Shown here: positions 1 to 64,000 of the stretch, piece after piece
How positions within the stretch are numbered: position 1 is the stretch's first letter
Layout of the letters: each line of letters starts with the position of its first letter
From: an uncultured Bacilli bacterium
GTDB lineage: Bacteria; Bacillota_I; Bacilli_A; RF39; UBA660
NCBI GenBank assembly: GCA_944372545.1
Contig: CALVZO010000016.1
Coordinates: forward strand, 21,668-85,667
Direction of reading: 5' to 3'
Length of the DNA stretch: 64,000 nucleotides
Made by a program: the position numbers and the translations under genes
Notes under the pieces: model-generated
Database searches by the model: none
The model's input: the letters and a program-made list of their open reading frames with translations, nothing else
Told to the model about the DNA's origin: nothing

Positions 1-2
1 AA

Positions 3-794
3 AGAAGTAGAAGTGGCATAAAAGACCCAAATAAGCCAATTGGATCATTTATCTTCCTAGGCCCTACTGGAGTTGGTAAAACTGAAGTTGCAAGAAGTCT
101 TGCTTATGAATTATTTGACGATGAACATCACCTAATTAGAATTGATATGTCTGAGTATATGGAAAAATATTCTGTTTCCAGACTAATCGGTGCTGCTCCC
201 GGTTACATCGGTTATGAAGAAGGAGGCCAATTAACTGAAGCAGTAAGAAGAAATCCTTATAGTATTGTTTTATTTGATGAAATAGAAAAGGCTAATCCAG
301 AAGTATTAAACTTACTTTTACAAATACTAGATGATGGTAGACTTACTGATTCTAATGGTAGAACAGTTGATTTTAAAAATACGATTATTATAATGACATC
401 TAATGTAGGTAGTGAATATATCTTAGAAGGAAAAGAAAATGAAGTATTAAAAGAATTACATCACTATTTTAAACCAGAATTTTTAAATCGTATTGATGAA
501 ATAATTATGTTCAATAAATTAAATAAAGATGTTTTAAAAGATATTTTAGGAAAAATTATTAATAATATTCAAAAATATTTAAGTGATTATAATGTGACTA
601 TTAACTTAGATAATAATGCTACTAATCATTTTATTGAAGAAGGTTTTAGTGAAGAATATGGAGCAAGGCCATTAAAAAGACTTGTAACTAAAGAATTAGA
701 AACACTTATTGCAGATAAAATAATTGCAGGTAATATTAAATATGGTGATAATATAAACGTTACTTTTAAAGATAATAAATTAGTTATTAATTAA
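3..794 (+). CDS. Clp/Hsp100 AAA+ chaperone (ClpB/ClpC-like), C-terminal part; 5' end lies outside the window
   Basis: Frame 3 is open from nt 3. It reads GPTGVGKTEVARSLAYELF (Walker A of the second AAA module), then a sensor-2 GARPLKR motif and a typical ClpB C-terminal domain. Confidence 0.85.
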   Translation, partial: RSRSGIKDPNKPIGSFIFLGPTGVGKTEVARSLAYELFDDEHHLIRIDMSEYMEKYSVSRLIGAAPGYIGYEEGGQLTEAVRRNPYSIVLFDEIEKANPEVLNLLLQILDDGRLTDSNGRTVDFKNTIIIMTSNVGSEYILEGKENEVLKELHHYFKPEFLNRIDEIIMFNKLNKDVLKDILGKIINNIQKYLSDYNVTINLDNNATNHFIEEGFSEEYGARPLKRLVTKELETLIADKIIAGNIKYGDNINVTFKDNKLVIN

Positions 795-1544
795 TTATAA
801 TAAATGATTAAATATAATTAAAATAGTTCCAATTAATAATCCGATATAGATATATTTATTTTCTTTATAAGATAAGGCTCTAGGTAACATTTCATGAATA
901 GATAAAGTTATCATTATTCCAGATACTAATATCAAAATAATACTAATCATAACATTAGTAACATAATCTTTTAAGAAAATATATGCAAGTATTGCCCCGA
1001 GTGGTTCTGCTAGACCTGATAAGAAAGTATTATATAATGCTTTCTTTTTTGATTTAGTCGCGTAATATATTGGTACAGCAATAGAAATACCTTCCGGTAT
1101 ATTATGAAACATTATGGCAAGAGATAATTTTAATCCTAAATTAACATCTTGAATACTTCCAATAAACGTTGCAATACCTTCCGGAAAATTATGAAGAATA
1201 AGTGCTAACATATTTAATATTCCTAATTTATATAATGAATTTTCATTTTTAATTAATTTATTTATAAGAAAAACTAATATTGCTCCAATTAAAAAGGAAA
1301 TAATAATTATTATGAATCCTAATATTCTATTAAAATTAAGTAATATTGTAAAAAAAGACGTTGGAATTAAATCTGTTATACTAATTCCTATCATAATTGC
1401 AATAGAAAAAGAAAGGCAAAAAGTTATAAATTTATCTATTTTGACTTTCTTTATATTAAAAAAGATAACTATACCGCCAAGTAGAGTAGACATACCGGCT
1501 AAACTAGATATTAATAAAGCATTTAATGCAGTCATACTATTCAC
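795..1544 (-). CDS. zupT: ZIP-family zinc transporter ZupT
   Basis: 249 aa, 8 TM segments. It carries the paired HNFPEG / HNIPEG motifs that are diagnostic of ZupT/ZIP. Confidence 0.8.
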   Translation of the reverse strand: MNSMTALNALLISSLAGMSTLLGGIVIFFNIKKVKIDKFITFCLSFSIAIMIGISITDLIPTSFFTILLNFNRILGFIIIIISFLIGAILVFLINKLIKNENSLYKLGILNMLALILHNFPEGIATFIGSIQDVNLGLKLSLAIMFHNIPEGISIAVPIYYATKSKKKALYNTFLSGLAEPLGAILAYIFLKDYVTNVMISIILILVSGIMITLSIHEMLPRALSYKENKYIYIGLLIGTILIIFNHLL

Positions 1545-1845
1545 CTTAATTAATAATATGTCTAATTAATATAGAGATGTTATTTACAATTAAAATTTGT
1601 TTTGTATTTATTAAGATATGTATATTTGATATACTCAAGATAGAGAAGTGAGTAGTGAGTTTTAGTGGAATCTTTATTAGCAATCTTTGTTCCAATTATT
1701 ATTGTAGTTCTAGTTTTATTATTCTTTTGCTTATGCATTTATCTATTTGCATATTATTTATATTTGCTGAGTGATTGTTATTATAATTTAATGACAAAAC
1801 ATGGTTATGAATTTACATTTATTAGAAAGAAGGAATAGAAATTTT

Positions 1846-2058
1846 ATGGAATATGTTTTAATGTTTTTATTTATATTTATTATTGTTATTTTATCATTAT
1901 GTTTATTATCTTTTTTCATAGGCATAGGTGTCTATATAACTATTGATACAGTTTATAAATTATTAGTAAAAAATGGTTATCAATTTAACATGTTAAGAAA
2001 TCCTAAAATAGACAAATTAATAATTTTAGAAAATGAAATAAAGAGAAATATAGAATAG
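1846..2058 (+). CDS. small hydrophobic membrane protein (hypothetical); start chosen at the internal Met with an AAGGAA SD
   Basis: The ORF track shows frame 1801..2058. The internal ATG at 1846 is preceded by aaggaa. One TM helix. Confidence 0.25.
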   Translation: MEYVLMFLFIFIIVILSLCLLSFFIGIGVYITIDTVYKLLVKNGYQFNMLRNPKIDKLIILENEIKRNIE

Positions 2059-2379
2059 GTAGTAGAATTTAAAATTATTAAATCATATTATATTTCGAAG
2101 TTGATGGTTAACATAACATAGATTATGCAATTGTAAACTATTGTATTTTTTTCTTGAAAATTCACTCAACTTCTTTATTATTTTTATTTAATAATTACAT
2201 ATTTTTTTACGAATTGATGTATAACGCATAACTTATTTTATAACTAAATCATTATTTAAATAATTTGATTTATTTTTTAATATTAAATTGTTTTTATAAT
2301 AACCTAATTAATATTTTAAATTAAGTTATATTATATATCCTATATTTATATATTATATAAGGATATATAGTAAAAAAAC

Positions 2380-2398
2380 AAAGAGTAGTTACACTCTT
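2380..2398 (-). terminator. intrinsic terminator of the 2398..3231 gene (AAGAGT-loop-ACTCTT hairpin followed by a U7 run on the minus strand); it overlaps the stop codon
   Basis: Read directly: aaaaaaacaAAGAGTagttacACTCTTta. Confidence 0.5.
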
Positions 2399-3231
2399 TA
2401 TTTAATTGGTTCAGAACTAACCCAATAATATGTTCCATCATCTGCTAATTTAAATACATGTTTATATTGAGTTGCGTAATTTTTCATAAATTTATAATTA
2501 ATTTCTTTTTGTTCTTTATATTCATTTGTACATTTTTCATTGATAGTAGTGGTAGTGTAGTTTGCAAAACAAGTATCGTCATTTATTTTAGCGAAATAAT
2601 CGTAAATTATTACTTCACTACCCTTCTCTATTGCCTTTTCTATAACACGATAGATAACTGATTCATTTCCTAAAGTATAAGTAAATGTTTCTGATAATCC
2701 ACAATAATATTTATCATCTTTTAAATAACAAATATTTAAGTTATCTACTTTAAATTCTTCATCATCTTCAATATCTTTACCAAATATCTTTTTATAAGTT
2801 TTATTGATTACTTCTTTATCTATAATACTCACAGAACATGTTTCAGTTTCTTCATCAACTCTAAAAATCATTCCATCAACATCACAAGTAGTTTCTTTCT
2901 TTTTAGGTTTGTATTCTTTAATTTCAACATCAGTTAATTCTGTTTTTTGATAAGCAAGACATAATCTTGATTCACTATTTACATCGCTATACTCTACTTT
3001 ATCATCAGCATAAGTAAATAATCCTTCACAATTACTTAAATCTTCGGAACTAAAATATTCATGTAATTCTGTAACTAATTCACTATCTAATTTTAAATTA
3101 TTTCTAGTTGCAATTTTTATACCAATTATTATTAATGATAATACCACTAATATACCAATTAATATTACTAAAACTTTATCATTAAGTATTCCTTTTTCTT
3201 TATTATTATTATTTTTACTAACTTTCTTCAT
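2398..3231 (-). CDS. hypothetical N-terminally anchored, Cys-containing exported protein
   Basis: 277 aa. A Lys-rich N-terminus is followed by one TM helix. No recognisable catalytic motif. Confidence 0.5.
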   Translation of the reverse strand: MKKVSKNNNNKEKGILNDKVLVILIGILVVLSLIIIGIKIATRNNLKLDSELVTELHEYFSSEDLSNCEGLFTYADDKVEYSDVNSESRLCLAYQKTELTDVEIKEYKPKKKETTCDVDGMIFRVDEETETCSVSIIDKEVINKTYKKIFGKDIEDDEEFKVDNLNICYLKDDKYYCGLSETFTYTLGNESVIYRVIEKAIEKGSEVIIYDYFAKINDDTCFANYTTTTINEKCTNEYKEQKEINYKFMKNYATQYKHVFKLADDGTYYWVSSEPIK

Positions 3232-3239
3232 AATTCCTA

Positions 3240-4010
3240 TTATACCTTTCTTGACTGTATTTCTGCTATTTTTTCAAATACTTCTGCAGCATTACCTTCA
3301 TTTATCTCTGTATAACCTAACTCCTTCAAAGCCTGTATTTTTGTTGTATTTAATTGTTGTGTTCTACTAAGTTTTTCTTCCTTTTTTTGCTCTATTTCTC
3401 TAACAAACCTTTTTCTACTTTCCATAACTTTGCTTTTACTAGCCCCACCATTATTATATAATGTTAAAGCCGAATATAAGATACTTTCAAATATATATTG
3501 TTTATCTTCATTAAAAGCATATTCTTCTGAATTTATAAATCCAGTTGTTTTGGCCATATAAGCAAGTATATATTTAATTTCTGGAACATTGTCCATTGAC
3601 TGTAACAAATTGTATAAATATCGAATTGCTGTATGATCATTATTTTTATTTTCTTCTAATTTTTCTTTGAGTATAAAAACAATATCATTTAATAATATTC
3701 GACTTTCTTTGTCTAAATCTTTAAAATCCATAAAGTTTTCAAACTCGCTACCATTCTTTAATCCAACATTTAATCTTTTTTCTACGTTCATTAAATATTC
3801 AGTATCAACTTTAATGTTTGCAAGTTCTTCATCACTACCCTCTTTTAAATCCAAAAGTTGAAGTAGTAATAATTTTTTTTCTTTCGGCCATTTATCTAAA
3901 TTATCTAAAACTAAATAATTGTAGACCATCTGTCTCGAAACTCCTAAATATTTAGAAAGTCTTACTTTAGAAACCCCTAATTCTTGTAGTAAATCATTTA
4001 ACTTATCCAT
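3240..4010 (-). CDS. XRE-family helix-turn-helix protein with an uncharacterised C-terminal domain
   Basis: The N-terminus LGVSKVRLSKYLGVSRQMVYNYL matches the HTH_XRE pattern. Confidence 0.6.
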   Translation of the reverse strand: MDKLNDLLQELGVSKVRLSKYLGVSRQMVYNYLVLDNLDKWPKEKKLLLLQLLDLKEGSDEELANIKVDTEYLMNVEKRLNVGLKNGSEFENFMDFKDLDKESRILLNDIVFILKEKLEENKNNDHTAIRYLYNLLQSMDNVPEIKYILAYMAKTTGFINSEEYAFNEDKQYIFESILYSALTLYNNGGASKSKVMESRKRFVREIEQKKEEKLSRTQQLNTTKIQALKELGYTEINEGNAAEVFEKIAEIQSRKV

Positions 4011-4088
4011 TACACTCTCTACTTTCTATATTTACAAGATAATTATACTTAACTTAACACTTACTTGTCAATATGAAAGTCGAAAAAA

Positions 4089-4769
4089 TTATATAACTTC
4101 CTTTTTTCTAATAATGAATACTTTATTTTTCTTATAAAAGCAATAAAATACATCTTCAATTTTTAAATTTTTTTTCATTAATATATTTTCTAGCCAAACT
4201 ATGTTTTTATTAATATGATCTAAAGCCTTTTTTTGAACACTACCATCTAAAATTAAAGGCATTGGGTATGCAGACTTAATTCTAAACATATTGTATTTAA
4301 ATATTGAAAGTTTTCCATTAGGTTCTAAAAATGCATATTCTACTTCATCAATATTTTTTATTTCTTTTTGTCTTAAACTTAAAAGCAAATTATCCATACT
4401 ATATCTTTGCTTAATCATTTCATGATAATTTACTTTCCCATTTACAATAATAAGAGAAGGCCTACCATCAAAAAAAGTTCTAATTTTTCTTGATTTAATT
4501 GAAATAAACGCTAAGATTATTTCTAATATTACTAATATTATAATTGGAACAATTGTCAAAAATATACTATCTTCAATATTTTCAATTGATATAGCAATTA
4601 ATTCTGCAATTAAAATAGAGACAATTAAATCAATAATTCCTAGTTGCCCTACTTCTCTTTTACCCATTAATCTATAACACAGAAGAACAAAAAAGTAAAA
4701 GAAAACTGTTCTAAAGATAACTTGTAAAAGTTCCATAAAATCACCTAAATATATTATGAACCAATTCAT
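4089..4769 (-). CDS. DUF421 / YetF-family membrane protein
   Basis: Two to three N-terminal TM helices plus a C-terminal YetF-like soluble domain (RxxxxFDGRP..IIVNGK pattern). Confidence 0.6.
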   Translation of the reverse strand: MNWFIIYLGDFMELLQVIFRTVFFYFFVLLCYRLMGKREVGQLGIIDLIVSILIAELIAISIENIEDSIFLTIVPIIILVILEIILAFISIKSRKIRTFFDGRPSLIIVNGKVNYHEMIKQRYSMDNLLLSLRQKEIKNIDEVEYAFLEPNGKLSIFKYNMFRIKSAYPMPLILDGSVQKKALDHINKNIVWLENILMKKNLKIEDVFYCFYKKNKVFIIRKKEVI

Positions 4770-4809
4770 ATTTTTTTAAACAAGTCATAAATATTTATTA
4801 GGTGGTTTT

Positions 4810-5172
4810 ATGAATAAATTATTTAATTATTTAAAATTCTTAAGTATATTTTTAATTTTAGAATTAATGATAACTTTTTTAGTAAGTCTACTTAATTTAA
4901 TTGGTGTAAATAGTGGGATTACAACAATTATTTTATTTATATTTAATATTATTTTATTTTTTATACTAAATTTTATAAATGCTAAAAATATTAAGAAAAA
5001 AGGTTACTTAGAAGGAATTATATTAGGTCTTATTTTTATATTTTTAATGTTTTTAATAAAAATAATCTTTTTTAATAGTAGTTTTAATATATCAACTCTT
5101 ATCTATTATATTATTTTACTTCTAGTATCTATTTTAGGTGGTATGTTTGGAGTAAATAAAAAAAGTGAATAA
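4810..5172 (+). CDS. small 4-TM membrane protein (hypothetical)
   Basis: 120 aa and very hydrophobic. It is preceded by AGGTGG-like ttaggtgg. Confidence 0.45.
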   Translation: MNKLFNYLKFLSIFLILELMITFLVSLLNLIGVNSGITTIILFIFNIILFFILNFINAKNIKKKGYLEGIILGLIFIFLMFLIKIIFFNSSFNISTLIYYIILLLVSILGGMFGVNKKSE

Positions 5173-6622
<1,450 letters not shown>

Positions 6623-6694
6623 TTATATCATATTTTTATTTTTAGGAAAATACTTCTTATCAAGATGCATTATGTAACAAATAATAATTATTTC

Positions 6695-6723
6695 TTGACA
6701 AAATAGCCATTTATAATTATACT
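6695..6723 (+). promoter_or_regulatory. sigma-70-type promoter: TTGACA, 17 nt, TATACT
   Basis: Read directly: ttgacaaaatagccatttataattatact, about 27 nt upstream of the 6750 ATG (SD aaaagggggg). Confidence 0.4.
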
Positions 6724-6749
6724 AAAATGCATAAAAAAGGGGGGATTTT

Positions 6750-7187
6750 ATGCGTTCTTTAAATCAAAGAAGTATCAATAATTTTTACCGAATTTTAAGA
6801 TACCAAAGATTTACTACAATTAGTGAAGAAAGAAAAGTAGAACTTGATGCTCTAGTAGAAAAATGGCGTTACTTTTTTCAAAATCAAACATCTGGAAAGC
6901 AAGCACTAATGACTTATGTTGCAGAAAAACTAACAGTTTCTTCTAAAAGTATTGGTTTAGTTAATGGTGATGAATCAGCATATTTTTATGTAAAAATGGT
7001 TGATCCAGAATTAAAATTTTTAGAAGCCTATGAAATGGCTAATAAAAAAGAAGAAATTAAACAAATTTGTGAAATGAACTTTGGCTTTTATGATATGGCC
7101 TTAATAAAATTAGAATATTTTTTAAATCTTCATTTTATGGAATATGAAAAAGATGATTTATGGACTAGAGAATCATTAAAAAGATAA
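6750..7187 (+). CDS. hypothetical cytoplasmic protein
   Basis: 145 aa ORF with a strong SD. No recognisable motif. Confidence 0.5.
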   Translation: MRSLNQRSINNFYRILRYQRFTTISEERKVELDALVEKWRYFFQNQTSGKQALMTYVAEKLTVSSKSIGLVNGDESAYFYVKMVDPELKFLEAYEMANKKEEIKQICEMNFGFYDMALIKLEYFLNLHFMEYEKDDLWTRESLKR

Positions 7188-7212
7188 ATCTATCGCGAGA
7201 TAGATTTTTTTA
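7186..7212. terminator. bidirectional intrinsic terminator (AAATCTATC-GCGA-GATAGATTT followed by T7) between the convergent 6750..7187 gene and queA
   Basis: Perfect 9-bp stem flanked by an A run and a T run. Confidence 0.55.
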
Positions 7213-8232
7213 TTTAATAAACATTGCATCACCGAACGAAAAGAATCGATAATTATTTCTTTTTGCTTCTTCATAAGCATTTAAGATAAATTCTCTTTTT
7301 GATAAGGCGCTAACTAACATTAAAAGTGTACTTTTTGGTAAATGAAAATTAGTTATAAGACCATCAATGGCTTGAAAATTAAAACCCGGATAAATAAAAA
7401 TATCTGTATTTCCATGACTATTTCTAAATTCACCATTATTTTTCATAACAGTTTCTAGCACTCTAGTTGAAGTAGTACCAACTGCATATATTTTTCTCTT
7501 TTCTTTTTTTGCTTTATTTAAAATTTTAGCAACATCTTCTTTCATTTCATAATATTCACTATGCATATGATGTTCTAAAATATTGTTAACTTCCACAGGT
7601 CTAAAGGTGCCTATTCCAACATGTAATGTTACATAACAAATTATAACTCCCCTATCTTTAAGTTCATTTAATAATTCGTTAGTAAAATGAAGACCTGCAG
7701 TTGGTGCTGCGGCACTTCCTAAATATTTAGCATATACAGTTTGATAACGATCTTGCTCTTTTAAACTTTCATGTATATATGGCGGAAGAGGCATTAATCC
7801 TATTTTTTCAATTAACTCTAAAAAAATACCTTTATAAAGAAATTTAACTAAAACTATTCCATCTTCTTTTTTATCTATTACAATACATTTTAATTCATTA
7901 CTAAAAATTATTTCAGTATCTTTATGTAATCTTTTTCCAGGTCTTGCTAAACATTCCCATACATCTTCTTCAATATTCTTTAATAATAAAATTTCAATTT
8001 TAGCATTAGTTACCTTTTTAGTTCCAATAAGTCTTGCAGGTAAAACCTTAGTGTCATTTAATACTAATACATCACCCTTATTTAAATAATCTTTAATATC
8101 ATAAAATCTTTTATGTTCAATATTACCATTTTCTTTATTCATAATCATTAATTTTGAATCACTTCTATTACTAATTGGTACTTGAGCAATAAATTTTTCT
8201 GGTAAATCGTAATTATAATCTTCAATATTCAT
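7210..8232 (-). CDS. queA: S-adenosylmethionine:tRNA ribosyltransferase-isomerase
   Basis: 340 aa. The N-terminus reads DYDLPE..IAQ.P. Full-length match to the QueA pattern. Confidence 0.9.
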   Translation of the reverse strand: MNIEDYNYDLPEKFIAQVPISNRSDSKLMIMNKENGNIEHKRFYDIKDYLNKGDVLVLNDTKVLPARLIGTKKVTNAKIEILLLKNIEEDVWECLARPGKRLHKDTEIIFSNELKCIVIDKKEDGIVLVKFLYKGIFLELIEKIGLMPLPPYIHESLKEQDRYQTVYAKYLGSAAAPTAGLHFTNELLNELKDRGVIICYVTLHVGIGTFRPVEVNNILEHHMHSEYYEMKEDVAKILNKAKKEKRKIYAVGTTSTRVLETVMKNNGEFRNSHGNTDIFIYPGFNFQAIDGLITNFHLPKSTLLMLVSALSKREFILNAYEEAKRNNYRFFSFGDAMFIK

Positions 8233-8280
8233 AAAATCACCTTTTAAATATTATAAGAAAAAAAGACCTAGTTGTCTATC

Positions 8281-8952
8281 TTATAATTTTTTAATTACTA
8301 GATTATAAACTTCGGTATTTATTTCTTCGATACTACGTAATTGATTATCTTTTATACACTCAATTGTGTCAAAATTATATATTTTGGCCATTTCTATATA
8401 AGCATTTTCGGCATTTATAATATTTTCCGTTGATTTTTCATGTTCATCTAATTCTAATCTGTTACTTTGTAATTTTTTTGAAAACTCATATGGCATATGT
8501 AAAAATATTTTAATGTCTGGTTTTGGCAACTCAAGTAAATCATATTCTAATTTTTCAAGCCATCTAAACATTTCTTCTCTCTCTTCTTTTGTTTTTAATT
8601 TACCGGTTTGATGTCCCATATTAGAAGTTACATACCTATCAAGTATTACAACATAGCCTTTATCTAAATGTTCATTTATTAAAGATACATTATATAATCT
8701 ATCGGCAGCATAATATAGTGATGCAACTTTAGCCGGAACGTTATTAGCTCCTTCCTTAAACCAACCTTTGCAAATATGTTCTTTTCCCAAATATGGACCA
8801 CCAATTATTTTTCCTGTTGGAGTATCATACATCGGAAAAGACATTTTGAATACCGAAAATCCTGCCTTTAATAACTTTTCATATAATTTGTCACTTTGTG
8901 TTTTTTTCCCAGAACAGTCAGTTCCTTCAATTACAATTAATTTACCTTTCAA
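8281..8952 (-). CDS. tmk: thymidylate kinase
   Basis: P-loop IEGTDCSGKKTQ and DRY motif LDRYVTSN. 223 aa. Confidence 0.8.
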   Translation of the reverse strand: MKGKLIVIEGTDCSGKKTQSDKLYEKLLKAGFSVFKMSFPMYDTPTGKIIGGPYLGKEHICKGWFKEGANNVPAKVASLYYAADRLYNVSLINEHLDKGYVVILDRYVTSNMGHQTGKLKTKEEREEMFRWLEKLEYDLLELPKPDIKIFLHMPYEFSKKLQSNRLELDEHEKSTENIINAENAYIEMAKIYNFDTIECIKDNQLRSIEEINTEVYNLVIKKL

Positions 8953-9644
8953 ATTTCATCACCTACTATTGTTCCTATATTTTTACCTTGTAAATAATCT
9001 TCTAATAAATAATATTTATTAAAATTCATTACTAATAAACTAGTATTATTTTGCGCACATTTTTCTATAGCAACTTTATCCATAACTTGATAATTATTAC
9101 TAATAATATCTTTGTAAGTTAATTTGGAAAACATTTTTGCATCATGATATTTCTTTGGATCTTTATCAAATACTCCATCTACATTAGTCATCTTTATTAT
9201 TAAATTAGCCTGCAACATTTCTATAGCAAGCCCTGCCGCAGCATCAGTTGAAACACCACTTTTGCCAATACCTCCTCCAAATATTATAATATTTCCTTTA
9301 TCATAATTATTTTGTAGTTCTTCTAAACTATAATTAGGTATCAAAGAAGGAAAAGTAAAAGGTGTGCTAATATTTACAACTAAGCCTTTTTTTTCTAAAA
9401 AATCTTTTATGTATAATGCATTAATACAGGTGGCTAACATTCCAATGGTATCACGATTTAAATCTTCCATTTCTAAGTGTTCTCGCCCACGAAAATAGTT
9501 ACCCCCTCCAATAACTATTGCCACTAAATTATTTTTACTTAAAATACTAATAGATTTATAAATGATTTCTAATTTTTCTTCTGAAACAACATTATCATTA
9601 TCTTTTAGGGCTTCTCCACTAATTTTCAATACAATTTTTTTCAT
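8949..9644 (-). CDS. pyrH: UMP kinase
   Basis: Amino-acid-kinase fold. It has the LKISGEAL N-terminus and the GGGNYFRG and FGGGIGKSGVSTD motifs. Confidence 0.85.
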   Translation of the reverse strand: MKKIVLKISGEALKDNDNVVSEEKLEIIYKSISILSKNNLVAIVIGGGNYFRGREHLEMEDLNRDTIGMLATCINALYIKDFLEKKGLVVNISTPFTFPSLIPNYSLEELQNNYDKGNIIIFGGGIGKSGVSTDAAAGLAIEMLQANLIIKMTNVDGVFDKDPKKYHDAKMFSKLTYKDIISNNYQVMDKVAIEKCAQNNTSLLVMNFNKYYLLEDYLQGKNIGTIVGDEI

Positions 9645-10467
9645 TTAATTTCCTTTCTTTAGCAATAAGTAAATTTTCTAAAACCATGGCAATAGTCATT
9701 GGCCCAACTCCCCCAGGAACCGGAGTAATATTTGTAAAAATATTACTATCATAACTTTCAACATCACCACAAACTTTACCATTAACTTTACATATACCTG
9801 CATCAATTACTATTATATCTTTATTTATATCTTTTAATTTAATAAAATCTTTTTTACCAACTCCGCTTATAATTAAATCAGCATTTTTTAATATATCTTT
9901 TAAATTTTCAGTATACGAGTGAGCAATTGTTACGGTTGCGTTTTTCTTAAGTAATAAATGAATTAAAGGTTTACCTAAAATTTGACTACGATTTATAATC
10001 ACGACATTTTTGCCAGTTAAATCAATATTATTATACTCAATTAATTTAATTATACCTTTTGGTGTACAAGGTATAAAAGAAGGACTATCGCACGCTATAT
10101 TACCAATTGATACATTACTGCAGCCATCAATATCTTTATTAGGATTTATTGCATTAAAGCAATTATTTATATTAATTTCATTTGGCACCGGACTTTGAAG
10201 TAATATACCTGTTACATTTTTATCATTATTTAATGTATTTATTAATTTTATAACATCTTCTTCTTTTACATTGTCTTCTAAGTGATAAATACAAGCATCA
10301 ATTCCGGCGTATTCACACATTTTTCTTTTTTTATTTACATAAATTTCTGATGCTTTATTATCTCCAACCCAAATAATTGCTAATTTAATTTGATAATTAT
10401 ATTTCTCTATTTTCTTTTTAATTTCTTCAATTATCTCATTACTTATTTTTTTACCATCAAAATCCAT
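9619..10467 (-). CDS. folD: bifunctional methylene-THF dehydrogenase / methenyl-THF cyclohydrolase
   Basis: 282 aa. It has the ASEIYVNKKRK and GVGPMTIAML motifs. Confidence 0.85.
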   Translation of the reverse strand: MDFDGKKISNEIIEEIKKKIEKYNYQIKLAIIWVGDNKASEIYVNKKRKMCEYAGIDACIYHLEDNVKEEDVIKLINTLNNDKNVTGILLQSPVPNEININNCFNAINPNKDIDGCSNVSIGNIACDSPSFIPCTPKGIIKLIEYNNIDLTGKNVVIINRSQILGKPLIHLLLKKNATVTIAHSYTENLKDILKNADLIISGVGKKDFIKLKDINKDIIVIDAGICKVNGKVCGDVESYDSNIFTNITPVPGGVGPMTIAMVLENLLIAKERKLNEKNCIEN

Positions 10468-11483
10468 TAATCCTCCCGAAACAACCCAATATTATAAGAT
10501 ATGCCTAAACTTTTATAGGCCTTTTCTGTTGCAATTCGCCCACTTCTTGTTCTTTTAATAAAACCTTCTTGTAATAGATAAGGCTCTACTACATCTTCAA
10601 TTGTAGTTACTTCTTCCCCAATACTAGTTGCAATAGTTTCAACACCAACTGGGCCACCATTAAATTTTTCAATTAAACTAGTTAAATATTCTCTATCTAT
10701 ATTATCTAACCCTGATACATCAACTTTTAATCTTTGTAATGCTTTCATAGTTATATCTAAATCTATTATGCCGCTACCTTCTACTAAAGCAAAGTCCCTG
10801 ACTCTTCTAAAAAGCCGATTAGCAACTCTTGGAGTTTTTCTACTTCTTCTTGCAAGTTCCATTGCAGCATCATCTTCCACCTTAATATCAAATACTTTGC
10901 CACTTCTTTTAACTATATCTCTTAATTCTTCATAAGTATAATATTCTAATTTAGATACAATACCAAATCTATCTCTTAAAGGACTAGATAAATCTCCCGC
11001 TCTAGTAGTAGCCCCAACTAAAGTAAATGGTGGTAAATTAATTTTAATACTCTTACTTTTCCCATCATTACCAATAACTAAATCCATTTCAAAATCTTCC
11101 ATTGCCGGATATAGTATTTCTTCAATAAAAGATGGCATACGATGTATTTCATCAATAAACAAAACATCTCCCGGCTCTAAATTAGAAAGTATTGCGGCTA
11201 AATCTCCCGATTTTTCAATTGATGGTCCACTTGCAGTTCTAAGTGTTGAACCTAGTTCATTAGCAATTATATGCGCAAGAGTTGTTTTACCAAGACCTGG
11301 AGGACCATATAATAAAACATGATCAAGAGGTTCATTACGCATTTTTGCAGCCTTTATAAATACTCTTAAATTCTCTTTTATTTCATTTTGACCAACATAT
11401 TCATCTAAAAACTCTGGCCTAATACTTTTTTCAAATATATCTTCACTACACTCTTCAGTGTCTAATATTCTATTCTCCATCAT
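10467..11483 (-). CDS. ruvB: Holliday-junction helicase RuvB (start placed at MMENRIL; the ORF-track extension is probably untranslated)
   Basis: [22 protein letters not shown] Walker A plus a full RuvB pattern. Confidence 0.9.
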
Positions 11484-11549
11484 TAACCTCCTGTATCTTA
11501 ATAATAACATTAATAAATTAGAAAATCAATAAAAAATACAAACATTTGT

Positions 11550-12104
11550 TTATTTCAATAAAAGTTTTAATGCTTCTTTAACTTGTTCCTCTAATGACTT
11601 AGAACTATCTACTTGATTAATTATCTTTTTAATTTCAATTGATTTATAACCTAAATTTTCTAAAACACTTATTAATTCTTCAATAGTTTTATCTTCTTCA
11701 TCGCTAATTTCTGTTGTAACTTTTCCTTTTAAGTCTAAAACTATTTGTTTTGCTAATTTCTCCCCAATTTTTGGAAATTTAGTTAAATATAATAAATTCT
11801 CTTTATTAATTGCATCAACTATACCCCGAATAGACCCAGTCGCAAATATGCCAATTGCAACTTTTGGACCCATTCCTCTTACATTAATAAGTTTCATAAA
11901 TAATTCTTTTTCTTCTATTTCTTTAAATCCATACAAAGAATATTCATCTTCTTTTATATGATTATAAACATATACTTTATAATTTTCTCCTATTTCATAA
12001 CTAAATGGATTAGGAACAAATATATTATAACCAATACCATTAACATCAATTACTATTCCATTAGTATTAATAGCCTCTATTTTTCCATTAAAATAATTAT
12101 ACAT
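11550..12104 (-). CDS. ruvA: Holliday-junction DNA-binding protein RuvA
   Basis: 184 aa. N-terminal OB fold (IVIDVNGIGY) and HhH motifs. Confidence 0.85.
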   Translation of the reverse strand: MYNYFNGKIEAINTNGIVIDVNGIGYNIFVPNPFSYEIGENYKVYVYNHIKEDEYSLYGFKEIEEKELFMKLINVRGMGPKVAIGIFATGSIRGIVDAINKENLLYLTKFPKIGEKLAKQIVLDLKGKVTTEISDEEDKTIEELISVLENLGYKSIEIKKIINQVDSSKSLEEQVKEALKLLLK

Positions 12105-12157
12105 AATATCACCATATTAAGTATACTATAAAAATATCATAAAAAAAAGCAATTAGT

Positions 12158-12934
12158 TTATGGATTTAATGATAAACTAACTGCTGCAGCAAATTTCTTA
12201 CCTTCGGTTGAACCATCTAATGATTCATCATGAGTAGCATTAGAATCAGCGTACATTGTTGAATCTCCTTCATAATAATCTACCCATAAATATATTTGAT
12301 AACTATTTGATGTATTTGCACTAATGCTTATATTATCTTCAATAGCATAAATGTTTTTTAATGTATAATTTGAATATTTAGTAGCAAGTTCACCATCAGT
12401 ACCAGTTAAATCACTATAGGCTTGATTACTTGAACTAACCACACTTAAATTACTTAAATAATCTATACCTTTATATGTTGTACTATTTTTTACTACTTGA
12501 TATCTAATTTTATTATCTTCAATATAACTAGAAGTACTACTAGTAAGTGCCATTGTGCTTAATGATAAAGTATAATTTTTTGCATCAGTACAATTATTAG
12601 TAACCGTAACAGTTACAGGAGTTGCCCCCCCACTAGTTGCTTTACTATCAGTAATTGGGTAATCATATGTTAAGCCAATATCAGTTGTACCTTCGCTTAA
12701 ACTTAAATTGATACACTCTAGGCTAGCATTAATATCTGCTAAAGTACTATCATGTTCAACATTAAATTGGAAATAAGCATACGTGACGGCAAAAGTGCCT
12801 AATATTAAAATAACTACAAACACTATTGCATAAAGCAAGTAAACATCATTTTTTTCTTTCTTTTCTTTTTCTTCCATATCAATCACTCTATTTTTATCTA
12901 AAATAATTATAATATATTTGTTGCAAATAATCAA
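12158..12934 (-). CDS. hypothetical N-terminally anchored Ser/Thr-rich surface protein
   Basis: One TM helix after a Lys/Glu-rich N-terminus, then a Ser/Thr/Asn-rich region. Confidence 0.45.
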   Translation of the reverse strand: MIICNKYIIIILDKNRVIDMEEKEKKEKNDVYLLYAIVFVVILILGTFAVTYAYFQFNVEHDSTLADINASLECINLSLSEGTTDIGLTYDYPITDSKATSGGATPVTVTVTNNCTDAKNYTLSLSTMALTSSTSSYIEDNKIRYQVVKNSTTYKGIDYLSNLSVVSSSNQAYSDLTGTDGELATKYSNYTLKNIYAIEDNISISANTSNSYQIYLWVDYYEGDSTMYADSNATHDESLDGSTEGKKFAAAVSLSLNP

Positions 12935-12944
12935 TAATTAAAAA

Positions 12945-14219
12945 TCACTCTTTAAATTCAAAGATATAATCTTTAATTTGGACTTCATCTCCTCTTTTTG
13001 CCCCCATTTTTTCTAATTCTTCTTCTACTCCCATACCTCTTAATTTCCTTGCAAATCTAAGAACGGCTTCATCTTCATTAAATTTAGTCATATCAAATAA
13101 TTTTTCTATTTTTTCACCCTTTATTACCCAAATATTACCATCTTTTTCAATAGTATAAGGTTTTTCTTCTTTAAATTTAAATATCATATGACTTTCTAAT
13201 TCACTATCTTGATATATTTTATCACTATTAATTTTCTCTAACATATTCATAGTATATTCTAATAATTCTTCAATTCCATCATTATTCATTGCACTTATTG
13301 GAAATACTTTTTTATCTTTATATACTTTTTTAAAATTTTCTAAATTAGTAATAGATTCCTCTAAATCCATTTTATTAGCCACAATTATTTCATATTTATT
13401 TGCTAGTTTTTCACTATATTTTTCTAATTCACTTCTTATAGTTTTATAATCTTCAATTGGATTTCTTCCTTCACTACCACTCATATCTATTATATGAATT
13501 AATATTTTTGTTCGCATGGCGTGTTTTAAGAATCTATCTCCAAGACCTATACCATTAGAGGCACCTTCAATTAATCCCGGTAAATCAGCCATGACAAAAG
13601 ATTTATGATTTTTAAGTCTTACTACACCTAAATTTGGGGCTAAAGTTGTAAAATGATAAGCCGCTATTTTAGGCTTACTTGCACTTATTTGCGAAAGTAA
13701 TGTACTTTTACCAACACTAGGAAATCCCACTAATCCAACATCAGCAAGCATCTTTAATTCACAACGAATTAGTTTTATTTCCCCAGGTTCACCCTTCTCA
13801 CTAAATTTAGGGGCAGGATTATCATGAGTAGCAAAGGCTTTATTACCTCTTCCCCCTCTTCCTCCTTTAGCCACTACTACATGGCTATCTTTATTAACTA
13901 AATCGGCAATAATTAAATTAGTATCTAAATCAATAATAGTAGTACCAACTGGTACTTTGATAATAACATCTTCGGCATTTGCCCCATATTTATTAGCCCC
14001 TTTTCCATGTATACCACGATTTCCTTTAATATTTTTCATATATCTTAAATCTATTAAAGTTTTTAAACCTTCATCAACTTGAAAAATTATATCAGAGCCA
14101 CGACCACCATTTCCTCCATCAGGTCCGCCCATTGGAACAAATTTTTCTCTCCGAAAAGATGTACAACCATCTCCTCCAGAACCGGCTTCAACTTTTAAAG
14201 TAATTTCATCTACAAACAT
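12945..14219 (-). CDS. obg: GTPase Obg/CgtA
   Basis: Gly-rich N-terminal Obg fold (GGDGG..GGNGGRG). G-domain motifs GFPSVGKST and DLPG. 424 aa. Confidence 0.92.
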   Translation of the reverse strand: MFVDEITLKVEAGSGGDGCTSFRREKFVPMGGPDGGNGGRGSDIIFQVDEGLKTLIDLRYMKNIKGNRGIHGKGANKYGANAEDVIIKVPVGTTIIDLDTNLIIADLVNKDSHVVVAKGGRGGRGNKAFATHDNPAPKFSEKGEPGEIKLIRCELKMLADVGLVGFPSVGKSTLLSQISASKPKIAAYHFTTLAPNLGVVRLKNHKSFVMADLPGLIEGASNGIGLGDRFLKHAMRTKILIHIIDMSGSEGRNPIEDYKTIRSELEKYSEKLANKYEIIVANKMDLEESITNLENFKKVYKDKKVFPISAMNNDGIEELLEYTMNMLEKINSDKIYQDSELESHMIFKFKEEKPYTIEKDGNIWVIKGEKIEKLFDMTKFNEDEAVLRFARKLRGMGVEEELEKMGAKRGDEVQIKDYIFEFKE

Positions 14220-14323
14220 AATAAATCACCAATAACATTTTATCAAATTGCTAAGTTAAAGTCTATAAACTATTATATTAAAAATATCTATAATTTTTTT
14301 AATATTTATGGTATTATAGAAGT

Positions 14324-14839
14324 ATGAAAAAGATAGCGATAATTGTTGTAATAATTTTTTTAATAATTTCTAGTTTTATTATTTATAAACATTTTAATAA
14401 TGAATATATTACTAGTGAAGAAGCCCAGATAATTGCCATGGAAGATGTTTCTAATAAAGATAATGAATATACCTTTAATAGTGTAGAATTTAAAGAAACT
14501 AATGATATGTATATTTATACTCTTGAATTTAGCGATAATGTCAATTATTATACTTATAAAATTAATGCCAAAACGAAAAAGATAATATCTTCTAAAAAAG
14601 AATCACTTACTAATAATAAAACTTATATGAAGGAAGAAGATATATTAATAAATGTATTTAAAAATGCAGCATTAGACCAAAGTGAGTGTAATTTAATAAG
14701 CAATATAGTTATTTTAGAAGGTGATATTCCCGTATATAATACTGTTTTTTACTATAATAATATTCGTTATGAATATAAAACTAATGCTTTTACTGGAGCA
14801 ATAATATCAGTTACAAAATTAATGGAAAATGCAGCATAA
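14324..14839 (+). CDS. membrane-anchored protein with PepSY-like repeats (hypothetical)
   Basis: N-terminal TM helix, then two segments that look like PepSY repeats. Confidence 0.4.
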   Translation: MKKIAIIVVIIFLIISSFIIYKHFNNEYITSEEAQIIAMEDVSNKDNEYTFNSVEFKETNDMYIYTLEFSDNVNYYTYKINAKTKKIISSKKESLTNNKTYMKEEDILINVFKNAALDQSECNLISNIVILEGDIPVYNTVFYYNNIRYEYKTNAFTGAIISVTKLMENAA

Positions 14840-14843
14840 TTGG

Positions 14844-14872
14844 TTGCATTTTCTTTATGGTTAGGTTATAAT
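14844..14872 (+). promoter_or_regulatory. sigma-70-type promoter of the tRNA-Lys gene: TTGCAT, 17 nt, TATAAT
   Basis: Read directly; the tRNA 5' end lies about 12 nt downstream of the -10 box. Confidence 0.45.
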
Positions 14873-14884
14873 TCTTATTGTGAT

Positions 14885-15212
14885 GTCTCCTTAGCTCAGT
14901 TGGTAGAGCAACTGACTCTTGAATATTCGGGAGCATATTATAGTAATATAATATTGAAAATCGAGCAAAAACGGTAAACGCTGTGATGCCAATACCGTGC
15001 TAACTTATTAAATTGCGTAAGGTTAATAAGTAGTGTAACGCATAGAGGTTGAATAAATATAATACATCCACGAGTGTTCGACAACCTTTAATAGGTTGAT
15101 AATGTATGCTGAACTATACAGAATAAAATGTATAGAAGTAAATGATAAAAAGCATTTACGATAACAAGTTGTAATCAGTGGGTCTAGGGTTCGAATCCCT
15201 AAGGGGACACCA
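14885..15212 (+). tRNA. tRNA-Lys(CUU) interrupted in the anticodon loop by a 252-nt intervening sequence (exon 1 is 14885..14919, exon 2 is 15172..15212; the spliced product is 76 nt with CCA)
   Basis: Acceptor GTCTCCT pairs with AGGGGAC. D arm GCTCAGTTGGTAGAGC. Anticodon stem ACTGA/TCAGT. The spliced loop is CTCTTAA. T arm TAGGGTTCGAATCCCTA. The overall sequence is close to Bacillus-type tRNA-Lys. Confidence 0.7.
14920..15171 (+). ncRNA. putative small group I (IC3-like) self-splicing intron in the tRNA-Lys anticodon loop, inserted between positions 35 and 36
   Basis: The 5' exon CUCU pairs with intron GGAG (nt 11-14), giving a U·G pair at the splice site. The last intron nucleotide is G. 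The body is densely packed with hairpins, including ATATTATA/TATAATAT, CGGTA/TACCG, AGGTTG/CAACCT, CTATAC/GTATAG and GTAAATG/CATTTAC. There is no ORF. I could not find the canonical P7 G-site motif by eye. Confidence 0.45.
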
Positions 15213-15228
15213 ATTAGATTATAAAAAA

Positions 15229-15265
15229 ACAGGTTAGAGAATATTTTCTAACTTGTTTTTTTATT
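15229..15265. terminator. strong intrinsic terminator: 12-bp stem (ACAGGTTAGAGA / TTTCTAACTTGT) followed by T7, with an A7 run on the other side, so it can act in both directions
   Basis: It ends the tRNA-Lys transcript and the convergent 15279..15926 gene. Confidence 0.6.
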
Positions 15266-15278
15266 AATTCATTATTTA

Positions 15279-15926
15279 TTAACCATTATATTTAGAAAAA
15301 TCTACTACTTCACTTTCGTCTGGTATCTCTTCAAATTCTATTCTTTGTAATTTAGAAGAACTTTTACCTGCTCCATCTGTTATAGTATATAAAATCCAAT
15401 ATTGATCTTTATTTTGACTAGGTACTAATTCATGATAAATAATATGCGTAATTTCATAATCAACACTATCTTCAATAACTTCTAAATGTTTATAATTTAT
15501 ATCATCAATACTAACTACTTTATAAGTATCTTCATAGAATTTAATTATTGGTACTGCTATATCAGTTGGATTATTGACATCATTTACCCAAGGCTTAGTT
15601 CTGTATGAGGCAATCCAGGCTGAATCTTCATTTTTATATTCTATTTTATACCAAAAATAAGCAGAATTATCTAAATTAACCTCTAAAACTTTATAAACTT
15701 CTCCTTTTTTTACTTGTCCAAGTTCTTTAGCATTACTATTAGAGTCACTTCTGACATTAATATAATCTTCTAATATTTCAACATACCACCCTTTTTTTAC
15801 TTCTTCTACTCTTTTTTCTTCGGCATATTTTTGATAATATATATAACCTCCAACCCCACCAAATATTATTACAAGTATTAATAAACAAATCATGACATTT
15901 TTCATATAATCCACACTCCTTTTCAA
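15279..15926 (-). CDS. hypothetical N-terminally anchored protein
   Basis: 215 aa, one TM helix. No recognisable motif. Confidence 0.45.
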   Translation of the reverse strand: MKRSVDYMKNVMICLLILVIIFGGVGGYIYYQKYAEEKRVEEVKKGWYVEILEDYINVRSDSNSNAKELGQVKKGEVYKVLEVNLDNSAYFWYKIEYKNEDSAWIASYRTKPWVNDVNNPTDIAVPIIKFYEDTYKVVSIDDINYKHLEVIEDSVDYEITHIIYHELVPSQNKDQYWILYTITDGAGKSSSKLQRIEFEEIPDESEVVDFSKYNG

Positions 15927-15973
15927 TTATAACACAAAAATTTCACTTTTTTATAAAATCTCACATTTATTGC

Positions 15974-16002
15974 TTGCAATTTTACTAATTATTTTATATA
16001 AT
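15974..16002 (+). promoter_or_regulatory. sigma-70-type promoter of the tRNA-Ile/tRNA-Glu pair: TTGCAA, 17 nt, TATAAT
   Basis: Read directly; it lies 20 nt upstream of the tRNA-Ile 5' end. Confidence 0.4.
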
Positions 16003-16022
16003 TTTATAGACATGACTTAATT

Positions 16023-16098
<76 letters not shown>

Positions 16099-16108
16099 AT
16101 TTATGTTA

Positions 16109-16185
16109 TGGCCCGTTGGTGAAGTGGTTTAACACACATGCCTTTCACGCATGCATTCATGGGTTCAAATCCCGTACGGGTCACC
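16109..16185 (+). tRNA. tRNA-Glu(UUC)
   Basis: GGCCCGTTGGTGAAGTGG...CATGC-CTTTCAC-GCATG...GGGTTCAAATCCCGTACGGGTCACCA. It is near-identical in architecture to Bacillus tRNA-Glu. Confidence 0.85.
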
Positions 16186-16198
16186 AATTAAGTCTTAT

Positions 16199-16226
16199 AC
16201 AGTTCAATATGAACTGTTTTTTTATT
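16199..16226 (+). terminator. intrinsic terminator after the tRNA pair (ACAGTTCA-ATAT-GAACTGT followed by T7)
   Basis: Perfect 8-bp stem plus a T run. Confidence 0.6.
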
Positions 16227-16233
16227 TTATATT

Positions 16234-18675
16234 TTAATCTACATCATATCTTGCTAATATTTGGGCTGGTGTTTTTCTAATTGTATTAAATACTGGTAAT
16301 AAACCTACTATTAAATTAAATACTAATACAAATAATAAACTTAACACAAATGTAAAAGTATTAACCATAAATAGAGATTCCATATAATCTATTTTACATA
16401 AACTATACAATATATAAGTTATAAAGGCTATACCTAACCAACTAGCCATAATAGTTATAGCAAATATTTCTCCGGAAAACATTTTATATATATCAGTCTT
16501 TTTAACCCCAATGGCTCTATAAATACCAACTTCTTTAATTCTTGATAAAAATGATGATCTTATCATTAATAATATTTCAATTAAAGATATACCAAGTATT
16601 ACACCAGATACTACTAAAGTATTAATCATTTGTTCTTTTATACTATTTATATATTTATCTTTATCATAAGTATAAGCATCTTTAATATTGATATTTTCAC
16701 TATGTAAATAATCTATAACATTATCTTTATTATTAGTAAGCATTGTTATATTACTAGCATTTTCAATTAAATTATATTTAATCATATTAGAATTTACTAA
16801 TAAATAATTATAATTATTATCTAATGTATTTTCATAATACCCCACTACTTTTAATTTTTTACCATTTATTTTTATATCTATTTCTTTATTAATTGGGTAG
16901 TCTTCTTTATAATCATTATTAATGATAACTTCATAATCATTATTTGGGTATACCCCCGTAACTAATTTAATATCATTTTTTATTAAAGATATATCAAATA
17001 ATGTATTGGAATATGTATCACCATATTCATATGTATCAACATACTCATTAGATATACTAGATAAATAAATAACTTTTAATAACATATCTTTATTTATATA
17101 AATATTTGGCTCATTTATATCAGTTATACCTACTATTTTAAATTTAATTCCTTTTATTTTCACCTCTTGATTTAGGTAATCTTCACTATTAAAGAATCCG
17201 GCAGTATAACTATAATTTATTTTAATAGTCTTTTCTAATACACTTTTATCTATAACTATTTCATAATTATTTTGTGGCATACTTCCCATTATTAAATTAC
17301 TATTATTAATTAATGATAAAGAAGAAATAGACCCAGTAATTGTCGCTTCATAATCTTGTGTTTGTAAATATTTATCATAATTCATTGTAAAATTTACTAG
17401 ACTATCGCTTGGTAATATATAACTTATATCACTATTATTTTCATATTCTAAATATTTATCTATTTTAATATTTTTAATTTTTGCAGTTAAATATTCTTTA
17501 TTCATTGTAATAAAATCTTCATCTTTTATATCTAATGTTGCAAATATACTAGATGTAGCATAGAAAATAAACATTCCTGATAAGAAGAATCCTGCTAGTA
17601 AAATTTTCTTTAAAAATGGGTAATCAATAACTTTTTTAAATCCATAACTTATAAATGAACCTAGATGAAATATACTACTATATTTAGGAATATATTTATT
17701 ATTCATTACACTTTCGATATCGTAATCTTTACTCTTTGTTTCTTTTCTTTTAATTTCTTTATAATGATCATTAATTAGTTCAATATTGGAATTATTATCA
17801 ACTACTTCTATTTTTTCTTTAGTTTTTGTTTCTATGTAAATATTCCCATTTTTAAATACTACTTCAATATCTAAATCTTCATCTTTATCTCGATAAATAT
17901 TTATATTAATATTATCTTTTTCAATATTCGTAATATTTTTAAAATCTTTTAAATAAATTCTATTTTCTATTTTATAATCTAGTGAGCCTTCATATTTATT
18001 TTCATAATCACTTTCTACTACTCCATCTTTTAATTCAATAATCCGGTCTGCATAAAATTTTGCTAATTCAACTTCATGAGTAACAAGTATAACTAAATAT
18101 TTAGACGATATATTTTTAATAATATTCATAACTTCTAAACTATTTTTACTATCTAAGTTACCTGTCGGTTCATCGGCAATTATAATTTTGGGATTTTTAA
18201 CTAAGGCTCTTGCTATACCAACTCTTTGTCTTTCTCCCCCAGATAACATATTAACTGGTCTATTTTTATACCTTTCCATATTTACTTTTTCTAAGGTATA
18301 TAATACTCTTTTCTTAATTTCTTCTTTATCTTTAATCCCAATTATTTTTAAAGATAAAGCCACATTTTCATAAACAGTCATATTTTCAACTAATTTATAA
18401 TCTTGAAATATATAACCAATATTTAAATTTCTAATTTCATCTTTCTTACTAACTCTTCTTTTAGTAAGTCTTATATTATTTACATAAATATTACCAGAAT
18501 TAACATTATCAAGGCCACCAATAGCATTTAAAAGAGTTGTTTTACCACAGCCAGAAGGTCCAAGTAAAGCCACTAAACCTTTAGTAGGAAAATCTATACT
18601 ACACTCATTAATAACATGAATTTGATTTTTCTTAAATCGATTAAAATATTTATTAACTTTCTCTAATCTTATCAT
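16234..18675 (-). CDS. fused ABC transporter: N-terminal ATPase plus C-terminal FtsX/MacB-type permease with a large extracytoplasmic domain
   Basis: Walker A GPSGCGKTT, signature LSGGERQRV, Walker B IIIADEPT. After a long extracellular region there are 3 C-terminal TM helices of the FtsX type. The start is placed at MIRLEK, 13 nt after a GGGGAG SD. Confidence 0.8.
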   Translation of the reverse strand: MIRLEKVNKYFNRFKKNQIHVINECSIDFPTKGLVALLGPSGCGKTTLLNAIGGLDNVNSGNIYVNNIRLTKRRVSKKDEIRNLNIGYIFQDYKLVENMTVYENVALSLKIIGIKDKEEIKKRVLYTLEKVNMERYKNRPVNMLSGGERQRVGIARALVKNPKIIIADEPTGNLDSKNSLEVMNIIKNISSKYLVILVTHEVELAKFYADRIIELKDGVVESDYENKYEGSLDYKIENRIYLKDFKNITNIEKDNININIYRDKDEDLDIEVVFKNGNIYIETKTKEKIEVVDNNSNIELINDHYKEIKRKETKSKDYDIESVMNNKYIPKYSSIFHLGSFISYGFKKVIDYPFLKKILLAGFFLSGMFIFYATSSIFATLDIKDEDFITMNKEYLTAKIKNIKIDKYLEYENNSDISYILPSDSLVNFTMNYDKYLQTQDYEATITGSISSLSLINNSNLIMGSMPQNNYEIVIDKSVLEKTIKINYSYTAGFFNSEDYLNQEVKIKGIKFKIVGITDINEPNIYINKDMLLKVIYLSSISNEYVDTYEYGDTYSNTLFDISLIKNDIKLVTGVYPNNDYEVIINNDYKEDYPINKEIDIKINGKKLKVVGYYENTLDNNYNYLLVNSNMIKYNLIENASNITMLTNNKDNVIDYLHSENINIKDAYTYDKDKYINSIKEQMINTLVVSGVILGISLIEILLMIRSSFLSRIKEVGIYRAIGVKKTDIYKMFSGEIFAITIMASWLGIAFITYILYSLCKIDYMESLFMVNTFTFVLSLLFVLVFNLIVGLLPVFNTIRKTPAQILARYDVD

Positions 18676-18676
18676 C

Positions 18677-20887
18677 TTATATTTTCTCCCCATATGTTTT
18701 TATAATTGAATTCTTAAATACTTTTTTACCATAACGATTAGCAATTAATACTGATAATAATATTAATATTAAATAAACTAATATATAATCTTTAATTTCA
18801 ATATATTTAGTAATAAATCTAAAGTATTCAAAATCTAATATATTTTTATTTACTAATATAATGAATATTAAGAATAAACTATAAGTAATTGTAGCAATAG
18901 TAAATAATTCTTTCATTAATATATTAATACAAACACTTTTTGTACTACCTAAAGTTCTTAAAGTTGTATAGTAACTATTTCTTGATTTATAAATGATTTT
19001 AATAACAAAATAAGATATAAAGAATAAAGCAATAATTAAGATAATGGTTGCAACTAATTTAAGTATTTTAATAACTTGCAGAGCAGTTGCTCCATCATTT
19101 ATTTGTGCATCTTTCATAACTAATGAATTATAACCAGCATTATTTAAAACATTCACAGTACTCTCTAAATCTTTTACTTCTTTAATAAAGATACTACTTT
19201 GATAATTACTAGAGTTAAATAATTTATTATAATCACTTCTACTTATAAATATATAATTACTTGCATCTTCATAATTTATACCAAGTATTTTTTTACAATT
19301 ATCACTATTAAAAATATTAGTAATTTTGTAAGTTTCTTCCCTTTTTTCATAGATATTTTCTGAAATTATTTTAAATGTATTATTTAGACAATTATAATCT
19401 TTACAATAAATATTAAAGTTTTCACTTAAATAGATTTCTCCACTATTTATATTATCACTAACTTTTATTCCAAAATAATCCATATTATTATTTAAAGAAA
19501 AATAATTATCATTTAATATATAAGTAACTTTATTATACCTTTCATTAATACTTAATGTTAAATCATTTAGTAACTCTTCGTTTAATAAAAATTCTAATTC
19601 ATCATAATAATTTGCTTCATTATCATAAATTATACCAACTATTTTTATTTTGCCAGCATACTTTGTACCATTAAAAGCATCAACTGTAAATTTATCTTCT
19701 AATAAAGAAGATAACATATCACTTAAATACCAATTATCAGGATTTCCTTTAACTACTATTTCATTACTACTAGTAGGCATTTTTCCTACATCTACTTTAT
19801 TAACATCTTCATTTAAAATAGTACCAGATAAATATAAATTATCACTAAAAAAACCAATATTATAATCTAGTAGCAAATCATCTTCGACTAGATAATCAAC
19901 ATTTTCTAAAGAACTTATTAATTCATAATCTCTATTTGTAAATGGTTCTTTATTATTTTTAGTAACTATTATTCTTTTACTATCATTATTAGCAAAATAA
20001 TTATTATACCCTAATGTATTTGTTTCATATTCACTTTGTTTAAATCCCCCATAATTAGTAATTAAAGTAATAGAAATTAATAAGAAAATAATAAACATTA
20101 ATGTAAATTTTATTGGAATATTAAAAGTATTTCTAATACCTAATCTTAATTTATTTAATCTAGTGATATTACTAACCTTTTTTTCTTCTAAATGACTATC
20201 TAAATTAACTTCTTTTATTATTTTATCCTCTAATAATTTACCATCATGCATTCTTATTAATCTTGTTGCGTATCCTTCTATTTCACTTTTATTATGAGTT
20301 ACAATGATAACTAATTTATCTTTAGATATTTCATGGAGTAATTTAAGTATTTCTTTACTAGACTCACTATCAAGAGACCCAGTTGGTTCATCTGCTACAA
20401 TTATTGGAGTATCGTTTGCTAAAGCCCTTGCTATTGCTACTCTTTGCTTTTGTCCACCCGATAATTTAGATGCTAAAGTATGTTTATATTTATTTAATCC
20501 CACTTTAGCAATTAATTCATAAACATACTTTTTTATGTCTTTTCGTTTTTTACCGTTCATGAGCATTGTTAGTTCAATATTTTGATAAACAGTATAACTA
20601 TTTACTAAATTAAAATTTTGAAAAATATTACTAACATATTTTCTTCTATAGTTTAGATAATCTTCTTCCGTATAATGGCTTGTTTCCTCCCCATTAATAT
20701 ACATTTCGCCATCTTCGTAAGAATCAAGACCTGATAAAACATTTAAAAGGGTTGATTTACCACTTCCTGATTCACCAGTTATAACAACAAATTCTCCTAA
20801 ATGAAGTTCTAAATTCACTTTCGTAAAACCTGATGCAATAACTCCATCTTGATAATAATATTTTGATACATTTTTTAGTCTTAACAT
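18677..20887 (-). CDS. fused ABC transporter (ATPase plus FtsX-type permease), a paralog of the downstream gene
   Basis: Walker A GESGSGKST, signature LSGGQKQRV, Walker B VADEPT, and a C-terminal FtsX-like TM bundle. It sits 1 nt from the next start, which suggests translational coupling. Confidence 0.8.
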   Translation of the reverse strand: MLRLKNVSKYYYQDGVIASGFTKVNLELHLGEFVVITGESGSGKSTLLNVLSGLDSYEDGEMYINGEETSHYTEEDYLNYRRKYVSNIFQNFNLVNSYTVYQNIELTMLMNGKKRKDIKKYVYELIAKVGLNKYKHTLASKLSGGQKQRVAIARALANDTPIIVADEPTGSLDSESSKEILKLLHEISKDKLVIIVTHNKSEIEGYATRLIRMHDGKLLEDKIIKEVNLDSHLEEKKVSNITRLNKLRLGIRNTFNIPIKFTLMFIIFLLISITLITNYGGFKQSEYETNTLGYNNYFANNDSKRIIVTKNNKEPFTNRDYELISSLENVDYLVEDDLLLDYNIGFFSDNLYLSGTILNEDVNKVDVGKMPTSSNEIVVKGNPDNWYLSDMLSSLLEDKFTVDAFNGTKYAGKIKIVGIIYDNEANYYDELEFLLNEELLNDLTLSINERYNKVTYILNDNYFSLNNNMDYFGIKVSDNINSGEIYLSENFNIYCKDYNCLNNTFKIISENIYEKREETYKITNIFNSDNCKKILGINYEDASNYIFISRSDYNKLFNSSNYQSSIFIKEVKDLESTVNVLNNAGYNSLVMKDAQINDGATALQVIKILKLVATIILIIALFFISYFVIKIIYKSRNSYYTTLRTLGSTKSVCINILMKELFTIATITYSLFLIFIILVNKNILDFEYFRFITKYIEIKDYILVYLILILLSVLIANRYGKKVFKNSIIKTYGEKI

Positions 20888-21046
20888 ATTCCACCTTCTA
20901 AAACAATTATATAATACTAAGATAAAAATTACTATCTATTTTAAGTTGCTTTTATCAATTTTAAGTAGCAAAATTGCTTGCTATATATTAAAACTTATTT
21001 ACAAATTATTTGCAATAACATCGACAATACTTGTCAATAGTTTACA

Positions 21047-21916
21047 TTATAAGATATATAAGTAAATAGCAAAGAAGAAAAGAATACTAGCAATTACACA
21101 AAATATATGAAATATTGAGTGCATATACTCTTTTTTCTTACCAAAACCATACAAAATGGCTCCACATGTATAAGAAATACCTCCAAGTAAAGATAAAAGA
21201 ATACCAATAAAATTTAAATTTTGCCATAAATCTTTAAATGTAAATACAATACACCAACCAGTTATTAAATAAAGTGTCATTGATATTTTTTTAAATCTTT
21301 GTAAATCTATAGCATTTAAAATTATACCTAGTAAAGAAAGTATCCAAACTACAAAAAACATAATAATACTTAAGGGGTATGATAATTTTAATAAAACAAA
21401 AGGAGTATAAGTACCAGCGATTAATAAATAAATTGAACAATGATCTATAATTCTAAAAACTCTTTTGGCGTTATTTGGTTTAAAGGAGTGATACAAGCAA
21501 GAAGTTAAATATAGAATAATTGATGTAATTGTATAAACTAAACTAGCAAATAATTCTAATCCATTACTAGATTTTATAACACATAAAACGAGTGCCGTAA
21601 TACTTAAAAGTGAGGCAAGTCCATGGGAAATTGAATTAATTAATTCTTCTCCTAATTTATATTTTGGTAGTTCAATTTTTTTATCTAATCTTTTATAATC
21701 TTTTTTATATTCTTTAATTAATGCATATAAATCCCCTAAAGAATTGATACATATAGCATAATTTTCTTCTTCATTTTTAGTAATATCACTAACTTTTTCA
21801 CTTCTTTCTAGTAAATCAGCCATAATTTCATTTTTTAACTCAATAACTTCATCAGTTTTTTTAACTTTTTTAAAAACTTTATTTAAATATTTTTCAAATT
21901 TTTCCTTCATAAGCAT
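21047..21916 (-). CDS. DUF1700-like N-terminal domain fused to a hemolysin-III / PAQR-family 7-TM channel domain
   Basis: The N-terminal roughly 90 aa match the cytoplasmic DUF1700 pattern typical of PadR partner proteins. The C-terminal 7-TM domain has PAQR motifs (SHGLA..., DHCSIYLLIAGTYTP, terminal H..FH). The start overlaps the padR stop. Confidence 0.6.
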   Translation of the reverse strand: MLMKEKFEKYLNKVFKKVKKTDEVIELKNEIMADLLERSEKVSDITKNEEENYAICINSLGDLYALIKEYKKDYKRLDKKIELPKYKLGEELINSISHGLASLLSITALVLCVIKSSNGLELFASLVYTITSIILYLTSCLYHSFKPNNAKRVFRIIDHCSIYLLIAGTYTPFVLLKLSYPLSIIMFFVVWILSLLGIILNAIDLQRFKKISMTLYLITGWCIVFTFKDLWQNLNFIGILLSLLGGISYTCGAILYGFGKKKEYMHSIFHIFCVIASILFFFAIYLYIL

Positions 21917-30683: not shown

Positions 30684-32011
30684 TATTTAATCTCCTTTAC
30701 TATCGCATCAATTTCACCATCATATAATCTCACATTTATTATATCATTTTTCTTTAATTCTTTACTACTTTTAATTATCTTTTCATCTACTTTAACTAAC
30801 GAATAACCATTACTAAGTATATTTAAAGGATTAACTAATTTTAAAGTATTAATTAAATAATCAAGATTATGTTTCGTATTAATTAATAATTTATCTATAT
30901 GATTATTTAAATTTATCTTTATATCTTTTAATTTATTTTGATTATTTATAATAATTTTACTAGGATTAACTAACTTTAAATTATTAAAATCTATTTCTAA
31001 CTTATGTTGTTTATTTTCTAATAATCCATTAATACTTTTATGTAGATTATCAATTAATTTATCTAGCATTTGCTCTTTCATTTCATATAAAGTCATTGGA
31101 TTTTTTAAAACATAAGCATTTTTTAAATTATATAAAGAAATAAATTTTGTATTAACTAAAGTTTTAATATTTTTATTTAATCGTAATTTGTATTGATTAA
31201 TTAAATTTATAATATCGCTTTTTGTTGGTACAGCCATTTCTGCCGCTCCAGTTGGAGTTGGGGCTCTTAAATCAGCAACAAAATCGGCAATTGTAAAATC
31301 TGGCTCATGACCTACAGCGCTTATTATTGGTGTTTTTGCATTATATATTGCTCTTGCAACAACTTCTTCATTAAATGCCCATAAATCTTCAATAGAACCA
31401 CCACCGCGACCAACAATTAAAGTATCACAATTATAATTATCAGCAACTTCAATTTGATGCACAATATTAGGAGCAGCATTTTCGCCTTGAACCAAAGTAG
31501 GGAATAAAATAACTTCACATAATGGGTATCTTCTTTTAATAGTGCTCATAATATCTCTAACGGCTGCTCCAGTATCGGCAGTTATTACTCCAATTCTTTC
31601 TGGAAATCTTGGAATTGGCTTTTTATGCTCTTTATTAAATAATCCTTCTTTATATAATTTTTCTTTTAATTTTTCAAATTCTAAATAAAGATTTCCTAAT
31701 CCATCTAATTCCATTGCTTCTACATATATTTGATAACTACCACTTGCAGGATAAGCAGAAATTCTTCCTGTAACTAAAACTTTCATACCATCTTCGGGAA
31801 CAAATTTTAATGTCCTTGTATTATTTTGAAACATTACTGCATTAAGTCTTGATGCTTCATCTTTTAAAGTAAAATAAAAATGCCCTCTTGTATGATTTTT
31901 AAAATTAGAAATTTCTCCTTTTAAATAAACTCTAGTTAAATTAAAATCATTATCTAAAATTGACTTAATATAATTATTTAATTCTGTTATAGTTTGATAT
32001 TCTCTATTCAT
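30683..32011 (-). CDS. xseA: exodeoxyribonuclease VII large subunit
   Basis: 442 aa. N-terminal OB fold (VYLKGEISNFKNHTRGHFYFTLKD) plus the catalytic domain. It overlaps xseB by 1 nt. Confidence 0.88.
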   Translation of the reverse strand: MNREYQTITELNNYIKSILDNDFNLTRVYLKGEISNFKNHTRGHFYFTLKDEASRLNAVMFQNNTRTLKFVPEDGMKVLVTGRISAYPASGSYQIYVEAMELDGLGNLYLEFEKLKEKLYKEGLFNKEHKKPIPRFPERIGVITADTGAAVRDIMSTIKRRYPLCEVILFPTLVQGENAAPNIVHQIEVADNYNCDTLIVGRGGGSIEDLWAFNEEVVARAIYNAKTPIISAVGHEPDFTIADFVADLRAPTPTGAAEMAVPTKSDIINLINQYKLRLNKNIKTLVNTKFISLYNLKNAYVLKNPMTLYEMKEQMLDKLIDNLHKSINGLLENKQHKLEIDFNNLKLVNPSKIIINNQNKLKDIKINLNNHIDKLLINTKHNLDYLINTLKLVNPLNILSNGYSLVKVDEKIIKSSKELKKNDIINVRLYDGEIDAIVKEIK

Positions 32012-32020
32012 ATATACCCT

Positions 32021-32413
32021 TTATTCTTTAATAATTTTATCTAATACTGCATTAATAATTTTTCTAACACTTTCATCACTATATTTTTTGGCTAGTATTA
32101 TGGCTTCATTAATTACGACAACCTCCGGAGTATCAGTATACAATAATTCAAAAATAGCAATTCTTAAAATAGATGCTCCTAGTTTTTCTAACCTTTCAAT
32201 ATTCCACTCACTTATATATTTATTGGCTTTTTCATCAATTTCTTTTTGATGCGTAATTACACCATAAACAATGTCTTTTACAAAATCATTTTCAATTTCT
32301 AAATTATTTTTCATTATTTCTTCTAATGAGATAATATTACTATTCTTAAGTAAATCCCATTGATATAAAATAATCATACATTTTTCTCTTAATTCACTTC
32401 TTGTCTTTGCCAT
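32021..32413 (-). CDS. nusB: transcription antitermination factor NusB
   Basis: 130 aa. The R..AR..A..LYQ-like N-terminus (RSELREKCMIILYQWDL). Confidence 0.85.
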   Translation of the reverse strand: MAKTRSELREKCMIILYQWDLLKNSNIISLEEIMKNNLEIENDFVKDIVYGVITHQKEIDEKANKYISEWNIERLEKLGASILRIAIFELLYTDTPEVVVINEAIILAKKYSDESVRKIINAVLDKIIKE

Positions 32414-32462
32414 AAAATCACCAACTACCTAATTATATCAAAAGTTATTTTAAATTAATAGA

Positions 32463-35036
32463 TTATTTTTTCAAATTCATTTGTAATTCATATAAATAAT
32501 TTAAGGCTTCAATTGGAGTCATTTCAAGAGGATTCAAAGAAAGTATTTTATCTTTTAATTCATCACTCTTTTCCTCTTCTTCTTCAAATGAAAAACTTAA
32601 TTGTACTTTTTCTTCTTTACATTTTACTTTATTATTTTCATATTCTCTTAAAATACTATCTGCTCTTTTTAATAAACTTTCTGGCATATTAGCAAGTCTT
32701 GCTACATGAATACCATAACTTTTATCAACAGCACCATTTTTAATTTTATGTAAAAATGTAATTTTACCTTCTTCTTCAATTGCCGATACATGAACATTTT
32801 TAATTGTTTTATATTTTTTTTCTAAACTAGTTAATTCATGATAATGAGTTGAAAATAAAGTTAAGGCCTTAATATTTTCACTAATATATTCTAGTATTGC
32901 TTGGGCTAGAGATATACCATCAAAAGTTGCCGTTCCTCTTCCAAGTTCATCAAATATAATTAAACTATTTTCCGTTGCATTTACTAAAGCATTTCTTGCT
33001 TCTTTCATTTCCACCATAAAAGTAGATTCCCCACTTACTAGATCATCACTTGCTCCAATACGCGTAAATATTTTATCAATTATTGGTAAATTTGCTGATT
33101 CTGCCGGAACAAAAGAACCCATTTGAGCCATCAAAATAGTTATGGCAATTTGGCGCATGTAAGTTGATTTACCACTCATGTTTGGTCCCGTAATTAAAAG
33201 GGTACTATTGGAAGAATCCATTTTACAGTCATTTTCAACATAAGTATCTTTTGATACTAATTCTACAACTGGGTGTCTTCCCTTAATAACTTCTAATTTT
33301 TTTTCTGTATTTAATTTAGGTCTTACTAAATTATATTCTTCACTACAAATAGATAAAGAAAGTATAGCATCTATTTCACTAATAACATCGGCAGTCTTTT
33401 TAATTTTTAAAATTTCTTTTTTAATTATATTTCTTATTTTCAAAAATAAATTATATTCTAAATCAATTATTTTTTCTTCAGCATTTAATATAAGTGCTTC
33501 TTTTTCTTTTAATTCTGGAGAAATAAAACGCTCACAATTAGTCAAAGTTTGTCTTCTTTCCCAACCAAATTCTTCTTTTACTTCTTTTATTTGTCCTTTA
33601 CTAATTTCAATATAATAACCAAATACTTTATTAAAACCAACTTTTAAGTTTTTAATTCCTGTTTCTTCTTTTAATTTATTTTCAAAAGAAGCCACATATT
33701 CTTTTCCACCACTTCTTATATTTTTTAATTCATCTAATTCTTCATTATAACCACTTTTAATTAGCGATCCTTCTTTTATCGTAATTGGAGGATTTTCTGC
33801 AATAGACATATCTAATAACATATATATTTCTTGATGTGTATCGATATTTTCCTTAAATTCTAAAGTATCAATTATCTCTTTTATTCTTGGTAATACTTTA
33901 AGACTATTTTTAAATTGTAATAAATCTCTGCCATTAGCACTACCAGCATTAATTTTTCCACATAATCTTTCTAAATCATATATTTCATATAAGAGATTTT
34001 TTAATTCATCTTTTAAAATAAAATTATTATTTAATATTTCTATTTTATTATATCTTTCATTAAGTAAATCTATATTTTTTAAAGGGTGCATTAGAAAACT
34101 TTTTAATTTTCTTGAACCCATCGCAGTCTTACATTTATCTAATAGCCATATTAATGAATAAGTTCTATCTTTTAAACGAATAGTTTCAAATAATTCTAAA
34201 TTTCTAACTGTATGAATGTCCATCTTTAAGAAATCTACTTTATTAATAATGTTACACTCATTAAAATGTTCAATACTTTTTAATTCTTTAACTACTAAAT
34301 AATAAAATAAATGGTTTATACCGGCTTTAGCCCTAGCATCTACAATATTTTTAAAAAATTCAAAATCTTCATTTAAATAATCTTTACTAAATACTACTTC
34401 AATATTATATTTATTTTTTAATAAATCTACTAATTGAATATTGGTATTATCAAGAAGAATTACTTCTTTAATACCTAAACTTAATACTTCACTAATTAAG
34501 TCATCAACATTTTTATTCAAACTAAGACTATTTAATTCACCCGTTGAAATATCGGCATAAGTTAAAACATAAATATCACTAAATTCTAAAATACTTGCTA
34601 TATAAGAATTGTTTTTATCATCAAGTAATTCAAAATCAGTAATTGTCCCTTTACTTATAACATCTACTACTCCTCTTTTTACTGTATCTTTAGTAGTTTT
34701 TGGGTCTTCTAATTGTTCACATAACGCAACTCGGTACCCTTTATTAACTAATTTTTCAATATAACCTTTTACAGCATGATAGGGAACTCCACACATTGGT
34801 ACTCGTTCTTCTAATCCGGCTTGTTTTCCTGTTAAAGTAAGTTCTAATTCCCGAGATGCTGTAATACCATCTTCAAAAAATAATTCATAAAAATCCCCAA
34901 GACGAAAAAATAAAAGTTCTTCTTTATATTGATCTTTTATTTCCATATATTGCCGCATCATGGGACTTAATTTTGTTCTATCTACTTCATTTCTTTTCAT
35001 AATTTGTATTATACTATTTATTTTTCTTATTGACAA
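32463..35036 (-). CDS. mutS: DNA mismatch repair protein MutS
   Basis: 857 aa. Mismatch-binding N-terminus (MMRQYMEIK, GDFYELF), Walker A ITGPNMSGKSTYMRQ, and a C-terminal HTH-like tail. Confidence 0.9.
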   Translation of the reverse strand: MSIRKINSIIQIMKRNEVDRTKLSPMMRQYMEIKDQYKEELLFFRLGDFYELFFEDGITASRELELTLTGKQAGLEERVPMCGVPYHAVKGYIEKLVNKGYRVALCEQLEDPKTTKDTVKRGVVDVISKGTITDFELLDDKNNSYIASILEFSDIYVLTYADISTGELNSLSLNKNVDDLISEVLSLGIKEVILLDNTNIQLVDLLKNKYNIEVVFSKDYLNEDFEFFKNIVDARAKAGINHLFYYLVVKELKSIEHFNECNIINKVDFLKMDIHTVRNLELFETIRLKDRTYSLIWLLDKCKTAMGSRKLKSFLMHPLKNIDLLNERYNKIEILNNNFILKDELKNLLYEIYDLERLCGKINAGSANGRDLLQFKNSLKVLPRIKEIIDTLEFKENIDTHQEIYMLLDMSIAENPPITIKEGSLIKSGYNEELDELKNIRSGGKEYVASFENKLKEETGIKNLKVGFNKVFGYYIEISKGQIKEVKEEFGWERRQTLTNCERFISPELKEKEALILNAEEKIIDLEYNLFLKIRNIIKKEILKIKKTADVISEIDAILSLSICSEEYNLVRPKLNTEKKLEVIKGRHPVVELVSKDTYVENDCKMDSSNSTLLITGPNMSGKSTYMRQIAITILMAQMGSFVPAESANLPIIDKIFTRIGASDDLVSGESTFMVEMKEARNALVNATENSLIIFDELGRGTATFDGISLAQAILEYISENIKALTLFSTHYHELTSLEKKYKTIKNVHVSAIEEEGKITFLHKIKNGAVDKSYGIHVARLANMPESLLKRADSILREYENNKVKCKEEKVQLSFSFEEEEEKSDELKDKILSLNPLEMTPIEALNYLYELQMNLKK

Positions 35037-35050
35037 TTAAAAAAGATGCT

Positions 35051-36070
35051 TTATCTTGATTCTAAATAAGTAATCGCATCTTTCAAACATGATACTGAAA
35101 CAATTTCAATATCTAAATTTCTCTCCTCTTTTATTTTTATTGCTTCTTCATAATTTTCTTCCGGACACAAGAATATATCTGCCCCCTTTTTAGAAGCCCC
35201 TAAAACTTTGTATTTAATTCCTCCAATTTCTTCAACTGTGCCATCACTATTAATTTCCCCAGTACCAACTATATCTAGCCCTCTTGTTATATCTTCTTCT
35301 ACTAAAGCATTATATATAGCCAAACTCATCATTAGGCCTCCGCTACTACCTGATTCATTATCTTTCATTTTAACAGTAACTGGTATTTCTGTTTCATAAT
35401 CATAATTAGTTTTAAATGATACTCCCATTTTTAAAGTATTATCACTATCTAAATAAAGAGTAGCAGTTCTTTCATATTCTTTATCATTATTTATAACTTT
35501 AATTTTTAAAGTATCTCCTTCATTAAATGTATTTACATATTCTTTAGCATCATCTAAAGAATTAATTTTATAATCATTAATCGATATAATTCTATCTCCT
35601 ACTTCTATATCAGTATTAGCATACTCACTAATATACATAACAATATTTATTGTATCTTTTATTTTAATTCCTCGCCCTGATTCATTGAAGGCTGCAATTA
35701 TGGCATTATCTATTCCATCATTTAAATATTCTTTACCAATTTCTAAAACATCTTCGTAATCATTACCTTCACCCGTAATATCACTTAAAGGTATTAAATC
35801 CCAATCTGGTAATATGTAAGATAGTAAAATAAAAACCGAAGTCCCTTTAACAGCAGTAACATAACTCATAGAAAAAGACCCCTCTTCAGTATACTCAGTA
35901 TCAATTATAACTCGGTCTTCTAAATTAATTGTTCCCCCACTTTTATATATTATATAAGGAAATTCATAATAAAACATAAATAAAAGAATTGTAAAAATAA
36001 TTAAAAATTTATAATTTAATTTGATAAATGACTTTATTTTTTCATATATTTTATTAATCACAGATATCAC
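35051..36070 (-). CDS. YlbL/SdrC-like membrane-anchored protease with a PDZ domain and a Lon-like S16 domain
   Basis: N-terminal TM helix, a PDZ segment (VGDRIISINDYKINSLDDAKEYV), and a Lon C-terminal catalytic Ser-Lys pattern (GSSGGLMMSLAIYNAL...K). Confidence 0.7.
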   Translation of the reverse strand: MISVINKIYEKIKSFIKLNYKFLIIFTILLFMFYYEFPYIIYKSGGTINLEDRVIIDTEYTEEGSFSMSYVTAVKGTSVFILLSYILPDWDLIPLSDITGEGNDYEDVLEIGKEYLNDGIDNAIIAAFNESGRGIKIKDTINIVMYISEYANTDIEVGDRIISINDYKINSLDDAKEYVNTFNEGDTLKIKVINNDKEYERTATLYLDSDNTLKMGVSFKTNYDYETEIPVTVKMKDNESGSSGGLMMSLAIYNALVEEDITRGLDIVGTGEINSDGTVEEIGGIKYKVLGASKKGADIFLCPEENYEEAIKIKEERNLDIEIVSVSCLKDAITYLESR

Positions 36071-36101
36071 CTAGTTCATTATAGCACTTCGAGGTATTTT
36101 T

Positions 36102-37034
36102 ATGAATAAATTTAAAAAAATTTTCACACTATTTTTATTTTTTACTGTATTTTATATTTTATTCAAACATAATTATATTTTAAATAAAAGTGTCATTGAT
36201 GGGGTAAACTTATGGCTTACTAAAGTATTTCCATCTCTTTTTATTATGTTTATCTTAAATAACTTAATAATAAACCTAGATATATTATCACCCCTTAGTA
36301 AATTACTTAGCCCCTCTTTTAATAAATTATTTAAAACAAAAGGTAAATCTGTAAATGCCTTCTTATTATCTATTATAAGTGGTACGCCAACATCTATTTT
36401 TATTATAAAGGAAATGCTTAAAAATAAACAAATTACAAGTAATGATGCCAATAAATTAATTGGTTTTACTTTCTTTTCTAATCCCTTATTTTTATATAAA
36501 ATATTAAGTCTTTCTTTTAATAAATTTATTACTATTAAAATTATTTTAATTCATTACTTGACAAATATTTTAATTGGATTAATTTTAAGAAATAAAATAT
36601 ATAATAATGATGAATTTGTTTTAATTAAAGATAGTATAAATAATAAAAACATATTATCTTTACTACCTGAGACTATAAAATCTAGTTTAAATACAATGAC
36701 AATGATTTTAGGAACAATTATCTTTTATATGATTATAACTAATTTATTTTTAAGTTTTACTAATATTAATAATACAATGAAAGTAATAATAAAAAGCTTA
36801 CTTGAAATTACCCAAAGTCTTAATATGTTGCCGAGTTTACAAATAAAATCCATAATAAAAGAAATTATAGCTATTTCTATAATCTCTTTTGGCGGTTTAT
36901 CTATTCATACCCAAGTTTTATCTTTAATGAATAACACTAATCTTGAATATAAAAACTTTTTTTATTCTCGTATTTTACATGTTTTAATTAGTGCAAATAC
37001 CTATTTGCTTATCTACTTTTGTATTCCCAGTTAA
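36102..37034 (+). CDS. polytopic membrane protein, YlbJ-like (nucleoside-recognition/Gate-domain type), hypothetical
   Basis: 310 aa with 8 or more TM helices. Confidence 0.4.
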   Translation: MNKFKKIFTLFLFFTVFYILFKHNYILNKSVIDGVNLWLTKVFPSLFIMFILNNLIINLDILSPLSKLLSPSFNKLFKTKGKSVNAFLLSIISGTPTSIFIIKEMLKNKQITSNDANKLIGFTFFSNPLFLYKILSLSFNKFITIKIILIHYLTNILIGLILRNKIYNNDEFVLIKDSINNKNILSLLPETIKSSLNTMTMILGTIIFYMIITNLFLSFTNINNTMKVIIKSLLEITQSLNMLPSLQIKSIIKEIIAISIISFGGLSIHTQVLSLMNNTNLEYKNFFYSRILHVLISANTYLLIYFCIPS

Positions 37035-37631
37035 ATAACTAGCATTAGTTCTATTTAAATCACTTTTATATGAAGCATAACTAATTTCAATATCATCTAC
37101 TGCATTATTTTTATCTTTATTATTTCGTTCATGATATAAACTATTATATAAATATATATTTAATTTGAAATAATAATTATCAGATAAATTATCGACATAG
37201 TATGTAAAATTACCACATAAATCTAATTCTGCCCCTTTCATTTCCCAAGAATATTTTTCGCCATTGTAACTTGTATAACGTAAATAATATTTTGTTTGTT
37301 CTACTCCAAGTTCATCTGTATATGTATTAGAATCACTTCTTAAAGTAGCGGTCTTAGTATTTGATAATCCTTCCCTATAATGAAAATTAATTACTAAAGC
37401 CCCATTAGTAGAAGTATCAGATACTCCCACTAAAGTATATTTATTTAAATCTTTACTTATTGTATATATTGCATCAGTTCTATTAACTTGATTATTATAA
37501 GCAAAATTATTATTATCAATTTCATTTCTTAAATCAGTAAGTAATTGTAATAAAAATGTCAATACTAAGCCAATTAAGACAATACTTACTAATAATTCAA
37601 TTAATGTCATACCTTTATTATTTAATTTCAT
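36984..37631 (-). CDS. type IV pilin-like / competence-type pseudopilin (start moved to MKLNNKG, directly before the prepilin cleavage site)
   Basis: KLNNKG|MTLIELLVSIVLIGLVL is a class III signal peptide, with G-1 and E+5. It is preceded by an AGGCGG SD. Confidence 0.6.
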   Translation of the reverse strand: MKLNNKGMTLIELLVSIVLIGLVLTFLLQLLTDLRNEIDNNNFAYNNQVNRTDAIYTISKDLNKYTLVGVSDTSTNGALVINFHYREGLSNTKTATLRSDSNTYTDELGVEQTKYYLRYTSYNGEKYSWEMKGAELDLCGNFTYYVDNLSDNYYFKLNIYLYNSLYHERNNKDKNNAVDDIEISYASYKSDLNRTNASYLTGNTKVDKQIGICTN

Positions 37632-37641
37632 AAGTACCGCC

Positions 37642-39045
37642 TTATCTAAAGTATACCGTACATACTGTCGGTCCATCACTTGTTACTGTTAGAGAGCCAT
37701 TTTTATATTCAATACTTGCTCCCCCAGTACAACCGGCATTATATAAGTCATAACCAACTGTAGGTACACTACTTAATTCGTATTTTTGCGTAGTTCTGTC
37801 CATTACATAAACTAAAACTTTTATATCGGCATCAGCCAAATCAAAATAAACATTACATACATCATTAGTAGAAGCACTAACATAAACGACATTATTTTCT
37901 ACTTTTATAGTACTGCCATTTTGACAATTACTTTTATCTTTATTATAAATATAACCTAAACTTGGAATACTAGATACACTTTCATAAGTACCATCAGATT
38001 TTTCTAAATAATAATTAATTAAAACATTATCGCTATATTTATTAAAGTATGCCCTACATGTACTTTGAGTAGTACCTTCACCATAAAGAGTACCATTAGT
38101 ATAAGTAATTTTGGCATCACTACTATCACATATATAACCAACATAAGCATAGCCAGACCCAGGAATACTATAAGTCCTGCTATATTTTTTACCTGTTGTA
38201 TAACCATTTACACCAGTTTCTGTCTCTTGCATAATTATAATTTCGACTTTATCATTTCCACCTTTAAAGTAGACATCACACTCATCTTTACCGGGAGATT
38301 CTACTAAAAGAGCATTAGTAGCATCATCTATAGTAATTGTTGCTAAATTATTTTTACAACTATATGTATCAAATACATAATTACTTCCAGGTACAGTAGA
38401 AGTTTCACTATACATTACACCATTAAATTCATGACTACCATTAGCGTCTTCCTTATAAAGATTTAAAATAATATCCATTTCAATTTTAGTAAAGTATACT
38501 TCACAAACGGTTTTTTGAGAAGAAGATATTGTAATTTTTCTAGTACTATCATTCCAATTTAAAGTAGCCCCATTAGTACAATTAGAAAAAGAATAACGAT
38601 AAACATTATTAGGAATATTAGAAACTAATCTTGCTTCAGCATCTTCACTTTCTTTTGTATATATTTTTAAAGTTATATCTTGTTCGGCTTCTTTAAAATA
38701 AACATAGCATGAATCTCTTCTTTGGGCCGTAACTGAAATATTACCATTAATATAGGAAAGAGAAGAACTATTTTTACAATAACTAAATTTTGGTTCATAA
38801 ACATAACCAATTGTTGGTACACTTTCTTTTATCTCATATTCATTTGTAACTGGATCCCAAACCATTATATATAAATTAATATCGGCAAGAGATTCATTAG
38901 CAATATCTTCTTTGATATCACGTTTAAATTCTTCTAGTAAAAAACGAACTCTTGTATAAGAATTAAGTAAAAATAACATTAACATTAAAAATATAATGAA
39001 AAATGTATAAATAACTGTTGTTGATACAAATCCATTTTTTTTCAT
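37642..39045 (-). CDS. large pseudopilin: prepilin-like N-terminus followed by about six tandem disulfide-paired domains of about 70 aa
   Basis: MKKNGFVSTTVIY... is a prepilin-like leader without E+5. The repeat unit has the form C.VYF..(I/L)..Y....G.Y..VS.IP..GY.Y....C.NG......G.L.V...... Confidence 0.55.
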   Translation of the reverse strand: MKKNGFVSTTVIYTFFIIFLMLMLFLLNSYTRVRFLLEEFKRDIKEDIANESLADINLYIMVWDPVTNEYEIKESVPTIGYVYEPKFSYCKNSSSLSYINGNISVTAQRRDSCYVYFKEAEQDITLKIYTKESEDAEARLVSNIPNNVYRYSFSNCTNGATLNWNDSTRKITISSSQKTVCEVYFTKIEMDIILNLYKEDANGSHEFNGVMYSETSTVPGSNYVFDTYSCKNNLATITIDDATNALLVESPGKDECDVYFKGGNDKVEIIIMQETETGVNGYTTGKKYSRTYSIPGSGYAYVGYICDSSDAKITYTNGTLYGEGTTQSTCRAYFNKYSDNVLINYYLEKSDGTYESVSSIPSLGYIYNKDKSNCQNGSTIKVENNVVYVSASTNDVCNVYFDLADADIKVLVYVMDRTTQKYELSSVPTVGYDLYNAGCTGGASIEYKNGSLTVTSDGPTVCTVYFR

Positions 39046-39047
39046 TA

Positions 39048-39641
39048 TTACACACTTACCCAACTATAATATTTATGACAATTATCATTACCGTTAGAAC
39101 CAGTACAAATGTTATATTCCACCACTAAAATATAAGTACATGATACATCAACATAAATTGTTTTTAAATAACTTATAAATTCATCACTTAAATTTGCATA
39201 TATACCATTACAATTTTCATATTCGGAACAATTTTTATCTAATGAACACTCTAAAGTACATTTTTTTAAATTATCTAATTTATTTTCTTTTAAAATAATC
39301 ATTTGATTAACTTCAAAATCACTTAACATATTAGATATGTATGTTCTCTCTTTTTCATGACCACTAAATAATTCGTTATATTCTACTCCTAAGGTTACAA
39401 AATATTTGTCTTGATTAGAAGTGATATCATTTAATACAGACATAATATTTAATTCATTAATTCTTGTTTTAATGTACCAAGAACGATAAATATAAGCAAT
39501 ATCATCATAATATATTCTTACCTTTTCTGACTGTAAAATTTTTGTAAATGAAGAATAAAGCAATAATAAAGAACTTGTTAAAACTACAATGGCAATAATT
39601 GTTTCAACAAAAACAAAGCCGTTTTTCTTCATTCTATTCAC
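39048..39641 (-). CDS. type IV pilin-like pseudopilin
   Basis: MKKNGF|VFVETIIAIVVL has G-1 and E+5. 197 aa with several Cys in the C-terminal half. Confidence 0.6.
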   Translation of the reverse strand: MNRMKKNGFVFVETIIAIVVLTSSLLLLYSSFTKILQSEKVRIYYDDIAYIYRSWYIKTRINELNIMSVLNDITSNQDKYFVTLGVEYNELFSGHEKERTYISNMLSDFEVNQMIILKENKLDNLKKCTLECSLDKNCSEYENCNGIYANLSDEFISYLKTIYVDVSCTYILVVEYNICTGSNGNDNCHKYYSWVSV

Positions 39642-39666
39642 TTCCCTATTATTAATTATAACCTAA

Positions 39667-39706
39667 AGTAATACTTTTATCAATGAAAAAAATATCGCTC
39701 AAAAAG
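39667..39706 (-). terminator. intrinsic terminator downstream of alaS (AAAUAUUGC-loop-GCGAUAUUU followed by U7 on the minus strand)
   Basis: 9-bp stem with one G·U pair. It separates alaS from the pseudopilin operon. Confidence 0.5.
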
Positions 39707-39713
39707 CAATATT

Positions 39714-41492
39714 TTATTCTAAAATTCCTTTAATTCTTCTTACTCCTGCCCCACTTGATTCTTCTTTAACAATTTTAAAATGGCCAAGAACACCTGTATT
39801 TTCAACATGAGGGCCACCACATATTTCTTTAGATAAATTACCTATTGTATAAACTTTAACTAAATCTTTATATTTACTATCGAAAGTCCCATGGGCACCA
39901 CTTTTCTTTGCATCTTCATAAGACATTTCTTTCCATATTACTGGGGTATTGGTTTTTATCATTTCATTAACTCTATTTTCTATTTTTACCTTTTCTTCAT
40001 CACTTAATTTATGGTCTAAATTAAAATCAAATCTAATTCGCTCATGAGTAATATTGCACCCTTTTTGAATTATGTCTTTACCATAAATTTCTTGTAAAGT
40101 GGCAAGAAGTAAATGAGCCAGTGTATGATATTTTGTCGATTCAATTGAAGTATCGGCAAGTCCGCCTTTAAAAGAACCAGCATCAATTGTTCTTGATTTT
40201 TCTTGATGTTCTTTAAAACATTGATTAAAGCCTTCAATATCGACTTTCAAATTATTTTCTTTTGCTAATTCTTCTGTCATTTCAATTGGAAATCCAAAAG
40301 TATCAAATAATTTAAAGGCATCACTTCCAGAGATAGTATCTTTATCTAAATGTTTTATAACGCGGTAAAATAACCTCTCTCCATCTTTTATTGTTTTAAC
40401 AAATTTATTATATTCTTTTTCCATTTCTGTAAATATAAATTCTTTATTACGAATTAACTCTTCATAAACACTTTTATATTCTTCGATATAAATATTTGCT
40501 AAATCATTTAAAACAAAACTTTCAATATTCAATTTTCTTAAATGTCTAATACTTCTTCGTATTAATCTTCTTAATACGTAACCTGCCCCAATATTACTTG
40601 GAGTTATACCATGGTCATCTCCTAAAATAAAGGTGCTTGTTCTAATATGGTCCATAATAATACGAAAACTTTTCTTATTATCTTCATATTTCATATTTGC
40701 TAATTCTTCTAATTTTTCTTTTACTCCTTTAAAAAGAGTTGAATCATATACACTTTCATAACCATTTAAAACAGTTATTGTTCTTTCTAATCCCATGCCT
40801 GTATCAACATTTTGTTGTTTTAATTTTGATAAATTACCATTTTCATCTTTATAATATTCCATGAAAACATCATTCCAAATTTCTAAATATTTACCACAGT
40901 CACAAGCCGGATTACAGTCATCACTACATTTTGGTTTACCCGTATCATAAAACATTTCTGTATCTGGGCCACATGGACCAATGCCACTTCCTAAAATCCA
41001 AAAGTTATTCTCTCTAGGTAAATAAAATAAATGATCATCTTCTACTCCAAGACTTTTCCAAATATTATAAGATTCAGTATCTTTTGGAAAATCTTCATCT
41101 CCTTTAAATACTGTAAAATATAATCTATCTATATCAATACCTAAATATTTTTCACTAGTTAAAAACTCATAACTATATTTAATTGCATCTTCTTTAAAGT
41201 AATCTCCTAAACTCCAGTTACCTAACATTTCAAAAAATGTTAAATGGGAATTATCACCAACTTCATCAATATCACTAGTTCTAATACATTTTTGATAATC
41301 ACATAATCTTTTACCAGCAGGGTGGGCTTCCCCAAGTAAATAAGGAACAAGGGGGTGCATTCCGGCAGTTGTAAATAATACAGTTGGATCATTTTCAGGA
41401 ATTATGGAAGAAGATGGAATAATTTTATGATTTTTACTTGCAAAAAACTCTAAATACTTTTCTCTTAATTCATTTGCAATTATCTTCTTCAT
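39714..41492 (-). CDS. alaS: alanine--tRNA ligase, short form (catalytic, tRNA-recognition and editing domains present; no C-terminal C-Ala domain)
   Basis: Class II AlaRS N-terminus (FTTAGMHP, GNWSLGDYFK). The editing domain has HTLAHLL and CGGPHV motifs. Only 592 aa. Confidence 0.75.
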   Translation of the reverse strand: MKKIIANELREKYLEFFASKNHKIIPSSSIIPENDPTVLFTTAGMHPLVPYLLGEAHPAGKRLCDYQKCIRTSDIDEVGDNSHLTFFEMLGNWSLGDYFKEDAIKYSYEFLTSEKYLGIDIDRLYFTVFKGDEDFPKDTESYNIWKSLGVEDDHLFYLPRENNFWILGSGIGPCGPDTEMFYDTGKPKCSDDCNPACDCGKYLEIWNDVFMEYYKDENGNLSKLKQQNVDTGMGLERTITVLNGYESVYDSTLFKGVKEKLEELANMKYEDNKKSFRIIMDHIRTSTFILGDDHGITPSNIGAGYVLRRLIRRSIRHLRKLNIESFVLNDLANIYIEEYKSVYEELIRNKEFIFTEMEKEYNKFVKTIKDGERLFYRVIKHLDKDTISGSDAFKLFDTFGFPIEMTEELAKENNLKVDIEGFNQCFKEHQEKSRTIDAGSFKGGLADTSIESTKYHTLAHLLLATLQEIYGKDIIQKGCNITHERIRFDFNLDHKLSDEEKVKIENRVNEMIKTNTPVIWKEMSYEDAKKSGAHGTFDSKYKDLVKVYTIGNLSKEICGGPHVENTGVLGHFKIVKEESSGAGVRRIKGILE

Positions 41493-50987: not shown

Positions 50988-52008
50988 TAAATATAAACTC
51001 CCTTTGAATAATTAAATTGATAATCCAAATTAGGAAATCAACAAATATTTTGATAATAATAACCGAAATATTTAATAAATTATATAAATAAGTTACAAAA
51101 CAACCAGAAAAAAACATTTGAATTACTACTAAAATATAATACTTAGTAAGAGTTTTTATACTCATATCTTTAAATATTAAATTACTATTTACTAAATAAT
51201 TATAAATTGAAGAAACGATTCTTGCTAGAATTGTTGCGGCGAGAATTTTGGAATTAATATTTAATATTGAAAAAAATGAAGCAAATAATAAAATGTCTAG
51301 TAAAAAAGATGATGTTGCTACAAGAAAATATTTTAAAAATAATTTATATATCATAATTGAGTCTTTTAAGGGATTAAAATGACTATTAGCATTACTATTT
51401 AAATAAATTGTTTCTATTTCTACTTCACTAATATCTATATTTTCTTCTTTACAAGCAATTAACATATTAGTTTCATATTCATATCTTTCTCCAGTTAAAT
51501 CAACAAATTGTAACATTAAATTTTTACTAAATCCTCTTAAACCAGTTTGGGTATCACTTATATCAAGACCAATAAATATCTTGAAAATATTTCTCGTAAT
51601 TTTATTCCCATATTTGCTTTTATTAGGAACATTGTCTAAATCAAAATCTCTAACCCCTAAAATTAATTTATCTTTATTTTTAAGAAGAGCCTTAGCACAT
51701 TTTTTAATATCTTTCACACCATGTTGTCCATCACAGTCGCAAGTAATTGCACCTTCTATATCACTATAATTATTTAAAAGATAATTAAAGGCATTTTTAA
51801 TTGCTCTTCCTTTCCCTAAATTCTTATAATGTTTTAATACTTTAATCTTATCTTTTTCTAAACTTTTAAAAAATTTATCATGTTCCCTTTTAGAACCATC
51901 ATTTATAACCAAAATATTTGTAAATTCTTTTTTTAATTCTTTTAAAAATTTCAACATTATATCTTCTTCTGGATCTAAAGAAGGAACTATTATAAATATA
52001 TTTTCCAT
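50974..52008 (-). CDS. GT2 polyprenyl-phosphate glycosyltransferase fused to a C-terminal GtrA-like 4-TM domain (CsbB/GtrB-like)
   Basis: The N-terminal GT-A has IIVPSLDPEE, VINDGS and DCDGQH (DxD). The C-terminal 120 aa match the GtrA pattern. It overlaps the PAP2 gene by 14 nt. Confidence 0.75.
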   Translation of the reverse strand: MENIFIIVPSLDPEEDIMLKFLKELKKEFTNILVINDGSKREHDKFFKSLEKDKIKVLKHYKNLGKGRAIKNAFNYLLNNYSDIEGAITCDCDGQHGVKDIKKCAKALLKNKDKLILGVRDFDLDNVPNKSKYGNKITRNIFKIFIGLDISDTQTGLRGFSKNLMLQFVDLTGERYEYETNMLIACKEENIDISEVEIETIYLNSNANSHFNPLKDSIMIYKLFLKYFLVATSSFLLDILLFASFFSILNINSKILAATILARIVSSIYNYLVNSNLIFKDMSIKTLTKYYILVVIQMFFSGCFVTYLYNLLNISVIIIKIFVDFLIWIINLIIQREFIFNEKK

Positions 52009-52021
52009 TTATACCACCTAA

Positions 52022-53200
52022 CTATATTGATTCCATATTAACAAGTTTATAAGAGCCATCATAATAAATAAAATATAATCTATCATGCATAACATCAACT
52101 TTATCTTTACCACTTACAACCATATTTTTTTCTAAGTAAACTTCACAACTAAAGGCTAAGTCATTATAAATAATAAAGTTTTTTATTGATTCATTAGTAA
52201 ATACTGGATTTTTTAATCTATGTGAACTAACAAAAGTAATATCAACATTATGACTCCAACCATAAGCCATTTCATACATGTAACTATCAGTGATTAAGTA
52301 TGGAGTAAGTTGGAAAAATCCATGATAACTACCAGATAAATCATCAGTTAAAAATAAACTCCATTTTTCCGCTAAAGACATAATATCAAAATCTTCTTTT
52401 AAATATTTTTTAGCATCTTCTAAATTTTCTACTTCAATAAATTCTTTTTTTACTTCTATTTTATTATCTTTAGTTTGATAACTAACTTCTAATTTATCAC
52501 TATCTTTGATAATAATTTCTGGCTCGTATACCAAATTATTTATTTCATAAGTTTTATTTTTATCTATTTCAATGTAGGTAGTAAGTCTTTCTAACCCTTC
52601 TACATCGCCTTCCTTAGTTATATCATCATCACTTACTAATTTATCATTAATATATAATTCATAATCAGTAGGTATAGTAATTTCATAATTATATAAACCA
52701 TTAGAAAAATCATTTTTACTATCAACTATTTCCCACTCATTAATAGTTAAGATAGCCATTTTTTTGTAAGTATTAACACTTTTTAGGAAAACCGTACTAA
52801 TAACTTTATCATTTATTTTTAAATCATATGCATAAATATCATCACTAGATTCCTTACTATTTTTCTTAATTACTAAATCTTCACTTTTAAATAATTTTTT
52901 TACACCATCACTTATTTTGGCATTACTTTTTTCATAATCACTAATTACAAATAAATCTTCACTAATATCTTCAGATAATTTCCCGCTTGTTGCTAAATAT
53001 TTAATATAATTATCTACTAAATTTCGTTCATATAAAACCATACTTCTATAAACATAGCCTAAAAATGCTATGCTTATTATTATTAAAATACTTGAAAATA
53101 TTACTAATCCTTTTTTATATGGACTTAATCTTCTAAATTTTCTTCCTAATTTCATAATATTTACCTCTTCTCTACAATGAATCCCGTTGGTAATCTCCAA
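52022..53200 (-). CDS. hypothetical N-terminally anchored extracytoplasmic protein
   Basis: 392 aa, one TM helix. No recognisable motif. Confidence 0.4.
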   Translation of the reverse strand: MEITNGIHCREEVNIMKLGRKFRRLSPYKKGLVIFSSILIIISIAFLGYVYRSMVLYERNLVDNYIKYLATSGKLSEDISEDLFVISDYEKSNAKISDGVKKLFKSEDLVIKKNSKESSDDIYAYDLKINDKVISTVFLKSVNTYKKMAILTINEWEIVDSKNDFSNGLYNYEITIPTDYELYINDKLVSDDDITKEGDVEGLERLTTYIEIDKNKTYEINNLVYEPEIIIKDSDKLEVSYQTKDNKIEVKKEFIEVENLEDAKKYLKEDFDIMSLAEKWSLFLTDDLSGSYHGFFQLTPYLITDSYMYEMAYGWSHNVDITFVSSHRLKNPVFTNESIKNFIIYNDLAFSCEVYLEKNMVVSGKDKVDVMHDRLYFIYYDGSYKLVNMESI

Positions 53201-54201
53201 GAAGAATTAGAGTAATAAAGAGTTACAGAAGTCATTTCATATTTACCATCATAATACATACTTGATGATGAGCCACCATCGATATTAGCAGCATTTATAG
53301 CCCCATATTCTTCCATAACTTCAATTAAATCTTGAGCGGTTGCCCCAAGGTGACCATTAGCACCTCTTCCATCAGTTACAAGCAGTAATACGGCACCATC
53401 ACTTCTTTGACCAATTGCAGTTCTTGGATTTGCCCCACTACCTGAGCCATTAACACTTCTTGATTCACCATTTATTATTAATTTTACAAAATGGTTATTC
53501 GCATCACTTGCTTCTTCTTGAAACGCAACAGCATCTCTTATTTTTTCTTCTTTAATAATATTTTCAATTTCTGTTTTATTTTTACCACTTAAATCAATTA
53601 CTTTAAGTAAATTATCTTCCCCAAAACCAACTAAATGCAGTCCGGCAATTCCAGAGGGATTATTATGTTCAATTACTCCATCTCTTACAACTAGTCCCAT
53701 TGGTCTACCACCTTTATTACCATTAGATACATAAAGTCCCCCATTAACACCCGCAAAAGCATCGTTGTCATTTACTAATTTATCTAAAGTTATACCATAT
53801 TCTTTCCAACTACCATCATAAATTGTCGCAAGTTTAACCCTTGCTGGGTCATTTACAATAATCATTTTGGCACTAAAAGTTCCCCCATTTATTTCTACTA
53901 ATTCTATACCATTAATATCTTCTATTTCCTCTGTTGAAATTAAAGAATTATCTATTTCTTCATCAAAAGATTCCATACTATTACTATCAACTATTTCTTG
54001 AACGGCTTCATCACTCATTAGTAAGCCAACAACAAATTTCATTTGCCCAGTTTCTAAAAAAGTTGTTACAAAAAGGTTTCTAGCATGTTCACTAGGACCA
54101 TAGCAAAAAATTAATCCCATACCATAAATAGTAACGATTAAAAATAAAAGAAAGATACCAACAAAACTAAAAAATTTACCAACTATTTTTAATATTTTCA
54201 T
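53161..54201 (-). CDS. phosphodiester glycosidase family protein (NAGPA-like, DUF2233)
   Basis: N-terminal TM helix. The C-terminus AANIDGGSSSSMYYDG is characteristic of this family. An internal GVNGGLY motif is also present. Confidence 0.6.
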   Translation of the reverse strand: MKILKIVGKFFSFVGIFLLFLIVTIYGMGLIFCYGPSEHARNLFVTTFLETGQMKFVVGLLMSDEAVQEIVDSNSMESFDEEIDNSLISTEEIEDINGIELVEINGGTFSAKMIIVNDPARVKLATIYDGSWKEYGITLDKLVNDNDAFAGVNGGLYVSNGNKGGRPMGLVVRDGVIEHNNPSGIAGLHLVGFGEDNLLKVIDLSGKNKTEIENIIKEEKIRDAVAFQEEASDANNHFVKLIINGESRSVNGSGSGANPRTAIGQRSDGAVLLLVTDGRGANGHLGATAQDLIEVMEEYGAINAANIDGGSSSSMYYDGKYEMTSVTLYYSNSSWRLPTGFIVEKR

Positions 54202-54295
54202 ATAAAACTTCCTTTACTACAAATACTCTATCAAAATCTTATCATAGATAATTATAAAGTTCAACCAAGAAAAAAATTGGGAAATCCCAATAACT

Positions 54296-55345
54296 TTATT
54301 CTTGTGCAAGACTAATTAATTTATCAATTAAATCTCTATAACTTATTCCAAAATTCTCTATTAATTTAGGATACATGCTAATAGATGTAAATCCTGGTAA
54401 AGTATTTATTTCATTTAAATATATTTTATTAGTATTATTTTCAATAAAGAAATCTACTCTTGAAAGTCCTTTGCAATCACATGCTAAGTAGGCTTTCTTT
54501 GCTAACTCTTGAATTTCTTTTATTAATTGGTCATCAACATTAGCAGGAATTACCACGCTTGATTTAGCATCTTTATATTTAGAATCAAATGTATAAAATT
54601 CCCCATTTGCTAAAACTTCTCCCACTGTTGAAGCAATTAAATCATTATTACCAAGTATTGCACACTCTACTTCTCTTCCCTTTATTTCTTCTTCTACTAA
54701 AACTTTCTCATCATATAAAAATGCTTCTTCTAAATATTTAATTAATTCAATTCCATTAGTGGCCTTATTAAATCCAATTGAAGAGCCTTGATTAGATGGC
54801 TTAATAAATACTGGAAAATTTAAATAATCACTTACTTCATTAATAACACTATTTTTATCAAGTATCTTTTTATTAAAATCACTAGTTATATAAATATAAT
54901 TGTCTTCTTCTTTTTTTAAATACATTCCCTTAGCGGTATTAATGCCGGCTTTCTCAAACATAATTTTTGTATATATTTTGTCCATACATAAGGAAGATGC
55001 CAAAACATGACAACCAACATATTTAACTCCTAATAACTCAAGTAAGCCTTGTATTGTTCCATCTTCTCCATATAAACCATGAAGTACTGGAAATACTAAA
55101 TCTAAATTTTTTAAATATTCCATTATATTAGGAATAAGTTCTAATTCTTTAATTTCATCTCCAACATTAAGAATCTTTATTTTATCAATATCTTTTGTAT
55201 ATTTATAAAATTTTCCTTCACTACTAATATATATTGGATATATTTCATATTTCTCTTTATTAATATTTTCTATAATACTGGTACCTGATACAATTGATAC
55301 ATCATGTTCTTTTGATTTACCCCCAAAAATAATTCCTAATTTCAT
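54296..55345 (-). CDS. ddl: D-alanine--D-alanine ligase
   Basis: 349 aa. GGKSKEHDVS N-terminus, ATP-grasp motifs, and the C-terminus EINTLPGFT. Confidence 0.9.
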   Translation of the reverse strand: MKLGIIFGGKSKEHDVSIVSGTSIIENINKEKYEIYPIYISSEGKFYKYTKDIDKIKILNVGDEIKELELIPNIMEYLKNLDLVFPVLHGLYGEDGTIQGLLELLGVKYVGCHVLASSLCMDKIYTKIMFEKAGINTAKGMYLKKEEDNYIYITSDFNKKILDKNSVINEVSDYLNFPVFIKPSNQGSSIGFNKATNGIELIKYLEEAFLYDEKVLVEEEIKGREVECAILGNNDLIASTVGEVLANGEFYTFDSKYKDAKSSVVIPANVDDQLIKEIQELAKKAYLACDCKGLSRVDFFIENNTNKIYLNEINTLPGFTSISMYPKLIENFGISYRDLIDKLISLAQE

Positions 55346-55355
55346 TTTTTACCTC

Positions 55356-56759
55356 CTATTTTAGAAGTTTTATTATTCCTTCATATATTTCAATAAAATT
55401 CATACCTAAAGAAGACTTAATTAAAATTGTATCATTTTCTTTAATTAATTCTTTAATCTTCTCTATAGCATCACTATTTTTATTATATGCATAAGTTAGT
55501 TCTTTATTAAAACCATTTAATATTGCTTCTTCATAAATATATTTAGCATCTTCACCAACACATATTAATATATCTATATCTTTACTAGCAATAAATTTAC
55601 CTAAAGTTCTATGAATACTTTCTGAAAAACTACCAAGTTCTAACATACTTCCTAAGATAGCAATTTTTCTTGTTTTACTTAAACTACTTAAATAAGTAAT
55701 TGCACTTTCCATTGAATCTAAATTAGCATTATAACAATCATTTATAATAGTTATATTATTAAATTTTTCTATTTGCATTCTTCTTTTAGTTAAAATGAAG
55801 TTCTCTATTCCTAACTTTATATCTTCATTACTAATATTAAAGTAATCTCCAATAGTTATGGCACACAAACTATTTGTAACAAAATGTTCTCCCGGTACAT
55901 TTATTTTAAATGTATCTTCTAAATTATTTAAATTAACCTTAAATGTACTACTACTATCTTCTAACTTAATATTTGTTGCCATATAATCACTTTCATTATT
56001 TATACCATAAGTAATTATTTTCATATCTTTATTATCTTCATAAAATTTATGTAATAAATCATTATCATTATTAATAATTAATACTTTTTCTTCCATACCA
56101 TCAAGTATTTCTAATTTGGCTTTTAAAATGTTTTCTCTTGAACCAAGAAGACCAATATGGGCAGTACCAACATTAGTAATTATAGAAATAGTGGGTCTTG
56201 CTATCTTTGATAAATTAGAAATTTCTCTTAAATTATTCATACCCATTTCAATTACTAAACAATTCTCATCTTTTAAAGATAAAATAGTAAGGGGTACTCC
56301 AATATGATTATTTAAATTACCCATAGTCTTTAAAACATGAAATTTTTTACTTAAAACACTAGCCACTATATCTTTAGTACTAGTTTTACCAACACTTCCA
56401 GTTATTCCAATAACCGGTATATCATATAAACTTCTTTTATAACTAGCAAGGCTTTGTAAAGATTTAATTACATCATCTACTAAAACAATAAATTTATCTT
56501 CTAAAGTATCTAAATATTCATAATCTATTTTAGTCTCACTACTTAAAATACAACCCCGAGCCCCTTTATTAAAAGCATCTTTATATAAAGAGTTACCATC
56601 AAAATTTTCGCCCTTAATACCTATATAAATATCACCTTTTTGAATAGTTCTTGTATCTTTAGAAAAATTTTCTAATAAAGTATCTTTATCTCCGATTAAA
56701 AGATGCCCCCTACATTTATCAATTAAATCACTTACATAAATATTATGCATAAACACCAC
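55356..56759 (-). CDS. murF: UDP-MurNAc-tripeptide--D-Ala-D-Ala ligase
   Basis: GITGSVGKTSTK P-loop plus the Mur-ligase central and C-terminal domains. Confidence 0.88.
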   Translation of the reverse strand: MVFMHNIYVSDLIDKCRGHLLIGDKDTLLENFSKDTRTIQKGDIYIGIKGENFDGNSLYKDAFNKGARGCILSSETKIDYEYLDTLEDKFIVLVDDVIKSLQSLASYKRSLYDIPVIGITGSVGKTSTKDIVASVLSKKFHVLKTMGNLNNHIGVPLTILSLKDENCLVIEMGMNNLREISNLSKIARPTISIITNVGTAHIGLLGSRENILKAKLEILDGMEEKVLIINNDNDLLHKFYEDNKDMKIITYGINNESDYMATNIKLEDSSSTFKVNLNNLEDTFKINVPGEHFVTNSLCAITIGDYFNISNEDIKLGIENFILTKRRMQIEKFNNITIINDCYNANLDSMESAITYLSSLSKTRKIAILGSMLELGSFSESIHRTLGKFIASKDIDILICVGEDAKYIYEEAILNGFNKELTYAYNKNSDAIEKIKELIKENDTILIKSSLGMNFIEIYEGIIKLLK

Positions 56760-56768
56760 CCTTACTAA

Positions 56769-57437
56769 TTATTTAATATTCTTATCTTCTTTTATCATTT
56801 TAAGAATTTCATCATATAACTTTTTATTTGCTGTTTCTAAATCCATATCACCAACTTTAAAAGGCTTGCCAAAAGTTAGTTTTAAATCTTTGGTGCGAAA
56901 TTTATAAGTACCAGTTATAGCAAAAGGAACAATAGTAGCGTTAGTTTTTTTAGCCATCGAAACTGCTCCAAATTTAAATGGTTGCAATAATTCTTTCGTT
57001 TTATTTCTAGTTCCTTCTGGAAATAATCCTAGGGCTAAACCTTTTTCTAAAACTTCAATTGCTTTTGTTTTCGCCACTTCATCACGATTTTGTCTATCTA
57101 CTGGAATACACCCAGCCATTTTAAAAAACCATCTTGTTTTCTTATTTTGAAAATATTCTATTTTGGCCATATAATGAACCGGTCTTTTCATATGCAATAA
57201 TGGTAAACATTGATCCATTACATGAATATGATTACCACATAAAATAATTGGTCCATCAGTTGGTACTACATCTTTATTTTTTACTTTAAAAGGATAATAA
57301 AGGCGAAATACCCAACCTAATGTATATTTAACAAAATTAAAACCAAACATATTAAATTCATTTTTACCAAATGATTTAAACGCAATAAAAATTAAATATA
57401 ATACAATTAATATTAAAATAATATACACTATTAACAT
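56769..57437 (-). CDS. plsC: 1-acyl-sn-glycerol-3-phosphate acyltransferase
   Basis: NHIHVMD (the H(X)4D motif) and FPEGTRN. Confidence 0.8.
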   Translation of the reverse strand: MLIVYIILILIVLYLIFIAFKSFGKNEFNMFGFNFVKYTLGWVFRLYYPFKVKNKDVVPTDGPIILCGNHIHVMDQCLPLLHMKRPVHYMAKIEYFQNKKTRWFFKMAGCIPVDRQNRDEVAKTKAIEVLEKGLALGLFPEGTRNKTKELLQPFKFGAVSMAKKTNATIVPFAITGTYKFRTKDLKLTFGKPFKVGDMDLETANKKLYDEILKMIKEDKNIK

Positions 57438-57445
57438 AAATACTC

Positions 57446-58018
57446 CTATTCTATAACTTTGATACTAGTAATAACAGGTTGATTTTCATATAAAACGGTA
57501 CCGTTATCATCTTCTACTTCAATACTTTCACAAATTTCATCAACTATATCTATGCCTTCTTTTACATAACCAAACGCGGCATAATTACCATCTAAATATG
57601 TAGCATCTTCATGAACTATAAAAAATTGACTTGAGGCACTATCATAACTAAAACCATTTCTTGCCATTGAAATAACTCCTCTTACATGACTAATATTATT
57701 TTCTACCCCATTTTGCGAAAATTCACCTTTAATAGTTTCACTAGAGCCCCCAGTTCCATCATGATTTGGATCTCCTCCTTGAATCATAAATCCCGATATA
57801 ATCCGGTGAAATGTAAGCCCATCATAAAAGCCATCATTTACTAAATTCACAAAATTGGTAACTGTAATTGGAGCAACATCAGCATCTAACTCAGCATATA
57901 TTACCCCATAATTTGAAACATCAATAGCAATATTTATTTTTCCGCTTAGATACTCATCACTTTTACTGGAACAACTTACACAAAATAATAAGCAAATAAT
58001 AAGCACTAACTTTTTCAT
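57446..58018 (-). CDS. cyclophilin-type peptidyl-prolyl isomerase, lipoprotein
   Basis: Lipobox FCVSC. FHRIISGFMIQGGDP core motif. Confidence 0.85.
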   Translation of the reverse strand: MKKLVLIICLLFCVSCSSKSDEYLSGKINIAIDVSNYGVIYAELDADVAPITVTNFVNLVNDGFYDGLTFHRIISGFMIQGGDPNHDGTGGSSETIKGEFSQNGVENNISHVRGVISMARNGFSYDSASSQFFIVHEDATYLDGNYAAFGYVKEGIDIVDEICESIEVEDDNGTVLYENQPVITSIKVIE

Positions 58019-59724
58019 TTACTTCCCTTTACTAATTCTTCTTGTAATTTCTTATAATCAACTTTCATTAATTTTGTTTTAGGAAATTCCTTTTTATAAA
58101 TATATTCTCTAGGTATCATATAGAAAGATAAATTTTTCTTAGCATGGTCCATTATACTTTTTTTAACCGTGTAACTTTCTTCTACACCATCTTCTAAAAT
58201 AATAAATGCTTTAGCAACTTCTTGTTTATATGGGTGTGGTACCCCAACTACACATGCATCTTTAACATATTTATTTTCTCTTAAAACATTTTCAACATAT
58301 TGTGGGTATATATTATAACCTGATGAAATAATAATTCTTTTAATTCTTTGAACATAAAAGACTACCCCATCTTCATCAATATAACCCAAATCACCAGTAT
58401 GAATATAATAATTACCATCATCATGTAATTTATAAACCTTATCTGTTTCCGCTTTATTATTTAGATACCCTTTCATAACTGCAAGGCCACTTGCACAAAT
58501 TTCTCCCACTTCATTAGGTTTTACTTCTTTATTTGTTTCTGGATTAATTATTTTAATAATATTACCAGGAAGAGGAATACCAACACTACCTAATTTATCA
58601 CTACCTAAAGAGCCAAAACAAAATGGTCCAGTAGTTTCAGTCATACCATAACCTTGGGTAATAGTAACTGGACAGTTATGATTTTTTAAAAATTCATTAA
58701 CTTCTTTATTTTTATTAACTGCTAATGTATCTCCACCAGATATTACAAATTTAACTTGCGATAAATCTACATTATCCATATGTTTATTTTTAAGTAAGGC
58801 TTCATATAAAGTAGGTACTCCCGTAATAACTGTTGGTTTGTATTTATTCAGTAATTTATCAAATCTTTTCGCATCAAATTGTGGCACTAAAATACAAGTT
58901 ACTCCTAAACATAAAGGGGCATATAAACATACAACTAAACCAAAGCAATGGAAAAGTGGTAAAATTGATAACATTGTATCACCAGGATAAAGTGTTGGAA
59001 AACAGACCTTTGCTTGTTCATTAATACAAGTAAAACTTCTATTTGATAAAACAATACTTTTTGGTGTTCCTGTTGTTCCTCCACTATGAAGAATTACGGC
59101 ATCATCTTCACTACTTCTTTTAACGAAAACATTGCCATCATAATTATCTCCTAAACGTAAAAATTCTTTCCAAAAAATATATAAACTATTTTTCTTTGGC
59201 TTTTCTTCTTTTCTTCCCTTTGTGGCATTATAAAGTCCATTTAAAATAATTGGCATTGACTCTGATGCACTAGCAATAACAACTTTATAAACACTAGTTT
59301 CTTTAATAATTTTTCTTATATTACTATAAATTCCACTAAATGCTACTAAAAGAGTACTCTTTGTAACATTTAAATATTCTTTAATTTCTTCTTCTGCTGA
59401 TAAAGGGTGAATCATATTAGCAATTGCCCCTACTTTATTAACCGCTAAAAAAGTAATTGCGGCTTCGGGAGTATTAGGCATACATATTGTTACTACATCA
59501 CCAACTCTTACTCCAAGGGCTTTTAGACTTCTTGCACATTTATCAATATAATCCCAAAATAATTTATAAGTAATCTTTCTCCCAAAATAATTAATCGCAT
59601 AATTATTTTTATAATCTATAGTATTTTCCATCATATACTCATATAAAGAGATATCAGGCACTTCAATATTTAAATCTTCTTCATTATAAAAATGTTCCCA
59701 TAAATTTTTTTCCTTTTTTTCCAT
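58015..59724 (-). CDS. AMP-dependent acyl-CoA synthetase / long-chain fatty-acid--CoA ligase
   Basis: LHSGGTTGTPKS (AMP-binding motif I), TGD, and a C-terminal K. Confidence 0.8.
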   Translation of the reverse strand: MEKKEKNLWEHFYNEEDLNIEVPDISLYEYMMENTIDYKNNYAINYFGRKITYKLFWDYIDKCARSLKALGVRVGDVVTICMPNTPEAAITFLAVNKVGAIANMIHPLSAEEEIKEYLNVTKSTLLVAFSGIYSNIRKIIKETSVYKVVIASASESMPIILNGLYNATKGRKEEKPKKNSLYIFWKEFLRLGDNYDGNVFVKRSSEDDAVILHSGGTTGTPKSIVLSNRSFTCINEQAKVCFPTLYPGDTMLSILPLFHCFGLVVCLYAPLCLGVTCILVPQFDAKRFDKLLNKYKPTVITGVPTLYEALLKNKHMDNVDLSQVKFVISGGDTLAVNKNKEVNEFLKNHNCPVTITQGYGMTETTGPFCFGSLGSDKLGSVGIPLPGNIIKIINPETNKEVKPNEVGEICASGLAVMKGYLNNKAETDKVYKLHDDGNYYIHTGDLGYIDEDGVVFYVQRIKRIIISSGYNIYPQYVENVLRENKYVKDACVVGVPHPYKQEVAKAFIILEDGVEESYTVKKSIMDHAKKNLSFYMIPREYIYKKEFPKTKLMKVDYKKLQEELVKGSK

Positions 59725-59780
59725 ATTAATCCTTTCTATTACTAATTAATTATACAATATAATTATATGTCATTACAAGG

Positions 59781-61538
59781 TTAGTTTGCTTTAGTCTCTA
59801 GCATTTTCTTAATTAATGGATACATACAAACCATTATTAAAAGTGAAGGATATATATATCTATAATACGTATTGGCTGGACTTAAAACACAGAATAAAAT
59901 AGATATTATATTAGGAATTAAGAATATATAATACTTATCTTTACATAACTTTAAGAATATATAAATACTAAACCAAGTAATAAATGCAATATTTAATATT
60001 AAACCAAAAAGACTGCATTCAAAAATTATTTCATAATCATGCATTAAACTTCTTCCTAAACTTAAATTATTATAATGATAGTCAAATCCTGCTTCCGGTA
60101 ATTTAGGATTTAATTTATGATATACTTTCCAACTATTTTCAAAAGGATTAAAATAACCAGAGATATTATTAATTGTAGCATCAATATATACTAAAGGGTG
60201 CTTAAGTAAGCCATTAAACCAAACTTCAAAATAATTTATTAAATCTTCATTAGTAGCGTCTTTATTGTATTTATTTTTAACTGGGTCTGCTAAATCTTTG
60301 TCATAATTTGTTTTTAAATTATCATAATCTAAAACTTTACTAATTACATCTTTTTCTTCTTCACTTAATTCATCTTCATAATAAATTACATATCTTGCTG
60401 TTTGTTGAAATGGAATTGATAATGTTTCTCTAATGCTTGTTCCACTTATTCCTAAACTAGGCAAAAGAATATTATTAAATGATGTATAACTGAAAATAAC
60501 TAGTAATAAAAGAGAGATAATTGGTAACTTTCTTTTTTGATAAAGCAAAAATGGAATAGTTATTATAACAATAAAGAACCCATTATTTCTAAATAAACAC
60601 ACTAACATACTAGTTAAAAATAAACGAATATAATCCCATTTTTTCAAATCATTAGTTGTAGTAAAGTGATAAATATCTAATGTAAATAATAATAAAAAGG
60701 CGGTATATAATGTATCTTTAACTGCAGTTATACTATAGTAACCAAATAAAGGAACTAACCCTAAAATTAGTAAACTTATAAATGAATTTATAGGATTTAC
60801 TTTATGATTTACACTATAAGATATAATATGACTATAAACATAAATTACAATAAATAATTGAAATATTGTATATAAAAACATACCAAAATTGACATTACCA
60901 ATTAAGTAACCGAATTTAAATAATCCCCCTAGTAAAAAAGTATGAATTATTGGATTAAAATTAGTAAGAGTAAGATCACTTATAGGATTAATAGCGTCTA
61001 AATATCTTGTATGCATACCCATCATTTCTTTTATTTGATTTGCATTATCATAATTAATAATTCCCGGATAATATAAAATTAAGTATACAGAATAACAAAT
61101 ACTTAAGAAAATAAATGAGTATAAAAAATGATTTTTAGTAAATTTATTTAAAAATTTAAATTCTTTTTTATATTCTTTTTGTAAATGTTTACTAAAATGA
61201 CTAATTAAAGTGGTAAAAAAGAAATAAAAACCTAATATTTTTAAAATAGATAAGAAAAAATTAGGAATACTTCCAAAGAATAATTCTCCAGTAGTTTTTA
61301 TTTCATAACTATACCCTAAGACTAAAATAAAACTCATTATAATTATAAATATTTTTTCTCTTAATACTAAATTATTACTTCTAAATTTATAATAGTAAAT
61401 AAAAAGGAAAATAAATAATAAAAAACTTAAAAACCAAGCAAGATTATTATTTAGATATCTAAAAAAATAAGCACAAACACTAATTGTAGTAAGAATACTA
61501 TATATAATATTTTGATAATTTTCTTTTATTTTTTTCAT
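59781..61538 (-). CDS. polytopic membrane protein, possible GT-C-type glycosyltransferase (GtrC/YfhO-like partner of GtrA)
   Basis: 585 aa with about 12 TM helices and a roughly 100-aa extracytoplasmic loop near the C-terminus. It abuts gtrA with a 1-nt gap. Confidence 0.4.
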   Translation of the reverse strand: MKKIKENYQNIIYSILTTISVCAYFFRYLNNNLAWFLSFLLFIFLFIYYYKFRSNNLVLREKIFIIIMSFILVLGYSYEIKTTGELFFGSIPNFFLSILKILGFYFFFTTLISHFSKHLQKEYKKEFKFLNKFTKNHFLYSFIFLSICYSVYLILYYPGIINYDNANQIKEMMGMHTRYLDAINPISDLTLTNFNPIIHTFLLGGLFKFGYLIGNVNFGMFLYTIFQLFIVIYVYSHIISYSVNHKVNPINSFISLLILGLVPLFGYYSITAVKDTLYTAFLLLFTLDIYHFTTTNDLKKWDYIRLFLTSMLVCLFRNNGFFIVIITIPFLLYQKRKLPIISLLLLVIFSYTSFNNILLPSLGISGTSIRETLSIPFQQTARYVIYYEDELSEEEKDVISKVLDYDNLKTNYDKDLADPVKNKYNKDATNEDLINYFEVWFNGLLKHPLVYIDATINNISGYFNPFENSWKVYHKLNPKLPEAGFDYHYNNLSLGRSLMHDYEIIFECSLFGLILNIAFITWFSIYIFLKLCKDKYYIFLIPNIISILFCVLSPANTYYRYIYPSLLIMVCMYPLIKKMLETKAN

Positions 61539-61539
61539 G

Positions 61540-61944
61540 TTAACCTCTTTTAAATATTAAATATTTTTGAACTAAATAATTTATCATAAATAAGATAAAT
61601 TCAACTGGAACTTTAATAATTGTCGCATTTATTTCTAATAAACTATATAATTTATCTACTAAAAAAGCCGAAATAAACATTTGCACTACAACTAATAAAT
61701 AATAACTAATTAATGTTTTTAATTTATTTTCCTTACTTTTAAATACTTTTTCTCTATTTAATAAATAATTTATAAAAGATGAGATAATTCTTGCAAGTAT
61801 TGTGGCTAATATAATATTTAGAGAAAGTATACTATTAAAAGCAGTAAAAAAGAATATATCGATAAAAAAAGATAGACCCGCAACAAATATATATTTTAAA
61901 AATGTTTCATACTTTTTTATTAAATCAGTTAATTTTTTTAACAT
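61540..61944 (-). CDS. gtrA: GtrA-family 4-TM protein (putative lipid-linked sugar flippase component)
   Basis: 134 aa, 4 TM helices, with the GtrA pattern (GLSFFIDI.F...F...L). Confidence 0.7.
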   Translation of the reverse strand: MLKKLTDLIKKYETFLKYIFVAGLSFFIDIFFFTAFNSILSLNIILATILARIISSFINYLLNREKVFKSKENKLKTLISYYLLVVVQMFISAFLVDKLYSLLEINATIIKVPVEFILFMINYLVQKYLIFKRG

Positions 61945-62004
61945 AAAATCACCAAATAAATTGTATCATTAAATAATAAAAAAATAAATAAGGATTACCC
62001 TTAA

Positions 62005-63774
62005 TTATTTTTCTTCTCTACTTCTTAAATAATTTTGTAAATCTTTAGCGACATTTAATGGAATAATTTCACTTAATTCTTCTAATTTAGCATTTTTAAT
62101 ATTATTAATATTACCATATTTCTTAATTAATTCTTTTTTTCTTTTATTACCAATACCATCAATATTATCTAAGATACTACTAATACTACCCTTACTTCTT
62201 AATGTTTTATGATAATTAATTGTATACCTATGGACTTCATCTTGAATCCTTGTTAAATAATGAAAAACATTACTATCTTTATCAATATTGATAATAGCAT
62301 AAGTATCGCCATCAATTAATTCATGAGTTCTATGTTTATCATTTTTCTTAAGACCACATACTTTTATATTTAAATTAAGTAAGGTAAGTATTTCTTTACA
62401 AGCATTAATTTGATTAATCCCCCCATCTACTAATATTAAATTAGGTAAAAATTTTCCTTCAACTAAGGCTCTTTGATATCTTCTATAAGTAACTTCCTTC
62501 ATCATATTATAGTCATCATTTTTATCTAAACTTATTTTATATTTTCGATATTCATTTTTACTAGGTAATCCATCAATAAATACAACCATACCACTTACTG
62601 AATAAGAGCCAAAAAGATTAGAATTATCAAATGCATCAATTCTTTTTAATTCTGGCAAATTAAGTAATTTTTTTAATTCTGCATTGGCTTCAATTGTCCT
62701 TTTTTCTTCTTTTAAAATCGAAGTCATTTCATTATCTAAATAAATCTTGGCATTAACTTCCGCCATTTTAATTAATTTATTTTTAGTTCCCTTTCCAAAA
62801 GTCAAAAATTTAGTATTTAATAAATCTTCTAATAGTGATGTATCAATATCTTTACTATGTAATATTTCTTTTGGTACTTCATGACGTAAATAAAAATTCA
62901 ATAAATAATAATTTATTTCTTCCATTGGATCTAATTTAATAGTTAATACTTCATTATGACTACCAATTAATTTGTTATTTCTAATAAATAAAATATTAAT
63001 ACCTATATGACCATTGTTTATATAATAACCAACAACATCTCGGTTAATAAAATCATGTAACTCAACTTTTTGTTTATCTAATATAATACTTATATAATTT
63101 AATTCTTCTTTTAATTCTTTGGCTAATTCATAATTTAGATGACTAGAATAATTTTCTATTTTTTCTAAAAGTTTATCTTTAATAATTTTATCATTTCCTC
63201 TTAGAAATGAAAGTATTTCATTTTCCATTAATTCTAACTTCTCTAAATCAATATTTTTTGTACAATAACCTAGACACTCCCCAATATGATAATATAAGCA
63301 AACATTTTTAGGCATACCTTCACATTTTTTTAATGGATATAACCTATTAATAAGGCGTACAATTCTTCTTGCTGCATATGCATTAGGGTATGGTCCAAAA
63401 ATATTTTTCTTATCTTTTTTCTTAATATTTAAATATCTTGATACTTTAACTTGCGGATATGGCTTACTTATATATTCAATATAAGGATAACTCTTATCAT
63501 CTTTTAATAAAATATTATATTTGGGATTATATTCTTTAATTAAATTAATTTCGGCAATAAAGGCTTCCGTTTCCGTATTAGTAACAATATAAGTAAAATC
63601 CACTACTTCACTAACCATTTTTCTTGTTTTACCGGTTACAGTTCCTTTAAAATAACTATTAACTCTTTTATATAAATCTTTTGCTTTGCCTACATAAATT
63701 ATTACCCCATCTTTATTTTTCATTTGATAACTACCTGGTAAGTGAGGTACTAACTTTAACTTTTCCTTTAACAT
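62005..63774 (-). CDS. uvrC: excinuclease ABC subunit C
   Basis: N-terminal GIY-YIG (GSYQMKNKDGVIIYVGKAKDLYKRVNSYF), UvrBC-interaction region, RNase-H-like endonuclease domain and C-terminal HhH. The start is placed at MLKEK. Confidence 0.9.
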   Translation of the reverse strand: MLKEKLKLVPHLPGSYQMKNKDGVIIYVGKAKDLYKRVNSYFKGTVTGKTRKMVSEVVDFTYIVTNTETEAFIAEINLIKEYNPKYNILLKDDKSYPYIEYISKPYPQVKVSRYLNIKKKDKKNIFGPYPNAYAARRIVRLINRLYPLKKCEGMPKNVCLYYHIGECLGYCTKNIDLEKLELMENEILSFLRGNDKIIKDKLLEKIENYSSHLNYELAKELKEELNYISIILDKQKVELHDFINRDVVGYYINNGHIGINILFIRNNKLIGSHNEVLTIKLDPMEEINYYLLNFYLRHEVPKEILHSKDIDTSLLEDLLNTKFLTFGKGTKNKLIKMAEVNAKIYLDNEMTSILKEEKRTIEANAELKKLLNLPELKRIDAFDNSNLFGSYSVSGMVVFIDGLPSKNEYRKYKISLDKNDDYNMMKEVTYRRYQRALVEGKFLPNLILVDGGINQINACKEILTLLNLNIKVCGLKKNDKHRTHELIDGDTYAIINIDKDSNVFHYLTRIQDEVHRYTINYHKTLRSKGSISSILDNIDGIGNKRKKELIKKYGNINNIKNAKLEELSEIIPLNVAKDLQNYLRSREEK

Positions 63775-63839
63775 ATAAATCACTATCAATAGTATAACAT
63801 AAACTTACTAATATATGTTACAATTTAGATGGAGGTATT

Positions 63840-64000
63840 ATGAAACTTTTAAATAAAATTGAAATAATAGAAAAAAAATCAAAATTTATTGCCTACCTTT
63901 ATGAAGTAAATACGAAAGAGGAAGTTACTAGTATTCTTAATGACTTAAAAAAAGAACATAAGAAAGCAAGACATATTCCTTATGCTTATAAAATTGATAA
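63840..64000 (+). CDS. IMPACT/YigZ-family (UPF0029) protein, N-terminal part; continues beyond the window
   Basis: MKLLNKIEIIEKKSKFIAYLYEVNTKEEVTSILNDLKKEHKKARHIPYAYKI matches the YigZ N-terminal pattern (skFia.l..v.seee....l...kk.h.kA.H..yAy). Confidence 0.55.
   Translation, partial: MKLLNKIEIIEKKSKFIAYLYEVNTKEEVTSILNDLKKEHKKARHIPYAYKID

What the first reader, a model, noticed from the sequence alone, without database searches (positions are those of the whole stretch)
14885..15212. tRNA-Lys(CUU) gene split by a 252-nt structured insertion in the anticodon loop, a candidate group I intron in an unusual host tRNA
The two halves of a tRNA-Lys(CUU) sit 252 nt apart (14885..14919 and 15172..15212). 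When joined they give a canonical 76-nt tRNA, and the gene has its own promoter and terminator.

Several things point to a small group I ribozyme. The exon ends ...CUCU, and its last U can form the diagnostic U·G pair with an internal guide GGAG 11-14 nt into the insertion (a P1 helix). The insertion ends in G. The start of exon 2 (UAAU) can pair with the P1 loop (P10). The 252 nt are packed with short hairpins and hold no ORF.

To my knowledge, bacterial tRNA group I introns are described for Leu(UAA), fMet, Ile(CAU) and Arg(CCU), mostly in cyanobacteria and proteobacteria. A Lys(CUU) host in a low-GC Firmicutes-like genome would be unusual. The implied insertion site is between anticodon nucleotides 35 and 36.

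I could not recognise a canonical P7 G-binding core by eye, so the element might be a divergent intron or another ribozyme class.
Basis: partly seen in the sequence, partly recalled or inferred. Interest (0 to 1): 0.8.

Follow-up and report, generated by a model that had tools for sequence, protein, structure and literature searches.

The report
Phage-type group I intron in tRNA-Lys
A bacterial lysine tRNA gene is interrupted in its anticodon loop by a 252-base intron that almost certainly splices itself out; it is related to introns of bacteriophage genes, standard search models miss it, but this kind of element is already catalogued.

Summary
14885-14919 and 15172-15212 join into a canonical 76-nt tRNA-Lys(CUU). 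An intron-less gene in a related uncultured Bacilli genome is 76/76 identical to the joined exons, and an independent metagenome assembly carries the identical 252-nt insertion.

The insertion is a genuine group I intron, although Rfam RF00028 gives no hit even at E<=10. Eleven other uncultured gut Bacilli carry the same intron at the same site. DNA homologs split terminase, helicase and neck genes in Staphylococcus, crAss-like, Clostridioides and Lactobacillus phages, including the JCL1032 TerL intron reported as self-splicing.

Comparative analysis supports P1 to P9.1: 96-98% of pair positions are paired against 24-42% in slid controls, and 25/68 and 38/55 pairs show compensatory changes. 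P1 has an invariant U.G at the 5' splice site, every copy ends in G, and P7 has the canonical bulge next to an invariant G-C pair. A P7.1 hairpin makes it IA-like.

Novelty is modest. Williams (2020) already lists a "Lys.4Ug" tRNA intron type, and a 2026 survey showed splicing of 35/36 introns. What is new is this phage-related lineage, distinct from the IC-type lineage that occupies the same tRNA-Lys(CUU) site in other phyla.

The parts
14844..14872 (+). Putative sigma-70 promoter: TTGCAT (14844-14849), 17-nt spacer, TATAAT (14867-14872), about 12 nt upstream of the tRNA 5' end
   Evidence: Read from the sequence. Not listed by the consensus scan because the -35 hexamer matches only 3 of 6. 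Inference.
14885..14919 (+). tRNA-Lys(CUU) exon 1 (tRNA positions 1-35, ending ...CUCU; last base is U-1)
   Evidence: 76/76 identity of the joined exons to the intron-less allele in L089.
14920..15171 (+). Group I intron, 252 nt, no ORF, IA-like phage-related lineage
   Evidence: Covariation-supported fold. nhmmer and CM homology to phage introns including JCL1032 TerL. Rfam RF00028 negative.
14916..14933 (+). P1: exon CUCU (14916-14919) plus intron 1-3 pairs with intron 8-14 (14927-14933). Internal guide GGAG is at 14930-14933. U-1(14919).G11(14930) is the wobble pair at the 5' splice site.
   Evidence: All four exon-guide pairs invariant, including U.G in 12/12. The next pair occurs as U.G, U-A and C-G.
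14935..14954 (+). P2 hairpin (16-23/28-35) capped by a GUAA GNRA tetraloop (14943-14946)
   Evidence: 4 of 8 pairs show double-sided changes. The tetraloop is GUAA in 11 of 12 copies and GCAA in 1.
14961..14966 (+). P3 5' strand (intron 42-47), followed by A-rich J3/4 (14967-14970)
   Evidence: P3 is 100% paired, with 4 covarying pairs across tRNA and phage copies.
14971..14998 (+). P4 (52-57/74-79) enclosing the short P5 (61-62/69-70), with A-rich J4/5 and J5/4
   Evidence: P4 is 98.8% paired with 3 covarying pairs. P5 is 89% paired.
14999..15034 (+). P6 (80-81/114-115 and 84-92/104-112)
   Evidence: 9 of 11 pairs show double-sided changes.
15038..15044 (+). P7 5' strand (A119, bulged C120, G121-A125). 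G121(15040)-C190(15109) is the candidate guanosine-binding pair.
   Evidence: P7 is 100% paired. Pair 119-191 occurs as A-U, G-C and C-G. Pair 123-188 occurs as A-U and G-C. Position 120 is always an unpaired C or A.
15045..15068 (+). P7.1 hairpin (126-130/145-149) with a 14-nt loop UGAAUAAAUAUAAU, lying between P7 and P3' (an IA-type feature)
   Evidence: All 5 pairs covary. The loop is invariant in the 12 tRNA copies; among the 8 phage copies one (pCD1602) has an insertion in it.
15076..15081 (+). P3 3' strand (157-162)
15082..15098 (+). P8 hairpin (163-168/174-179) with conserved tandem C-G pairs, a possible receptor for the L2 GUAA loop
   Evidence: 4 of 5 pairs covary. The receptor role is inferred from known GNRA-helix rules.
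15105..15110 (+). P7 3' strand (186-191), preceded by J8/7 AUAAUG
15114..15135 (+). P9 hairpin (195-201/210-216)
   Evidence: 5 of 7 pairs covary.
15138..15159 (+). P9.1 hairpin (219-225/234-240) with conserved loop AUAAAAAG
   Evidence: 5 of 7 pairs covary.
15171..15171 (+). Omega-G, the last intron nucleotide
   Evidence: G in all 12 tRNA-Lys copies.
15172..15212 (+). tRNA-Lys(CUU) exon 2 (positions 36-76, including the encoded CCA)
15223..15263 (+). Putative intrinsic terminator: A-tract, 9-bp stem (15230-15238/15248-15256), T-tract
   Evidence: Read from the sequence. Not listed by the scanner, which needs at least 3 G-C pairs. Inference.

Best explanation

Inferred mechanism: the gene is transcribed from its own promoter as a pre-tRNA of about 330 nt. 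The intron folds into P1-P2, the P4-P6 domain, and the P3-P7-P8 pseudoknotted core with an extra P7.1 hairpin, followed by P9 and P9.1. Exon nucleotides CUCU pair with the internal guide GGAG, placing U35 in a U.G wobble at the 5' splice site. A free guanosine bound at the G121-C190 pair of P7 attacks after U35. The terminal G252 then occupies the same pocket, and the 3'-OH of U35 attacks after G252. The exons are ligated to give the mature anticodon loop CUCUUAA.

What is shown: the exact boundaries, the conserved fold with compensatory changes, and homology to phage group I introns. What is inferred: the catalysis itself.

The intron has no homing endonuclease gene. It belongs to a lineage otherwise found in phage protein-coding genes, and it appears to be vertically inherited in a clade of uncultured low-GC gut Bacilli.
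For: The joined exons form a canonical tRNA-Lys(CUU) and are 76/76 identical to an intron-less allele.

Twelve orthologous introns from different Bacilli MAGs are 72-98% identical and all have U-1 and omega-G.

On 12 tRNA copies the proposed fold is 97.8% paired, against 24-42% in slid controls, and 25 of 68 pairs have double-sided changes, against 0-4. On 6 tRNA plus 8 phage copies it is 96.0% paired, against 26-40%, and 38 of 55 pairs covary, against 7-15. P3 and P7 are each 100% paired with compensatory changes, and a conserved bulge sits beside the invariant G-C pair.

blastn finds 71-87 phage records at 68-83% identity, lying in split TerL, helicase and neck genes, often next to HNH or LAGLIDADG ORFs.

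The JCL1032 TerL intron lies in a CDS annotated as a join and is cited as proven self-splicing (PMC6669764). It matches the family profile at E=9e-30 and the core CM at 131 bits, exactly between the two exon ORFs.

The core CM built only from this family picks out, as its only other hits in 211 kb, 9 of the high-GC tRNA-Lys introns; the four of that lineage tested with Rfam RF00028 (L012, L119, L014, L006) all hit it, and two of them are among the 9.

An independent assembly carries the identical intron. L024 has the intron in the same FolD-RuvB-RuvA-Obg-tRNA synteny at 72-77% flanking identity, while the intron is 82.5% identical.
Against: Rfam RF00028 gives no hit on the window at E<=10, nor at E<=1 on three orthologues tested (L016, L023, L028) or on four phage homologs.

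No splicing data exist for this intron.

P5 is only 2 bp, and P10 and P9.0 are weak or not conserved.

Within the 12 tRNA copies, P1, P5 and P7 do not vary, so their support comes from the phage copies and from conformity to the group I consensus.

Whether the genome has another tRNA-Lys(CUU) cannot be seen from 64 kb.
Confidence: 0.88

Rival explanations
1. It is a group I intron by descent but no longer splices, or splices only with a host protein cofactor, so the gene is a tRNA pseudogene or a conditionally expressed tRNA. AAG codons would then be read by tRNA-Lys(UUU).
For: No HEG and no splicing data. P5 is minimal and P10 is weak. tRNA-Lys(CUU) is dispensable in principle when tRNA-Lys(UUU) is present (general knowledge). 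Relatives with an intron-less allele exist.
Against: The ribozyme core is kept under clear structural selection across 12 species, with compensatory changes in nearly every helix. Its sequence identity is higher than that of the neighbouring protein-coding DNA. The exons remain perfect, with the promoter, terminator and CCA intact. A decaying insertion would not preserve pairing at 96-98%.
Confidence: 0.08
2. The insertion is some other structured element, such as a different ribozyme class, a miniature mobile element, or a protein-spliced bulge-helix-bulge type intron, and only resembles a group I intron by chance.
For: No match to RF00028.
Against: The helices occur in the exact group I order and topology, including the P3/P7 pseudoknot, the U.G at the 5' splice site, omega-G, the bulged P7 and the A-rich J3/4. 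The family includes an intron annotated as spliced. A CM of its core finds introns that RF00028 recognises. The site is 35/36 rather than the 37/38 BHB position, and the genome is bacterial.
Confidence: 0.02
3. The split is an assembly or binning artefact that joined phage-derived sequence into a tRNA gene.
For: The closest DNA matches outside Bacilli MAGs are in phages.
Against: An independent assembly from another run has the identical insertion. Eleven further MAGs from different studies carry orthologous insertions at the same nucleotide. The flanks are chromosomal housekeeping genes in conserved synteny.
Confidence: 0.01

Closest known systems
Bacterial tRNA anticodon-loop group I introns, type 'Lys.4Ug' (Williams 2020, bioRxiv 10.1101/2020.01.27.920355), and the 35/36 introns of PMC13011429
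   Same: Same host isotype (tRNA-Lys), same loop position (after the 4th loop nucleotide, i.e. 35/36), U-1 and omega-G, no ORF, about 250 nt. In PMC13011429, 35/36 introns were shown to splice precisely in vitro, and 25 of 28 were classed IA.
   Different: The seed Mpe6.Lys.4Ug is a high-GC IC-type intron without P7.1, apparently in a UUU-anticodon tRNA (loop CUUUU). Our family profile does not match it, nor my high-GC tRNA-Lys(CUU) set. PMC13011429 lists no 35/36 intron in Bacilli, and tRNA-Lys is not mentioned in its main text. I could not see the full tables of either study.
Phage group I introns of Gram-positive phages: Lactobacillus phage JCL1032 TerL intron; Staphylococcus phages SA2, F1, ROSA, BE28; crAss-like phages cr118_1, cr6_1, cr131_1, cr7_1
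   Same: Homologous ribozyme from P3 to P9.1, 68-78% DNA identity over 70-90% of the intron. Same conserved L7.1 and L9.1 loops and the same ACGAUAACA 3' tail.
   Different: The host gene is a protein-coding phage gene, so P1 and the internal guide differ. Many phage copies carry HNH or LAGLIDADG ORFs. Ours is in a chromosomal tRNA and has no ORF.
Classical IC3 tRNA introns (cyanobacterial/plastid tRNA-Leu(UAA), Azoarcus tRNA-Ile(CAU), tRNA-Arg(CCU), tRNA-fMet)
   Same: [quoted passage not shown]
   Different: Those are IC3, with no P7.1, the GUAGAGACUA/AGGGAUAGUCC core and a GCGGCGAAAGCCG P9, and Rfam recognises them. Ours has P7.1, a GCAUA/UAUGC P7 and a minimal P5, and RF00028 does not see it.
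Subgroup IA phage ribozymes (T4 td, Twort orf142-I2)
   Same: Extra pairing between P7 and P3', phage association, compact size.
   Different: Only one hairpin (P7.1) followed by a 7-nt linker is evident here, not the P7.1 plus P7.2 pair. I ran no direct comparison with td or Twort; this resemblance rests on my own knowledge.

Membership tests
Group I intron | P1 helix formed by the 5' exon end and an internal guide sequence, with a U.G wobble at the 5' splice site | tested here: met
   Exon CUCU pairs with GGAG. U-1.G is invariant in 12/12. The adjacent pair occurs as U.G, U-A and C-G.
Group I intron | Terminal guanosine (omega-G) at the 3' splice site | tested here: met
   G in 12/12 tRNA-Lys copies. 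The boundary is fixed by the intron-less allele and by L076.
Group I intron | Conserved core topology: P3-P8 and P4-P6 domains with the P3/P7 pseudoknot, supported by covariation | tested here: met
   96.0% paired against 26-40% in slid controls; 38 of 55 pairs with compensatory changes; P3 100% paired with 4 covarying pairs.
Group I intron | P7 guanosine-binding site: a G-C pair next to a bulged nucleotide | tested here: met
   G121-C190 invariant; C/A120 always unpaired; flanking pair 119-191 occurs as A-U, G-C and C-G; pair 123-188 as A-U and G-C. Binding itself is not testable here.
Group I intron | Match to the curated covariance model Rfam RF00028 | tested here: not met
   No hit at E<=10 on 14850-15250, nor at E<=1 on three orthologues or four phage homologs. 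The model's seeds are all non-bacterial (Williams 2020), and it is reported to miss divergent tRNA introns (PMC13011429). A core CM of this family does reach RF00028-positive introns.
Group I intron | Homology to an intron with demonstrated self-splicing | tested here: met
   JCL1032 TerL intron: nhmmer E=9e-30, CM 131 bits, CDS annotated as a join, cited as proven (PMC6669764). I could not read the primary paper, Riipinen & Alatossava 2004.
Group I intron | Guanosine-dependent two-step transesterification | not testable with these tools
   Needs in vitro splicing or RNA data.
Subgroup IA | Additional pairing(s) P7.1/P7.2 (or P7.1/P7.1a) between P7 and P3' | tested here: inconclusive
   A P7.1 hairpin with 5 of 5 covarying pairs is present. 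A second hairpin is not evident; only a conserved 7-nt linker CACGAGU. The subgroup CMs (Group1IntronDatabase) are not available here.
Bacterial tRNA intron type Lys.4Ug (Williams 2020) | Group I intron after the 4th anticodon-loop nucleotide of tRNA-Lys, with U-1 and omega-G | tested here: met
   Site 35/36, U-1, omega-G. But there is no detectable sequence relationship to the seed Mpe6.Lys.4Ug, so it shares the type by position, not by lineage.
Protein-spliced (bulge-helix-bulge) tRNA intron | Short intron, canonically at 37/38, in a BHB motif, in archaea or eukaryotes | tested here: not met
   The site is 35/36, the insert is 252 nt with a ribozyme fold, and the context is a bacterial chromosome.

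The most novel reading that the evidence does not exclude
A phage-borne, IA-like group I intron lineage that RF00028 cannot see moved ectopically from a phage protein-coding gene into the chromosomal tRNA-Lys(CUU) gene of an ancestor of a clade of uncultured gut Bacilli. It has since been inherited vertically without a homing endonuclease. An unrelated IC-type lineage independently colonised exactly the same 35/36 site in Acidobacteriota and Alphaproteobacteria. That would make this tRNA position a recurrent landing site, for example through reverse splicing guided by the CUCU/GGAG pairing.
Probability: 0.4. Interest if true: 0.45.

Novelty: new member of a known kind. Interest (0 to 1): 0.3.

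Why it matters
Annotation: default ARAGORN and Rfam miss this gene, so these genomes would be scored as lacking tRNA-Lys(CUU). RF00028 also misses this phage and tRNA intron lineage in the window and in every family member tested (three orthologues and four phage copies), so surveys that rely on RF00028 undercount group I introns in low-GC Bacilli and their phages.

Evolution: the locus links a chromosomal tRNA intron to introns in phage structural and replication genes. It also shows two unrelated intron lineages at one tRNA site, which bears on how endonuclease-less introns reach new sites.

It does not change what is known about group I introns or about tRNA-Lys.

Tried and rejected
Rfam: gathering and E<=10 scans of the window found no intron family. 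An E<=1 scan of four phage loci also found none.

Alternative pairings seen by eye were rejected on the alignments.
- AGAGGUUG (125-132) with CAACCUUU (163-170): positions 126-130 vary and co-vary with 145-149 instead, while 163-167 stays CAACC or CAUCC.
- The P6 loop UGCGU (95-99) with ACGCA (119-123): G96 changes to A with no compensation.
- P10 (UAAU with the P1 loop) and P9.0 are not conserved.

The plain RNAfold MFE structure pairs the intron 5' end with 150-160 and is not the conserved fold.

Viral-contig scan for phage-encoded split tRNA-Lys(CUU): 8 hits, all tandem intact genes, and no family match.

Of the 120 genome hits to the split-tRNA pattern, 91 were tandem intact tRNA-Lys genes and were discarded.

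The family profile does not reach the high-GC tRNA-Lys introns. It reaches the Williams seeds only through the universal P4/Q core.

The 2017 claim of a 'group I intron' in cyanobacterial tRNA-Lys (PMC5733544) concerns inserts of 22-49 nt. These are too short to be ribozymes and I did not count them as precedent.

The supplementary tables of PMC13011429 that list introns per tRNA were not available as text.

Full report
OBSERVATION. Window 14885-14919 and 15172-15212 are the two halves of a tRNA gene separated by 252 nt. Joined, they give a 76-nt cloverleaf that ARAGORN calls tRNA-Lys(ctt), with a 7-bp acceptor stem, the anticodon loop CUCUUAA and an encoded CCA. ARAGORN in intron mode also calls the gene on the unspliced sequence. 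Default ARAGORN and the Rfam tRNA model miss it. The window is a bacterial chromosome of about 25% G+C. FolD, RuvB, RuvA and Obg lie upstream, and tRNA-Ile and tRNA-Glu plus ABC transporters lie downstream. A TTGCAT-17-TATAAT promoter and an A-tract/stem/T-tract terminator flank the gene. I read both from the sequence; the consensus scanner lists neither.

IS IT REAL? I scanned one genome per species with a pattern made only of the exon sequences and any 221-281 nt insert. Ninety-one are tandem intact tRNA-Lys genes. Twenty-nine are tRNA-Lys(CUU) genes split at the same nucleotide. Eleven of the split genes come from uncultured Bacilli, Bacillales or 'Mycoplasma' gut MAGs and carry a low-GC insert of 249-266 nt that aligns end to end with ours at 76-87% identity. 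Locus L089, another Bacilli MAG, has an uninterrupted tRNA-Lys(CUU) that is 76/76 identical to our joined exons and sits next to tRNA-Ile as in the window. L024 shares the FolD-RuvB-RuvA-Obg-tRNA synteny at 72-77% nucleotide identity and also has the insert. An independent Logan assembly (L132) contains the identical 252 nt. All 12 inserts follow a U and end in G. In L076 the insert starts with C, which removes the 1-nt boundary ambiguity and fixes the site at 35/36.

WHAT IS IT? Rfam gives no group I hit on the window, even at E<=10 on 401 nt. However, blastn against phage genomes finds 71-87 records at 68-83% identity covering up to 90% of the insert. The matches lie where genes are annotated in two pieces:
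- TerL in Staphylococcus phages SA2 and F1;
- a neck or tail-completion gene beside an HNH ORF in BE28 and Rosita;
- a DNA helicase in crAss-like cr118_1;
- an ATPase next to an ORF annotated 'intron-encoded endonuclease' in cr6_1;
- the TerL CDS annotated as a join in Lactobacillus phage JCL1032.

A profile of the family matches JCL1032 at E=9e-30, exactly between the two TerL exon ORFs. [quoted passage not shown] Tourasse & Kolsto 2008 (PMC2504315) place B. cereus prophage introns that resemble those of ROSA and JCL1032 in subclasses IA1/IA2.

STRUCTURE. I proposed a fold by hand, guided by Rfam's alignment of the high-GC tRNA-Lys introns, and tested it on tool alignments.

On the 12 tRNA-Lys copies with 8 nt of each exon (alignment A1), 97.8% of pair positions are standard pairs, against 24-42% when partners are slid by 1-3 columns. 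Twenty-five of 68 pairs show changes on both sides, against 0-4 in the slid controls. No shuffle in 500 reached these values. P2, P3, P4, P6, P7.1, P8, P9 and P9.1 all covary. P1, including the U.G at the splice site, P5 and P7 are invariant in this set.

Adding 8 ORF-less phage copies (A2) gives 96.0% paired against 26-40%, and 38 of 55 pairs with double-sided changes against 7-15. P3 is 100% paired with four covarying pairs. P7 is 100% paired: pair 123-188 is A-U in 11 copies and G-C in 3, pair 119-191 occurs as A-U, G-C and C-G, position 120 is always an unpaired C or A, and G121-C190 never changes. That is the arrangement of the group I guanosine-binding site: a G-C pair beside a bulged nucleotide, as in Tetrahymena C262-G312/A263/G264-C311 (the comparison is from my own knowledge).

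Other expected features are present:
- an A-rich J3/4;
- A-rich J4/5 and J5/4;
- a GNRA (GUAA) loop on P2, with tandem C-G pairs in P8 that could receive it (inference);
- a hairpin, P7.1, between P7 and P3' whose 14-nt loop is invariant in the 12 tRNA copies. This is a subgroup IA trait, and the Williams 2020 seed alignment shows it in several tRNA and tmRNA introns.

A covariance model of the core only (P3 to P7', model R1) was searched over 211 kb. It returned the window (173 bits), three phage introns not used in training (JCL1032 131 bits, BE28 104, Rosita 99) and, as its only other hits, nine of the high-GC tRNA-Lys introns. Each of those nine is a full-length match inside the intron on the correct strand. 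The four members of that high-GC lineage that I tested with Rfam all hit RF00028: L012 at 56.1 bits and L119 at 50.1, both above the gathering score of 50, L014 at 49.3 and L006 at 37.7; L014 and L006 are among the nine. This links the family to canonical group I cores without relying on my hand fold.

HOW IT WORKS. This part is inferred from the anatomy and from established group I chemistry. The pre-tRNA folds so that exon CUCU pairs with the guide GGAG. Exogenous guanosine bound at P7 cleaves after U35. G252 then replaces it, and the exons are ligated to give tRNA-Lys(CUU). No endonuclease gene is present. Retention of the fold, with compensatory changes, across hosts whose neighbouring genes are only about 75% identical argues that splicing is under selection.

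COMPARISON WITH WHAT IS KNOWN. Williams 2020 (bioRxiv 10.1101/2020.01.27.920355) raised it to 21 types. Its seed alignment contains Dba165.Lys.2Ug, Mle24.Lys.3Ug and Mpe6.Lys.4Ug, the last at the same loop position as ours. PMC13011429 (mSystems 2026) found 333 tRNA group I introns in 4,934 complete genomes. Twenty-eight of them are at 35/36 and 25 of those are IA. None is reported in Bacilli: one is in Bacillota_A, and tRNA-Lys is not named in the text. The same paper showed precise in vitro splicing of 35/36 introns and noted that RF00028 misses divergent tRNA introns. So neither the host isotype nor the site is new.

What I could not find described is this particular lineage. Our profile does not match Mpe6.Lys.4Ug, and it matches other seeds only through the universal P4/Q core. 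It also does not match my high-GC tRNA-Lys(CUU) set. Two distinct lineages therefore occupy the same site: an IC-type one in Acidobacteriota, Alphaproteobacteria and UASB14, and this phage-related IA-like one in gut Bacilli. I could not read the full tables of either survey, so prior listing cannot be excluded.

VERDICT. The element is a new member of a known kind. Interest is modest. The main value is for annotation, since a tRNA gene and an intron lineage are both invisible to default tools, and as a clean example linking phage and tRNA introns.

Noticed in passing
L006, L012, L013, L014, L017, L036, L044, L048, L066, L069, L075, L088, L096, L099, L102, L106, L116, L119 (intron coordinates): Eighteen high-GC (44-71%) group I introns of 223-274 nt sit at exactly the same 35/36 site of tRNA-Lys(CUU), in Pyrinomonadaceae and other Acidobacteriota, Alphaproteobacteria MAGs and Bacterium UASB14. 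All four tested with Rfam hit RF00028, at 37.7-56.1 bits, but they are not detectably related in sequence to the window's intron.
   Followed up: partly
L002 2501-2705 (crAss-like cr131_1) and L130 1501-1705 (cr7_1): The intron homolog starts within about 20 nt of the end of the annotated TerL CDS (2 nt before it in cr131_1, 19 nt before it in cr7_1). It is followed by about 640 nt with no annotated gene before the portal gene. This suggests a TerL 3' exon that was never annotated.
   Followed up: no
L127 15-137 and 420-647 (Clostridioides phage pCD1602_4); 3 places in the record: A second, partial match to the 3' half of the family profile lies about 280 nt upstream of the full copy, and the record has three matching places. 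This phage carries several introns of the family close together.
   Followed up: no
window 15050-15063, 15145-15152, 15158-15166: Three single-stranded stretches are conserved between tRNA and phage copies despite about 70% overall identity: the 14-nt L7.1 loop UGAAUAAAUAUAAU (altered only in pCD1602), the L9.1 loop AUAAAAA(G/A) and the 3' tail ACGAUAACA (a few substitutions). They are presumably tertiary contacts, but I could not assign partners.
   Followed up: partly
L016, L023, L024, L028, L076, L087, L091, L101, L109, L115, L122, L132: Default ARAGORN reports no tRNA-Lys in any of the 12 intron-bearing loci. Routine annotation would score these genomes as lacking tRNA-Lys(CUU).
   Followed up: yes
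window 45955-46028: tRNA-Thr(GGU) has only 35% G+C with A-U-rich stems. tRNA-Ile(GAU) and tRNA-Glu(UUC) at 16023-16186 have 62% and 51%.
   Followed up: no
window 49295-49385 (- strand): ARAGORN finds a tRNA-Ser(GCU), but the Rfam tRNA model at gathering threshold does not report it.
   Followed up: no
L003 1884-2638 (phage BE28) and L004 1843-2637 (phage Rosita): The HNH-type ORF, mis-annotated as dUTPase in Rosita, ends 40-50 nt inside the full-length core match. The endonuclease ORF therefore sits upstream of P3 and reads into the ribozyme core.
   Followed up: partly
L023 1096-1295: T-box leader-like match at 71.8 bits, below Rfam's gathering score of 93, in a related Bacilli MAG.
   Followed up: no

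What the first reader, a model, noticed from the sequence alone, without database searches (positions are those of the whole stretch)
36984..39641. Stand-alone three-gene pseudopilin operon that includes a 467-aa pilin built from about six tandem disulfide-paired domains, with no assembly ATPase, platform or prepilin peptidase nearby
Three consecutive minus-strand genes all begin with class III (prepilin) leaders: MKKNGF|VFVETI, MKKNGF|VSTTVI and KLNNKG|MTLIEL. Two of them have the canonical E+5.

The middle gene follows its pilin-like N-terminus with about six diverged tandem copies of a roughly 70-aa module. Each is bracketed by two Cys (C.VYF...S.IP..GY.Y....C.NG...L.V). This suggests a modular fibre tip or adhesin subunit of a competence-type or type IV pilus.

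The operon is insulated by its own terminators. It is flanked by alaS and a convergent ylbJ-like gene. There is no comGA/pilB, comGB/pilC or comC/pilD in the window. The ORF-track N-terminal extensions (MMDRQ..., MGKCVIM...) are probably not translated.
Basis: partly seen in the sequence, partly recalled or inferred. Interest (0 to 1): 0.6.

Follow-up and report, generated by a model that had tools for sequence, protein, structure and literature searches.

The report
Three-gene minor-pilin cassette with repeat pilin
Three adjacent genes in an uncultured, very AT-rich gut bacterium encode pilin-like proteins, one of which carries six copies of a small, previously undescribed beta-sheet domain; it is most likely the tip piece of a type IV pilus whose motor genes lie elsewhere, which makes it a new example of a known kind rather than a new system.

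Summary
On the minus strand there are three tightly packed genes: g1 39048-39632 (194 aa), g2 37642-39045 (467 aa) and g3 36984-37631 (215 aa). They start MKKNG|FVFVE, MKKNG|FVSTT and MKLNNKG|MTLIE.

- **Pilin signals:** g3 passes the Pfam and TIGRFAM prepilin models and is predicted as a long helix plus a beta-sheet head. In g1 the Gly, Phe and Glu5 are invariant across 44 orthologues. g2 never has Glu5.
- **Repeats in g2:** g2 is one helix followed by six diverged all-beta modules of about 65 aa, each with two invariant Cys (AF2 pLDDT 81).
- **Conservation:** the cassette sits at the same place (alaS / cassette / convergent ylbJ-like / Lon-PDZ protease) in 23 species of uncultured herbivore-gut Bacilli. 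The g2 module count varies from 1 to 6 as a nested series.
- **Wider use of the module:** the same module occurs in more than 1,000 other surface proteins that have a different N-terminal motif.
- **No machinery nearby:** no ATPase, platform or prepilin peptidase was found in about 84 kb of this contig, or within 10 kb of the cassette in relatives. The rest of the genome could not be searched.

Best reading: a tip/priming set of minor pilins, with g2 as the Glu5-less cap carrying a variable-length stalk. It is a new member of the known class of modular pilins, of modest interest.

The parts
39685..39719 (-). Intrinsic terminator of alaS, which overlaps the alaS stop codon (hairpin followed by U7). 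It separates alaS from the cassette.
   Evidence: RNA fold -13.1 kcal/mol, z -4.2, 0 of 200 shuffles as stable. The consensus scan missed it because the stem has fewer than 3 G-C pairs.
39655..39683 (-). Promoter-like site TTGATA-17-TATAAT, 22 nt upstream of the g1 start codon.
   Evidence: Best match in the scanned region, 11 of 12 positions. This is a consensus match only; function was not tested.
39048..39632 (-). g1: 194-aa pilin-like protein, MKKNG|FVFVETIIAIVVL..., with a Cys-rich C-terminal half.
   Evidence: Called as 194 aa in the public record. M1, G5, F6 and E10 (Glu+5) are invariant in 44 orthologues. Weak match to the ComGE N-terminus, E 0.004. No Pfam hit. hhalign to g3 over the first helix, E 3e-4.
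38887..39045 (-). g2 N-terminal segment (residues 1-53): MKKNG|FVSTTVIYTFF..., a long hydrophobic then amphipathic helix with no Glu+5.
   Evidence: G5, F6, S8, T9, I12, Y13, F15 and F16 are invariant in 21 orthologues. AF2 predicts a helix at residues 9-51. The leader is shared with g1.
38680..38886 (-). g2 module 1 (residues 54-122). It is the only module present in the 116-131-aa orthologues.
38476..38679 (-). g2 module 2 (residues 123-190).
38251..38475 (-). g2 module 3 (residues 191-265).
38029..38250 (-). g2 module 4 (residues 266-339).
37828..38028 (-). g2 module 5 (residues 340-406).
37642..37827 (-). g2 module 6 (residues 407-467) plus the stop codon. The protein ends ...CTVYFR, with no LPXTG or other C-terminal anchor.
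36984..37631 (-). g3: 215-aa prepilin-type protein, MKLNNKG|MTLIELLVSIVLIG..., with two nearly invariant Cys (C139, C213) and a conserved NNAVDDIEI motif.
   Evidence: PF07963 and TIGR02532 above their cut-offs. G7, L10 and E12 invariant. AF2 pLDDT 88.2, helix 10-64 plus a beta sheet.
36102..37034 (+). Convergent ylbJ-like membrane protein whose 3' end overlaps g3 by 51 nt. It is a neighbour, not part of the cassette, and marks the conserved right-hand border.
   Evidence: TIGR02871, E 1.3e-44 but below the cut-off. The same position in all related loci that extend that far.

Best explanation
The three genes encode minor pilins of a type IV filament, that is, a tip or priming complex. The extension ATPase, platform protein, prepilin peptidase and major pilin would be encoded elsewhere in the genome.

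Proposed mechanism:
1. A prepilin peptidase cleaves each protein after the leader Gly (inferred).
2. The hydrophobic N-terminal helices of g1, g2 and g3 bundle together (inferred).
3. g2, the only one that always lacks Glu5, sits at the very top as the cap. This is the role that Glu5-less subunits play in other type IV filaments (by analogy).
4. Its beta module has been serially added at the C-terminus in this lineage. The result is a rigid, disulfide-stapled Ig-like stalk of 1 to 6 beads that projects from the pilus tip as a spacer or ligand-binding arm (the architecture is shown; the function is inferred).
For: **Shown**
- g3 passes the prepilin models and is predicted as a helix plus beta-sheet head with pLDDT 88.
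- In g1 and g3 the cleavage-site Gly and Glu+5 are invariant, and in g1 also the +1 Phe, down to about 40-46% identity. A charged residue inside a membrane helix is hard to explain except by pilin-type processing or assembly.
- g1 and g2 share the same MKKNGF leader.
- g2 never has Glu5 in 54 orthologues.
- The genes are separated by 2 and 10 nt, with a promoter-like site and the alaS terminator upstream.
- The trio is kept together and in the same order in 23 species.
- The AF2 model of g2 is one helix plus six all-beta modules, pLDDT 81. Its only structural matches are tandem Ig/cadherin-type arrays.
- One-module orthologues are 116-131 aa, the size of an ordinary small minor pilin.
- The module series is nested: N-m1, N-m1-m2, and so on up to m6.

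**From the literature**
- Tip complexes of minor pilins are capped by a subunit lacking Glu5 (PMC10191384).
- Modular pilins, some with many repeated domains, are widespread and are thought to be exposed at the tip (PMC8179133).
- Pilus genes can be scattered around the genome (PMC10191384).
Against: - No ATPase, platform, peptidase or major pilin lies in about 84 kb of this contig or within 10 kb of the cassette in 23 related species. Nothing yet shows that this lineage has a type IV filament machine at all.
- g1 and g2 do not reach any pilin family threshold.
- Foldseek of the g3 model against the PDB found no significant pilin match; the best E-value was 0.14.
- In the g2 model the end of the helix and the linker (residues 45-53) have low confidence, so packing of module 1 onto the helix as a true pilin head is not shown.
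- Only three pilin-like genes are present, not the four of the canonical H-I-J-K or ComGD-G sets.
- The module also occurs in many proteins that are not pilin-like, so it carries no pilus-specific information.
Confidence: 0.6

Rival explanations
1. The three proteins are signal-anchored surface proteins that are never polymerised. The pilin-like N-terminus then serves only as an uncleaved or differently cleaved membrane anchor, either a relic of a lost pilus system or a co-opted anchor. g2 would hold a stalk of Ig-like modules directly on the cell membrane or through the wall.
For: - No assembly gene is near the cassette in any of the 24 genomes examined.
- g2 lacks Glu5 and matches no pilin model.
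- The same module is used by more than 1,000 proteins with a different N-terminal anchor motif, so it behaves as a general cell-surface building block in these bacteria.
- These appear to be small, AT-rich genomes (24% GC), in which loss of machinery is plausible (inference).
Against: - Strict invariance of Gly-1, the +1 residue and Glu+5 in g1 and g3 across a deep lineage is not expected for a plain anchor.
- The trio is co-inherited as a unit.
- g3 has the full helix-plus-head architecture.
Confidence: 0.17
2. The cassette is the minor-pilin half (ComGE/F/G-like) of a split Com competence-pilus operon, so its role is DNA capture for natural transformation rather than adhesion.
For: - The best, though weak, family matches for g1 and g3 are to the ComGE N-terminus (E 0.004 and 3e-6).
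- The host is a member of the Bacilli, where Com pili are the commonest type IV filament (PMC12153270).
- The leaders are short, 5-7 residues.
Against: - All ComG models score far below their cut-offs and align only to the generic N-terminal helix.
- The proteins are 1.5 to 4 times larger than ComGD-G.
- Com genes are normally a single comGA-GG operon (PMC12153270), which is not the case here.
- No other competence gene was noticed in the window.
Confidence: 0.15
3. g2 is an annotation or assembly artefact, a fusion of several small genes, and not one protein.
For: None beyond its unusual length for a pilin.
Against: - It is an uninterrupted 467-codon frame.
- An identical protein occurs on independent assemblies from ENA, Logan and NCBI.
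- More than 60 full-length six-module orthologues were found at 40-70% identity.
- The structure prediction is confident along the whole chain.
Confidence: 0.01

Closest known systems
Modular type IV pilins (for example Streptococcus sanguinis PilB and PilC; survey in Raynaud et al. 2021, PMC8179133)
   Same: A pilin-type N-terminus is followed by extra extracellular module(s). Multi-repeat examples are known, up to 12 copies of one motif. These proteins are expected to be exposed at the tip and to add function to the filament.
   Different: - In g2 the repeated unit has no Pfam, NCBIfam or PDB sequence match.
- The N-terminus lacks Glu5 and is not detected by the IPR012902/PF07963-type model.
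- The shortest orthologues have just one module after the helix, so the repeat may itself be the duplicated 'head' rather than a foreign graft.
- Copy number varies from 1 to 6 at one syntenic locus.
Glu5-less cap subunits of minor-pilin tip complexes (GspK/PulK, PilK/PilX, ComGG)
   Same: It is the one subunit of a co-transcribed minor-pilin set that lacks Glu5, and the largest of the set. It is predicted to sit at the top of the filament (PMC10191384).
   Different: - There is no sequence match to GspK or ComGG models.
- The size increase comes from tandem beta modules at the C-terminus, not from an alpha-domain insertion.
- Only two partner pilins are encoded alongside it instead of three.
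Com (T4dP) pilus minor pilins ComGD-ComGG of Firmicutes (PMC12153270, PMC8727766)
   Same: The host is a monoderm member of the Bacilli, the leaders are short, the genes are small and co-transcribed, and the only weak family hits are to the ComGE, ComGC and ComGF N-termini.
   Different: The cassette is not next to comGA, comGB or comGC. It has three genes, not four. The proteins are much larger, and scores are far below the family cut-offs.
CofB/TcpB-type large minor pilins of type IVb pili
   Same: A single large minor pilin with additional beta-rich domains, linked to the pilin part and placed at the tip, replaces the four-pilin complex (PMC8179133, PMC10191384).
   Different: No sequence or fold match was found. 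Type IVb pilins have long leaders, whereas here the leader is 5 residues. CofB has a beta-repeat domain plus a beta-sandwich domain, not six equivalent Cys-paired modules.

Membership tests
Type IV pilin / class III signal peptide proteins (PF07963, TIGR02532, IPR012902) | A short basic leader ending in Gly, followed by about 20 hydrophobic residues. | tested here: met
   The three N-termini are MKKNG|FVFVETIIAIVVLTSSLLLLY, MKKNG|FVSTTVIYTFFIIFLMLMLFLL and MKLNNKG|MTLIELLVSIVLIGLVLTFLL. Gly and the +1 residue are invariant or nearly so in the orthologue alignments.
Type IV pilin / class III signal peptide proteins (PF07963, TIGR02532, IPR012902) | Glu at position +5 of the mature protein. | tested here: met
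   Met and invariant in g1 (E10) and g3 (E12). Not met in g2 in any of 54 orthologues; this is the known exception for cap subunits (PMC10191384).
Type IV pilin / class III signal peptide proteins (PF07963, TIGR02532, IPR012902) | A score above the curated threshold of the family models. | tested here: inconclusive
   g3 passes: PF07963 29.2 against 21.2 and TIGR02532 24.9 against 16.3. g1 has only a sub-threshold ComGE N-terminal match (17.3 against 49). g2 has no hit.
Type IV pilin / class III signal peptide proteins (PF07963, TIGR02532, IPR012902) | The 'lollipop' fold: an N-terminal helix of about 50 residues with a beta-sheet head packed on its C-terminal half. | tested here: inconclusive
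   - The g3 AF2 model has a helix at 10-64 and an antiparallel sheet (pLDDT 88, pTM 0.75). Foldseek against the PDB gave no match at E <= 0.001.
- The g2 model has a helix at 9-51, then a low-confidence linker, then the modules.
- g1 was not modelled.
Type IV pilin / class III signal peptide proteins (PF07963, TIGR02532, IPR012902) | Cleavage by a dedicated prepilin peptidase and assembly by a PilB/ComGA ATPase and PilC/ComGB platform encoded in the same genome. | not testable with these tools
   None was found in the window, in the roughly 10 kb beyond each end, or in 509 kb of related loci. The rest of assembly GCA_947854765.1 could not be read.
Com pilus minor pilins ComGD/E/F/G (NCBIfam NF041013, NF041002 and related models) | An equivalog-level match to a ComG minor pilin model. 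| tested here: not met
   The best scores are ComGE 27.1 (g3) and 17.3 (g1) against a cut-off of 49, and ComGF 13.5 against 80. All align only to the N-terminal helix.
Com pilus minor pilins ComGD/E/F/G (NCBIfam NF041013, NF041002 and related models) | Location in a comGA-comGB-comGC-...-comGG operon. | tested here: not met
   The cassette lies between alaS and a ylbJ-like gene in this genome and in 23 related species.
Modular pilins (sensu Raynaud et al. 2021) | An N-terminal pilin module joined by a linker to one or more additional domains not specific to pilus biology. | tested here: met
   - g2 is a pilin-type helix plus six discrete beta modules.
- The module also occurs in proteins that are not pilins.
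- Caveat: whether module 1 is the pilin head or an added domain is unresolved.
GspK/T2SS-K cap pseudopilin | Sequence or fold membership of the GspK family (an alpha-domain inserted in the pilin head). | tested here: not met
   No Pfam or NCBIfam GspK hit. The model has no alpha-domain. Only the functional analogy holds: no Glu5, and the largest subunit of the set.

The most novel reading that the evidence does not exclude
In this lineage the head domain of the cap pilin has itself been duplicated in series, producing a length-adjustable, disulfide-stapled stalk of 1 to 6 beads at the pilus tip. The same domain has also been spread to a second, very large class of surface proteins that carry a (S/T)YA(Y/F)(Y/F)Q-type N-terminal motif. 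Together this would be a lineage-wide surface 'construction kit' shared between two different anchoring or assembly routes. A more extreme version is that these bacteria have no type IV filament motor at all and use class III-type N-termini without a pilus.
Probability: 0.25. Interest if true: 0.55.

Novelty: new member of a known kind. Interest (0 to 1): 0.33.

Why it matters
- **Annotation.** It gives a name and a testable role to a conserved trio. Where NCBI names are on record for orthologues, g1 and g2 are 'hypothetical protein' and g3 carries only a generic prepilin-domain name. The trio belongs to a widespread but uncultured group of herbivore-gut Bacilli.
- **A new domain.** It adds an undescribed Cys-paired beta module, found in more than 1,000 proteins, to the repertoire of domains carried by pilins.
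- **A natural length series.** The 1-to-6 module series in a Glu5-less cap pilin could be used to ask how far a pilus tip can be extended, and what the extension is for.
- **What it does not change.** It does not alter how type IV filaments are thought to work.

Tried and rejected
- **Pfam, NCBIfam and PDB sequence searches on g1 and g2.** There was no family match and no solved relative. g3 matched only pilin N-terminal helices (Thermus PilA4/PilA5, Geobacter pilin; E 0.016-1).
- **Foldseek of the whole g2 model against the PDB.** The only matches were low-probability ones to cadherin, Ig and POTRA arrays, which says 'tandem beta domains' and nothing more specific.
- **Foldseek of the g3 model against the PDB.** Nothing was significant.
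- **Search for assembly genes.** I used Walker A, Walker B and His-box motifs of T2SS-E ATPases and the GGGDxK motif of A24 peptidases over 509 kb of held sequence. There were no matches.
- **Extending the contig beyond the window.** About 10 kb at each end held only housekeeping genes.
- **Testing whether the xYAYFx motif proteins are TasA/SipW-type.** The NCBIfam scan gave no signal-peptide model hit, and there was no signal peptidase next to one example. That label is therefore only a recollection, not a result.
- **DNA-level tandem repeats.** None were found.
- **Fusion or assembly artefact for g2.** Considered and rejected.
- **Functional link to the neighbouring Lon-PDZ (SepM/YlbL-like) protease and ylbJ-like gene.** Considered and rejected. 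From my own knowledge of Bacillus gene order, this pairing looks like ordinary conserved synteny. The match to SepM is below the cut-off (127.8 against 200).


Full report
**What is there**

The window is very AT-rich (about 24% GC). It corresponds to positions 43973-107972 of contig CANTZJ010000001.1 (117,883 bp) of the metagenome-assembled genome GCA_947854765.1.

Three tightly packed genes lie on the minus strand between alaS (39714-41492) and a convergent ylbJ-like gene (36102-37034):

| Gene | Coordinates | Length |
|---|---|---|
| g1 | 39048-39632 | 194 aa |
| g2 | 37642-39045 | 467 aa |
| g3 | 36984-37631 | 215 aa |

These calls come from the ORF list and sequence. The gaps between genes are 2 and 10 nt. 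The starts I use are those of the public gene calls and of every orthologue. The longer N-terminal extensions in the raw ORF list are therefore not real.

Upstream, alaS ends in a strong hairpin followed by U7 (-13.1 kcal/mol, z -4.2). The best promoter-like site of the region, TTGATA-17-TATAAT, lies 22 nt before g1. Downstream there is no terminator: g3 overlaps the convergent gene by 51 nt and nothing there folds better than chance.

**Are they pilins?**

*g3.* It passes both curated prepilin models (PF07963 29.2 bits against 21.2; TIGR02532 24.9 against 16.3). Its AlphaFold2 model (pLDDT 88, pTM 0.75) is a 55-residue N-terminal helix followed by an antiparallel sheet. Gly-1, Leu+3 and Glu+5 are invariant in 43 orthologues. 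Two Cys (139 and 213, near the C-terminus) are nearly invariant.

*g1.* It has no Pfam hit and only a weak ComGE-like N-terminal match. However, M-K-K-N-G-F-x-x-x-E is invariant or nearly so in 44 orthologues. Its profile aligns with that of g3 over the whole first helix (hhalign E 3e-4).

*g2.* It shares the MKKNGF leader with g1 and has a long predicted helix (residues 9-51). It never has Glu+5.

In six-frame translations of about 84 kb of this contig, a Glu5-containing class III motif near the start of a reading frame occurs only in g1 and g3; the few other matches lie far inside long ORFs.

**The repeat protein**

After the helix, g2 has six modules of 61-75 residues, each with two Cys. 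Pairwise alignment scores exceed shuffled controls by 3 to 19 standard deviations. All 12 Cys are invariant in the 21-sequence alignment; 11 are invariant and one nearly so in the 54-sequence alignment.

AlphaFold2 models six separate all-beta domains of about six strands each (mean pLDDT 81). The low pTM of 0.37 is what one expects for beads on a string. The only structural matches are low-probability ones to cadherin, immunoglobulin and POTRA arrays.

No Pfam, NCBIfam or PDB sequence match exists for the module. There is no repeat at the DNA level, so the duplications are old.

**Relatives**

All three proteins have homologues only in metagenomes and in MAGs of uncultured Bacilli from goat, rabbit and rumen samples. 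In 23 species representatives, wherever the contig extends that far, the order is:

dNMP kinase - alaS - (occasional insert) - g1 - g2 - g3 - convergent ylbJ-like - Lon/PDZ protease

This is a core chromosomal locus of a lineage, not an island.

g1 and g3 keep their lengths across these species. g2 ranges from 116-131 aa (helix plus one module) through 190-199, 260-295, 332 and 371-408 aa to 464-502 aa.

I assigned each module to the six window-derived module profiles. This gives a nested series:

| Architecture | Proteins |
|---|---|
| N-m1 | 21 |
| N-m1-m2 | 9 |
| N-m1-m2-m3 | 1 |
| N-m1 to m4 | 5 |
| N-m1 to m5 | 3 |
| N-m1 to m6 | 63 |

A few proteins have internal deletions of whole modules. 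Some short metagenomic entries may be fragments, but the variants read from genome loci are complete genes followed by g3.

**The module elsewhere**

A profile search of 1.84 billion representative proteins found 1,132 hits at E <= 0.001. Among the top 139 new hits:
- 35 have the g2-type leader.
- At least 34 have a different N-terminus: a hydrophobic segment ending in (S/T)YA(Y/F)(Y/F)Q or similar, followed by 2-4 modules. Some also carry an fn3 domain and an ALK/LTK-type glycine-rich domain.
- Many of the rest have close variants of that motif.

From memory, this motif resembles TasA/camelysin-type signal peptides. I could not confirm that.

The module is therefore a general extracellular building block in these bacteria, not a pilus-specific one.

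**Assembly machinery**

I found no T2SS-E type ATPase, T2SS-F platform protein, A24 peptidase or small major pilin:
- in the window,
- in the roughly 10 kb beyond each end,
- in 509 kb of related loci, by motif search.

The remainder of the genome could not be read with the tools available. 'Stand-alone' is therefore true locally and unproven globally.

**Interpretation**

The best-supported reading is a set of minor pilins that forms the tip or priming complex of a type IV filament whose motor is encoded elsewhere. Published work supports each step:
- Such complexes are capped by a Glu5-less subunit, and pilus genes can be scattered (PMC10191384).
- Modular pilins, including multi-repeat ones, are widespread and are thought to be tip-exposed (PMC8179133).

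g2 fits the cap role: it lacks Glu5, is the largest of the set, and lies between two Glu5-bearing partners in the operon. Its variable module count suggests a spacer or ligand-binding stalk.

What is shown:
- the sequence features and their conservation;
- the architecture and the synteny;
- the module series.

What is inferred:
- cleavage and co-assembly;
- the tip position;
- any adhesive function.

Assignment to the Com competence pilus specifically is not supported. The ComG models score far below their cut-offs, and the genes are not in a comG operon (PMC12153270).

The main rival is that the N-termini are mere anchors in a lineage without a pilus machine. It cannot be excluded until whole genomes are searched. 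The invariance of Glu5 argues against it.

**Verdict**

This is a new member of the known class of minor and modular type IV pilins. It has an undescribed repeat domain and an attractive natural series of lengths. Interest is modest, at 0.33.

Noticed in passing
window 12158-12934 (-); also L002 7534-9327, L016 7870-9330, L014 8139-9809: These proteins have an N-terminal hydrophobic segment ending in a G(T/A)FA(Y/F)F or TYAYFQ-type motif. In some relatives (L001/L002/L006, L016) such a gene (486-597 aa) sits directly between alaS and g1. The same motif heads many of the non-pilin proteins that carry the g2 module. From memory it resembles TasA/camelysin signal peptides, but no model confirmed this.
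   Followed up: partly
window 39714-41492 (-): The alanyl-tRNA synthetase is a short form of 592 aa. It matches the NF002436/PRK01584 model end to end and lacks the C-terminal part of the usual enzyme of about 870 aa. Relatives have the same 582-593-aa form.
   Followed up: no
L001 versus L002, positions 1-7500: Two metagenome contigs carry identical sequence from the 597-aa gene onward but have completely different genes upstream (alaS side against a LytR/PBP5/phosphoketolase side). This suggests a rearrangement between strains or a chimeric assembly.
   Followed up: no
P0068 (418 aa, ENA metagenome): One homologue has a serine-recombinase N-terminus (PF07508, PF13408) fused in frame to g2 modules 3-6. 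It is probably a mobile-element insertion into g2 or a miscalled gene.
   Followed up: no
window 24985-27835 (-): Two adjacent large ORFs (308 and 644 aa) have N-terminal membrane anchors and repeated Cys-containing, Tyr/Asn-rich segments. No function was assigned and they were not examined further.
   Followed up: no
window 46469-47645 (+): A DUF3800 protein and an overlapping small ORF lie on the opposite strand to nearly everything else, in the only interior stretch of the window with positive GC skew. A DUF3800 gene also lies next to recD2 in L001. This may be a small inserted element.
   Followed up: no
window 5173-5496 (-): A small 107-aa membrane-anchored protein lies downstream of tgt. 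Its hydrophobic segment (…[15 protein letters not shown]…) recalls the first helix of a pilin, but it has no Gly cleavage site or Glu5. It has no Pfam hit in the public call.
   Followed up: no
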